Shown here: in pieces, positions 1 through 64,000 of the stretch
Layout of the letters: each line of letters begins with the position of its first letter
How positions within the stretch are numbered: the first letter of the stretch is position 1
DNA from: Perna viridis
Lineage: Eukaryota
Reading direction: 5' to 3'
Assembly: GCA_037379345.1 (NCBI GenBank)
Contig: CM074524.1
Coordinates: forward strand, 33,551,644-33,615,643
DNA length: 64,000 nucleotides
Program-made: the position numbers and the translations under genes
Notes under the pieces: model-generated
The model's input: the letters and a program-made list of their open reading frames with translations, nothing else
The model's database searches: none
What the model was told of the DNA's origin: nothing

Positions 1-15
1 ATAACTCTGAAATAT

Positions 16-240
16 TACAAAACAATATAACAGTGTACAATAATAACAATATAACAGTGTACAATAATAACAATATAACAGTGTACAATAATAACAATAT
101 AACAGTGTACAATAGTAACAATATAACAGTGTACAATAATAACAATATAACAGTGTACAATAGTAACAATATAACAGTGTACAATAATAACAATATAACA
201 GTGTACAATAATAACAATATAACAGTGTACAATAAAAACA
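16..240. repeat. 24-bp minisatellite (tacaataataacaatataacagtg), about 9 copies
   Basis: Near-perfect tandem copies; explains the repetitive ORFs 15..347 and 33..320. Confidence 0.95.
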
Positions 241-1194
241 AGAACTGTGATCAAGCTCACGGAGTGGTAATATGTACATGTAAAACACTTAATTGGACAA
301 AATGTATCTCCCACTTCTAACCCATGCCGATAAATAGGTTGTTTCATAAATGTCTAGTAATTATGGGGCCGAATCAGGAGATTTTTGGAAAGGGGACCAG
401 ACGAAAGGGTGTTCAAGGCTATTATTTTCTAACTTTTGCCGAACTTTTGCACAAGTTTGACAAAATAACCAAAAGGGTGTCCAATTCCTTGAATACTGTT
501 ACCCACTGGATTCGCCATTGATTCTGGTGATAACTCAACTTCATATAAAGTTTCATCAAAATCCATCAAACCGTCTAGATGATGAAGTGGAATGGACGGG
601 TGGACAGACGGACAGACAAACATACCTTTCATTGTACATGTTTTCAGGTGTACACAAAAAACAAATAAAAAAAAACATAGCAATTGTTTTATAATTCAAT
701 TCATTAAAGTACTTCAATATCGGGAGTGCTTGCCTGTCGCACATGCACACAATAAAATTTAATATTGTTTGCGATTTCCCCGCCTGATTGTTGGGTGTTT
801 TTAACGACTGTACATTGTATTTCCTTTAAAATTGCATTTCCAAGGCGTCTTTTATCTTTAAATAAATCTAACAGGATTTGTGCTACCATTGAAGAAGACA
901 CAGCAGTAATGACAACTTGAAGTAAAAATGAAACAAATTATAAATTTTAAGTATTTATTTAACTAAATAAGGTATTGGGACTCACCGCGTAGATAAGTTG
1001 AGGGGCCACCATCGCTCCAACTCTAGACAAAGTATTGTTAATCCCGAACCCAAGATTCCTGAAAACATAGTTTGAAATTATTATAAAAGAAGGTAGGATT
1101 AAAGGATGGAAAGGCATAGCCATGAACGCGTTAAATACATTTTTTAGAATTAAAACAAAACAAAAGCCAAGACAAAACGCAACTAAACATTACA

Positions 1195-1440
1195 CACCGA
1201 ACAACACGATTCCTACTTAAACCGGAGTTTGAACTCGTGTACTGGAGAAGGGAGAGGATTTTCTGTTTCTTGCAAGACGTCCGCGGTGTCGCGCGTCGAA
1301 GATCAAATTCGGTGAAAAAGTAATATTACATGTATCTATGACAGACAGACTGTGTATCATAATAAACATACTCCATATAAGCTAATCAGATTGTGGTGAT
1401 GGCCGTCAAACTCTGTCTACGGGCAATATAAGCATCCAAG
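1195..1440 (-). mobile_element. Old Penelope-like element 3' remnant
   Basis: Minus strand gives GHHHNLISLYGV, like the GRHHELVDRYGV C-terminus of the PLE copies at 8.6 kb and 42 kb, followed by a degenerate version of their 3' UTR. Confidence 0.45.
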
Positions 1441-1639
1441 TTCGAGTAGTTATGTGTAGGCTGCTCTCCCGTGTATGACATAGAATTTAGTTGAAAGAGT
1501 AATCATGGAAACCAATGTTCTAGCGGAAATCAAAAGAATGTAATTCAGAGACAAAGAACAGGCATTGAAAACAGACATACACAATAAAGAACATAAAATA
1601 ACCAAAATGATACTGTAATCACACATATTTTGTTTGCCT

Positions 1640-4600
1640 TAGAATAATAACAGCATAAATATACTTGTACACATAGCTAATTTGCTTCCACCTTCTTTCT
1701 GGGATAATGGCTACTACTAAACAAGACCGAAGATAACTAAGATGTACGTTTTGGTTTATGATCATATCCTAAAGTCTCGGGAAGTCATCCTCTGCGGTAG
1801 TCTACTTAACCACCATAGCATTACTTTAAAGAATATCTGCCAAGACAAAGAATATCTAAATATCTTTGAAAAAAAATGTTCAAGATTTGATAGAGCTAAA
1901 CAGTTTCCTTTGTTTTTAACTGTGCAGAATTTCCCCTTCTTGTTGAAAAAACAGACGTTTGTAAATTTTGCTATGTGTTCACATGTAAATCAATTTAGAA
2001 AAATACTCATCCAAATACATTTGGACACAAGCATAAGTAAATTTGTACTTTATGTTAAACAAACGCTAATATACATATGGTGCAAATTTACACACGAGTA
2101 AATGCATTCACATGGTCGGATTTTCATTTGTAAATTTACATATTCATGTATGCAAATAAGTTGACATATGTGCCAATTTTTTCATTAGAACAGGACTTAA
2201 GATAATGTCATTAATTGAAATATATATATATATATATATATATATTGTATGTACATATATATTGTATGTACATATATATTGAAATATATATATATTGTAT
2301 GTACATATATATTGTATCTATTCAAATCTTATATTTCTATTTTTTCTTAAAACGGCTATTTGTTCAAACTACAGAAAACATTAGACTAGCAAGTGTTCCA
2401 GATGAAGATTCAGTATCTCACATGGCACAGAATGAGAAAACCCTTGCCCCTACCTCAGCCTCAGCTCTACCTACACCACCATCTGAGCAGTCTGAGGTAT
2501 TGATCCTATACCTTAACTTTCTTAAAACAAATTGAATGTGACTTAAAATATACCCTTTATATATGTCTATTAAGATGCATGATATTACGTATACACTATC
2601 AACAACCTAACCTTTAATTTCTCCACAATGGACTCACTATTTTCGTCCACTGTGACTCCTCCAAGTCATGTCTCCACCAAAGTAAAAACTAAGATAACAT
2701 TGTTCAGTGTGGGGTATAAAGGTATCACCCCGTCCGTCTGTCTGTCTGTCTACCAGTTCGTCTGTCAATATTTCTTGCAAGCACATCTCCTCGGATATCC
2801 TAAATCACTCAAGGGATTTTGATGAAAATTTACAAGAATGTTGGACATGATATGTAGATATGCACGAAGGAATATAGATACTGTCAGATAATTCCAAAGG
2901 GAGATAACCCAATTCAAGGTTTTACATATTTATCTTCGTAAGTGCAGCTACTCCTAAACCGCTCAAGGGATTTTTAAGAAACTTTATAGTAAGGTCATGT
3001 ATCATATGTAGATGTGCATGGAGTAATACAGTAAGTGTAGGAGAACTCCAAAGGGAGATAATTGAACTTATGGGTTATCTATTTAACTTCATTTGCGCGG
3101 GGCATTCCCTGTAAATTTTCTTGTTACATGTTTTCTGAATGTAACAGAAATGTAATAAAACTTCAAGAATCATGTAATATATTTTGGTGTGAAGGCAGAT
3201 GGATTTAATTTATACTGTATTGGGTGCACGTGGAGACACCGTGACTCTACTCACATATCCACCACTGTCAAGAGTGGAGAAATTAAAACTTGTGTTGACA
3301 CCAGTGTACATTTACAATGTGCATGCATATCTATTTTTTTTTACATTAAATAAAATATTGTTTATGTTTTTAGGCATTATGACCTCACTGACAACAGTAT
3401 AATTGAATTTCCATAGTTACATGCATATTACACTAAAATTAGTTCATTTACATAATTATGTTGGCTAAGTGGGAAGTATTATGTTTGTTACATAGGAATT
3501 GACATTTCTGAAAGAGTAAACCAATATGATCTTGAGTAGCATACCAGTTTTGTTAATTACTAAAACCAATTTTAAGGCAATCAATCTTGAGGTTTAGAAA
3601 CAACAATGATTAGGAAACAAACTTGCTTTGTCAGCATTGAGAGGCACATCAGCAATCTGTGTGTACACTAACAACTATATTGAACAATAATTATGTCTAG
3701 GACTGTATAAATTCTTGTACATATTTATCTCAAAGCTTGAAAAAATGACATATACTAATTTCTGTTCTTTGGGAACAGGAGATGTCCCAAGACGTGTTAA
3801 GTCAAAATATGACCAGATATTGCTCTCAAATGAAAAAAGCTGTACAGGGTACTAAAGCAAGATTAACTAACTGTGACCTACATGTTGCACAGCTTCATAA
3901 ATTATGCATCTAGATCAAATTAAATAATAACCAGGGAATTCCATGGCCACATTATCAGTTTCTATTTCTCACAAATACATTGTACAATGTAAACACAACT
4001 TACACTCATATCTTAAAATTGTTCTAAAACAATATTGAAATTTAAGCAGAAACATCCCATTGGTTTTGATGGCATGTGCAGAGATCAACCTTTCATTTTT
4101 TTTTAAAAGGTATAAGTAGCCATTTTTGTTGTCTACTCAACAGCAAGTGCGGAGACATATACTTTTATAAGCAGTCAAGGATCAGTTGTATCAGAGGAGA
4201 GTTGATAGCCTAAACTCATATCTAGCCACCTCTGATGAAGCCACAGTACTCTAATTCTCGTTGAGAATCATCCAAAAGAACTCAGAAAAGATGTGCTACA
4301 AAATCCTTGCAGTGCATGGCTGCCGTGTGTGAAGCCATTTGTCCAGGAGAGGGTGACATGTTAGAACAATTAAAATCAATCATTTCAATGGAGACCCCTC
4401 TAATCTATTTACAAAACAGCTCTTGTTTTGAAAGATGCCAACAATAAAGCACAATGGACTATGGCATTTCGAAACCTGTCAATCTTATCCAATATTTACA
4501 CATAAGAGGAATTGCAAGAGAGTTGTCTTTTGAGAAGCAGTAAAATGATTATATTCAACATGTCGTTTGACCTGTATGCAAGTGGTTAACAAGTCATCAT

Positions 4601-5577
4601 TTCTTATCTGTTACTATGTTGTAGAAAAGGAATATACCTCAAATTTCGTACATGACAAAAATCTTATTTTGATGTAGAGATATTTGGGAAAAAGGGTTTT
4701 CAAGGTCTCGCCTTAACATTTGACCTTGATCGTTGACCTTGAACTGTGTGATTCATTTCAAGCATAATCTAGAAACCTTAAACTTGATTGGCACACATAT
4801 AGATACCATTCAAATTCAATACCTATTCATCAAGCTTAGTATTGTTTAGGGAAAAAAATGTCATTTTATCAATATTTGAAACCTTGATTATGACCTTGAC
4901 CTTTGACATTTGAACTTAAACTTTTATGTTTCTTCTTTAAACTTCTTATTGATAGTTTTTTTCTGTTGATATTTTTTTATTATTTAAGAACCCCTTGATC
5001 AATCAAATGTGAAAACTATTGAAAAAGGTACTCCTTATTCATGACCAATTTTTAAAAAATAAATGGTCTCTTTGGTTTGTTTTTTATTAGGGTTCGGTAA
5101 GAATAGAAAATCTTGTAACCCCACTGATTTTTTATTCATTTTGGTTAGGATGATGATTAAGTATTTTAAAACATTTTACGGATTTTTTTCTGATATCAGT
5201 GCATTTTTAGCTTGAAATCTTAAACAAACACTAAAAAGAGGACTTTTTTGAAAATGTGAAAAGGGCGGTAACATTACCGTCATGGTATAAAGATATGAAA
5301 TGTCGAATTTGTTTTTCTATATATCAATCTGTAATGATAAAATATTGCTTTTATCATGTTTGTAATGTGACTATTATATCATTAATGTATAATTCATAAG
5401 AATGATAGAAAGTGGCAAAAATAATAAGTATCCTTTCTCCTGCATTTTGGCCATATCACCAAGGTCGGTTGTCATAATTTTTTTACATATGAAGTCTTTT
5501 CTGTTGTGACATGGTGGTTATAGTCAATGTCTACAAGAATCATCCAATTCTGAGGCTAAGCATGTCTGACCCCCTAT
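1640..5577 (+). mobile_element. Possible decayed intron-containing DNA transposon (Academ-like?)
   Basis: Broken coding-like pieces (1742-1900, exon-like 2374-2496, Cys-rich 4290-4350), a repeat-rich subterminal region with tgaccttga motifs, and an end at ...gacccccta; left end not found. Confidence 0.25.
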
Positions 5578-5725
5578 GTAAAAAGTTTTGTCCTTACAGA
5601 GAATTGGTATAAAATGTGAAGCATCAGGACTTTCATAGCAAAAAATACTTATGTAAAATATGTAGTCTTCACTTAAACATTAAACGTAAAGCTTTAATGC
5701 TGGGTGGAGCTGTAACATTGCTGAT

Positions 5726-5857
5726 CTATTCAAGATACCTGACGACGGTTGGGTAAAGTTCAGAGGTGACTATTCTAGATACCTGACGACGGTTGGGTAA
5801 AGTGCAGAGGTGACTATTCTAGATACCTGACGACGGTTGGGTAAAGTTCAGAGGTGA
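5726..5857. repeat. 44-bp tandem repeat x3 spanning an SLC22 exon end and splice donor
   Basis: Units 5726-5769, 5770-5813 and 5814-5857 are nearly identical. Confidence 0.95.
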
Positions 5858-8800
5858 AAATAATCAATGGCATCCATCCTGCTGCAACAGAAAGCTTACT
5901 GGCTAAAGCTAGAATATTGATGACAAGTCCCTTGTCTGAGAGTTCTGTAAAATATGAGCGAAATGTATCCTTTAAATACCAGCAGTTTTGTTACTGAATG
6001 AAGCTCCTGCAAAATTCCAATGGCTGTTCGTAAATACACCTCTTTCAAATAAATGATATGAATACAATGTTTTGATAAAAAGTAAGCAATGGCTTTAATG
6101 CATTTTAAAACTCAACACTGGCAAAAGCTAACGTTGATTTTAAGTCATTTGTCTGAGAGTTTTTGTATAATACATATGTATGCGCGAAATTTATCCTTTA
6201 TATACCGATGGTTTTGTTTCTGAACGAAACTATGACTGTTCTTAAATTTATATCTTTCTAATGTACGGCATAAATATATTTTTAAAGAGCAGATAACGGC
6301 TTTAGCGTATTTTTAAAAAATAGAATCTTTTTTATATGAGGTGAAATAGTGGGAAAGTGGTTACACTCTTTGAAACGTTCAGGTTTCCCGCACGCTCAAC
6401 GATGCACGAACCTTCAATGGGAAACGTGAACGTTTCAAGGTGTGTAAGACTGCCAAAATAAATGATATTAAACAAAAAATTAAAAATAAACAAGTAGAAT
6501 TTTAAATATTTTCCATATTCCCAAAACACGTATTTACCTAAAAATTGTATTATTCCGACCACAATTCCTGCTATTCCAGACATCAAGAAAAATACAACTG
6601 AAGTGCTCTTCCGTCCAAACCTAAATAAAAAAGATGGAATTAAAGTGAACGCTTATATGTACTGTACATGTACTATAAAGATAACTAATTTGATCAGTTT
6701 TGCAATTTCTGTTTACCTCCCCTTTCCAGTTAGGATAATTTATTCTTATCAGAGAAGATTTTTTTGCGAGTGTAAGTTCTACAGGTCTGTATATTGCGGA
6801 AAAATAACTTCCATGGAAATATAGCTCAATTAAAGCATTTTTTCGTGAAGCAAATAGGATTTACAACAAACATTGTATGTACACGTGATACGCCAATACT
6901 CACCTATTGGCAAGGAAACAAACAAAGAATGAAGACGATTCCATTAATCCAAGAAGTGACATATTCAAGTAGAGATTCCCAGAGAGTTGTGACACTCCAA
7001 ATGAAATGGCGTAAAAGCCGTATCCGCATGAAATCCTTAAATAAAACATGTTATCGCTGTGACCATGCGGTAGATATGTTATTGCTATAGGAACAAACTA
7101 CCATGAAAATGATTTTATCCAGTAATTGATCAATTTAATTGATTTCAATTTTGAAAACACATTGCATGGTTTGGGATTTCATTTATGAATGGCTCATATC
7201 TATTTCAAAAGAAAGAAAAAAGCTAAGGACATTTTCTGTTTTCAGTGGTTTAGAATTCTTTCATTTTTTCGTTTTTCATTAAAAGGTAAATTTTATGTAC
7301 ATGTGCATAAACTCTAAAACGACTAAAAATGATTTCTTACCACGTAAATCCTAGTAACAATGTTATTTTCAGTAGACGTGTGTTTTTTAATATATCCAGT
7401 ACAGTATATTTCCGCCCTTTTTCAACATTTTGCACCAGTTTAGATAATCTTTTGAGAACTTTATCTTTGTTCGGTGGGTCAACTCGATTAATCTGTGCCA
7501 CCTTGACCATGACATCGTAGGCGTCCTCGATTTTTTTATGCGATACCAACCATCGGTAACTTTCTGGAATAGTTCTACAAAACACGTTATTTCAAAATGA
7601 ACCAGTTTTATACATAATTTAATTCTGAAATACAATACATTTTAGTATCAAGACAAAAATATGTATGACCTTTTACTGAATCCAAGCTAAAAACATAATA
7701 CCGGATTTCTCAATCTTCAAGATAGGAATATCCGATTACTCGGTTCCATGGCGAATTATTTCTAAACTAATCGTTTAAAAATTGATATAAGCTAGACTGA
7801 CAATAAATTGTAACTTTGCAATAAAAATATGGTCTGTCACAGTTTTAAGTTCAGTTTGATAAACACCTTATCCTCTTCAAATAATTGAGGAGGAGGGTCT
7901 ATTTGATAAATTGTGTCATCCCAGATTTCTTCGTAGAATGAAATTTAAACTTACTAGCTAAATCATTCTGGAATAATAATAATTCGAAAGAATACTAAAT
8001 GCAATCAGCACCATATAGTAATAAAAAGAAGTCGTTGCTCTATTATTTCTTAATCGCTTTGTTGACAGAAAGCAACTTTTTTCCGACGCAGTCGGTATAG
8101 TTTCGCTTTTTACCCTTTGACCTTAAAGACGCTCTTCTATGGAAACGCAATTCACCTGATCGCAATTCTGTTTCCCGATTGTGTGGCGTTCGAAAAAAAC
8201 TGTTTTGAAAATTTGAAATTGCGTGAAAAAAAAATGTATCGAAAATTTAAAATTGCGTGCCATGTGTTATTTTCATGAAAGAAATGTAGAAACTTAGAAG
8301 TAAAAAGAACAAAATTTTACTGCGTCGGCTATCTTTTTTTAAAGAATAATACATGTACTTGTTTCGGAGAGTAATCAAGGGAACCAAGGTTATAGCGGTA
8401 GTAAAAGGATGCAAACCAGGGACAAAGACCAGACATGGAAAACAGACATACACAACAAAGAACAAAAAGTAAATAAAATCAAACATATAAAGTAACAAAA
8501 GCAAATGAGCAACTCTGAAAACTGGGAGCATGGACCAGGTGTACCGATAGGGTAACCTCTGCTTTTCTTGCAACACCCGCCGAGTTGCTCATAAAAAGTC
8601 TGTCCGGGGTAGACAAACGAGGAAAGGAAAACTATGACCCGTTGAATAAATCAGTTTTCATGGTGCAGATGGATACACCATAACGAACCACGAGTTCATG
8701 ATGACGACAATAAAACTTCTGTAGTGATGACTTCAATCTTGTAGCAACATAACCCTGTTCTAGAATCCTATTTGTTAGAGTTCTAGCGAGATACAAAAAG

Positions 8801-11107
8801 TCTGCGTAGTTTCGGCAAGCTCTGGCATAACGTATGAGTTGTGATATGATCACTGCATACGCAGGTGCTGAAGGGATGTTGCCACAGATGAAAGGAAAGT
8901 TGACAATTTTGAATGAAAAGTTATCATGTTTGTCGTAAAGTTTGGTCAATAGTTTTCCTTTACCATCGATTTCTAAGTGTAGGTCAAGATATGAGGCTGA
9001 CTTCACAGTGTCTGTAGTATCCTTTATCTCAAGTTCTTTGTGGTAGATGCCATGTATCAAATCCCCGAAATTAGGATTGTTTAAAGATAATACGTCATCT
9101 GTAAAGCGGAAACTGAGATTAAAGGATCTAGCCAAACGATATTCTTTCTTTCGGATCAGATCAGCTATAAAGTCAGCCTCATAAGAGTGAAGGAATAGGT
9201 CAGCAAGCAAAGGAGCACAATTTGTTCCCATTGGAATGCCGACCGTTTGTTGAAAAACACGTCCACCACGCTGGACAAATATGTTGTCGATTAAAAATTC
9301 CAGCATTTTGTAAACATCTTTCAAGTATCAAGTAGTTATTATTAGGCGAGCACGTTTCTTCTCCAAAATAATGTTTTATACACACTGTTAAATCTTTTAC
9401 CAACCTAACGGCAAGAAACCAGGGGAGACAGAACACAGCTGCTGCAATCTGAACATACATCCAGTCGTGGAGTAAATAACACATCAATCCATTAGTAATA
9501 GCGCCTAATGGCCACATTGGAAGTGACAATACCATCGACCTATGCTTCATTGGTATAAACTCAGCAAGATATGCAATGTCTATAGTAAGGTACCATCCAC
9601 ATCCAATACCAACGAGGAAACGTATAGCTGCAAACATCTCCCAGCTTACAGAAAAAGCACCTACTACATTAAACACTAAGAGAATTACTATAGAGGCGTA
9701 GTAAGTTGGTTTACGTCCGTACAGATCACCTACTTGACCGGAAACAAATGCACCAACAAGAAGTCCAAACATTTGGATTGTAGTAATTGTTGACATGATC
9801 CACTTTTTATCACAAACAAGGTCAAACTGCAAAAAAAGGCATTTCATTGCATTATTGCATTTTAGGTGTGTGTAAATTTTGATTTGTTGTATTTTTACAA
9901 CTATGCACATCCGGGGTACAATGTACTTTACTAAAACCACCAAAATTTATATTCTGGCGGTCGAAACTATAATGTTATACTTACAAGACTTCGACATATA
10001 TCGAGCAGTTTGAATGCTGACCTATTTCGCGATGAGTTAACGTCCTGTCCTAAATGTAACTGTAGGTGCCCGTGGGCAATTAAATTTTCTCTAGTGCCCT
10101 CTTTACATTCATGCTCGCCAAAGTTTTAATAATAAATGTATCTATGACGGCGGAATAATTATTGAACATATCCTTTTGTGAAACGATTTATAATACTTGT
10201 GCATGTTTATATTCATTACGGTACAACGCTTTGTTACAGAAGTCCTCGTGTTGTTTTATTTCTAAGTTGATATAACAATCAGTATCTCGTTATATCGACC
10301 TAATATTCCGTTATAATGATATACTTTCGGTTTTCTTCCTGGAAATTGAATAAAATCCCTCATTTTACGTATAATATGATTCAACTTCAGTTTTTGATTC
10401 ATTGATATCTAATACATTGTATCCTCTGTACGGAATTCAATTTTCTTTTCGTTACTCTTCTAAAGCAAAAGGTAAAGTGGAAAGCTTTAAATGTCTACAA
10501 CGCTAGGTTTTGTAAATGGGAGGCTATTTTCAATTATGTTGTTTGGTTGGTTGGTTTTTTCTTTGTTTTTATTTTCTTTTTATTTGTTTGTTTGTGTGTT
10601 TTTCGTTGGGTTTTTTTTCGTTTGTCTTTTATTTCTTTTAATTCCTCTGACGTTGTAATGCACTCAACTGAACAGCCAGTCAATTATGACAATTAAATAC
10701 ATTCGTTAAGGCGGCGGAGAAATATCCTTTATTCAAATTTAAGATGTTTACATTTTTGTGTGTATTTGTTACTTTTAAATCTAACTCATTTCTTGCAAAA
10801 TTACCTCGCTCACTATTGTATTCATTGCTGGGTCAAAGATTTTGGTCGAACAATCCAGTTCTTCTGTGATGTTTTCAATTTTACAGACTTGATCAAATGT
10901 TGAATTTGGCATGTAACGTGTCCCAGATTCCGTAACCCAGGTACATGTCCAGTCCGGGATGACTCCTCCAAACGCCATCATTAGAACGCTCCATGCTATG
11001 GTAGCTTTACTTCCTAAAACAACTATCGTCAGTATAAACTGGAATCGTCCGAGACCGCCCAAGTCCGTCAAGATGTTTTCAAGATATTCGTTCAGTTGTA
11101 ACGACAT
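5827..11107 (-). CDS. SLC22-family (organic cation/anion transporter-like) MFS transporter, paralog 1, coding exons 1-6
   Basis: GT-AG exons in consistent phase: 10805-11107 (ATG), 9405-9826, 7341-7574, 6904-7035, 6538-6620, 5827-5944. Motifs GGLGRFQ, FDLVC, GDLYGRKP, IPESYRWL, GNLYLN, FGRK, SELYPTVVR. Last two exons not found in window. Confidence 0.93.
6364..6444. mobile_element. Tiny fold-back MITE in an SLC22 intron
   Basis: About 26-bp imperfect inverted repeats (cactctttgaaacgttcaggtttccc / gggaaacgtgaacgtttcaaggtgtg) flanked by TA on both sides. Confidence 0.6.
8368..9320 (-). mobile_element. 5'-truncated Penelope-like retroelement (Naiad-type), copy 1, in an SLC22 intron
   Basis: ORF 8632..9324 with PLE RT motifs QQTVGIPMGTNCAPLLADLFL, FRFTDD, SYLDL, KLYDK, ISQLIRYARAC; 3' UTR shared with copies at 25.2 and 41.9 kb. 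Confidence 0.9.
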
Positions 11108-11319
11108 TCTGTATATACAGGTAAAGAAACAAAACACAATAAATGATAATCGAACTCAAAATGATGTAACAGCTGGTACCGAGCAGCTTGATACGATCAC
11201 AGTTTAGAAGTAAATGCAAAGAAATATAAATGACTATACATATGTCAATTTACATATATATATAACTAGAATGGATATGGTATTATGTATATAGACATTT
11301 AATTATTCTCTGCTCTTAC

Positions 11320-11480
11320 CCATTTAGATCGAAGATCAGGATTGATAAAGCAGTCCGCAGAGCCTTTCAGATTTGTAAAGCTTGTTAGCATCAGCAGTTT
11401 TCTTTCACTACCACAGGAAATAGTCCCATTGACATGCCCTTTTAAGGTTAAAATGCAGATAGTTAGGTCCATTTTATAGG
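11320..11480 (-). promoter_or_regulatory. Probable non-coding first exon and core promoter of SLC22 paralog 1
   Basis: Strong donor ATGG|gtaagag near 11320, an acceptor just before the ATG exon (11108), TATA-like elements upstream, and conservation in the duplicate at 35.2 kb. Confidence 0.45.
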
Positions 11481-13009
11481 TATTTCTGATATATAAAATT
11501 TAATTCTATGTTATTCAGGCCAATAAAATATCTAATAAACAAATTTTAATGCGAACCAAATATGCTGATTAATTTGGTTTGTATTAACAACGATTCAATT
11601 ACAAATAGGTGGCCTCTATTCAATTATCAGTACCTGTTCATGTCTATGTATTTACCAAAATAAACCAGTCTTCTACAAGCTTTATTCTTATTTATTACAA
11701 TTTGATATTGAACCAGAAATTAAAACCCAATGAGATTGTAAATAGCCACCAATCATAGAAATGAAATAGAAAGAGAAATGCTGAGTACTACCCAGAGCTG
11801 TCTCTAGATATTTCATGCAGTCCCAGGGGGATCTAAACATTTACAAACGGTTCCGATCAATTATTTCTTGCTAAATTGTTAACAAAAGGATAGCATAACC
11901 TCGAAACCATCCTGATGAATCACCCGCAGTATCGTGTATTTTTATAACGGTTACCGTCTCGTGACATCGGAAGCTCGGATATGACAAATACAAATAAAAC
12001 GTTGCTTAGATGATGGCATAACATTATCGATAATGCATTTCTCAGGAATGGTGTCAATCTGTCGTCTTTTGATATTGCTTTTTGTTATAATTATTCAATT
12101 GGCTACTTGGCCACGTGTTATGATTGTAGAGATGTAGGTGCTCCTGGGACCTAAAGGGCATAGCTATGGTTTCCTGCACCAACCATAATTGTTGAAATTA
12201 TATATAAGACTTTTGCGTTTATGTTAATGTACATGTCTGTGGATCTAGGTGTCAGAAACTAAGCGCTTTAAGAACATATACATTGTAGGTGTTTATGCTA
12301 TCATCTGTTGGGAAAGTTAAACTAGAATTAAGTTTGTAGTAAATATATGCAATATGTCGGAGAGTTTTGTCTTTATTCATCTAGGAATTCCATATTAACC
12401 GACAAGTGCATCATGGATTTTGGAGTATGTATCTTTTTTATGTTCTTCATAATCAGAATGTTGAATTCAAACATAAATCAAAGAGTTCAATATTAGAAAT
12501 CTACAGCAATGAGTTTTTGTTTAGATACGTTTGAATATGAACCCCATTCCTTTTATCCCCTAATTTTACAATTTAATGATTATTTGAGGCGTAAAAACGC
12601 AAACCATCGATGTAAATTGCTTTAGTATGTTAGTACTCTAATTTCATTATTATATAGACTAAACGTCAAGTTGCTGTTTATTATTATAACTGAATCATTG
12701 CCGGAAAAGGGTGAAGATAGGATGGTAGGAAATAAACATGTACTGCTAGTGCGGATATGTCGTTCAGAACCACTTTTCTTAATCATGAAAGAATGTTTAA
12801 TACTATAATAGTAGAGGCTCGATGCACTCGACAAAATCTGCTCTACTTACTGTGCTAAAGGAGTATTTTACCAGCGCAGCAAATGTATAAAAGATCTTTC
12901 ATGTCAAAAACCTGAAAACCAACGCGTTACTTCTTGTTTTAACGCGGTAAACCTGTTTTAACGCCTTAAATATAGTTTTGACACTTTAAACACTCCTTTA
13001 ACGACTTTA

Positions 13010-13275
13010 GGGAGCAACCATTTGATTTGTAGGGGGCTAGGATATGAATTGAAATAGAAAGGCTGTATGCACATATTCAGTGAAAAATAGTCAGGACAGA
13101 GCAGGCTCTGAAAAAATGCAGGATGCAGATTTGGGCTGTTACATATATGGTTACTTTCCAAAAAAAGGCTAGCGCAAACGCGCAAAAATAAATCCAGGAT
13201 TTTACTTGAAATACAAAAAAAAGCTGATCGAAATTTTAATCCTAGTCTTCCCATAGATGTCAAATGGTCGTTCCC
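13010..13275. mobile_element. PIF/Harbinger-type MITE
   Basis: TIRs gggagcaaccatttga / tcaaatggtcgttccc with TTA target duplication on both sides. Confidence 0.75.
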
Positions 13276-14279
13276 TTATATGTTGGCATTGCATTTAATG
13301 CGTTAAAATGTCTAGTGACGATAAACCTTGTTTTTAGTACGCGTGAAATAAAGTTTTAACGAGTTCTATTGGATTAAAAGCATATAGAAAAGGTGAAAGG
13401 TGGTCTTTAATATGTCGCGTTAAATGCTTTTTTGGGGAACACCTTCGGTCAAAGAAATCCTTATTTTAATGCATTTTTTTTTCACCTTCGTGTTAGAAGT
13501 TTACTCTTTCAAGTAGATCATTTCCTATGTGCTACCTTTGTAGGATACAAACCATGTTTTTACATGTGACGATCATAAACGGCTCGACTCTTCAGAGAGT
13601 GCCCATATAAAAACCAGGCAGTTCCTATGATAAGGATAGTACATGGTTAATTTATCCCAAAGAATTTTTCATTCATGTTTTGTAATTCAGATAGTACATT
13701 TTGTACAAAGATTTTTTTAAATCGATATTGGTTAGCTCTGAAAATGATTTTAAAAACAAAAGAACAAAAATTTACTGAATTTAAAGAGTTATCTCCCTTT
13801 CTTCACAATGACTTTCAATGCTTCCTGTGTAATTACTTCCTCTCTAATCGTTGAAGATAATGAAAAAAAACTGAACTTTGAGAAAGATGCATTTATACTT
13901 TGTAATTGATGAGTTTTTTTAACAAAATTTGTCTTGTGTCCCCACCCTTCCCCCCACTGCCTGGGTTTTGGACTAAAGTTGTTCAGAAAAAAAACTATCC
14001 TTCTTACCAGGAACCCATTAACCATAAACCTTATTAATGTATCAGTTAGTTTAACAAATGCATTAATCGAGAATTTGTAGTTTTGGTCAAATAGTTTGGC
14101 AGAGGTAAGGCTGACATATCATTGACCGATTCAGACCGAGGGGTGATCGACTCCTAGAACTAAAAATGGCATGAAATCTTGCACCAAATTTTACCCTTAA
14201 GTTCCTGATATTAGAAAAATGCATTTTTTTTTGTTTGAAATCGTGATTTTGTATTGAAATTTATGCCCGCCAGCCACAT

Positions 14280-16000
14280 ACGCCCACTTCTCGGACCCTA
14301 CACCTATTGGTGTCTCTGCAGCACGGAGAGGACCTAGCATCGGATCACCGTGGCTATTATAAACCAAGCCTGCTTCGTCAGGAGTCTAACTTAGATCTTG
14401 CGCAAACGGGAATGTGTAAGAAATTCTTTGATATTTTTGTATTTGCTGTACGTAATGAGAGGTTGACAGTTTCACCTATCATAAGTCCCGAGAAAACGCT
14501 GGTATTGTGCATTGAAGATTTGTGGAAGAATTGATGAGTATTAGTTGGTTTTATGTAGCTACGTATATTAAATATTCCATCTATTTCAAAACGTTCACCT
14601 TTGTAGATGCAGGTGTCTAAGAATATTGCCTTAGAATTTGATATGTTGAATGTAAATTTTAACAATGGATGAATTGAGTTCGCAATGTCCATTTTGTGGT
14701 CCATTGTATATAAAAGATCCGTCATCTCTGTATCTTCCATAGAACAATATTTTGTTTTTGTTTCGAATCTGTTAAAGACTTGCTTTTAATAATTTTATAT
14801 GTAGTAATATCACAAATTTCAGGGCTATATTTAGAGCCATACTTGCTCCCATTACTTGACGGTAACATTTTCATTAAATTCGAAGATATTATTTTCCAAA
14901 ACGAAATTCAATAGAGTTCGAATAGACTTTGGGTTAGGGCATGGTATAGTGTAATCTGATTCTACCCTAGTTTTGTAGCTTTCTTCAACTGCGTCCAAGA
15001 ATTCTGTGAACTGTAAATTAGTATACATACCAAATCTACCAGCAGGCAATCTTTATCTGCTTTTTTAAAGTTTCGATTTTGTTGATAAAGTCTAAACTAT
15101 CTCTTATGTAACTGCTTTGTCTTTTACAATGGGGATCAGAAAGTAATCAATAAATTTGCTTATTCTTTCAGTTACCGAGTTTATTTGTGATATTATAGGC
15201 CTGCATGATGGAAATTGATCTATGTTTGCTTTTTCTTCTTTTATGTCCTTAACGATGTTTTCATCCAGTTTATGGATTTTAGGTAAAAAATATAATCTGC
15301 ATAGTCTAGGCTCATTTGCATCGATGCCACGAAAAACAAATGCGTTGACCCATCAACCTCACGGTTGTCAAATAACCGATCGATAAATTTTGACGGTATT
15401 GTGAACTTCCGATAGATTAGGAAAGTTAGTTTCTGTGTAGTGAATTGTTCCTAATTGTCATAAGCCCTCATTTATAAATTAATTCCTGTCTAAAATGCAG
15501 ATCATCGTGCTTTTATCACTTTTTGAGAAGATTACATCTGACATATTACTTAATGACTTTAACACAGACATCTGTGTTTGTGTGAAGTTTGACCTTGTAC
15601 TTGTTGATTGTATGCTTGATAATTCTATCTTGGATTGCAGTATGATTTCATTCTAATATGGGTGTATTGTGTTATCGTTATTCGTACTGAATAGATATGG
15701 ACACCTCAATTTTCTTGAATATACTTTAAGATCATTCATTATTGATTTTCTAATTTTGCAATTTGACGGTTCAGGAATGAATTTCAGTCCTTTTCCTAAT
15801 AATATTATATACAATGTATTCATCATCTGTTAGCTTCTTATTTGTAAGATTGAAAACATATTGTTTTGGTATATTGAAAAGATCTAGGCACTTTCTCTTG
15901 CGTCGCGCTTGTTTATCTTTCATACGGTTAGTAGTTTTATTTATTTTCTGAGTTCTTTTGCTTATGTTGAAATGATATAGAAATTGAACTGTGATCACAA
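14280..16000 (-). mobile_element. Decayed Penelope-like retroelement, second family (RT pseudogene)
   Basis: Fragments YVFNLTNKKLTDDEY, RLYFLPKIHK, RPIISQINS, MYTN, NIFEFN, ANSIHPLLKFT, FLDTCIYKG, YIKPTNTHQ across many stops and frameshifts. Confidence 0.85.
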
Positions 16001-18606
16001 TCCAAAGTAGAGATTAAATATGCAATAATTGACCAGAATAATGACTGTTTCAGTTTGCAATCACTAAGTGAATAAATATACATTGTGTTCGGCTTTATCA
16101 AGAAAATATTATAGCGGAATTACTACTCATTAAGGAGTCACGCCGTATGACCTAGATACCTATAGTGATGTGAAATAGAAATTCCAGATTCATAGATCAT
16201 CAAATAATATTTATTTTGACGTATAGGGAAAAACCCTTACACTAATGATTACAAAGTCCAATCACTTAAGTTTGATTTCTATGGTTCCGATTAAATTGGA
16301 AGCTGTCGTAAATTCCAAAGTTCGAAAAAACGATTAAATTGAAATGTTATGTCAATATCTATTATTTCTTCTGATTTATCCATAAGGTCTATATATTATT
16401 TCTGCCTTAAAGCTAGCCAGCCCACCCCCACCCCCACCAAAAAAATATATCTGGCTCTGTTCGGCTATAACTTATATTGATGACCCCCTGAAATCTTGGA
16501 TCCACTCGTGCCAACATTCATTAAGTAAGTATAATAAGACAAGTTCGCGTCAATTGTGTGCTAAATTTAAATATATATTACATGACATGGTTTGTTATGA
16601 CATCCTCTAGCCTTCATGTTAGTAAATATCATATGAAGTTGATATGGGAAAGGGCATTCAGTGATTTTTGTTTAATTTAGTAATTGAACATAAAGGATTA
16701 AATCTATGGTCATTTCACTGTATACTCATTTTGACATATTTTCTGTTATTTATTGGCAAAGAGAACTGAATAAATGCCCCTGTAGCTTCAGTTCTAATTT
16801 TATGATTTAATAGGTATGGACTGTACAATATACCTTTTACTGTGTATTTTGCAATGTAAAACAGACTTCTTAAAAATACAGAATTTATATGGAGAATTTG
16901 TCAAAAGACAACAACCCCACCGGATTTAAAAATGTCAGCTCAAAGCCACACATTGGTCTTCAACGAATGCGTGCGACGCGGAAACCCTCAAACAATCTGG
17001 CAGGCTACAGCTGGCCCAAAAACATTTAAATTGCAAATCGATATGAAAATAAAATAGTAAAGGCACAAAAGCTTACTCCTCGGCAATGAATGTGATGTTA
17101 AACAGAATGGTAATGAGTATAGTTAACTTCCGACTATTAATTAAACAAAAACGCACTTGATTTCTTTCGTACAAAAACATCTAAGAAATGTCAATGAATT
17201 TATTATGATATAATACAAACGCATATATTTTTCATTGAACAAACCGTTTATTCAGACTTACCTTGCAAAAATATCGATGTACTGGCTTTCACTCAATAGT
17301 AAAATATTAAATGCCTACATAAACCGCGTTGAGCCAATCAAATAGACCGGATTACTCAGATGATTTTTTGCGTATTTAAAGAAAGAAAGGGGGTGAAACT
17401 TAACTTCATCAACACTACGCTTATAATTTTGGTGTTATGCTGCTGTGTTTTTTTTTATAAAGTAAGCGTTATTGATGTGGATGTTTCAGATCTGTGGTTG
17501 ATCTCATATCGCAATGCTAGACCAAACAAATTTCATTTCTTACCGTTTAGAACAGTATGTAAAATCTATACATGTATATGTTTCGAGCATTTTTTCTGTC
17601 AATTTAGTATTTTTTTAACGATTTTTCGTTTACTTTTCGTATCGATCTTATTATTTTTCACAATGATTTAGCTATTGTAATATAGTATAAGCAACATATA
17701 TAACACTTTACATGTATAAAAAAAATACAAAAAAGAAAGAATAAAAACGCAATAACTGATTTATTTCTGTTTGAATTTCGGAAATGTTCATGCAGTATTA
17801 AAGAATAGGGGTAACAACAAAATTACCGAAACTTAATCCGATCCATGATCAAGTAAGGTCAAAAATCAATCTTACAAACAAGATATTACACCACTGGAGT
17901 ATCTGCTACCACAATGGTCCAGATTTGGTACAGTCATTTCAAACAAAATGGTGGGTTAAATCTAGGATTTAAAGGGTGCCAAATTACCATCTTCCATTGC
18001 GGCGTGAATATACCAGTGGTGAACAAATAGCATTTGCACGTTATTGTCGTAAATCAGCTGTCATATAAGCACACAGAACAATAGGATAGCAAAATATCAA
18101 ACTTTATACCATACTTAAAAGAACTGTGTTAAATGGAAGGTGTTAACACTAGTGATATGTGTATTTACAACTGCTTGGCCTAGTAAGCCCAACGCTATTA
18201 TGTAATAAAGAAAAGAGTATTGACCTCTAGCCTTAAATAAAATAACAGTTATATCAATGGGGGAAAATACATTGAGATATTGTTTGTGTGTTGAAGAAAT
18301 ATATATGGAACGCCATAGCTGCTTTATGTTGACTGATATCATTATGTTGTTATACGTGTTTATTTCAAGGTGATACTTAATATCTTTGTGGTCATACTCT
18401 TTTACTTTGTTGTGATACTTTTTCACTTTGTGGTCTTAATTTGTCCTTTTGTTATGGTACTTTTCACTTTGTGATCATACTTTTTCACATTGTTGCGGTA
18501 CTTTTTCGCTTTGTGAACATACTTTATCGTGACGCAGTGATTCGTTATGTTATAATACCTTTACATTATATGATGACATTTTCCCGTTGTGGAAATAGAC
18601 AAAAAA

Positions 18607-19870
18607 ATGGCCGAAAGCAAAATTACTGATGTGTTACAAAAAATCGGACTTGATCATTTGAATGCAAACTTCGTGAGAGAAAATAAATCACACCAAACAT
18701 AACATGTTTGCTATCAGTTGAAGAGATGAAAACATTAGGCATTTCACAAACATCAGACATGGTGAAACTTAGAACTGAATGTGTGAAATATGGTGACAAT
18801 AAATACACAACACAAAATAGATTTGATATTCCGATGTCTACTTTACACAATTTATTGGACCAAGACTTTAAAATATCAGAAACTGCAAAAATACTAGTAG
18901 TGTCAGAGCGGACAATATATCGTAGAATGATAAAATTCAGTCTAAGTAAATATGATTTTTCTCTAATTAGTGACGAGGGACTTGATGCTCCACTATTGGA
19001 AGTAACTATCCATTCTGCAGAGAAAATATGTTAAAACAAATGTATATTACGAAAGGTATACGAGTTCAAAGATGACGTCTTCGTGATTCTATTCATCGTA
19101 TATATACACATGGAGTAATTAAGCGGAAAAAGGGTAGACTTCGTCGAAGAGTTTACAATGTTATAGGCCCTAACCATCTCTGGCATGTCAATACAAATCA
19201 TAAGCTAGTTCGTTGGCGAATTATTGTTGTTGGCGGAACAGTCGGTCGCCTTGTAACTTTCCTGAAATGCTATGACAATAACACATCTAAAACTGTGTTA
19301 GAATGTTTTCTTTCAGGAGTTAACAAATTTGTTCTACCCTTAAGAATCAGATTAAATAAAGGTCTCCAAAATGTATCTATTGTAGACTTTATGTTAACTG
19401 AAAGTGGCGAAGGCAGTATAATAAATGGTACTAGCACCCATAATCAGCGTATAGAAAAACTTTGACGCGACGTTTTCGAGGGAATTTTAAGTTATTTTTA
19501 TAACTTGTTTTATCCCATTGAAGATTTGGATATACTTGACTCGTTAAATCAAGTTCATCTGGCCGCTTTACATTACATATACATGGATGAATTGAAAAGA
19601 AGATTGGAGTCTAGCCAAGCTTCATGGTCTGGTCGCAGAATTAGACTATTGCAAAATCCTGTTTGAATACCCTTTATGCAAGATTATGTAATCGATGGAT
19701 ATTTTGATGTTGCTAGCGCAGAGGAAGGTGGTCGCCCAATTCTCGAATCTTTCAGTAATTTGATAGGTGAGGAATGTAGAGAAATACTGGGAGAAGAAAT
19801 ACATCACACATACGATAATTATGCAATTGATGAATTGTATCTTGCAGTTGAGGAAAATTATCTATTCTTA
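18607..19870 (+). pseudogene. IS3EU-type DDE transposase (SAM-like + HTH + integrase core), left arm, disrupted
   Basis: MAESKITDVLQKIGL..., AKILVVSERTIYRRM (HTH), RRVYNVIGPNHLWHVNTNHKLVRW, DNNTSKTV, STHNQRIEKL*RDVF; frameshifts and stops. Confidence 0.85.
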
Positions 19871-20400
19871 TCTCTCAAAATAAGTATTAATGACTACAAG
19901 CAACAATCTCTTAATATGTACTGTAAAATATTTGAAACACTCCCCTCTAGATATGCCATTGTCTATTACCATGTTAAACTATTGTGAAGACTATGTTTAC
20001 ATACACTTGCTAAAACATGTAACAAAACTAACTACATGTAATACAAAATACTAACAGAACATTCAACAAAACTAAATTACTGGTACAAAAAAATCAGTGA
20101 GATGATGGAAACCATCTTCATTGAAAACTATGTCCGGCATTTAAAAACAGGCACATCATATCTATATAATAACAGTTCATTTATCAATTAAATACTATGT
20201 AATAAAGCCATAATGACAGCAATATACATGTACATGTATTTTACAATTTAGTGAATGTACAAAAATATGGACCCACTATCCATACCATAGGAAATTGAAA
20301 TACATTTATATCTTTCTGAAATATATTCTTGATACAGTTTTCTGTATTTTTGTACATATTTAAGGTTTATGTGAAATAAAAGGGGATGATTCTGTTTTAG

Positions 20401-20550
20401 GTGGGAGAAGGGGAATTGTATCCCTGCAGCATATACTAGAGTTGGTGACCGGAGCGTCTGAGGATTCACTTCTAGGATTTAATTCCAATCCTTCAATAGT
20501 TTGTCGAGGTCCGAGAAGACCTGAGTTTTTTTATCAACATTTAATACATG
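20401..20550 (+). pseudogene. HECT E3 ubiquitin ligase C-lobe exon remnant (G2E3-like) inside the IS3EU-like element
   Basis: After acceptor ttttag: GRRGIVSLQHILELVTGASEDSLLGFNSNPSI..FVEV..LSTFNT*, matching the HECT C-lobe L.F.TG...P..GF...LPTAxTC pattern with TGA at the catalytic Cys position. Confidence 0.6.
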
Positions 20551-21289
20551 AAATGATGTTACCCAAACCAACACCGGAAGTTGTACGACTATAGGTTGGT
20601 ATAGAAAGAAAGAGAATGTAGTGTTGTGCCACACTCCATATCCCTGCAAACTTCAACCTGCAAACTCTGCTTTTGGAGGGGTATATATAAAAATCACCCT
20701 GCCAGTCTGTCTGTTTGTCCACATTTCTTGTAAGTGCGAATCCTCCTAAGATTTTATGAAACTTTACATTAAGGAGGGACACTATATGGAGATTTGCATA
20801 AAGAAAATGAAGTTTAATTACAAAGCAACATCTTTTTCCTGCACAAAGCTTGCGAAGTAGAAGGGGGTCCCCGTGAGTGGACTCACTGTATATTTAGTTG
20901 ATATTGGGGTCAAAAGTCAACGTGTGACACCTTTTGTGAATGATAGCCTTGTTGCAAGGTGGGGGACTAGGCCACTGCATTGCTATTGTTTATTTCTATT
21001 CTTTCCCAGCAAAATATTGAACTTTACATGCGAGTTCAATTATAATATGCAGGGCTATTGTCTGATATTGATATGTGTCTAGTTACCTTTCTGCATAGAC
21101 ATGAACCATTTCATTTTTGATGTATCTGTTAATCATCTCTTTTATTTGTGAAGATTGTAAAAGTTCTATGATCTTTTTGGTTGACCATGGTTATATATAA
21201 AGCATAGATAGATAACTGGCACATTAGTTAACTGCTATTAGTCCTTTGTTTGTACATTTGTGCAATTTATAATAATTTTCTTTATTCGG

Positions 21290-21580
21290 ACATCGTCACA
21301 AAAAGTGGCTGTCACCTATAGTGATCACTCAGTCTGCTGTTAACAAACTTGTGTCCAGGCTGTAACTTTATTATCTTTCGATGTAGGCTTTTGATATTTG
21401 GCATGTGGGTAGATCATCTAACGACAATGTGTCGCGTACCATTGATAGTGGCTTATGACGTTGAACTGTGACTTCAAGGTCAAATTTCTTGTTTTTCAGT
21501 GACAAAGTCGTGTCCAGGCTGTAACTTTTTTGTCTTTCGATGTGGGCTTTAATATTTGGCATTTGGGTAGATCATCTAAA
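21290..21580. repeat. Non-autonomous element fragment with ~160-bp internal tandem repeat
   Basis: gtgtccaggctgtaacttt...tttggcat.tgggtagatcatctaa occurs twice (21351-21421, 21511-21580). Confidence 0.55.
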
Positions 21581-23399
21581 TCCATTTAGTATATATTGCT
21601 GTATTGCCAGGGCGGGGCCCACTTAGATTTATTCCATCTCAATGATTTTTAGTTTCCATTGTAACTAGGGACTCTGGCCTCTTTGAACTGATATTATGGT
21701 GTGTTTAAAAAATTTCCACAGTGGCTAAATATTAGAGGTTGAGGGTTGTGATCTTTTAACCCCGCCACATTTTTTTTTGCGACTGTACAAAGGAACTTCT
21801 GGCCTCTGTATTTCTTGTTTCATCTTCCTCTTTAGTTTATTTTTATGTTGTTTGAGTAAACAGGGGCAACTTTTTCGTTGTACTTTTGTATAATGATGTT
21901 TTTGGGTCAGGTGCAGCCTTGCAGTATGCCCTGTGGTATGTGGGGTTCCTCATCTTTCATTTTCATCCCGGGGAGGTTGTTATCTCTTTGACATAATCAC
22001 CATACCTATTTTTGTTATATCATATAGGTTTTGTGCCAAAAACTGACGAAGTCTGCAAAACTCTAGTTTTAATGTTATAAATATTGCTTTAACGTTCTAG
22101 TCACAATGTAAATCTGTTATGACTGCACATTGTAAAAGTTCTACTCTGTTACATACATAATGTAAATTGTGTGCCAAAGTTTGCCAAAGTCTTGTTTAAA
22201 TGTTATAGATAAGAAGATGTAGTTGTTTAGTTTTGTTTAATTCTCTAGTCATTATTATTCTGTTACAATAGTACATGGTAAAAGTTCTACCCCTTTTTAG
22301 CTCATCTTGCCCAGTACCAGAGTGAACCTTTGCCATCACAATGTAATCACTGTCATCTGTCTTTCATCAGTCTGTCATAAACTTTACACATTTTTGTCTT
22401 CTTACTTGGAACTGATTGACTGATTTCTAATAAAAAGTGCTCTTTGAGATGTTCTTTTCAAATAATCTTAAAATGCTTCAAAATTTTTCCACCTTTCAAG
22501 GGTATGATGTTCCAGTAGAGTAAGAGCGATTTTTGCAGAATCGTGTTCTTTGAGAACCTCTTAGTTGACATTTTGCAGCTTGCCTTGCAGAGTGAAAAAA
22601 ATTTTGCCCTCTTAAGGCATGAGTTTAAATGCCGAACATGGTTTTAAATGAAGATGGTTTCCATCATCTCACTTATATTTTGTACCAGTAATTTACTTTT
22701 GTTGAATGTTCTGTTAATATTGTGTATTACATGTAGTTATTTTTGTTATATATTTTAGCAAGTGTATCCAATCATAGTTTTCACAATAGTTTGACATGGT
22801 AATAGACAATGGCATATCTAGAGGGGAGTGTTTTAATTATGTACATGTTTAAGACATTGAGAGATTGTTGCTTGTAGTCATAAGTATTTTGAGAGATAAA
22901 ACATATGTATTTTTTTCTCAACTGCAAGTTTCTATCTCTCCATTTCCTGAACAAGCAATGGAAAGTATTGAATTCACTGAAAGGCTCATAATAGTACTTA
23001 AGTTTCAACATCAAATGAAGTTACCACTATATATCAATTGTAAAACAATGGTTGCTTGGTTTCTACTTCTTGTGTTCACGAAAATTTCCAAATCATATTT
23101 TAATTGTAATTATGGATAAAATATGCTTTTACTTTCAGCTTATCACTATTCACAAAAGAAGCAACTGAAAGAAGCTGCAATTATCAAACATCTTGCTTCC
23201 CATACAGAGAGCGATCAGATGCTTATTTACTCAGTGGTTTGTGAACAAAACTAGGTTATTTATGACTCAATTAAGTTTTTCAGCTACTTTTTGAAGTATG
23301 TCTTTTTTGCCACTTTTATGTCTTTTCTTGGAGATATTTGCCATTTCAGTTTTTGTTCGTATATGGCAAAGATAATTAACAAAGTAATCGACAAATCTT

Positions 23400-24206
23400 A
23401 TTCACACTGCCTTTGCATCTTTCAGTTAAACATAAAGTCTGCAATGGATACATTTTGGAGACCTTTATCAGATCTGACACTTTAGGTAGACCAAATTAGT
23501 CCAAACTCCACAAAGAAAGCATTCTAACACAGTTTTTGGATGACTTATTGTCATAGTGTTTCAGAAAGGTTACAATGCGACTGGAACCGTCTATTCCGTC
23601 AACAACAATAAATCGCCAACAAACTAGCTTATGATTTGTATCGACGTGCCAGAGATAGTTAGGGCCTATAACATTGTAAACTATTCGATGAAGTTTACTC
23701 TACTTCCGCTCACTTACTCAATATGCATCTATGCGATGAATAGAATCACGGAGACGACATCTTTGAACTCGTAATTAACATTAGTTTTAACATATTTTCT
23801 CCGCAGAGTGGATAGTTCTTCGTTATTTCAAACAGTGCAGCATGAAGTCCCTCGTCACTATTTAGAGAAAAAATCATATTTACTTAGACTGAATTTTAAT
23901 GACATTCTATGATATACTCTCCGCTCTGACACTACTAGTATTTTGCAGTTAATGATAGTTTAAAATCTTGGTCCCGTAAATTTGTAAAGTAGATATCGGA
24001 ATATCAAATATACTTTATGTTGTGTATTTATTGCCACTCAGTTCTAAGTTTCACCATGTCTGATGTTTGTGAAATGCCTAATGTTTTCATCTCTTCAGCT
24101 GATAGCAAACATTATGCCTGGTGTGATTTTTTTCTGTCACGAAGTTTGCATTCAAATGAACAAGTCCGATTTGTTGTAATACATCAGTAATTTTAGGTTC
24201 GGCCAT
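23400..24206 (-). pseudogene. IS3EU-type DDE transposase, right arm, disrupted and internally deleted
   Basis: Reverse-complement copy of the left-arm gene; retains WHVDTNHKL, GIDGSSR and VRSDKG. Confidence 0.85.
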
Positions 24207-24294
24207 TTTTTTTTCTATTACAAAAAGCGGGAAAATGTCGTCATATTATTTAAAGGTATTACAACATAACGAATCACTGCGCCACGATAAAGAC

Positions 24295-24590
24295 CATAAA
24301 GCGAAAAAGTACCACAACGAAGTGAGAAAGTATAACCACAAAGTGAAAAAATACCACAACAAATTGAAAAAGTATCACCACAAAGTGAAGAAATACCACA
24401 ACAAACCGAAAAAGTACAACAAAAGTGAAAAAGTATCACCACGAAGTGAAAAGGTACCAATACAAAGTGAAAAAGTATCACCACAAAATGAAGAAGTACC
24501 ACAACAAAGCGAAAAAGTACCACAACTAACAAAGAGAAAAAGTATCAGCACAAAGTGAAAAAGTACCACAACAAAGTGAAGAAGTGAGAC
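24295..24590. repeat. ~21-bp subterminal tandem repeats (aaagtgaaaaagtaccacaac) of the IS3EU-like element; mirror array at 18370-18530
   Basis: Degenerate tandem array; source of spurious ORFs 24218..24532, 24235..24558 and 24375..24593. Confidence 0.85.
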
Positions 24591-25158
24591 CACGAGATAA
24601 TGATATCAGCCAAGATAAGGCAGCTATGGCGTTCCGTTCCATAGAAATACATACACTTGTAATGGGAGGTATTGTATTGAAAATCAAGTCGTTTGTCATT
24701 GTTGTTCTGACTACAAAAGTAATTTAAAAGGTGTTTTTATGGTTGTATATGACAGAGATGTTTTTTCTCTCCATACATGTATACATGTAACGAGCCTTGT
24801 GATTAGTTAATAAAATATCTTATTTTGATAGTTTTACTAAAGTATAAATAACCTAATCACTAGATGAAATGAAATACATCTCATATATTTTAATGGATTT
24901 AAGTAAACCCTTCCATCGATGGCGTGAAATCTTTCACTACAAAAATGAAAAGCCTATGGATTATCTCAAAATGCACTTAAATTCATTAAAACTACCTTCC
25001 TGACAGACAACAATCAGTGAAACTTGGTACAGCACTGAGTGAATGGGAGAATATCTACAAAGGGTTTATATATGTGATTTATGAAGATCACCAAAGTAAA
25101 TATCAACAATTACTAGAAACATATAAATTGCAAACATTATAAATCAGACACATGAGAA

Positions 25159-25441
25159 AGAGTAATCAATGGAACCGAAGTTATAGCGGTAATCAAAAGA
25201 ATGTAATCCAGGGACAAAAAGCCAGACATAGAAAACAGACATACACAACAAAGAACATAAAGTAACTAAACATACATACAAAGTAACAAAAGCAAATGAG
25301 CAACTCGGACTCCACTAAAAATTGGGAGCATGGACCAGGTGCACCAGTACGGTAAGAGTCCTCTGCCTTTCTAGAAACACCCGCCGAGTTGCTAATAAAA
25401 GTCAAGTCCGGGGTAGACAAACGAAGAAAGGAAAACTATGG
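25159..25441 (-). mobile_element. Solo 3' UTR/terminal fragment of the Naiad-type PLE, copy 3
   Basis: Highly similar to 8368-8636 and 41888-42109; same 3' end. Confidence 0.85.
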
Positions 25442-26192
25442 CAATCAAAGTATTTAACATCATACACAAAAGACGTCCATCATACTAATATGACATAATG
25501 AACATTGAAAACACCAATTACACTTTAAGGTACCAGCATTTAGCAGCAGTTCCATCAGTAAGAACAACCACATAAAGGCATACAATCATTCAAGTATACT
25601 GCGGTATGGAAAGAGCTGCACAACCACTTTGGACTTCTTTTAGTTAGTTTTAATGCATGGAATGGCAGCTCATGCAACTTAGCTTCATGTTCTTTGTTAA
25701 AAGTTGTGCTGTTGTGTTGTTGTTAATTTTATATTACTTGCTTATATTACTGTCTGATCAGTTTATCAATACGAACTGTTTAATGTACATATTGCTAGCT
25801 GCTTTATTATAAAGCCTTTATTTAATCTCAGTTCATTTCTGCATTTGCATGTTTGTCTTGTGGGGATGAACAAAGTGTAACATTACAAATGCTGCCATTT
25901 TATCTACTTGCTTTGTTGCTTTGTGTGTGTTTGATACTGTATGTCTTGTATGCTAAGTATATTATTGTTCTGTTATACATGTTGATTGTAAAAGCTCATT
26001 TTTGTGTTGTGATGTTTAATATGTACCTACTTCAAATATAGCTTTTCTGACTTTGAACTTTAGAAAAGCTAATAATATACAAATAAAAAATCTTTTTTAC
26101 AAAAATATTTATTCAAACATTTGTACCGTGCAAAATAAATTACCGCAAAGACATATGTATAATAGTGTTACTATGCAGATGAAGCATTAACA

Positions 26193-26712
26193 GCCCCGTG
26201 CAGGTCCGGGTGATAAACGAATAGGCCTGCAGCAGCGCTAAGCTTGTCGTAAAAGACGACTTAATAGTGCTCAGAACCCTAGCCGGGGGCTAGGGCGCTC
26301 TGCCCACAGAGCAACTGGGATGTGTGCCCCAGGTGGTGGAATGGGATACCCCTGGCGTCTTACATACTGGGGTTGTCAGGCTATAATACGGAAAACCTGA
26401 CCGCAAACCATAGTGGTGCACCGTGTTGGGAAAGATACTACGTTCCTTGCACGTTAAAGAACCCTACTGTGGTATTCTCATGGAGTAGGAACCATAGGGC
26501 TCCGCCACAGGAGGCTAAATTGCCCGACCCTACCCACCTCTCCCTATTTCCAGTGGCAATCAAAATTTGTCGACCCCATTATCCTTGTGTCCTATCCCTT
26601 TTTCACTCCATCATCATTTCATGTTCATTTTATCATTAATTTCATGTTCAACGTCTGAATATAGCTGAAATATTGCTGCTCGGACGTTAAACCCCAACAA
26701 ACAAACAAACAA
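26193..26712 (+). mobile_element. Full-length 520-bp SINE-like retroposon (structured non-tRNA head, Meta-like core, (CAAA)n tail), copy A
   Basis: 12-bp TSD gaagcattaaca (26181-26192 / 26713-26724); core motif ...ccgtgt...gcacgttaaagaaccc; two further copies in window. Confidence 0.9.
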
Positions 26713-39637: not shown

Positions 39638-40991
39638 TTAACTATTTTTAATTTTACAATGAAGTTAAGATTACCCTTCTAAATTTTGAACATACTCTTC
39701 ACTGGAAAAAATATTCATCTCGTTTACTTTCACGTGTACTTATACTATATTGTACAACGTTTCGCTGTCGATTTATTTTATGACGTATGACATCCGGTTT
39801 CATGTGAGCTGTTCGGGGACGTCAAAGATGTATACACAGAGACAAAATGTTAGATTATTTTAAATCGGTGAGTGTATGCGGGTATTCATCTACTTTTAAT
39901 TTGCAAGTGACTTTGATTTAAACTTTTAGTCATGTTGTCAACACAATCAGTTTCGAAAATTCAACAATTATCGATCATTTAATTGTTCAAATGGTTTCAT
40001 GCCCTATCGTCGGCCATATTTACCACGCTTTTTGGGGCAGCTAATTACTTCATATAAACAATTTTTAAAACTGCACAGTTAAGGCTTCTGTCGTAAATAT
40101 GAAAATAATTTTACAATTAAACGATTAAAAAGTATTTTTTTTATGATTTTCGCTATTTGTTGTATGGGCACATAATGTATGGAGAGCATTTTCTTACATG
40201 TTGTCATGTCCTTAGTACAAAACACCACAAATTAGGCTAAAACTCCTGTTTAGGGGATCCCTTGGTGTTTTTTACCCATTATAGAATAATATGGGGTAGG
40301 CATTTCCTAAATCAGCGAGCACCACGAGCTTTACCATACATGTACTGTCTGTGCGAGAATCGTAAAAATAATAAGGACATTTAAAAATTGTTGCTTCGCA
40401 AGTGCAATATCTTTATTTATAGTTAAGCAGCAGGCAAAATCAATATTTCTATTTGAAAATCTGTCTTGTTCATTAATGGGGAGTTTTTTTAATAAATGAA
40501 TAACTTGAACAATTTTTTTTCCACAATTCCAACCCCATGAGCATACCCCCTTTCCCCTCGCTCTCAAAATGGTTAATAACCTTGAAATTGTAGCACAAGG
40601 TGCTATTTTTCCACAGGAATTTGGGATTTATTTTTACAGGTTTTTACTGGAACCATTTTGGAATAATGACAAAAAAGTGACCAAATTGGTTCTGGTCAAA
40701 CTTTTACAATATTTTACAATATTAACCTAAAATCCCAATTCCTTATTTACCTTGAAAAAGTCTTTGGTCTGCTAATCAAATCAACAAGATTGTCCTTATT
40801 TTAAGGCTTGCAAAAAGAAATTTAGGTAATGTGTTTGTTTTTCACATATATACACATGTACATGTACATTATCATTTCAGCAAACTTTTTTTAACTTGAA
40901 AAAAATCTATCATGTTTTTTGAAACATTGTAGTAGTTGATTTAATTGGTTAATTTAATTTTTATTATATAATCCTAACACATTGAATTATA

Positions 40992-41484
40992 CTCCAAGTC
41001 ACCTCAGATTGTTTGCGGTTTTTTGCGTTTATTTTTGTAATTACTCGACGGTTCCTTTCAAAAACTTGCCATTTCATTCATGTCGTTCTGTACTACAATC
41101 CCCTTACAATTATTTTTCGGTCTTACCTCCGAGATTGAAAAAATTCAAAATTTATTTTTCCTACGAGAATTTTGCATTGAATGTATTGTTTATCCGCCAT
41201 CTTGTTTCTATGGATATTTTGAAATGTTCCCTACTATCTCACAATTGAAGAGCTGAAATACCATGATTTCCCGCCATATTTCTGCTCTTTACCTTCAATG
41301 CAAAATTCTCGTAGGAAAAATAAATTTTGAATTTTTTCAACCTCGGAGGTAAGAACGAAAAATAATTGTAAGAGAATCGTAGTACAGAACGACATGAATG
41401 AAATGGCAAGTTTTTTGAAAGGAACCGTCGAGTAATTACAAAAATAAACGCAAAAAACCGCAAACAATCTGAGGTGACTTGGAG
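40992..41484. mobile_element. Tc1/mariner-type MITE with ~190-bp TIRs
   Basis: Near-perfect inverted repeats, CTCC...GGAG ends, TA on both sides. Confidence 0.85.
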
Positions 41485-41887
41485 TATAGATCCAAATCGC
41501 CTTCCATATTTTTCTCACTAAAGAGAAAGTGAAAGTAGCTATAAACAGAATTGAAAGTAGTCCCAATATAAATGGCTTCCATTTTAATTCATTTTGAGTA
41601 ATTTACTTGCTACAATTAAGTATAGTTGTAAGATTTAGAAAAAGGGTAACTTGCACTATACTCGGCGTCACATAAATAACAATAATGTTGTTTACATTTT
41701 AATTGTTAATGTTATATAGACGTTATAAAACATGTGCTGCTAAGTTGATTTGTGCTTGTGTGTCATTATACATATAAAAAAGCATTAAGCAATGTTTCAT
41801 TGCTATATTTTAATGTATTACTTAAACCGTGAATGAAAACATTTCATTAAGGAATGTCCTAGATATTGACAAGCTGAACCTTAAAAA

Positions 41888-44140
41888 AGAGTAATCAAGG
41901 GAACCAAGGTTATAGCGGTAATGAAAATAATGTAATCCAGGGACAAAGACCAGACATGGAAAACAGATATACACAACAAAGAACATAAAGTAACTAATTT
42001 CATACATACAAAGTAGCAAAAGCAAATGAGCAACTCGGACTCCACTAAAAACTGGAAGCATGGACCAGGTGCACCGGTAAGGTAGGTGTCCTCTGCTTTT
42101 CTAGAAACATGGCCCGTTGAATAAATCAGTTTTCATGGTGCAGATGGATACACCATAACGATCCACGAGTACATGATAACGACCATAAAACTTCTGTAGT
42201 GATGACTTCAATCTTGTAGAAATATAACCCTGTTCCAGAAGCCTATTTGTTAGAGTTTTAGCGGATACAAAAAGTCTGCGTAGTTTCGGTAAGCTCTGGC
42301 ATAACGTATGAGTTGTGATATGGACATTCCATACGCAGGTGCTGAAAGGATGTTGCCACACATGAAAGGAAAGTTGACAATTCTGAATGAAAAGTTATCA
42401 CGTTTGTCGTAAAGTTTGGTCAATAGTTTTCCTTTACCATCAATTTCTAAGCGTAGGTGAAGACACGAGACTGACAAGTGTCTGTAGTATCCTTTATCTC
42501 AAGTTCTTTCGGGTAGATGCGATGCATCAAATCCCCGAAATTAGAATTGTTTAAAGATAATACGTCATCTATATAGCGGAAACAGAACTTAAAGGATCTA
42601 GCTAAACGATATTCTTTCTTTCGGATCAGATCAGCTATAACGTCAGCTTCATAAGACTGAAGGAATAGGTCAGCAAGTAAAGGAGCACAATTTGTTCTCA
42701 TTGGAATGCCGACCGTTTGTTGAAAAACACGTCCACCACACTGGACAAATATGTTGTCGATTAAAAATTCCAGCATTTTGTAAACATCTTCCTCTGTATA
42801 TTTGGAAGATTATTTGGAATTATTTCTTACAAAGTATGAGGAATCTCCACGAAGAAATATATATTTGTATCTAGGTGTACCTTCTTTTTTTGGAAAAACA
42901 ACGATGTATAATGTTTTTAAGTCGGGATTTTAACTGAGTATGGGGAAAAGAAATATACAGTGTTGAAAAATCATAGGTTTTAATGCTATTTTATTCAGAT
43001 AATAGTCTTGAACTGATTGTCTCCAAAAGATCTTTCGAATTTTTCAGGATGCTCATTGAATTAATACCACTACGGGAGTAACAATTGTGGTATGACTGCA
43101 GATCCTCTTTGACAGGTGTGAGTATAGAAGTTAAAAGTTTTGAAAGAGATTTGGTGATACAATTTGCAGATCCAGCTATGAAATGTTGTTTGTATGGATT
43201 CTTGTGGAGTTTAGGAATCCAGTACATAGACGGTAAATCACAATTATCGTCCTTGGTAGAGAGACCAAACGAGTATAGCACAGATTTATGGTTTTCCACA
43301 ATCTCTTCTTTAGAGAGTGTGGTAGCAGTATCAGTAGGTCTTTTCACTGCTATTATGTTCTACGTCTACCTCTGGTAATAAACATTGGATGTAAAACGTT
43401 TTGCAGACAAAACAATGTTGTTTTGGGCTTTGTCTGCTGGTACGACAACACATTTGTCATGTATAGTAGACACTTTTTTTGCTACATCGGGGTCTTTGGA
43501 AATTGATGTAGCCTTGGCACTCATTGACCTACTTAAAACTTTTATTCGTTTCAAAATGTAAGACCTCATGGCCTTTAACCACTCGGAGAGCGAATCAATG
43601 TCTTCTTGTTCTCGTTTTATCCATTTTCTTGCATAGTCCTCCACGGCAATCCATAAGAATTTTAAAGTTATAATTCCAATTTATGGAGCGTTGTTCACTG
43701 TACTTGGGACCTTAAGAAAGGATATTACGCAGAGATTCGTTTTCGATGATGGGTAAATCTCCCGTAACGACGTGACCAGAAGGACCATATTTGAATGGGG
43801 AGTTTTTGCAAGAACAGTCAGGTGGTTCAGTCTTGAAGTCCTCAATCTCGAGGTTCTGCAATAGCCTTTTATAACTGAAATTTTGGATGCAATGGGTGAA
43901 GCATAGGAATATGAAATAATTGGTATGGATTTGTCCTTGAAGCATGGGGGAATCTTGTTGGGAACGTCTTTGTGATGGACCTTTGTAGACAAACGGTAGT
44001 GGAACAAATGATCGTTTTTCTTAATCTTGACTTTTCACACAAACTGGTTTAAAGAGTCTGTGGAAACCAATATCCAAAATGATGGCAACAAGTCTGTATA
44101 ATGATGAGGTGGGTCTGAAAAACGTTCTTTTAACAATATT
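41888..44140 (-). mobile_element. Longer decayed Naiad-type Penelope-like element, copy 2
   Basis: PPDCSCKNSPF..GHVVTGDL..GPKY linker, VVPADKA, YWIPKLHKNPYK, TYDFSTLY, FRYIDD; many frameshifts; no C-terminal endonuclease. Confidence 0.9.
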
Positions 44141-45296
44141 ATTTAGGTATTATCGGCATTTATTGCTTCAATTGCATCACTCCAGACTTATTTCATTGAA
44201 TCAGCAAAATTCAGTAAAATCAGAACTGAACAAATTTTGCAGCTAATACAGCTTTACATGAAATGTCATCAGTAATTTCAACAAATCCACACATAATTTC
44301 TTTGGCACTATAAATCGCACTTACTGTTACTCTATTCATATTTAGTGTCACGTGTCTAGAACTTAACATTAAGTTATATAAATAGATATTCCTGCATGTA
44401 TTGAAAAGGGAGAGGAAAAAGCTGAAATAAATTTAATTAACTGTATTCAAATTTTCGGATTTTTTTAGGTGGAGGTTTCAGGGGCCCCTTATTCGTAGAT
44501 AAACACGGGAAGTGTTAACATATTAATGTGTTCCATTCCGATGTGGACAGTTTCTACAGGTGTTTATAGTTTATTTATTTTCTTTTTTATTGTTTCTCTA
44601 TTCGTGTGTTTTTATATGTTTGTATCACTTCTTTTTTCAGTGTAAACCCTTTAGGCTAGTTTTCACATTATTACAAATAATGCGGATAGCACATAGATAT
44701 CTTGTTAGTGGGTTTATAAATTATCATATCATGAGGATCAAAACATTTGTCATTCATCGGCGGATCACTGTTGTTCCAGAAATTAATAGGGAGAATTGCT
44801 CAGGCTTAAAAAAACTCTGCAATATATAAGTTAAAGTATAATTATGTTTAAAACTAAAAAAATGTCTGCAAAATTTGTCAATATGCACAGTCTTAATAAA
44901 AATATGTGCACTGTATTAGCATCCGTTCTAGAAAGTCTGCTTCATTTAAAGTACTGCCCAGCAAGCTTAAAATGCAACTCTTAATTTATTCGCATTAAGT
45001 TCACATTTTAAACGACCACAGATAATTAAAACATTACATGGACAGAAAGGAAACTCACATTAAACAAATCCAAAAAGCAATGCATATCCTAACACAAAAA
45101 CAAACTCAAACTTGTCCACATATAGCAAAGCACATATAAAAAATGAAAAGAAAGTCAAGGCGGCATATTAACGCTATGCTACATGACATAGTTTAGAAAA
45201 CATGTTATAGCTACTAAAAGGGGGATAATTCAATTTTATTGTGTGGAATTTATTATCCATAAATAATTTTAAAAATCGATAAAACAGTGGTCCACT

Positions 45297-48200
45297 ATGG
45301 CTACAAGAGGTGACAAGGAAGTAGTAAGTTGAGTACTGTGTTTTGATTTGAAAAAATCTTTAAAATAACATTTTCTCCGTTCAGTACCGACATTTACATG
45401 TATTTATACCTGTAGCATAACTTGGATCGAAATCGAACTTGTGTCAAAATGACTAACAGTTTCACACGAATAAATGTGAATGCTTTGATTTTTGAATGAC
45501 TCTACAATGTGTACACCAAAACCACAAGAAGGGTATTGTCTCACTAGAGGCAAGAAAATTCCTGTTTTCAGCTGAATGAGATATTATTAAGTTAATATAG
45601 CACCTACATTGTAGAAGTACGAGTACAAGAGAGAGATATCTTAGACATCTTGGGTTTCTGATATTTCCCAATCTTGCATGACAAAAGCGCATGTTTGATT
45701 CTTTTTCTCAATTCGAGTTAGTTATCTGATAAAAATGACCTGCATTTAACAGCTGATACGTCACGTCCAAGTGTAAAAGGTCACTTAGGTTTAATTAATC
45801 AGTCAATGTATGTATTCAAAATGTATTTATATTTCGATGTTTTTGACAGCCTTCGATTTCTCAGCATATAGTAACAATATGCCTTAAACTTGGAACGAAA
45901 TCCTGCAGTATAGCGTATCTTTTTCGTAGTCAGTTCCATACTGATCCAACCAGAGTTCTACTATTTACGTTCTGGGGTAAAAATTTGGCCGCGGAGTTTC
46001 CACCTTCTTTGTTGATTGATGATTATGAAGAAGTTTTCTTTGGACATCAAGCTACAGAAAAATGCCTTGAAAATGGTGGTAGCGGGATTTACATAGAGAA
46101 TGTGTTCAAAGATATTTTAACTGTAGAGGCAAGTATATAAATGCATTTGTTTGTAATTCGTTTGGAATTCGGATTGTGAGAATATATACAGGTATAGAAA
46201 TACAAAACACAATACCTTTATGACATGTAGTTTACAAGCGATATCGTTAATATATAAATCATAAGTAATACAGATCACCGAGGTACAATGTACACAAGCT
46301 GATGTACCGCATAAATCTGATTAAGTTGAATGGAACACCATATCTGATTTCTGATGTTAAATATGTTCGGTGCTTTCTGTATTATGTTCATTAGTACATT
46401 TGTTAAAATGCAGATCGGTAGTTTTAATATTATGATCAGTAGTTCTGACATTATAATTGGTACCTTTGTCTTTATGTTCAGTAGTTTCATAATCATATGT
46501 AGTGCTGTTTGAATTATGTTCGGTACTTTCGACATTAAGTTCATAAGATGAGGATCGTGAAGCACCGTCATGTTGGCGGAAATTTTGACAAATCCATCAA
46601 ATTATTATAAATATGTGCTGTGTACAAGTAATTTCGTTAAAACTGTAACTTTTATTACCATCCATAACGTGTACAAGTCAGAAAAAAAATGTACAGGTTT
46701 TCTATATGATCCATCAGAAAACAGAACTCCGTTTGGGTACTAACAAGACTGATAATCTTTTCCTGATTATTCTAAGAATTTTTACCTATGTTCATGAAAA
46801 AGTCAAGGGCAAAGAATTGCATAATTTGTGTATAACTAGTAAACAAAGAATCTTCAACGGTAGCGGTACCTTTGGAAGCTTCACTATCCATACGCCCAAC
46901 GGGTGCAGTGTAGTAGTTTTTTACCATTGCTCACTGTTTCCCCTTTTTTTAACCAGAATTATCAGAAACTCACTGCAAGTTTGCATGGTCTATATATACC
47001 AGGTTTATAAAACCCGCAAAACATCAGAAGTTCAATTCTGCCCCATTTAAATATATATGGTCTAACAATTCTCAAAGTTGTATCTAAATTGCAAGATCCA
47101 TTTTTTTTCTTTTTTGGAAAATGTTCTTTGTGCTGATGTGACCGCTGATTTACCAATTATGACAATATTATGCATATGCCTTTTAATCACCACTGGTATA
47201 GTCATGCTGTCGTGGAAGAGGGGGTTTAGCGCGTTGTAAAACCTAGATCTAACCCACCATTTAGTCTAAGGTATCTGTACCAAGTCAGGATCATTGCGGT
47301 ACCAGCTTCTTAGGTGGTGTAATATCTATTTTGCCAGATTTATTTTGGACTTGATTATGAATCGGATTAGTGTTTGGTAATTTGTTATTTCCCTTTGTTA
47401 TCTGAAGAAACAAATGAATAAAACAATAAATATGAAGCAAGAGCACTGACGCTGGAAAAATTATACTTGATGTTGGTGACAAATGTTTAAAGGGAACAAC
47501 AAATATGAAAAAGAGACCACTAGATATAGATTGGTATGATTCAGATGTAAAAGATCTCAGATAGTGCATTAGACAAAATTGGTGTCTCAATACCCATTCA
47601 GCAAGGATCTGAAAGACGGTTTCATTGTGATTTACAATATATATACATGTAAGTGGGTGTTTAGGAAACTTTCAACTTCTGTTTAATAGACTAGAGCATT
47701 TAGAACATCAGATCACTTGTTTGTTTTGAAAAGTGCAATTTACAAATATAATGGAAAGAAACAAAAACTCTACACACGTTTTGTAGACATGACTTTAAGA
47801 AAGCCTTCAACTCATTCTTACATGAAGTGACTTATACTTATGATCACTTCACCCTGGACTGTTCGTAAGCATAAAACTATTCATACGGGAATAAAGGGAA
47901 CCTCTTAAATCAAAGTTCAAACTTAAAGCTGATTTTCTCTCTTTCGACCCTGGGCCGAAATTTTCAATCCATTTGTTTAGTCATATAGTTAAATCAATTT
48001 ACTACTACATTGCTGATAGACTTTTTATCTTGATGTAAATGCGTTTAATTAAACAATATTCTGCAAATTCATTGAAAAAGCTTAAATTTTGCTTCAATGT
48101 CAGGTATGAGATTTCATATGATATTAGATATAATTGAAACTTCGATATCATATTTCTGTAGGTTTGAGAATTTACCTTGTGTCATCTTCATTAGTTAATT

Positions 48201-51200
48201 CTAATGAATTGTATAATGCTGACACAGTTTCCTGCAAATCAGTTATGATGAAAGTATTTAAACGTGTATATGCTCCAGAATATCTCAAATATAAATCATG
48301 TATAAATACTTTAAAGAGATTCTTTAATTTCCTCTCCGAAATCTTTATCTTGACTAAAACCATTTGAAAAGGTAGAAAGCTGAGAAAATACTTTCTCTGC
48401 TTCAAATCCATTTCCACCCACCTGCTTCTGTATTCACTTTGGATAAACCCTGCTTGTTCCTGAAGTCAGAATATAAGTTCTTATTTCCTGAGCATTGAGA
48501 TTTTTATAATCGGGAGCAGTAATTCTAAATCAGCTATTTGTTAGCTTACAATCATGCCTCTCAATGACTATTGGAACAACAATTTTTGATTTAATCAATG
48601 ACTCCTAAACTAGAGAAAGTTTCTTTCATCTTGAGGTCAGTTAAGGTTAAATATTAGTTAATAACAGGTACAAACGTAGCCGTTCTTCCTTTCCAAATTT
48701 CGTCTTATTTATGTATGCCTCCTAGAGAGGCCGTATTTATATCAATATCAGCCGACATTTTATAATTTTCACGATCTTCTTGTATAATTCGGTAATACGT
48801 TAATGCAATATAAACACATTTTTAAACATGCTGAATCTGACAAATCATTTATCAACTTAAATAAGGCACAAATTGATATTGTATTCATTGCTTCGATCTC
48901 CATTCGGAACGCCAAATTACATACACATGCAAATCATAGCCCTGAAAATACAAACACAAAAATATCTTATAGTTGAAAACGACGGGTGTTTTATTGTCCA
49001 TAGACCGGAAAGGTCATCGCTTCCTCCCGAATCATTTACTTTATGATGATTGTCATTTGTACCTCCCATTTACGGGTTCTTTGTCAATACAATATAAGAA
49101 TAAGAGATGCAGTATGATTGTCAATGAAATAGTCAAAGCTAACCAACGAACAATTATTCTACAGGTCACCATACGGTCTAAGTCTATTTTCGTTAGGACC
49201 AAAAAGCCAAAAGTTTTGTGATCACTAATTAAAAACTAAGTATACATGAATATAGATATCAGCATGTTGACCAATGTCTATGATTTTCAATGGTATCAAG
49301 AAATTTGTATTCACTCTAAGATTTTTCTACTTAAATACAAATGTGTACTACCAAAATCGCTTGAATTGACATATTGTTTGAAGTGATAACCGCTGGAGTA
49401 TTTTTGCTTCACCTTAATAGATTAATTAGTACTTGTATGGTCTGTTACGTTTTTATAAGTGCTATTTTTGGTGTTCTGTTAACGACTTGCGGCGATTTTC
49501 GTAGTCAGAATCAACAACAAAAAATAGATAACCTATAGAGTTTATTATTTCGGTCATTGTCGGAACTGGTAGCTACGTTTACGTTTACATATTGTTAGTT
49601 ACCATTGTTAACTAAGAAAATATGTTTTTTTTTGTTTCTGTCAGGATCTTCAAATAGATTCTTTGATCATCGACTCAAAAGGAAATGATCAAAATGCTTC
49701 CAAGATCATCAACGCATTTCTACTCGAAATTCGAAGGTTTATTATGAACCATTTCAATAAACAGCATGCCCTAATTAGGCAGGACGAAATGCTGTTTGTC
49801 ATAAGTATTCCATCGGTGAGGGCAGAAACGGTTAGGACATTTTTAAATGAAGCCTGGCGAATGGTATGTCTACACAAAATATTGTCATCATTAAGATCAT
49901 AATAAATTAGTTTACTATCGCACATCGTTACATCATATTGCACAGTCTTTGAGATCGCAAACAAAAATACAACGATGTACCAGAGTTAAAGATCGGATTT
50001 TGATATATTTGCATGCAGACAAAGTAGGAAGAAAATGGCAAAGCCTCTTCGATTTTGAGTTAATTTTTTCACACAATGAACACACTTTTTTATACGCTCT
50101 ATCTTGAATCAAAATTATTTGTAAAACATAATGGCCGTTGCCGGTAAGAACTTGTAGTTAGTTTTTATCATTTATCTACTCACTCACTCTATTTTATTGT
50201 CTTATTTTATTATTGGAATAGTCTTATTTATTAAGAAACAATCTTCTTGCTATCTATTAAAGTTTTGATTTAGTTAAGATTTAGTTTGATTTCACATTAA
50301 CTGCATGTAGACATGTAGATTGTTTGTTTGTTTGTTTGTTGGGGTTTAACGTCCGAGCAGCAATATTTCAGCTATATTCAGACAATGAACATGAAATGGA
50401 TGATATAATGAACATGAAATGAAAAAAAAGGATGGGTCACAAGGATAATAGGGTCGACAAGTTTTGATTGCCACTGGAAAAAGGGGGGATGGGTAAAATC
50501 GGGCAATCTAGCCTCCTGTGGCGGAGCGCAAAGGTTCCTACTCCTATCGAATACCACAGCAGGGTTCTTTAATGTGCGAGGAACGTGGCATCTTTCCCAA
50601 CACGGTGCACCACTATGGTTTCGGTCAGGTTTTCCGTATTATAGCCTGACAACCCCAAGCATGTAACACGCCAGGGGTTCCCCATTCCACTGCCTGGGAC
50701 AACCATCCCAGTTGCTCTGTGGGCAGAGCGCCTAGCCCCCGGCTAGGTTTCTGAGCACTATATAGTCGCCTTATACGACAAGCTTAGCGCTGCTGCAGGC
50801 CTATTCTTTTATCACCCGGACCTGCACGGGGGACAATACCTGAACCGTGCAACCATTATTTCAATCAGTCATCAATTAATAATCAGTGATTAATCTGTCA
50901 AACTTGTGATTGACTGCTTAAATACCTGAACCGTGCAACCATTATTTCAATCAGTCATCAATTAATAATCAGTGATCAATCTGTTAAACTTGTGATTGAC
51001 TGCTTATCATTTCATTAAGATATTGATTATTTCATTTGTACCAGCATCACCAATGATGACAAAAGGTCTAGTAGCTGTTCTACTCCGTCCTTACATCAGT
51101 CACATTAAATCTGTGTAATCTCTACCTCAAACTATATTTAAGCAATATTATTTAAGCTTTTCCCATTGATTATATTCATATTGAAGATATACAACTCTTA

Positions 51201-54200
51201 CTATGGACATATTTTATGAATTTTTCCTACAATTTGAGCATGTCAAACTTTGCCATTTTTGTCACTCGATGTTGTGAATGGTGCCTACTTTTTTTAATCT
51301 GTAACTTAAAAGCGTTTAAGGAATATTATTCAACATATGCACATTGATTGTATACATATTGAAAATATGCACATCTTATTGTGGAGAAATTTAATATTTT
51401 GTTCTATTCATTGTTGTTTAATACATTGGCCATGGGTAAACGGCTATTTTACCACAGTTCTTTTTGTCAAAGTTAATGTAGCAAGTAATGTCAAAATAAA
51501 AGAACAGCGTTCGAATGTGCCCCGCGAAAAAAAAGTGCGGAAAACTTCAAATTCACTGAAATTCTCCATTGCCATAACTTCCATAAAAATCAATCAATGT
51601 TAAGACTTAATCTGTAACTTCTCATAGTAAGACTACATACAAAATATAAAATCAATTGATAAAAGCATTACAAAAAAAACGGAAAACTGTAAAAAAAAGT
51701 TTTTGTGATAAAGATAACTAATTGCAACACACAACAGTGATTTAACTGATTATTCAATCGACATTTGAGATCTTTAACATCACGAAATGCTTTACGCACG
51801 CAATATATATATAATTTTTGTTATCCACCTTAACTTACTTTTGATGACATTTCGTTAAGAATGGGAGATTAATACTTATCTACTCCCCTGTTCAGCATTC
51901 CATCTTTCCATCATTTCACAATTTTGTATCACTATACGTATACACAAAAATGCATCAAGTCTGATCCAAACGAATTTGTGCTTTCCATTAGCAATACACT
52001 GCCTTTGCTGTGAATTTGGGTGGACGATATGTGCGTCCATATTGTATCTGCAATTCCCTGCCACCGCTTTATTAAATATATATAATCGTACTTGCTAATG
52101 ACTGATTATTCGGTCATGTCATTGTTATTAAATATTTTATGTAAATGGGTTTTGAGTGGCCTTGCGTTTTACAAAGACTATTTATTATTTACTCCGATGA
52201 GCTGCATGCTTATATTCTATATTATTAGTATGCCTTATGGTAAGATTTGGTTAAAAATGAATTAATCGAATTTCACCAAGGAAGGCCAATAGAGTATAGA
52301 GTTAGAGGGACACCATTATTTATTATGCAAGACAAAACTAACAAAAACAGGAAATAATGATGTAGCAAATGAAACATACGATGGTCGTATAATAAAAACG
52401 CGAACAAATGCTATGAAAAATATATACAAACAAATAGGATTATTAATATGAACAAAAATCTGCAGTCAACGATCCCATCGGACAAGAATAACAGAAATTA
52501 GTCCGGGAAGGATCGGATCAAGATATAACAAAGTGCAGATCGAAAACTTCATTAATCAAAGAAATGAATCAGACCGTATCTTCCTCCTCGCTCAATATGC
52601 TACTGTTACGTTCTACATTTGTAAACTTATATTTTAGGATTATCCAGGGCAAGATGTCATGATTGTCACATACCCAGAAGCAACATTAACGTCATATATA
52701 CACGAACTCATAGAAAATCCCTCTGAATCCAGGCTATACGACCTCGAAGTTGGAGAAAGGGTGATGGTCATTGGGTTTGAAGGTACATACTATAAATTCA
52801 TTTACGTTTCTGAATAAGAAGATACTTCACCTTAACTCGTATGGTACTGAAACAGAATATATTACAGATTGTATGCAATCTATTTTTCAAAACCATAAAA
52901 CATATCATATTTTTAGAAGTAGATCGAAGATTTATTGAAATGAACGATAATTCTATAAATATAGTTGATAGTTACTATTGACGATTATTCGAATGATAAT
53001 TTATTCTTGATATTGTTAAAGCTTATATGCAATGCAGATCTTATTTGAATCAATCTAATGAAAATCAACTTTCATAAGGATAAAATTTTCATTAGAGTAC
53101 ATTTGAAGTGACACAATGCAAACGAAAAAAAACCTGTGAGCAGTGTTTTCTAAATTGATACCCCTTATTCCTCATTTTAAAAGCCTGACATTTGTACACA
53201 CAAAATGATTTAAATCAAAGTTAAAAACAGGTAATAGGTACCATTTTGTTTAAGTTACATTAAATTCTACTCAGTTGTGTGACAAGTGTCGATGTAAGAA
53301 ATCAATGATGTCCAAGTTTGCTTAAGTGAGACCTCAATTAAAAAGATCAAAATTTAAAATCAAAAGTGCACTTATTTAATACTAAATACAGACTGTGATA
53401 ATTTCATTAAATTCCATGTTTAGATGTAGGAGAAGAAACGGATATGAGATAGGGGCCCATTCTTCATATACAATAAATTACATTGTGTTGTTTTGCTTTG
53501 AGAAATCCATGAATTGGTTTGGATCAAGATCTTAAATAAAAGGTACACAATGGACATACGTACGTAATAAAAATTCAGTGAAAGTTCATATACAGTACCT
53601 GAACCGATCCGTGCAACAAAAATTGCGATTGATCATCGATCACCGATCAGATTCCGGTCAGTAATACCGTTCCATTTAACTGGTGATCGCATCACGTGAC
53701 CACAGAACTGTCAATGTATTTTATGGTTTTTGGTTTTTTTTTTTTTTTGTCAATTGTACACATATTTACATAATATAATATATAATATATTTAAACATCA
53801 ATTTATACTTTTATTTTACATTTCTTTTATTCAAAACAGATCGTACGTCATTTTACATAACAAAACTGCGATCATATAGGTCACCGGTCATCGGTCATCG
53901 ATCCGTCAGCGATCAATCAGTCAACGGTCATCGATCCGTCAAATCGTTCAATTCAGTGGTGTAGGAGGAGAAACAAATAAGAGATAGGTACCTGCACGCC
54001 GCCTCTATTAAAAATGACCATGTTTTGTTATATGAAACCGTCAAATGAAATTTTGTCTAATCTTAAATAGTAGGTCCACAATGGAAATATTTTATAAATA
54101 TTGTGTGCACGTTTCATAAAACATGTAAGAGGTTGATACCAAAATGTCATTAGTCCCTACGCTTGGATGGTTCACCATGCAGACGAAACCAAACGCATCA

Positions 54201-55498
54201 ATTTCATAATTTTCATGATTACATGATTTTCAGGAACCTTTATACCTCCAATTTCCGAATCAATTTGTCGCCAAAGAATATTTTCGGATTCTTTTCCAGT
54301 ATAAGCCAATATTTGTACAACAAAGGCGCAAAAACCAAGATTTTTGTGATTCAATTGTTCGAGCGTCTAAGTCTTTCTTGGACATCAGGTGTAAAGAAAT
54401 TGAATGTACATAGAAATCACCATGTAGCCGAACGTCTCAGCTTCCTTATGGTACATGAAAATCCCCCAACTCCCACCCCCACTCCCAAAAAATAAGCATT
54501 ATACATTTATATAAAGCGTAAGAAATTAAAATCTCAAATTTTACAATTTTAGTATTTTTATTAATTTGTTTTTATTTTTGTTTTTGTTTTTTGTTTTTTT
54601 TTTTTAAACTTATAAAAATAATTTCTCAGGGTTTTTTTGTCGGGGGATGTGACTGGGGGCTTTTGTCTGGGGACTTTTGTCTTGATACTTCTCCAGACCT
54701 AGAAATCTGGTATCAGTATCAAATAAAACCTTTTACATGATACAGTACATTAATATCATAGTGTCTTTGCTTTCAAATGAAAAACACATCTTTAAGTATA
54801 TGTTTTATTATGATTATTTTTTTTATTTAACAGATGAACTAGATAGCTACAATACATACGAAAAACGAAGTTCAATGAATTATAAACAGGAAACACAGTT
54901 TCTCAGTGGTGGAAGTACGAAGGAGTTAATCATGCGGGAGTTTGATAATTTCTTCGCCGATTTATTCGGATCATGGGTTTGGAATATTGGGCGGAATAAA
55001 GATATTTGGATAGGTATTGAAGATAAGATCAATTTCCTACTTGAAAATGGCTGTGCCAATCATAAAAATATACTTTTTACAGATCAATTTATTTTGTTAG
55101 ATGAGGTTTGCAAAAAACACACGAACATGCCTTTAAAACACATCATATCCATCTCAGATTATGCTGGTCACATTACACTTAATGGATTTCGCTTGAGAAT
55201 TGACACTTCTCTCATACTATCTATTTTTGATAAAGGGATAAGGAAAGTCATGCGAAACATCAATTATGTGATGTCGTTAGAGGAAAAGAATATAAAATTT
55301 ATTCTACTTTCTGGAAACGTCGCTAATTTTCCATTAGTACGCGATGCTATTGTACAGATGTTCCCACAGTCACACGTATTAGGTGGAAAAGGTAGCAGAT
55401 CCTCGTATGAAGCCCTTAAAGGCGGAACTCAGTTTGGACATAAACCTGTTGTGTTTTCGACAATGTTTTCATGTGCACAAACATTTGTTCCACAATGA
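45297..55498 (+). CDS. Divergent heat shock 70 kDa protein 12 (HSPA12)-like protein, NBD only, 444 aa
   Basis: Exons 45297-45323, 45850-46128 (GC donor), 49645-49863, 52638-52782 and 54834-55498 splice in frame (1335 nt). Layout follows HSPA12 (FGHQA, FVISIPSV, YPEA, ALKGGTQFGHKP). First exon is the least certain. Confidence 0.8.
46330..46545. repeat. Degenerate ~21-bp tandem repeat (attatgttc.gta...)
   Basis: Periodic attatgttc motif; gives ORF 46275..46571. Confidence 0.55.
50320..50832 (-). mobile_element. SINE-like retroposon, copy B (HSPA12 intron)
   Basis: Reverse complement of copy A, full length, no TSD visible. Confidence 0.9.
50835..51006. repeat. 86-bp tandem duplication
   Basis: 50835-50920 and 50921-51006 nearly identical. 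Confidence 0.9.
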
Positions 55499-57425
55499 CT
55501 TGTTGAACGTTTTGAAATAATCAAAAATGCATAGTGAAAATTAGTTCAATTAGCATTTCAATTAGTAACCAATATCAATAAAAGAAATATATAAAAATCA
55601 CCCCTCTTTGGTTGACTAAATGTAAGCAAATCGGCAAAAATTAAAGAAGCGTAAAAATTGATAATAAAGACACATCGAAATCAAGGTTAATGGCCTTAAC
55701 GCGAAAGGAAAAACTGACACCTATACGTTCTACATACACACAGTATAGCGAACAAAGTATGATAAAAATTACGTAGTTAAGATACAAAAATTGCCGTTGG
55801 TTCTTAAAAAAAGAAACAACGCGCCCAAAAGACAAAAAGACAATTCATTTTTTTATTACGAATCAACAGCATTTCATTGTTTCTGTTATTTTAAACTATA
55901 AATTTTGACGTGACCGAATAAATCTGTTGTCAAATTCGATAAGGCCTTTTGAGTAACTGAAGTAGGTTTAATTCACTACAGGTATATATTGACTATTTTC
56001 AACATTATTGCATTAATTCAGCAAAACGTTTCGAGTGTGACCAAGTAATCAAACAGTTTCGATCCGAATTATAATGTCGATATACAAAGTTCTGATGACA
56101 TGAACTGACAGTGCAGCCAAAACGTCAATCCGAGTATTTTTTCGAGTTTCCGATCAACATTTTAATCATGATAAAAGACAAAGAGGTTTGTCTACGAGAT
56201 TTTCATTCTATCAATTTTAGTTGTTTATCCTTTATGAGAAAAGCAATCAAGGTATTTTAAGGTGTCCTGATCTGGGAAAATATCACAATGTTGTTTCTAA
56301 GAGAACTACTATTTACATTATATAACGAAGCAGTATTCAGACAGTCATGATATGAGAAATATGTTTTCGTGTGTTGATTGTGTGCAGTTATTAATAAGTA
56401 AAAAATATTAAGCGTAAACTTTGCAATGTTTAATCTCCTATGAACGTACTTGTTTTAGTTATATTATATTCGGTTCATCTAATCAATATAATATATAGTA
56501 CATTAACAAAGTTTCTATCAAAAAAACTTGAATCAACATAAACGGGATGCAGCTGATCGGAAAGAGTAGATATTTTTATTTAATTCTTTGTTCTTTGTGT
56601 TATTTGTGGAAACTTTCGATGGGTCTTTATGTATCACAATGATAATGAAATCAAAATAAAGCGAGATTTACTTCGACACCTACAAGATATACTTATTAAT
56701 AAATGATGTGCTTTACAACATGCTGTCTTAGATTACAAGATCGTGTCCCTAAATAGGCCAAGGTCATCCTTCAACATATAAGCACAAGATGAATGCTTAC
56801 AAAACTTTTAGAAAAAAAAACGTTGATGCTTTTAGAAGAAGACTTTCAATGAAAGTTCAAGGAAGAAATAACTATTAGATATTTTACATTAAATATATAT
56901 ACAAATTTAATCAAAGTTCCACATTGTTACTCCCTCAATCATGAATTGATATCAGGAGCTAGAACTCGTAATTACTTAGTTATGTTCACATTAAAAAAGA
57001 TGTTGACTATTAGTGTTATCGAATTTAATTTCATTCCTATTGGTTTTGTACTGTGTATACATAAACCACAGTTTAGAAGAACACACACCGTATTCAACAC
57101 ATCACTTCATTTTCAAATATGTGCGCCTTTTAATCTTTTGAAGTTATTTCGTTTTTATTAAATAAAAAAATATGGGAATGTATATCATGATTTTATTTAC
57201 AAGCTTTTGAAATGAAATAGAGAACCCATTTCTTTTGGGGGTAATTCAGTTTTCATTCTTGATTTTTGTTTCTGATTTTTCTGGTTATACATATCAATGT
57301 TCTTTATTTTGATACCTTTTGAGCTTTGATAAACATCTGTCTAATGAAGATGTTTTTGTTTTTTTTTTATTTAGTATAGTTTATTATACCGTATGTCAAC
57401 TAATAAAACTGAACACTGATAATCA

Positions 57426-60143
57426 TTACATTGAATCGTCGCATTGATTAAAAGTATCGTTTATTTCCCCTTGAATATCTTTGTGGTTATTATCATTATT
57501 TGTTTCCACTTTATTATCCTTTTTATCCTTTTGGTTATAAACGACAATCTCCTCTATGGTGTCCTTTAGTGCCATATTGTTTGTCTCGTTGAGAAGTACT
57601 ATGGAGAATGCAGAGATCACAAACATTGTTCCTAGCAGCAAATACATGAGACCGGGAATATGCTTGCTCTATAAAACATGTAATCTTGAGATTTAATGTA
57701 GTATAATAAATAAAAAGTCATTTTTGATTGTTTAACTACGTTATGATTTTATACATTATGAACATCTTATACTGATATATTATTATGAGAATGGCGGATG
57801 ATGATTTTTTCGGAAGTAGGGAGAGATATTGTATGGGGAATTGGGAGGTGATGTACGGAGAATGGGCATGTTTGTGGGTGGATTGGACGTGGCTTTAGGG
57901 ATTTGGAGATTGACTGATAACAAGAAGAGTTGAAGATTGCGGAATAATTTTTAAGGGGAAAAAGAGCTGATCTGGGAGATAGAAAGGGGTCTAATAAGAA
58001 TAAGATTTTTATGAGGAATAAGGACAGGGTGAATAAGATGTTTTGGGAAATGTTAAAGTGGCATGAAAAAAGAAACTTAAGGGTCAAGAGAGAAGTTTTA
58101 TGAGTAGATGGCGAATAGTAAATGGTAAATTTAAAAATGGGAAGTTTTTAATATTCAAGTGCTGTGCTAAGTAACATATACACGTAATATCATTTATTTA
58201 TTGTGTGTTTGTTAAAATATGCTCATAATATGAAGTTACTTTATTCAAAATAAGAAGAATAGTTTAAAAGCTTTTATGAGGTAGCAAGACGTTTCATGAT
58301 AAAGAAATGAAACCGTTATTCGACCTACATCTTTGTCACAAGTAGCTATCGACGCCTTTGTGATTTACCTAAAAACATTGTTTAACTTACAGCATAAACT
58401 AGCTGTGGTGCAACCATTGCCCCTACACGGGAGACTGTATTGTTAATTCCATAACCAACATTTCTGAAACAAATTGAATTATTCAACCAATACATTGTTA
58501 GCGTTACGTGTAATGGTATCTGTACATGTTTTTTTCAACTTACATGAGACCCGTGCAGGTCCGGGTGTCAAACGAATAGGCCTGCAGCAGTGCTACGCTT
58601 GTCGTAAAAGGCGACTAAATAGTGCTCAGAACCTTAGCCGGGGGCTAGGGCGCTCTGCCCATAGAGCAACTGGGATGTGTGCCCAGGTGGTGGAATGGGG
58701 TACCCCTGGTGTATTACATGCTGGGGTTGTCAGGCTATAATACGGAAAACCTGACCGCAAACCATAAAGGTGCACCGTGTTGGGAAAGATGCCACGTTCC
58801 TCGCACGTTAAAAAACCCTACTGTGGTATTCTCCTGGAGTAGGAACCATAGGGCTCCGCCACAGGAGGCTGAATTGCCCGACCCGACCACCTCTCCCTAT
58901 TTTCAGTGGCAATCAAAATTTCTCGACTCCATTGTCCTTGTGTCCCATCCCATTTTTCATTTCATCATCATTTCATGTTCCTTTTATCATCCACTGCATG
59001 TTCATTGCCTGAATATAGCTGAAATGTTGCTGCTCGGGCGTTAAACCCCAAAAAACAAACAAACATTCAACTTACATGATACCATTACAAAGCTAACATG
59101 CAAATAAATATGAATCTGGTTAAATTATAATCAATGCAATCAAACTGTCATACATAACGCTAGTAATCAGGTATGTTGTTCGATTCACAATAAGTTCATA
59201 TGTAAACTGTAGAACGGTTTTTGGTTTGATTGGTTCTAATATATTTTATTTCTTTTGATTTCGTTTTTCGTTTCGTTTGATGTTATATTGAGTTCGTTTC
59301 GGACTTTACAGGTACTTCTGATACTCTATAATTGAACCATCATTAAATGATCATTATACTTTAAACTTATAGAAGGGTCTGAAAAATTACCAACGATGTT
59401 AGAACTATCAAATTTGGGAAGCAACGTTTTGATTATTCCCTCCGCGGGACACCTAGATGAACTGTCCCGTACTACCATACATCGTGTACTAAGTTACAGC
59501 CCTAGATTAATCCTATGAGGAGGAATGATCCGGCCAGCGAAAGCTATATTTTTATATAGCCTAGCTGTCCGAGTGGTCAAGGGCGCTGGACTTTGTACAG
59601 ACGGTGTTGCAATAGATGTCACAGCGATATTTAAACGTATAGAAAGGTCTGAAAAATTCCCAACAGATGTTAGAACTGTCAAATTTGCGATGCAAATTTT
59701 TGGTCGTTCCCTCCGCGGGACTCGAACTCGTAACTCTGTGACATCTATGGCAACACTGCCTGCACAAAGTCCAGCGCCCAAGACCACTCGGCCAGCAAGG
59801 CTATATAAAAATATCTAGCTACCATACATCGTGTACTAATATAGAGGCCTAGATTAATCCTACGAGGAGGAATGACCCGGCCAGCGAAAGCTATATTTTT
59901 ATATAGCCTAGCTGATCGAGTGGTCAAGGGCGCTGGACTTAGTGCAGGCGGTGTTGGTGTTGCCATAGATGTCATAGCGGAACGAGTTCGAGTCCCGCGG
60001 AGGGAACGACCAAACATTTGCATCGCAAATTTGACAGTTATAACATCGTTGGGAATTGTTCAGACCCTTCTAAAACTTTACATTATCTTCCGTGTATCAA
60101 TTTGATCGGATGGAGCAGTGCAGCGAATAGAGTCGTCACATTC

Positions 60144-60189
<46 letters not shown>

Positions 60190-63100
60190 GTCAAAGAAAC
60201 TGCCAACCAGCAAACTGGTATTGGATCGTCGAGTCATGACGATGCAGCACAAACAAACAAACATATATAAGATTGCAAAACGATCGTTATATATATTCGC
60301 CTCCGCTCGATACAATTTACAACTGTATGTAAATCATACGTGAATAATGTGTAAACTCTATCTTGTCAGCGCTGTAGCTAGAACCAAATAGAAATGGAAG
60401 CAATCAGTTACAGAAGAGTGTAAAGAGGGAAGCTACCTTTCAAAACAGCACTAGAAAAACTTAAAATTATTCAGAACCAAAATTATTTATATAATTTCTC
60501 GGAAATGATATATTTTAACTTGATATCAACTCAAATGTTTTGTTATGATTTACAGTGATGAAAGTATGCAAAAATTATGCGGTATCCAAAATGACTGTGT
60601 TTCTAACCTTATAACCGTTGGGTACAATTCTGAGGTAAATATTATTAGCGCCATCCAGCCACAGGTTACACACAGTTTGGAGGTCAAAGCGAATGCATTC
60701 ACTAACTGGCCTTTATTGGGAATATCTTCAAATAAAACAAATATTGACATAAATAATACTTAAGATGGATTCGATTATTAATTAAAGTTATTTAACATAA
60801 AATATCGACAGTACAGTGGATATAAATGAACAAATACCACGTCCATATATAGAAGAGAATTGCTTACCAATTATCAGATGTTAATATGATTGAAATTTAG
60901 TTTTCTTGTTGTCATTTTTACTTTGATTATGGGTTTAGTTCACTATTTTATTTTTTTTTTTTTTTTTTGCTTTGTTTTCTAAATGATACATGACACAATT
61001 TTTTTCTCGCAAAATCATGTTTATCTTACCAAGGAATTGAAATATTCCAACCACTATTCCTGTTAAGCCTCCCAATACGAAAAATACCAGTGTGGTTGGC
61101 TTCCTACCAATCCTATCAAATATACACATAGTGTTTTTATGTATATTGAAGACACGTTGTACATAAAAATCGTTTTTGAAAAAAAATACACATATAAAAT
61201 GAACCCCAAAAAGTTATGACAGTAAGTTCTTGTCGTTAAGGAAGGAATCACAGGACAAATAAAGTAATCATTCGGAAGACTCAATCATTCGGAAGGCTCA
61301 ATCATCTTGGGTGCAAATTTGTTCTATTGAATAAAAGGGGAGAGATGAGTTACGTTGTACCCAAAATTGTTCACATACGTATGGAGGTTACATGCTAACT
61401 TAATTGAATTATTCAACTTTATAAACCTTACCTGTTTGTTATATATGCAACTATAATAGACACTACCTCCATAGCTCCCAGCATTACTGTGTTGACATAT
61501 ATGTTTCCAGAGAGCTGCTGTACTCCAAACGAAATAGCATAAAACCCATATCCGCAAGTTATCCTGTTAAACATGTATAAGTGGCTGAATAATGTGACTT
61601 CAATTATGAAAGTTTTTTTTCCATTGTAATGGTTTTAACACGTATCAAGATGCTTTTAACATATATCAAGATGCTTTTGATAAGTATCGTGATACATATA
61701 AAAAGTATTATGATTCTTCCTCATGGCATTACAGTAAAATTAATTAAGATGACAAAACCGCCATGTTAGTCAAAGGCATCGATATGGAAGTCAAATTGTT
61801 AATTGTATGAATTGCTTTTAATAGTTATATTGTGCCCATGTGATTTTTCCCTTAATACTATATTTAGTGGTTTAGTCTTTATCCGGTGCAACGCATTTCC
61901 AGTGCAATCACAAATTTTGATTTTTTATAACGAAGAAGAGGGGTCTGTGCGTGTAGATCATACGTCTTCAAGGACAAGTCAACAGGCGTTTACTTAAATA
62001 TTCAAACCAGCTCAACACTCCATATATGATATACTATTCTTTTTATGAATTCCCCACTGTGATTTACTGTACACCCTAAAAATTCGTGTATGCATTTAAA
62101 ATTAAGATTCCTATTTTAATACTGATTTTCAACCTACTGAAAAATAAACAGAACTGATCGATGGTCTGATATGTAGGAGACTTCCTCACTAAAATCAGAT
62201 GACAATTAAATTCACGCATTACCAAGAATTTCACCTTTTCACCAGAACAGGTTAAATAAAAACAATAATGGCGGCGAAAAACCCTTGTCATTCTTCCATT
62301 CCTTAAGTAGGTCAGCATTTACAATCATAAACACTTTTTCGACATTCAATTGATGGATATCCAGGCTATGTGTATATAAACAAAACATGTCCATCCATTG
62401 TTTTTGATTTTTTACTGGATGCTTTATATTTTGACCAGAAGTGGTTAACCCACTTAACTTCCATCATGAAGCCTTTGACATCCATCGGGATGCTGCTTTT
62501 GACAATATATTGTGCAGTGGCCTCAAAACGTTGCAGAATCTCTTGAATGTACAATAATCAAATACATACTTTGGAATTAAGGATAGTGATGGTAGAGTTT
62601 AAAATTCATGCAAGTACTTTACTAATTTTCAGTAGTATTTTGGCGGTAGATGACACCACTTTCCATCTACTATCTTTCACAGACTTCATGTCAGCAATTT
62701 ATTTGCATATTTGCTTATTACAATTAACATTTTACAATTAGCATTTTCCATGATTGTTTTATCGATCTGTCTGATATTTCGGAGTCCAAAAAGATTTTCA
62801 CAAATCACATTAAGTTTTCTTATTAAGTTTTCGCCTTTAATGACGTTTAAGGATCATTATGACGTAAGACATGACAATCCCAAAGGCAATGAAACGGATT
62901 TGATCATTTTAGCATATTTGACCAAGCAAAAAAAAATACAAGGTCCCAAGGCGGATCTAGGCCCGGCTTGCCGGGTGTGCACCCTCCCTTATTTCGAAAA
63001 TAAAATGGTAAATTATCTAAAGAAAATCATTGAATTGACCCCCTCTTTGATTAATCAACGCGCTATCCACAAGTGGGGTCTAAACTTAAAACATTGCTTA

Positions 63101-63341
63101 CCAACACAGCCCCAAAAGCAGGGACACTTTCAAGAGATAACGGTTCTTAAGTATATCAAGAACTGTTCCCTTCTTTTTCTGCATGCCGTCTTTTGCATTT
63201 CTTTGTTGTTCAACGACTTTGTATAATTCGTCTTTAGATGGAGCTGGCTTCCGATTAATTTTGCTAATTGTTGTGATGACGTCATAGGCGTCATCAATTC
63301 TGTCAACTGTAACTAACCATCGGTAGCTTTCTGGTATTACC
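57426..63341 (-). CDS. SLC22-family transporter, paralog 2, last six exons
   Basis: Exons 63102-63341 (IPESYRWL), 61432-61563, 61030-61112 (IGRKP), 60608-60725 (SELYPTVIR), 58391-58463 (NVGYG..SRVGAMVAPQ), 57426-57668 (LNET, stop); all GT-AG and in phase. Confidence 0.93.
58548..59065 (+). mobile_element. SINE-like retroposon, copy C (SLC22 intron)
   Basis: 14-bp TSD ttcaacttacatga (58534-58547 / 59066-59079). Confidence 0.9.
59360..60080. mobile_element. Inverted/tandem cluster of a ~260-bp element containing a tRNA-Leu-like Pol III unit
   Basis: A-box TGGCCGAGTGGTC, GGCGCTGGACTT, B-box GAGTTCGAGTCC; reverse arms 59360-59450 and 59630-59814, forward units 59471-59626 and 59819-60080. Confidence 0.75.
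60146..60185. repeat. (TA)n microsatellite
   Basis: Direct reading. Confidence 0.95.
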
Positions 63342-63382
63342 CTTTAAAACATTGCATTTATTTTATTGAGGTTACCCTGTCC

Positions 63383-63520
63383 TTGTACTTGATGGGTGAG
63401 GTTTTGTTATTTTGAAATGCTAGAAAAACGATGGAGAACGCCAATGCTGTTTTTGTACTTGATGGGTGAGGTTTAGTTATTTTGAAATGCTACAAGAACG
63501 ATGGAGAAGGCCCATCATTG
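63383..63520. repeat. 70-bp tandem duplication in an SLC22 intron
   Basis: ttgtacttgatgggtgaggttt at 63383 and 63453. Confidence 0.85.
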
Positions 63521-64000
63521 TATATACTTAGCTGGAAATTCACGGTTAACGGTAGATTCAATTAATTGAATGAGAAAAATGAAACAGTTGTATAATGGCA
63601 TGTATTTATCTGTTTGATCCACTAAATTGTCCAACCTTAGAACACTGTAATCACTGTTGCCTCTACTATTGCTAATGTTGAAAGCAAAATCAATATATCA
63701 ATATATATGACAAAGGCGAATCATCCGAATGTGTATAGGTACGGCGAGTTAGACGGCTTGGTAAAAAGGGATTGGGTCAGTATGGATGCTGTGTAGAATT
63801 TTTAAGTGTTCATGTATGTTTTAGGTAGAAATGACGTACCTACACAAATACGCCTGTCGTATAGAATGAACTTCTAAGCTACTCAGTTATACAGAAAGAT
63901 TTGCATTTGGTTATTTGAGATTTTTTCCACGGATTCAAAGTAACTTAACTTACCAAATGCCTATAAACCATGGCAAGCAAAAGACTGCGCATGCAATTTG

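What the first reader, a model, noticed from the sequence alone, without database searches (positions are those of the whole stretch)
18296..24649. Composite, Tn10-like fold-back IS3EU transposon: two inverted transposase-bearing arms apparently inserted as one unit
Seen: 18302-20155 and 22618-24643 are inverted copies of the same element end. Each has the tatggaac terminus, ~21-bp subterminal repeats and an inward-pointing DDE transposase gene. The whole 6.3 kb is flanked by gaaata (gaaatata / gaaataca). Known, from memory: IS3EU elements have TAY..RTA ends and ~6-bp TSDs. Inference: two copies of one end formed a composite element with ~2 kb gene-containing TIRs that transposed with a cargo spacer, as bacterial composite transposons do. 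The arms have complementary lesions: the right keeps both Asp motifs (WHVD, RSDKG) and the left keeps HNQRIE, so a full DDE triad can be reconstructed. Read-through transcription would give a long hairpin RNA against the family.
Basis: partly seen in the sequence, partly recalled or inferred. Interest (0 to 1): 0.8.

Follow-up and report, generated by a model that had tools for sequence, protein, structure and literature searches.

The report
Dead transposon with gene-long inverted ends
This is a decayed 6.3-kb IS3EU/GingerRoot-type DNA transposon whose inverted ends have grown to about 2 kb and each hold a copy of the transposase gene; at least ten loci in this genome share the layout, so it is an unusual structural form of a known transposon kind, not a new kind of element.

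Summary
Window 18304-24643 is one element with two inverted arms, 18304-20157 and 22617-24643. Each arm starts at a TATGGAAC terminus, carries 21-bp subterminal repeats and holds an inward-pointing rva_4 (integrase-like DDE) transposase pseudogene. The flanks GAAATATA/GAAATACA abut both termini and match at 7 of 8 positions (chance about 0.001-0.004). Contigs from three other samples bridge the junctions, so it is not an assembly artefact.

- IS3EU/GingerRoot features are met: TA..TA ends, and 6-bp TSDs in three relatives.
- It is not a Tn10-like composite, because there are no inner termini and no inner repeat arrays.
- Canonical relatives have 0.26-0.57 kb TIRs, one transposase gene and a convergent second ORF.
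- The best reading is a single element whose TIR was extended by an inverted copy of its 5' 1.85 kb, as described for Galileo in Drosophila.

Of 75 coding loci of this lineage in the genome, 11 carry the same coding segment on both strands. All 11 are convergent, and 10 are independent. A sister family's extended-TIR form sits at several unlinked loci, one with a perfect 6-bp TSD.

This particular element is single-copy, dead and not detectably transcribed. Whether it moved in this form or was rearranged in place is unresolved.

The parts
18296..18303 (.). Left copy of the target-site duplication, GAAATATA
   Evidence: abuts the TA terminus and matches the right flank at 7 of 8 positions.
18304..20157 (+). 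Left arm: 5' terminus, subterminal repeats, whole transposase pseudogene and about 280 bp downstream of it
   Evidence: inverted homology to 22617-24643, with a sharp inner boundary.
18375..18596 (+). Array of seven 21-bp subterminal repeats (ACTTTTTCACTTTGTGGTGAT-like)
   Evidence: (family D2).
18607..19876 (+). Left transposase pseudogene (weak N-terminal SAM-like match in the relative P0003, HTH, rva_4 core). It covers aa 22-451 of the intact 451-aa relative P0003. It has at least 3 in-frame stops and at least 1 frameshift, both catalytic Asp are Asn, and HNQRIE is kept.
20158..22616 (.). Spacer between the arms. Its unique stretches have no other copy in the genome, and it also holds nested dispersed repeats. 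No recognisable gene was found.
20655..20815 (.). Short dispersed repeat nested in the spacer
   Evidence: many hits at 70-88% identity; depth about 10 times that of its neighbours.
21216..22025 (.). Very abundant dispersed repeat with an internal tandem unit of about 158 bp, nested in the spacer
   Evidence: (D5, D6), 12, 20: thousands of candidate places; depth 30-80 times that of its neighbours.
22617..24643 (-). Right arm: an inverted copy of the left arm. The terminus carries a 5-bp GGAAC duplication.
22929..23397 (-). Block unique in the genome that replaces the Glu-bearing C-terminal half of the transposase in the right arm
23410..24206 (-). Right transposase pseudogene remnant (aa 97-277 detectable; keeps WHVD and RSDKG; several stops and frameshifts)
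24290..24605 (-). Array of twelve 21-bp subterminal repeats
   Evidence: (family D1).
24644..24651 (.). Right copy of the target-site duplication, GAAATACA

Best explanation
Window 18304-24643 is one decayed DNA transposon of the IS3EU/GingerRoot kind. Its terminal inverted repeats have been extended from the canonical few hundred bases to about 1.85-2.0 kb. The extension is an inverted duplication of the 5' end (terminus, 21-bp transposase-binding-type repeats, the whole transposase gene and about 280 bp beyond it), and this copy now forms the right end.

Inferred mechanism: during repair of a break, either after excision or inside the element, a 3' end lying in one TIR paired with the complementary other TIR. 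DNA synthesis then ran on past the TIR boundary into the gene, and the new strand was rejoined at an arbitrary point. This leaves a sharp inner boundary and no inside ends.

Shown: the two identical-type outer ends were integrated in one event, which left an 8-bp TSD (or a 6-bp TSD plus a TA slip). Not resolved: whether the extension preceded that insertion (the fold-back form moved as a unit) or happened in place afterwards.

The element is now inert. Both gene copies are pseudogenes, it is single-copy, it was present in every sample examined, and it was not detectably transcribed.
For: Family assignment:
- rva_4 core at E 1e-31.
- A conserved TATGGAACGCC terminus with 555 genomic matches against 11 for the control pattern.
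- Perfect 6-bp TSDs in three relatives: CAAACT, GGCATG and CTTCCG.

Canonical architecture in relatives: TIR of 0.26-0.57 kb ending just before the ATG, one transposase gene, and a convergent ORF2 (L058 and L063). L055 in this genome also holds a transposase gene with a convergent ORF2; its TIRs were not measured.

This element:
- Only two termini and two repeat arrays, both at the outer ends.
- The left arm holds the whole CDS.
- The inner boundary is sharp.
- The flanks match at 7 of 8 positions next to both termini, p about 1e-3.

Recurrence:
- 11 of 75 coding loci carry the same coding segment on both strands within 10 kb. All are convergent and none divergent, and the arm boundaries differ from locus to locus.
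- The C1:30.38 Mb example has arms 95-97% identical, one full gene plus one truncated inverted copy, and a perfect GGCATG TSD.
- Its architecture recurs at unlinked loci that do not share its unique flank.

Precedent: TIR extension by recruitment of adjacent internal sequence in Galileo (PMC3573991).

Not an artefact: contigs of three samples bridge the junctions.
Against: - No full-length canonical copy of this exact subfamily was found, so the spacer cannot be shown to be the element's own internal region. It matches no other copy.
- An ORF2 remnant was sought in the spacer and not found.
- The arms contain a non-homologous block (19425-19840 against 22929-23397), which needs an extra later event.
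- The distance tree of copies is star-like: arm to arm K2P is 0.125, against 0.15-0.18 to the nearest other copies. The arms are therefore not clearly a recent duplicate pair.
- The adjacent 6-mers do not match. The TSD has to be 8 bp (1 of 77 in GingerRoot, PMC6839031) or 6 bp offset by a TA.
Confidence: 0.7

Rival explanations
1. Tn10-like composite. Two separate, once complete copies of the element lay in inverted orientation. The transposase used their two outer 5' ends and moved everything between them, host DNA included, as one unit. The inside ends were lost later.
For: A single TSD flanks the outer ends. Each arm holds a gene-length copy. The arms differ structurally by a replaced block. 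They are only slightly closer to each other than to other copies, as two separate family members would be.
Against: There are no inside termini and no inner 21-bp repeats. Both arms stop at the same element position. The spacer has no parental locus elsewhere in the genome and no gene. No second copy of the composite exists. The other fold-back loci have one full gene plus a truncated inverted copy with differing boundaries, which fits duplication of one end better than paired whole elements.
Confidence: 0.15
2. Two independent insertions, or a local hop, in opposite orientation, followed by deletions. On this view the flank similarity is a chance AT-rich match and nothing moved as a unit.
For: The flanks are AT-rich and the adjacent 6-mers differ (AATATA against GAAATA). 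The arms are 12.5% diverged.
Against: A 7/8 match next to both termini has an empirical chance of 8.5e-4, or 4e-3 under liberal definitions. With about 75 coding loci in 723 Mb, roughly 0.08 chance pairs within 10 kb are expected (own arithmetic), but 11 are seen and all are convergent.
Confidence: 0.05
3. Assembly artefact: a palindromic chimera produced by long-read assembly.
For: Fold-back chimeras are a known failure of long-read data (general knowledge).
Against: The arms are only 82-87% identical and differ by many indels. Short-read-derived contigs from three samples in two other studies bridge the left outer junction and both inner junctions.
Confidence: 0.01

Closest known systems
[quoted passage not shown]
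   Same: Integrase-like DDE transposase without an HHCC zinc finger (Pfam rva_4). TA..TA termini. Target-site duplications of 6 bp, rarely 7-8 bp. TIRs present, and variable internal content.
   Different: Published TIRs are 100-150 bp (Selaginella). Canonical relatives found here have 260-570 bp TIRs built of 16/21-bp repeats. This element's inverted ends are 1.85-2.0 kb and contain the whole transposase gene. Canonical relatives also carry a second, convergent ORF of about 347 aa that this element lacks.
Galileo / Foldback-type elements of Drosophila with extended TIRs (PMC3573991)
   Same: Long TIRs that are internally repetitive. The TIR is lengthened by recruiting the sequence just inside one TIR as an inverted copy next to the other TIR. 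Many structural variants occur within one genome.
   Different: Galileo belongs to the P superfamily and has an unrelated transposase. Its reported extensions recruit spacer sequence (F1/F2), not the complete transposase gene. The resemblance is in how the structure arises, not in family membership.
Bacterial composite transposons (Tn10, Tn5)
   Same: Two inverted transposase-bearing arms bracket a central segment, and the outer ends act together, giving one TSD.
   Different: In Tn10 and Tn5 each arm is a complete IS with an outside and an inside end. Here the arms have no inside ends and the centre holds no identifiable cargo gene.

Membership tests
IS3EU/GingerRoot | DDE transposase of the integrase/IS3-IS481-like type | tested here: met
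   PF24764 rva_4 at E 1e-31 (left arm) and 8e-16 (right arm); intact relative P0003 scores rva_4 at 3e-66 and rve weakly; the D, D, E motifs WH(V/L)D, RSDKG and HNQRIE are recognisable.
IS3EU/GingerRoot | 5'-TA...TA-3' termini | tested here: met
   TATGGAAC...GTTCCATA in the window and in seven other copies.
IS3EU/GingerRoot | 6-bp (rarely 7-8 bp) target-site duplication | tested here: inconclusive
   Relatives show perfect 6-bp TSDs: CAAACT, GGCATG, CTTCCG. The window element shows an 8-bp TSD at 7 of 8 positions, or GAAATA offset by a TA. The adjacent 6-mers match at only 4 of 6 positions.
IS3EU/GingerRoot | Transposase groups with Repbase IS3EU / GingerRoot proteins in a tree | not testable with these tools
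   No Repbase sequences are on hand. The assignment rests on Pfam rva_4 together with the terminus and TSD features.
Tn10-like composite transposon | Each arm is a complete insertion sequence with both an outside and an inside end | tested here: not met
   the terminus motif and the 21-bp repeats are found only at 18304 and 24643; the arms end at about 20157 / 22617 without any terminus.
Tn10-like composite transposon | Cargo gene(s) between the arms | tested here: not met
   no Pfam, PDB-sequence or ORF2 match in the spacer; the spacer is nested repeats plus unique sequence with no parental locus.
Tn10-like composite transposon | The unit transposes as a whole (several copies with the same inner junctions and different TSDs) | tested here: not met
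   the inner arm ends, the unique spacer parts and the right-arm block occur once in the genome. Only the shared TSD speaks for joint integration.
Extended-TIR / fold-back form (as in Galileo) | Sequence just inside one TIR is repeated in inverted orientation next to the other TIR, which lengthens the TIR | tested here: met
   for the window. for C1:30.38 Mb. Searches show that canonical relatives lack it.
Extended-TIR / fold-back form (as in Galileo) | P-superfamily (THAP) transposase | tested here: not met
   the transposase is rva_4, so the resemblance is structural and not a matter of membership.

The most novel reading that the evidence does not exclude
In this animal's IS3EU/GingerRoot lineage, inverted duplication of the gene-bearing 5' end is a regular and still mobile way of making derivatives; about one coding locus in seven has it. 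The resulting gene-length hairpins would be the source of small RNAs that silence the family, so the transposon would build its own off-switch.
Probability: 0.1. Interest if true: 0.7.

Novelty: new variant of a known kind. Interest (0 to 1): 0.4.

Why it matters
IS3EU/GingerRoot elements are little studied, and published descriptions give them short TIRs. This genome shows three things:
- canonical two-gene elements with repeat-built TIRs;
- a recurrent class of derivatives whose inverted ends reach into, or right through, the transposase gene;
- in a sister family, the same extended-TIR architecture at several unlinked loci, one of them with a perfect TSD.

This gives a second, unrelated superfamily in which TIR extension of the Galileo type can be studied. 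It also offers natural substrates for asking whether two identical 5' ends are enough for transposition, and a set of long hairpin-forming loci that could be tested as small-RNA sources. The window element itself is a dead single copy with no sign of function.

Tried and rejected
1. Inside ends or inner 21-bp repeats: none found.
2. Other copies of this composite: the inner arm ends, the unique spacer stretches and the right-arm block 22929-23397 occur only here.
3. Cargo in the spacer: no Pfam hit at E<=1 apart from noise. Another note's HECT-remnant reading of 20401-20550 got no support from Pfam or from a PDB sequence search. No remnant of the canonical ORF2 was found by phmmer or tblastn.
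4. Spacer against the internal regions of other copies (L034, L051, L054, L058, L059): no similarity except the nested abundant repeat.
5. Dating the arms against other copies: the distances are star-like and do not separate the models.
The one loose end at 18304 (sample X4) is the flank of another family copy at C10:22673169, not an empty allele.
7. Transcription or hairpin RNA: 12 partly fitting reads in about 1.6 thousand million letters (about 1.6 Gb) of one RNA-seq run. Small RNAs were not available.
Those loci are described from coordinates only.
9. Relatives in other assemblies: four of seven look-ups (six of them for fold-back forms) gave only about 1-kb contigs or nothing.
It was not needed for any test.
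Full report
**What is there.** The window comes from a 723-Mb, AT-rich eukaryotic genome (G000 contig C14).

A repeat scan and a gapped comparison confirm two inverted arms. Left 18307-19424 pairs with right 24635-23398 at 82% identity, and left 19841-20145 pairs with right 22928-22624 at 87%. Between these two stretches the arms are unrelated: left 19425-19840 against right 22929-23397. The right-hand block occurs nowhere else in the genome. Homology ends sharply at about 20157 and 22617.

The terminus TATGGAACGCCATAGCTGC is found only at 18304 (+) and, with a 5-bp GGAAC duplication, at 24643 (-). The 21-bp subterminal repeats lie only at the two outer ends, seven on the left and twelve on the right.

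**The protein.** Open stretches of the left arm match Pfam rva_4 (integrase core) at E 1e-31 and 2e-13, with an HTH region upstream. The right arm matches at 8e-16.

A search of 1.8 billion representative proteins gave 2770 relatives. One of them, P0003, is an intact 451-aa protein 60% identical over the core. Its Pfam matches are rva_4 at 3e-66, several HTH families and a weak SAM match.

P0003 aligns to the left arm from aa 22 to aa 451 (18687-19876). The left arm therefore holds the whole coding region, broken by at least three in-frame stops and at least one frameshift. The right arm aligns only for aa 97-277.

The left arm reads WHVN and RLNKG, so both Asp are Asn, and keeps HNQRIE. The right arm keeps WHVD and RSDKG and has lost the Glu-bearing half.

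**Family.** Published IS3EU/GingerRoot elements have TA..TA termini and 6-bp TSDs, a few of 7-8 bp, with TIRs of 100-150 bp in Selaginella (PMC10045372, PMC6839031).

The terminus motif has 555 matches in this genome against 11 for a control pattern. Three related copies show perfect 6-bp TSDs:
- CAAACT at C3:38222117-38228036;
- GGCATG at C1:30382147-30387062;
- CTTCCG in the intact relative L058.

Canonical architecture is visible in two relatives from other assemblies.
- L058 is 7.6 kb. Its 573-bp TIRs are built of 16/21-bp repeats and end 8 bp before the ATG. It has one transposase gene and a convergent 347-aa ORF2.
- L063 is 7.0 kb with about 260-bp TIRs and the same two genes.
- L055, from this genome (C11:24.018 Mb), also holds a transposase gene with a convergent ORF2.

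None of these has a second transposase copy. The window element is therefore a member of the kind with an abnormal structure.

**One integration event.** The eight bases outside each terminus are GAAATATA and GAAATACA, a 7/8 match directly next to both ends. Random position pairs in the window reach this in 8.5e-4 of trials, and in 4e-3 when several TSD definitions and offsets are allowed. The adjacent 6-mers match at only 4 of 6 positions. The TSD is therefore either 8 bp, as in 1 of 77 GingerRoot elements, or the usual 6 bp (GAAATA) with one extra TA in an (AT)n run. Either way, independent insertions are unlikely.

**Not a Tn10-like composite.** A composite of two whole elements should contain two inside ends. 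There are none, and no inner repeat arrays. The spacer 20158-22616 consists of three kinds of sequence:
- a short dispersed repeat at about 20655-20815;
- a very abundant repeat with 158-bp tandem units at about 21216-22025;
- unique stretches with no other copy or parental locus in the genome.

The spacer has no Pfam domain, no support for the HECT remnant proposed in another note, and no ORF2 remnant.

**Recurrence of the layout.** I searched the genome with the HTH and DDE-N peptides and grouped the hits within 10 kb. This gave 75 loci. Eleven carry the same coding segment on both strands. All eleven are convergent, with 5' ends facing outward, and none is divergent. Ten are independent, because C1:25.26 Mb is a segmental duplicate of C1:30.38 Mb that includes its flanks. 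For 75 loci in 723 Mb, roughly 0.08 chance pairs within 10 kb are expected (my arithmetic).

The arm boundary differs from locus to locus. It lies past the stop codon here, 18 aa into the DDE C-half at C1:30.38 Mb, and within DDE-N or the HTH elsewhere. The protein queries used can only detect duplication of the 5' side, so the all-convergent result is what one-end duplication predicts and is not what paired insertions predict.

The C1:30.38 Mb element (L051, 4,916 bp) has 1.09-kb arms that are 95-97% identical, one full gene, one truncated inverted copy, a sharp boundary and a perfect GGCATG TSD. Its internal region recurs at other loci:
- C10:26.916 Mb holds it next to a single gene copy.
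- C6:39.71 Mb holds it followed colinearly by part of the inverted arm, with a 209-bp deletion over the junction.
- C1:47.74 Mb and C5:26.49 Mb are shorter forms with both arms.

The unique left flank of L051 occurs only at its segmental duplicate. The extended-TIR form of that sister family therefore sits at several unlinked sites, which suggests it can transpose.

**Mechanism.** The closest described process is TIR extension in Drosophila Galileo. There, sequence just inside one TIR is found as an inverted copy next to the other TIR, and the authors attribute this to recombination or break repair between the long inverted ends (PMC3573991).

I infer the same here. A 3' end in one TIR pairs with the complementary TIR, synthesis runs inward through the gene, and the product is rejoined at an arbitrary point.

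- Shown: the structure, the single TSD and the recurrence.
- Inferred: the repair route.
- Unresolved: whether the window element was already a fold-back when it inserted, or was rearranged in place. The TSD fits both, and this composite is single-copy.

Arm-to-arm K2P is 0.125, against 0.15-0.18 to the nearest other copies. The tree is star-like, and this does not decide between the two timings.

**Reality and state.** Contigs from three DNA samples of two other studies tile the region and bridge the left outer junction and both inner junctions. One sample carries a 225-bp deletion allele (22409-22633) across the right inner boundary. One poly-A RNA-seq run gave 12 partly fitting reads, so there is no evidence for read-through or a hairpin RNA. 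Small RNAs were not tested. No empty-site allele could be sought, because the 6,000-letter limit prevents laying both outer junctions together.

**Verdict.** The composite-with-cargo interpretation is replaced by an extended-TIR (fold-back) derivative of a single IS3EU/GingerRoot element. This is a new structural variant of a known kind. It is of moderate interest, mainly because the layout is recurrent in this genome and appears to be mobile in a sister family.

Noticed in passing
window 22409-22633: A 225-bp deletion allele with 4-bp microhomology, seen in one sample (X7). It removes the boundary between the spacer and the right arm. Samples X3 and X4 carry the reference form.
   Followed up: no
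window 21216-22025: A very abundant dispersed repeat (thousands of candidate places) with internal tandem units of about 158 bp. The same repeat is nested in the C3:38.22 Mb copy of the transposon (L033 7249-7646).
   Followed up: partly
window 20401-20550: Another note (s1-766622) reads this stretch as a HECT E3 ligase remnant. The 76-aa open stretch 20364-20591 gave no Pfam hit at E<=1 and no HECT match among PDB sequences.
   Followed up: partly
L058 13109-14152 (-), L063 13685-14571 (-), L055 8618-9396 (-): Canonical elements of this lineage carry a second, convergent ORF of about 347 aa with no Pfam family (weak TRAFD1/XAF1 zinc-finger hit, E 0.04). It is conserved between two other assemblies and this genome.
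   Followed up: partly
G000 C15:18408705-18410366 and C15:18626618-18627190: The 21-bp subterminal repeat next to a transposon terminus appears expanded into arrays of 0.5-1.6 kb at two places on C15, which looks like an emerging satellite. Known from search coordinates only.
   Followed up: no
L051 1709-1762 / 8353-8406; L053 2837-3133 / 9136-9378: The C1:30.38 Mb fold-back and its duplicate at C1:25.26 Mb lie inside a larger segment that is bounded by its own inverted repeats and is duplicated at 94-97% identity. The fold-back may be nested in another mobile element or in a segmental duplication.
   Followed up: partly
L023 1461-1601 (G000 C2:43803845-43803985): Two family termini face outward only about 140 bp apart, forming a minimal two-end element. 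Its flanks (TTCTTG / TATTTG) match at only 4 of 6 positions.
   Followed up: no
window 46329-46347: A weak match to the transposon terminus motif (AATGGAACACCATATCTGA, 4 mismatches), possibly a decayed solo end of a related family.
   Followed up: no

Follow-up and report, generated by a model that had tools for sequence, protein, structure and literature searches.

So far, the fixed 5′ ends of retroelements that lack a promoter or Pol III signals have been put down either to internal promoters or to self-cleaving ribozymes. RTE elements, among others, are freed from their co-transcripts by HDV-like ribozymes (PMC6765202, PMC5786205). Pr77 of ingi/L1Tc, a short 5′ module common to otherwise unrelated elements, is an HDV-like ribozyme and a promoter in one. 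The mollusc LP-SINEs described by Matetovici et al. in 2016 (PMC4758252) begin with a head of ~70 bp that is common to the LINEs Nimb-17_LMi, I-3_DR, and RTE-9_CPB. The authors presume that this LP head has a promoter role and note the analogy to the promoter-plus-ribozyme of ingi/L1Tc; the word “pseudoknot” does not occur, and viruses are not mentioned, in the sections of their paper that were available. Exonuclease-resistant RNAs (xrRNAs), on the other side, are known from viral 3′ untranslated regions (UTRs), often in tandem, and as of 2021 had been characterized only in viruses (PMC8374639). A simple pseudoknot is not enough to halt Xrn1 (PMC10321173). Ribozymes, too, occur in the UTRs of linear RNA viruses, where they stand ahead of open reading frames (ORFs) or form pairs 186 to 399 nt apart (PMC13725137).

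A composite SINE with a sharp 5′ end

The window that we analyzed is a 64,000-nucleotide stretch of Perna viridis contig CM074524.1. Comparing it with itself yielded three copies of one element, at 26193-26711 (+), 50324-50832 (−), and 58548-59065 (+), which are 86 to 92% identical, and no fourth match to the element. An earlier note on this DNA had described three copies of ~520 bp that start at the same point, two with TSDs of 12 to 14 bp and none with Pol III A or B boxes, and all of this was borne out. The copies start at 26193 (+), 50832 (−), and 58548 (+); the first, full length at 519 bp, lies between the two halves of a 12-bp TSD (26181-26192, repeated at 26713-26724), the third has a 14-bp TSD (58534-58547 and 59066-59079), and a pattern search found A and B boxes in none of the three. 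For the second copy, which adjoins an 86-bp tandem repeat, we looked for a TSD and found none. Runs of T4 to T8 are internal to all three copies, which argues against Pol III.

The element is made of several parts (coordinates of the first copy, + strand). Behind the head (26193-26271) come family-specific hairpins (26278-26401) that include words resembling Meta/MESC (26351-26387) when compared by eye with Supplementary Figs. S1 and S2 of PMC4758252, and then a word (26449-26464) that by eye resembles the Nin-DC core in the Lottia_Nin and Lsa_Nin rows; 12 bases of this core are common to Lottia_Nin, and the remainder is not alike. By eye, the likeness to Meta proposed earlier is thus limited to short stretches of a body that also carries a Nin-DC-like word. 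The element closes with a LINE-type tail (26640-26711) consisting of an AATATA hexamer and (CAAA)n.

With the published LP-SINEs and the MESC SINEs of pectinoids (PMC4758252), the element has in common the ~70-bp head, which is homologous to that of LINEs (by eye, from Supplementary Fig. S2 and not against Nimb-17 itself), TSDs of variable length, a tandem-repeat tail, the AATATA hexamer, the lack of A and B boxes, and a similar overall length. The Chlamys heads in the same figure show, again by eye, the same layout and hairpin word with other letters in the pseudoknot helix. The body differs from those of published LP-SINEs, having no CT-rich or tRNA part but short Meta-like words and a Nin-like core. 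Because a published head is joined to a different composite body, we class the element from its letters as a new LP-SINE family, that is, a non-autonomous retroposon, with the likeness of the body judged by eye. This kind of SINE and its head are already known.

In the 723-Mb genome, an 18-base word of the head has at least 8,241 exact matches (the reversed control has 0), and the tail pattern has 13,129 matches. All 120 loci sampled by similarity or by the head word belonged to one family, and the first stem of the head was kept in 111 of them. Among loci anchored by the tail, 19 of 30 ran unbroken from element position 1 to 4, and the others were 5′ truncated or internally deleted. Four of these 30 loci (L460, L463, L469, and L471) consist of the last ~60 bp only and all begin at element position 460 to 463, a place where contigs show loose ends too; such starts may reflect either a preferred truncation point or another family with the same tail.

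The 5′ end of the family is sharp. TSDs were present in 61 of the 78 copies in which both ends were located, mostly 11 to 14 bp long, and their ends lay 0, 1, 2, 3, or more nucleotides before the CCCG of the first stem (P1) in 2, 13, 38, 5, and 3 copies, respectively. The boundary is thus 0 to 2 nt ahead of P1 in 53 of the 61 TSD-bounded copies, with a scatter of 1 nt. Both families that were checked start with a purine, this SINE with G and a family from metagenome contigs with A (17 of 21 copies). We weighed the possibility of an extra G derived from a cap; the metagenome family starts with A, and one base further out there is no excess of G. Where the first G is absent, T is the commonest preceding base (15 of 78 copies), possibly owing to microhomology at integration.

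Fold of the head and its conservation across lineages

All of the stems named in the earlier note were found at their places. The head is predicted to fold into an H-type pseudoknot followed by a long hairpin (model R1 scores 64.5, 69.2, and 73.6 bits for copies 1, 2, and 3). P1 (26195-26198 with 26207-26210) closes an 8-nt loop, and this loop supplies one strand of the pseudoknot helix (26200-26206 with 26224-26230; with one extra pair possible, the structure spans 26199-26231). Between the strands lies an A-rich linker that ends in a conserved (A)GAATA word (26218-26223). A basal helix (26234-26240 with 26265-26271) then leads through an internal loop to a GTCG/CGAC hairpin with a near-invariant 7-nt loop (26246-26260). 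In a single head sequence, the pseudoknot is only modestly above chance, as 123 of 3,000 shuffles form one.

It had been claimed that differences between copies in the head stems keep pairing. We therefore looked at 59 genomic copies and found, among the 472 cells of the pseudoknot helix, 1 two-sided change, 9 one-sided changes, and 14 broken cells; the other seven stems had no two-sided change, and neither did the downstream hairpins at 26278-26401. As no stem has compensatory change beyond one cell, the argument from pairing within the family fails, and support for the fold comes from distant lineages and not from copies of this family.

Such lineages were found by pattern scans. Metagenome contigs gave at least 122 stretches with the head, viral contigs gave 13 matches (7 with the whole fold and 6 without it), and records of prokaryote genomes gave 9 loci. 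These 9 loci read as DNA of animals or other eukaryotes (contig ends, simple-repeat tails, and a LINE) or as chance matches (L350 and L354), and we take none of them for a bacterial version of the head. Six matches with short flanks were dropped, and the remaining 133 formed 32 clusters; the largest cluster, of 93, was divided into four groups, with 4 of its matches left unused, and the addition of this SINE family brought the total to 36 lineages.

Under a fixed rule in which each lineage was read in its own register, at least 6 of the 7 pseudoknot pairs formed in 16 of the 36 lineages and all 7 in 11, whereas swapped halves of different lineages reached at least 6 in 9.4% of cases and all 7 in 2.3%, and 0 of 100,000 permutations reached the observed result. 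The 20 lineages that fail this strict test include 3 chance matches, copies without the 5′ half, decayed single copies, and bulged helices, the last in lineage L352 and in a LINE discussed below (L356). The basal helix passed in 24 of 36 lineages, compared with 32% for swapped halves. We then aligned 20 rows, chosen for keeping P1, and found two-sided changes at all seven pseudoknot pairs, with 88.3 to 91% of cells paired against 27 to 53% in slid registers; the 47 two-sided cells compare with a shuffled mean of 16.8, and 0 of 500 shuffles reached that number. P1 itself was paired in 86.7% of cells over three pairs, with two-sided change at one pair. The invariance of the GTCG/CGAC hairpin, its loop, and the AGAATW linker is partly by design, because these words served as search anchors; the stem letters were fixed in the search and the linker word stood in most patterns. 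When the letters of the hairpin stem and the pseudoknot were left out of the pattern, 7 contigs were returned, comprising 4 known ones, 2 chance matches, and a viral contig, L486, in which all 7 pseudoknot pairs form and the loop is kept while the hairpin stem has changed. A model built from 14 non-viral heads gave seven viral elements 33 to 72 bits and chance word matches 12 to 30 bits.

These tests support the conclusion, drawn from comparison of sequences, that the fold has been selected at the RNA level, and with it the earlier proposal of a conserved structured RNA at the 5′ end. They also largely refute the idea that the head is a DNA promoter only, in which the fold would be incidental. 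That idea agrees with the role presumed in PMC4758252 and with the absence of covariation inside this SINE family, but given two-sided changes at seven of seven pseudoknot pairs and the presence of the head in RNA viruses, we regard it as very improbable.

Other searches and families deserve mention. A loose viral pattern was discarded: of its 120 stretches, 80 were parsed, and 3 of these were real and already known, the others being chance. Three further pattern searches returned 2 known among 11, 4 known among 4, and 7 known among 15 matches, with no new fold in the last. L275, L351, and L357 are retroposon-like elements of ~170 nt that carry the head in DNA that does not look animal, two of them at the ends of contigs from bacterial metagenome-assembled genomes. 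Several multicopy metagenome families (L230, L244, L257, L338, L339, and similar ones) have kept the linker and the hairpin and lost P1 and the 5′ pseudoknot strand.

LINEs with the head and with an HDV-like fold in its place

The earlier note had suggested looking for a partner LINE with the same head and tail, and one exists in another record. This LINE (L356/L479), in a record titled as the Solemya velum gill symbiont but probably host DNA, starts with the motif, is intact, with ORF1 and a 1,238-amino-acid APE-RT frame, and appears to be of Nimb/I type. Its 3′ end aligns with the tail of the SINE in 41 of 65 columns, a result reached by 0 of 2,000 shuffles. Since this LINE combines the motif head with a SINE-like 3′ end, in the SINE a composite body is flanked by a head and a tail of LINE type. 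In the P. viridis genome, no partner LINE was found among 66 scored of 5,316 candidates, and the 30 of 66 variant-pattern loci that were examined were all this SINE.

The closest LINE family to L356 in this genome (54% at the amino acid level) is 6.07 kb long, with an ORF2 of 1,247 amino acids that contains APE, RT, and RNase H. It shares pieces of the 5′ UTR with L356 further in (28 bp at 89% and 49 bp at 78%), but it lacks the motif at its start, and the resemblance of its tail to that of the SINE is not significant (1,266 of 2,000 shuffles). Instead, its first ~150 nt are predicted to form an HDV-like fold, with a 7-bp P1, an 8- to 9-bp P2, a UUGUCGU loop, and a CUAA junction. In 14 of 16 copies the fold begins with the very first base, and in 9 of 9 TSD-bounded copies the TSD is flush with the start. 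The descriptor is loose, being satisfied somewhere in 76 of 200 shuffles and by other segments in 6 of 36 motif loci, so the HDV-like reading rests on position and helix lengths; Rfam gave no match to this LINE head either. The list of clades with HDV-like ribozymes quoted from PMC5786205 does not include an I/Nimb-type clade. The family is of I/Nimb type and young, with a copy at G000:C12:15112252-15118324 (L389, 1353-7425) and 15 others in L388-L407, which are 96 to 99% identical and have intact ORF1 and ORF2. The motif (26243-26263) has the words UUGUCGU and GACUAA in common with the L389 head, where they form part of the loop and of J4/2; the first two letters are not kept in most distant homologues, and the sharing may be chance.

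As related LINEs carry either the motif or an HDV-like fold at their start, the head appears to occupy the slot in which 5′ ends are made, and the exchange suggests, at the level of sequence, that the two do the same job. The HDV-like ribozymes of RTE, R2, and ingi/L1Tc have the same 5′ position as the head, apparently the same slot in the case of L356 and the 6.07-kb LINE, and Pr77 resembles the head in being a short module of otherwise unrelated elements. The fold is nevertheless not HDV-like: on the sense strand, the head lacks the nested double pseudoknot, the P3/L3 before P1′, and the J4/2-P2′ of that class. As the earlier note had judged by eye, neither of the two familiar topologies fits, for a loose HDV descriptor gave no sense-strand match in 3 of 3 SINE copies (a stricter one missed the control LINE head too), and the hammerhead core CUGANGA is absent from both strands of all three copies with 150 nt of flank. 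Rfam gave no match to the window element at E ≤ 10, with twister, twister-sister, pistol, hatchet, and other ribozymes and the known xrRNAs included. Among 19 homologous loci, at E ≤ 1, no match fell on the motif, which is a weak test, as Rfam also missed the HDV-like LINE head.

The head might then be a self-cleaving ribozyme of an undescribed class, cutting 1 to 2 nt before P1 and freeing the element from read-through transcripts. The replacement of the HDV-like fold between related LINEs, the sharp 5′ end, and the near-invariant unpaired letters all speak for this, as does the head on a LINE of the RTE clade (PMC4758252), a clade with HDV-like ribozymes (PMC5786205, PMC6765202). Against it stand the lack of any HDV, hammerhead, or Rfam ribozyme match and the 1-nt scatter of SINE 5′ ends, compared with the flush start in 9 of 9 TSD-bounded copies of the HDV-headed LINE. 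With the viral evidence below, we consider cleavage an unlikely function, with perhaps a quarter of the weight.

The head in viruses and its possible function

Viral contigs that carry the motif matched Pfam families for a tetravirus-type capsid (L093/L101), a nodavirus-type capsid (L098/L346), and RdRPs (L345, L346, L347, and L486); one, L130, has a 959-amino-acid frame without a Pfam match. The motif lies 7, 8, 12, 25, and 75 nt past the last stop codon in five lineages with RNA-virus markers and 102 nt past it in one viral contig without a Pfam match. In all six of these small lineages, it is on the coding strand and 87 to 231 nt from the end of the contig, which need not be the end of the genome, and L130 has a second, cut-off copy in tandem. 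(Two tandem heads also stand at the start of one element in L250, at 1375-1520.) A seventh contig, of 212 kb (L344), encodes an NAD-dependent DNA ligase and is from a large DNA virus, with the motif between two ORFs on the same strand. Because RNA viruses have no DNA stage, the head is selected there as RNA.

The place of the motif bears on the ribozyme. Linear RNA viruses do have UTR ribozymes, but those described in PMC13725137 precede ORFs or come as pairs, whereas the motif follows the last stop, where a cut would probably separate the coding RNA from its 3′ end. Self-cleavage therefore does not seem the likeliest function, and a position just behind the last viral stop would fit an exonuclease block better. 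Viral xrRNAs (flavivirus classes 1 and 2, dianthovirus/luteovirus, and coremin) are, like the head, pseudoknotted and ~80 nt long, and they open viral 3′ UTRs, in some cases as tandem copies; they differ from it in secondary structure and letters. Further hallmarks of xrRNAs are a ring of ~15 nt around the 5′ end and a block to Xrn1. Of the xrRNA traits, the head shows a pseudoknot-dependent fold (by covariation) and the start of the 3′ UTR in 6 of 6 small viral lineages, with a tandem copy in one. As 3′ UTR placement and tandem copies are the usual setting of xrRNAs (PMC8374639), they favor an exonuclease block.

We tentatively prefer, at a little under even chances, the reading of the head as an xrRNA-like exonuclease roadblock, since this one function would account for where the motif lies in viruses, for its tandem copy, for the boundary before P1 with its 1-nt scatter, and for the exchange with a ribozyme. 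The pairing of 7 of 7 pseudoknot pairs in L486, which was found without pseudoknot or stem letters in the pattern, counts for it, as do the absence of Pol III boxes and the internal T runs. Several observations count against it: there is no Rfam match, known xrRNAs included; more than half of the lineages (20 of 36) do not pass the strict pseudoknot test; a purine as first base is just as compatible with a transcription start or an HDV-type cleavage site; the near-invariant letters of loop and linker suit a catalytic or protein-binding core; and a leader of 2 nt is short for an Xrn1 halt. The behavior of simple pseudoknots reported in PMC10321173 weighs on the same side.

Alternatively, the fold may bind a host protein or the translation machinery, serving stability or cap-independent translation, while an internal Pol II promoter sets the 5′ end, an arrangement like the dual Pr77. 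The invariant loop, the purine at +1, the promoter role proposed in PMC4758252, and the motif between same-strand ORFs of the large DNA virus would agree with this, and many of the motif-bearing viruses presumably belong to groups that lack poly(A) and use 3′ UTR enhancers. It would, however, require two functions in 80 nt, translation would be of little gain to a non-coding SINE, and the promoter part cannot explain RNA viruses. We rate this reading as doubtful, slightly below the ribozyme.

If the head is an exonuclease roadblock, the SINE RNA would derive from Pol II read-through of longer host transcripts. The ~80-base head would fold into pseudoknot and hairpin, with the invariant loop docking with the linker to lock the fold, and would halt 5′-to-3′ exonucleases, Xrn1 or Xrn2 stopping ~2 nt before P1. 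What remained of the decaying host transcript would be an RNA of unit length, to be copied back into the genome by a LINE, probably one of Nimb/I type that mobilizes the SINE through the common tail. The viral counterpart of this product would be a short non-coding 3′ RNA.

More broadly, we think it rather probable that the head is a mobile RNA module that has been passed among LINEs, SINEs, several RNA-virus lineages, and a large DNA virus, that it generates the 5′ ends of RNAs, being either the first exonuclease-resistant RNA used by cellular retroelements or a self-cleaving ribozyme of a new class, and that it is swapped freely with HDV-like ribozymes. Trimming by exonucleases down to a folded block would be a third, new way to fix a 5′ end and would supply the cellular xrRNA that was expected but not characterized as of 2021 (PMC8374639); if the head cuts instead, it would represent a ribozyme of a new class. 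In both cases, the LP heads found on elements of molluscs, insects, fish, and turtles would be reinterpreted, and retroelements and RNA viruses would be linked by a common non-coding part. The earlier suggestion of an unclassified 5′ processing or translation element stands as to a conserved structured 5′ RNA that is neither HDV nor hammerhead, but its head had been published as the LP head (PMC4758252). Neither Rfam nor the literature searched, a search outside which lay Repbase, figures, subscription journals, and bioRxiv supplements, contained a description of the fold, of its covariation, of copies in viruses, or of an exchange with an HDV-like head; the letters of the motif led to no paper and were absent from the supplements of PMC11481361, and LP-SINE terms led to the 2016 paper alone.

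The window holds other features besides the SINE copies. An LTR retrotransposon at 27284-34631 has 373-bp LTRs that are 99.7% identical, gag/pol-type frames in pieces, and an integrase core at 32728-34212. A long inverted repeat pair (18307-20145 and 22624-24635; 82 to 87% identical) has transposase-like frames, a dispersed repeat with reverse-transcriptase-like frames recurs at 8368-9320, 42105-42790, 25157-25440, and 1493-1613, and exons of an MFS/sugar-transporter-family gene lie at 9200-11155 (−).
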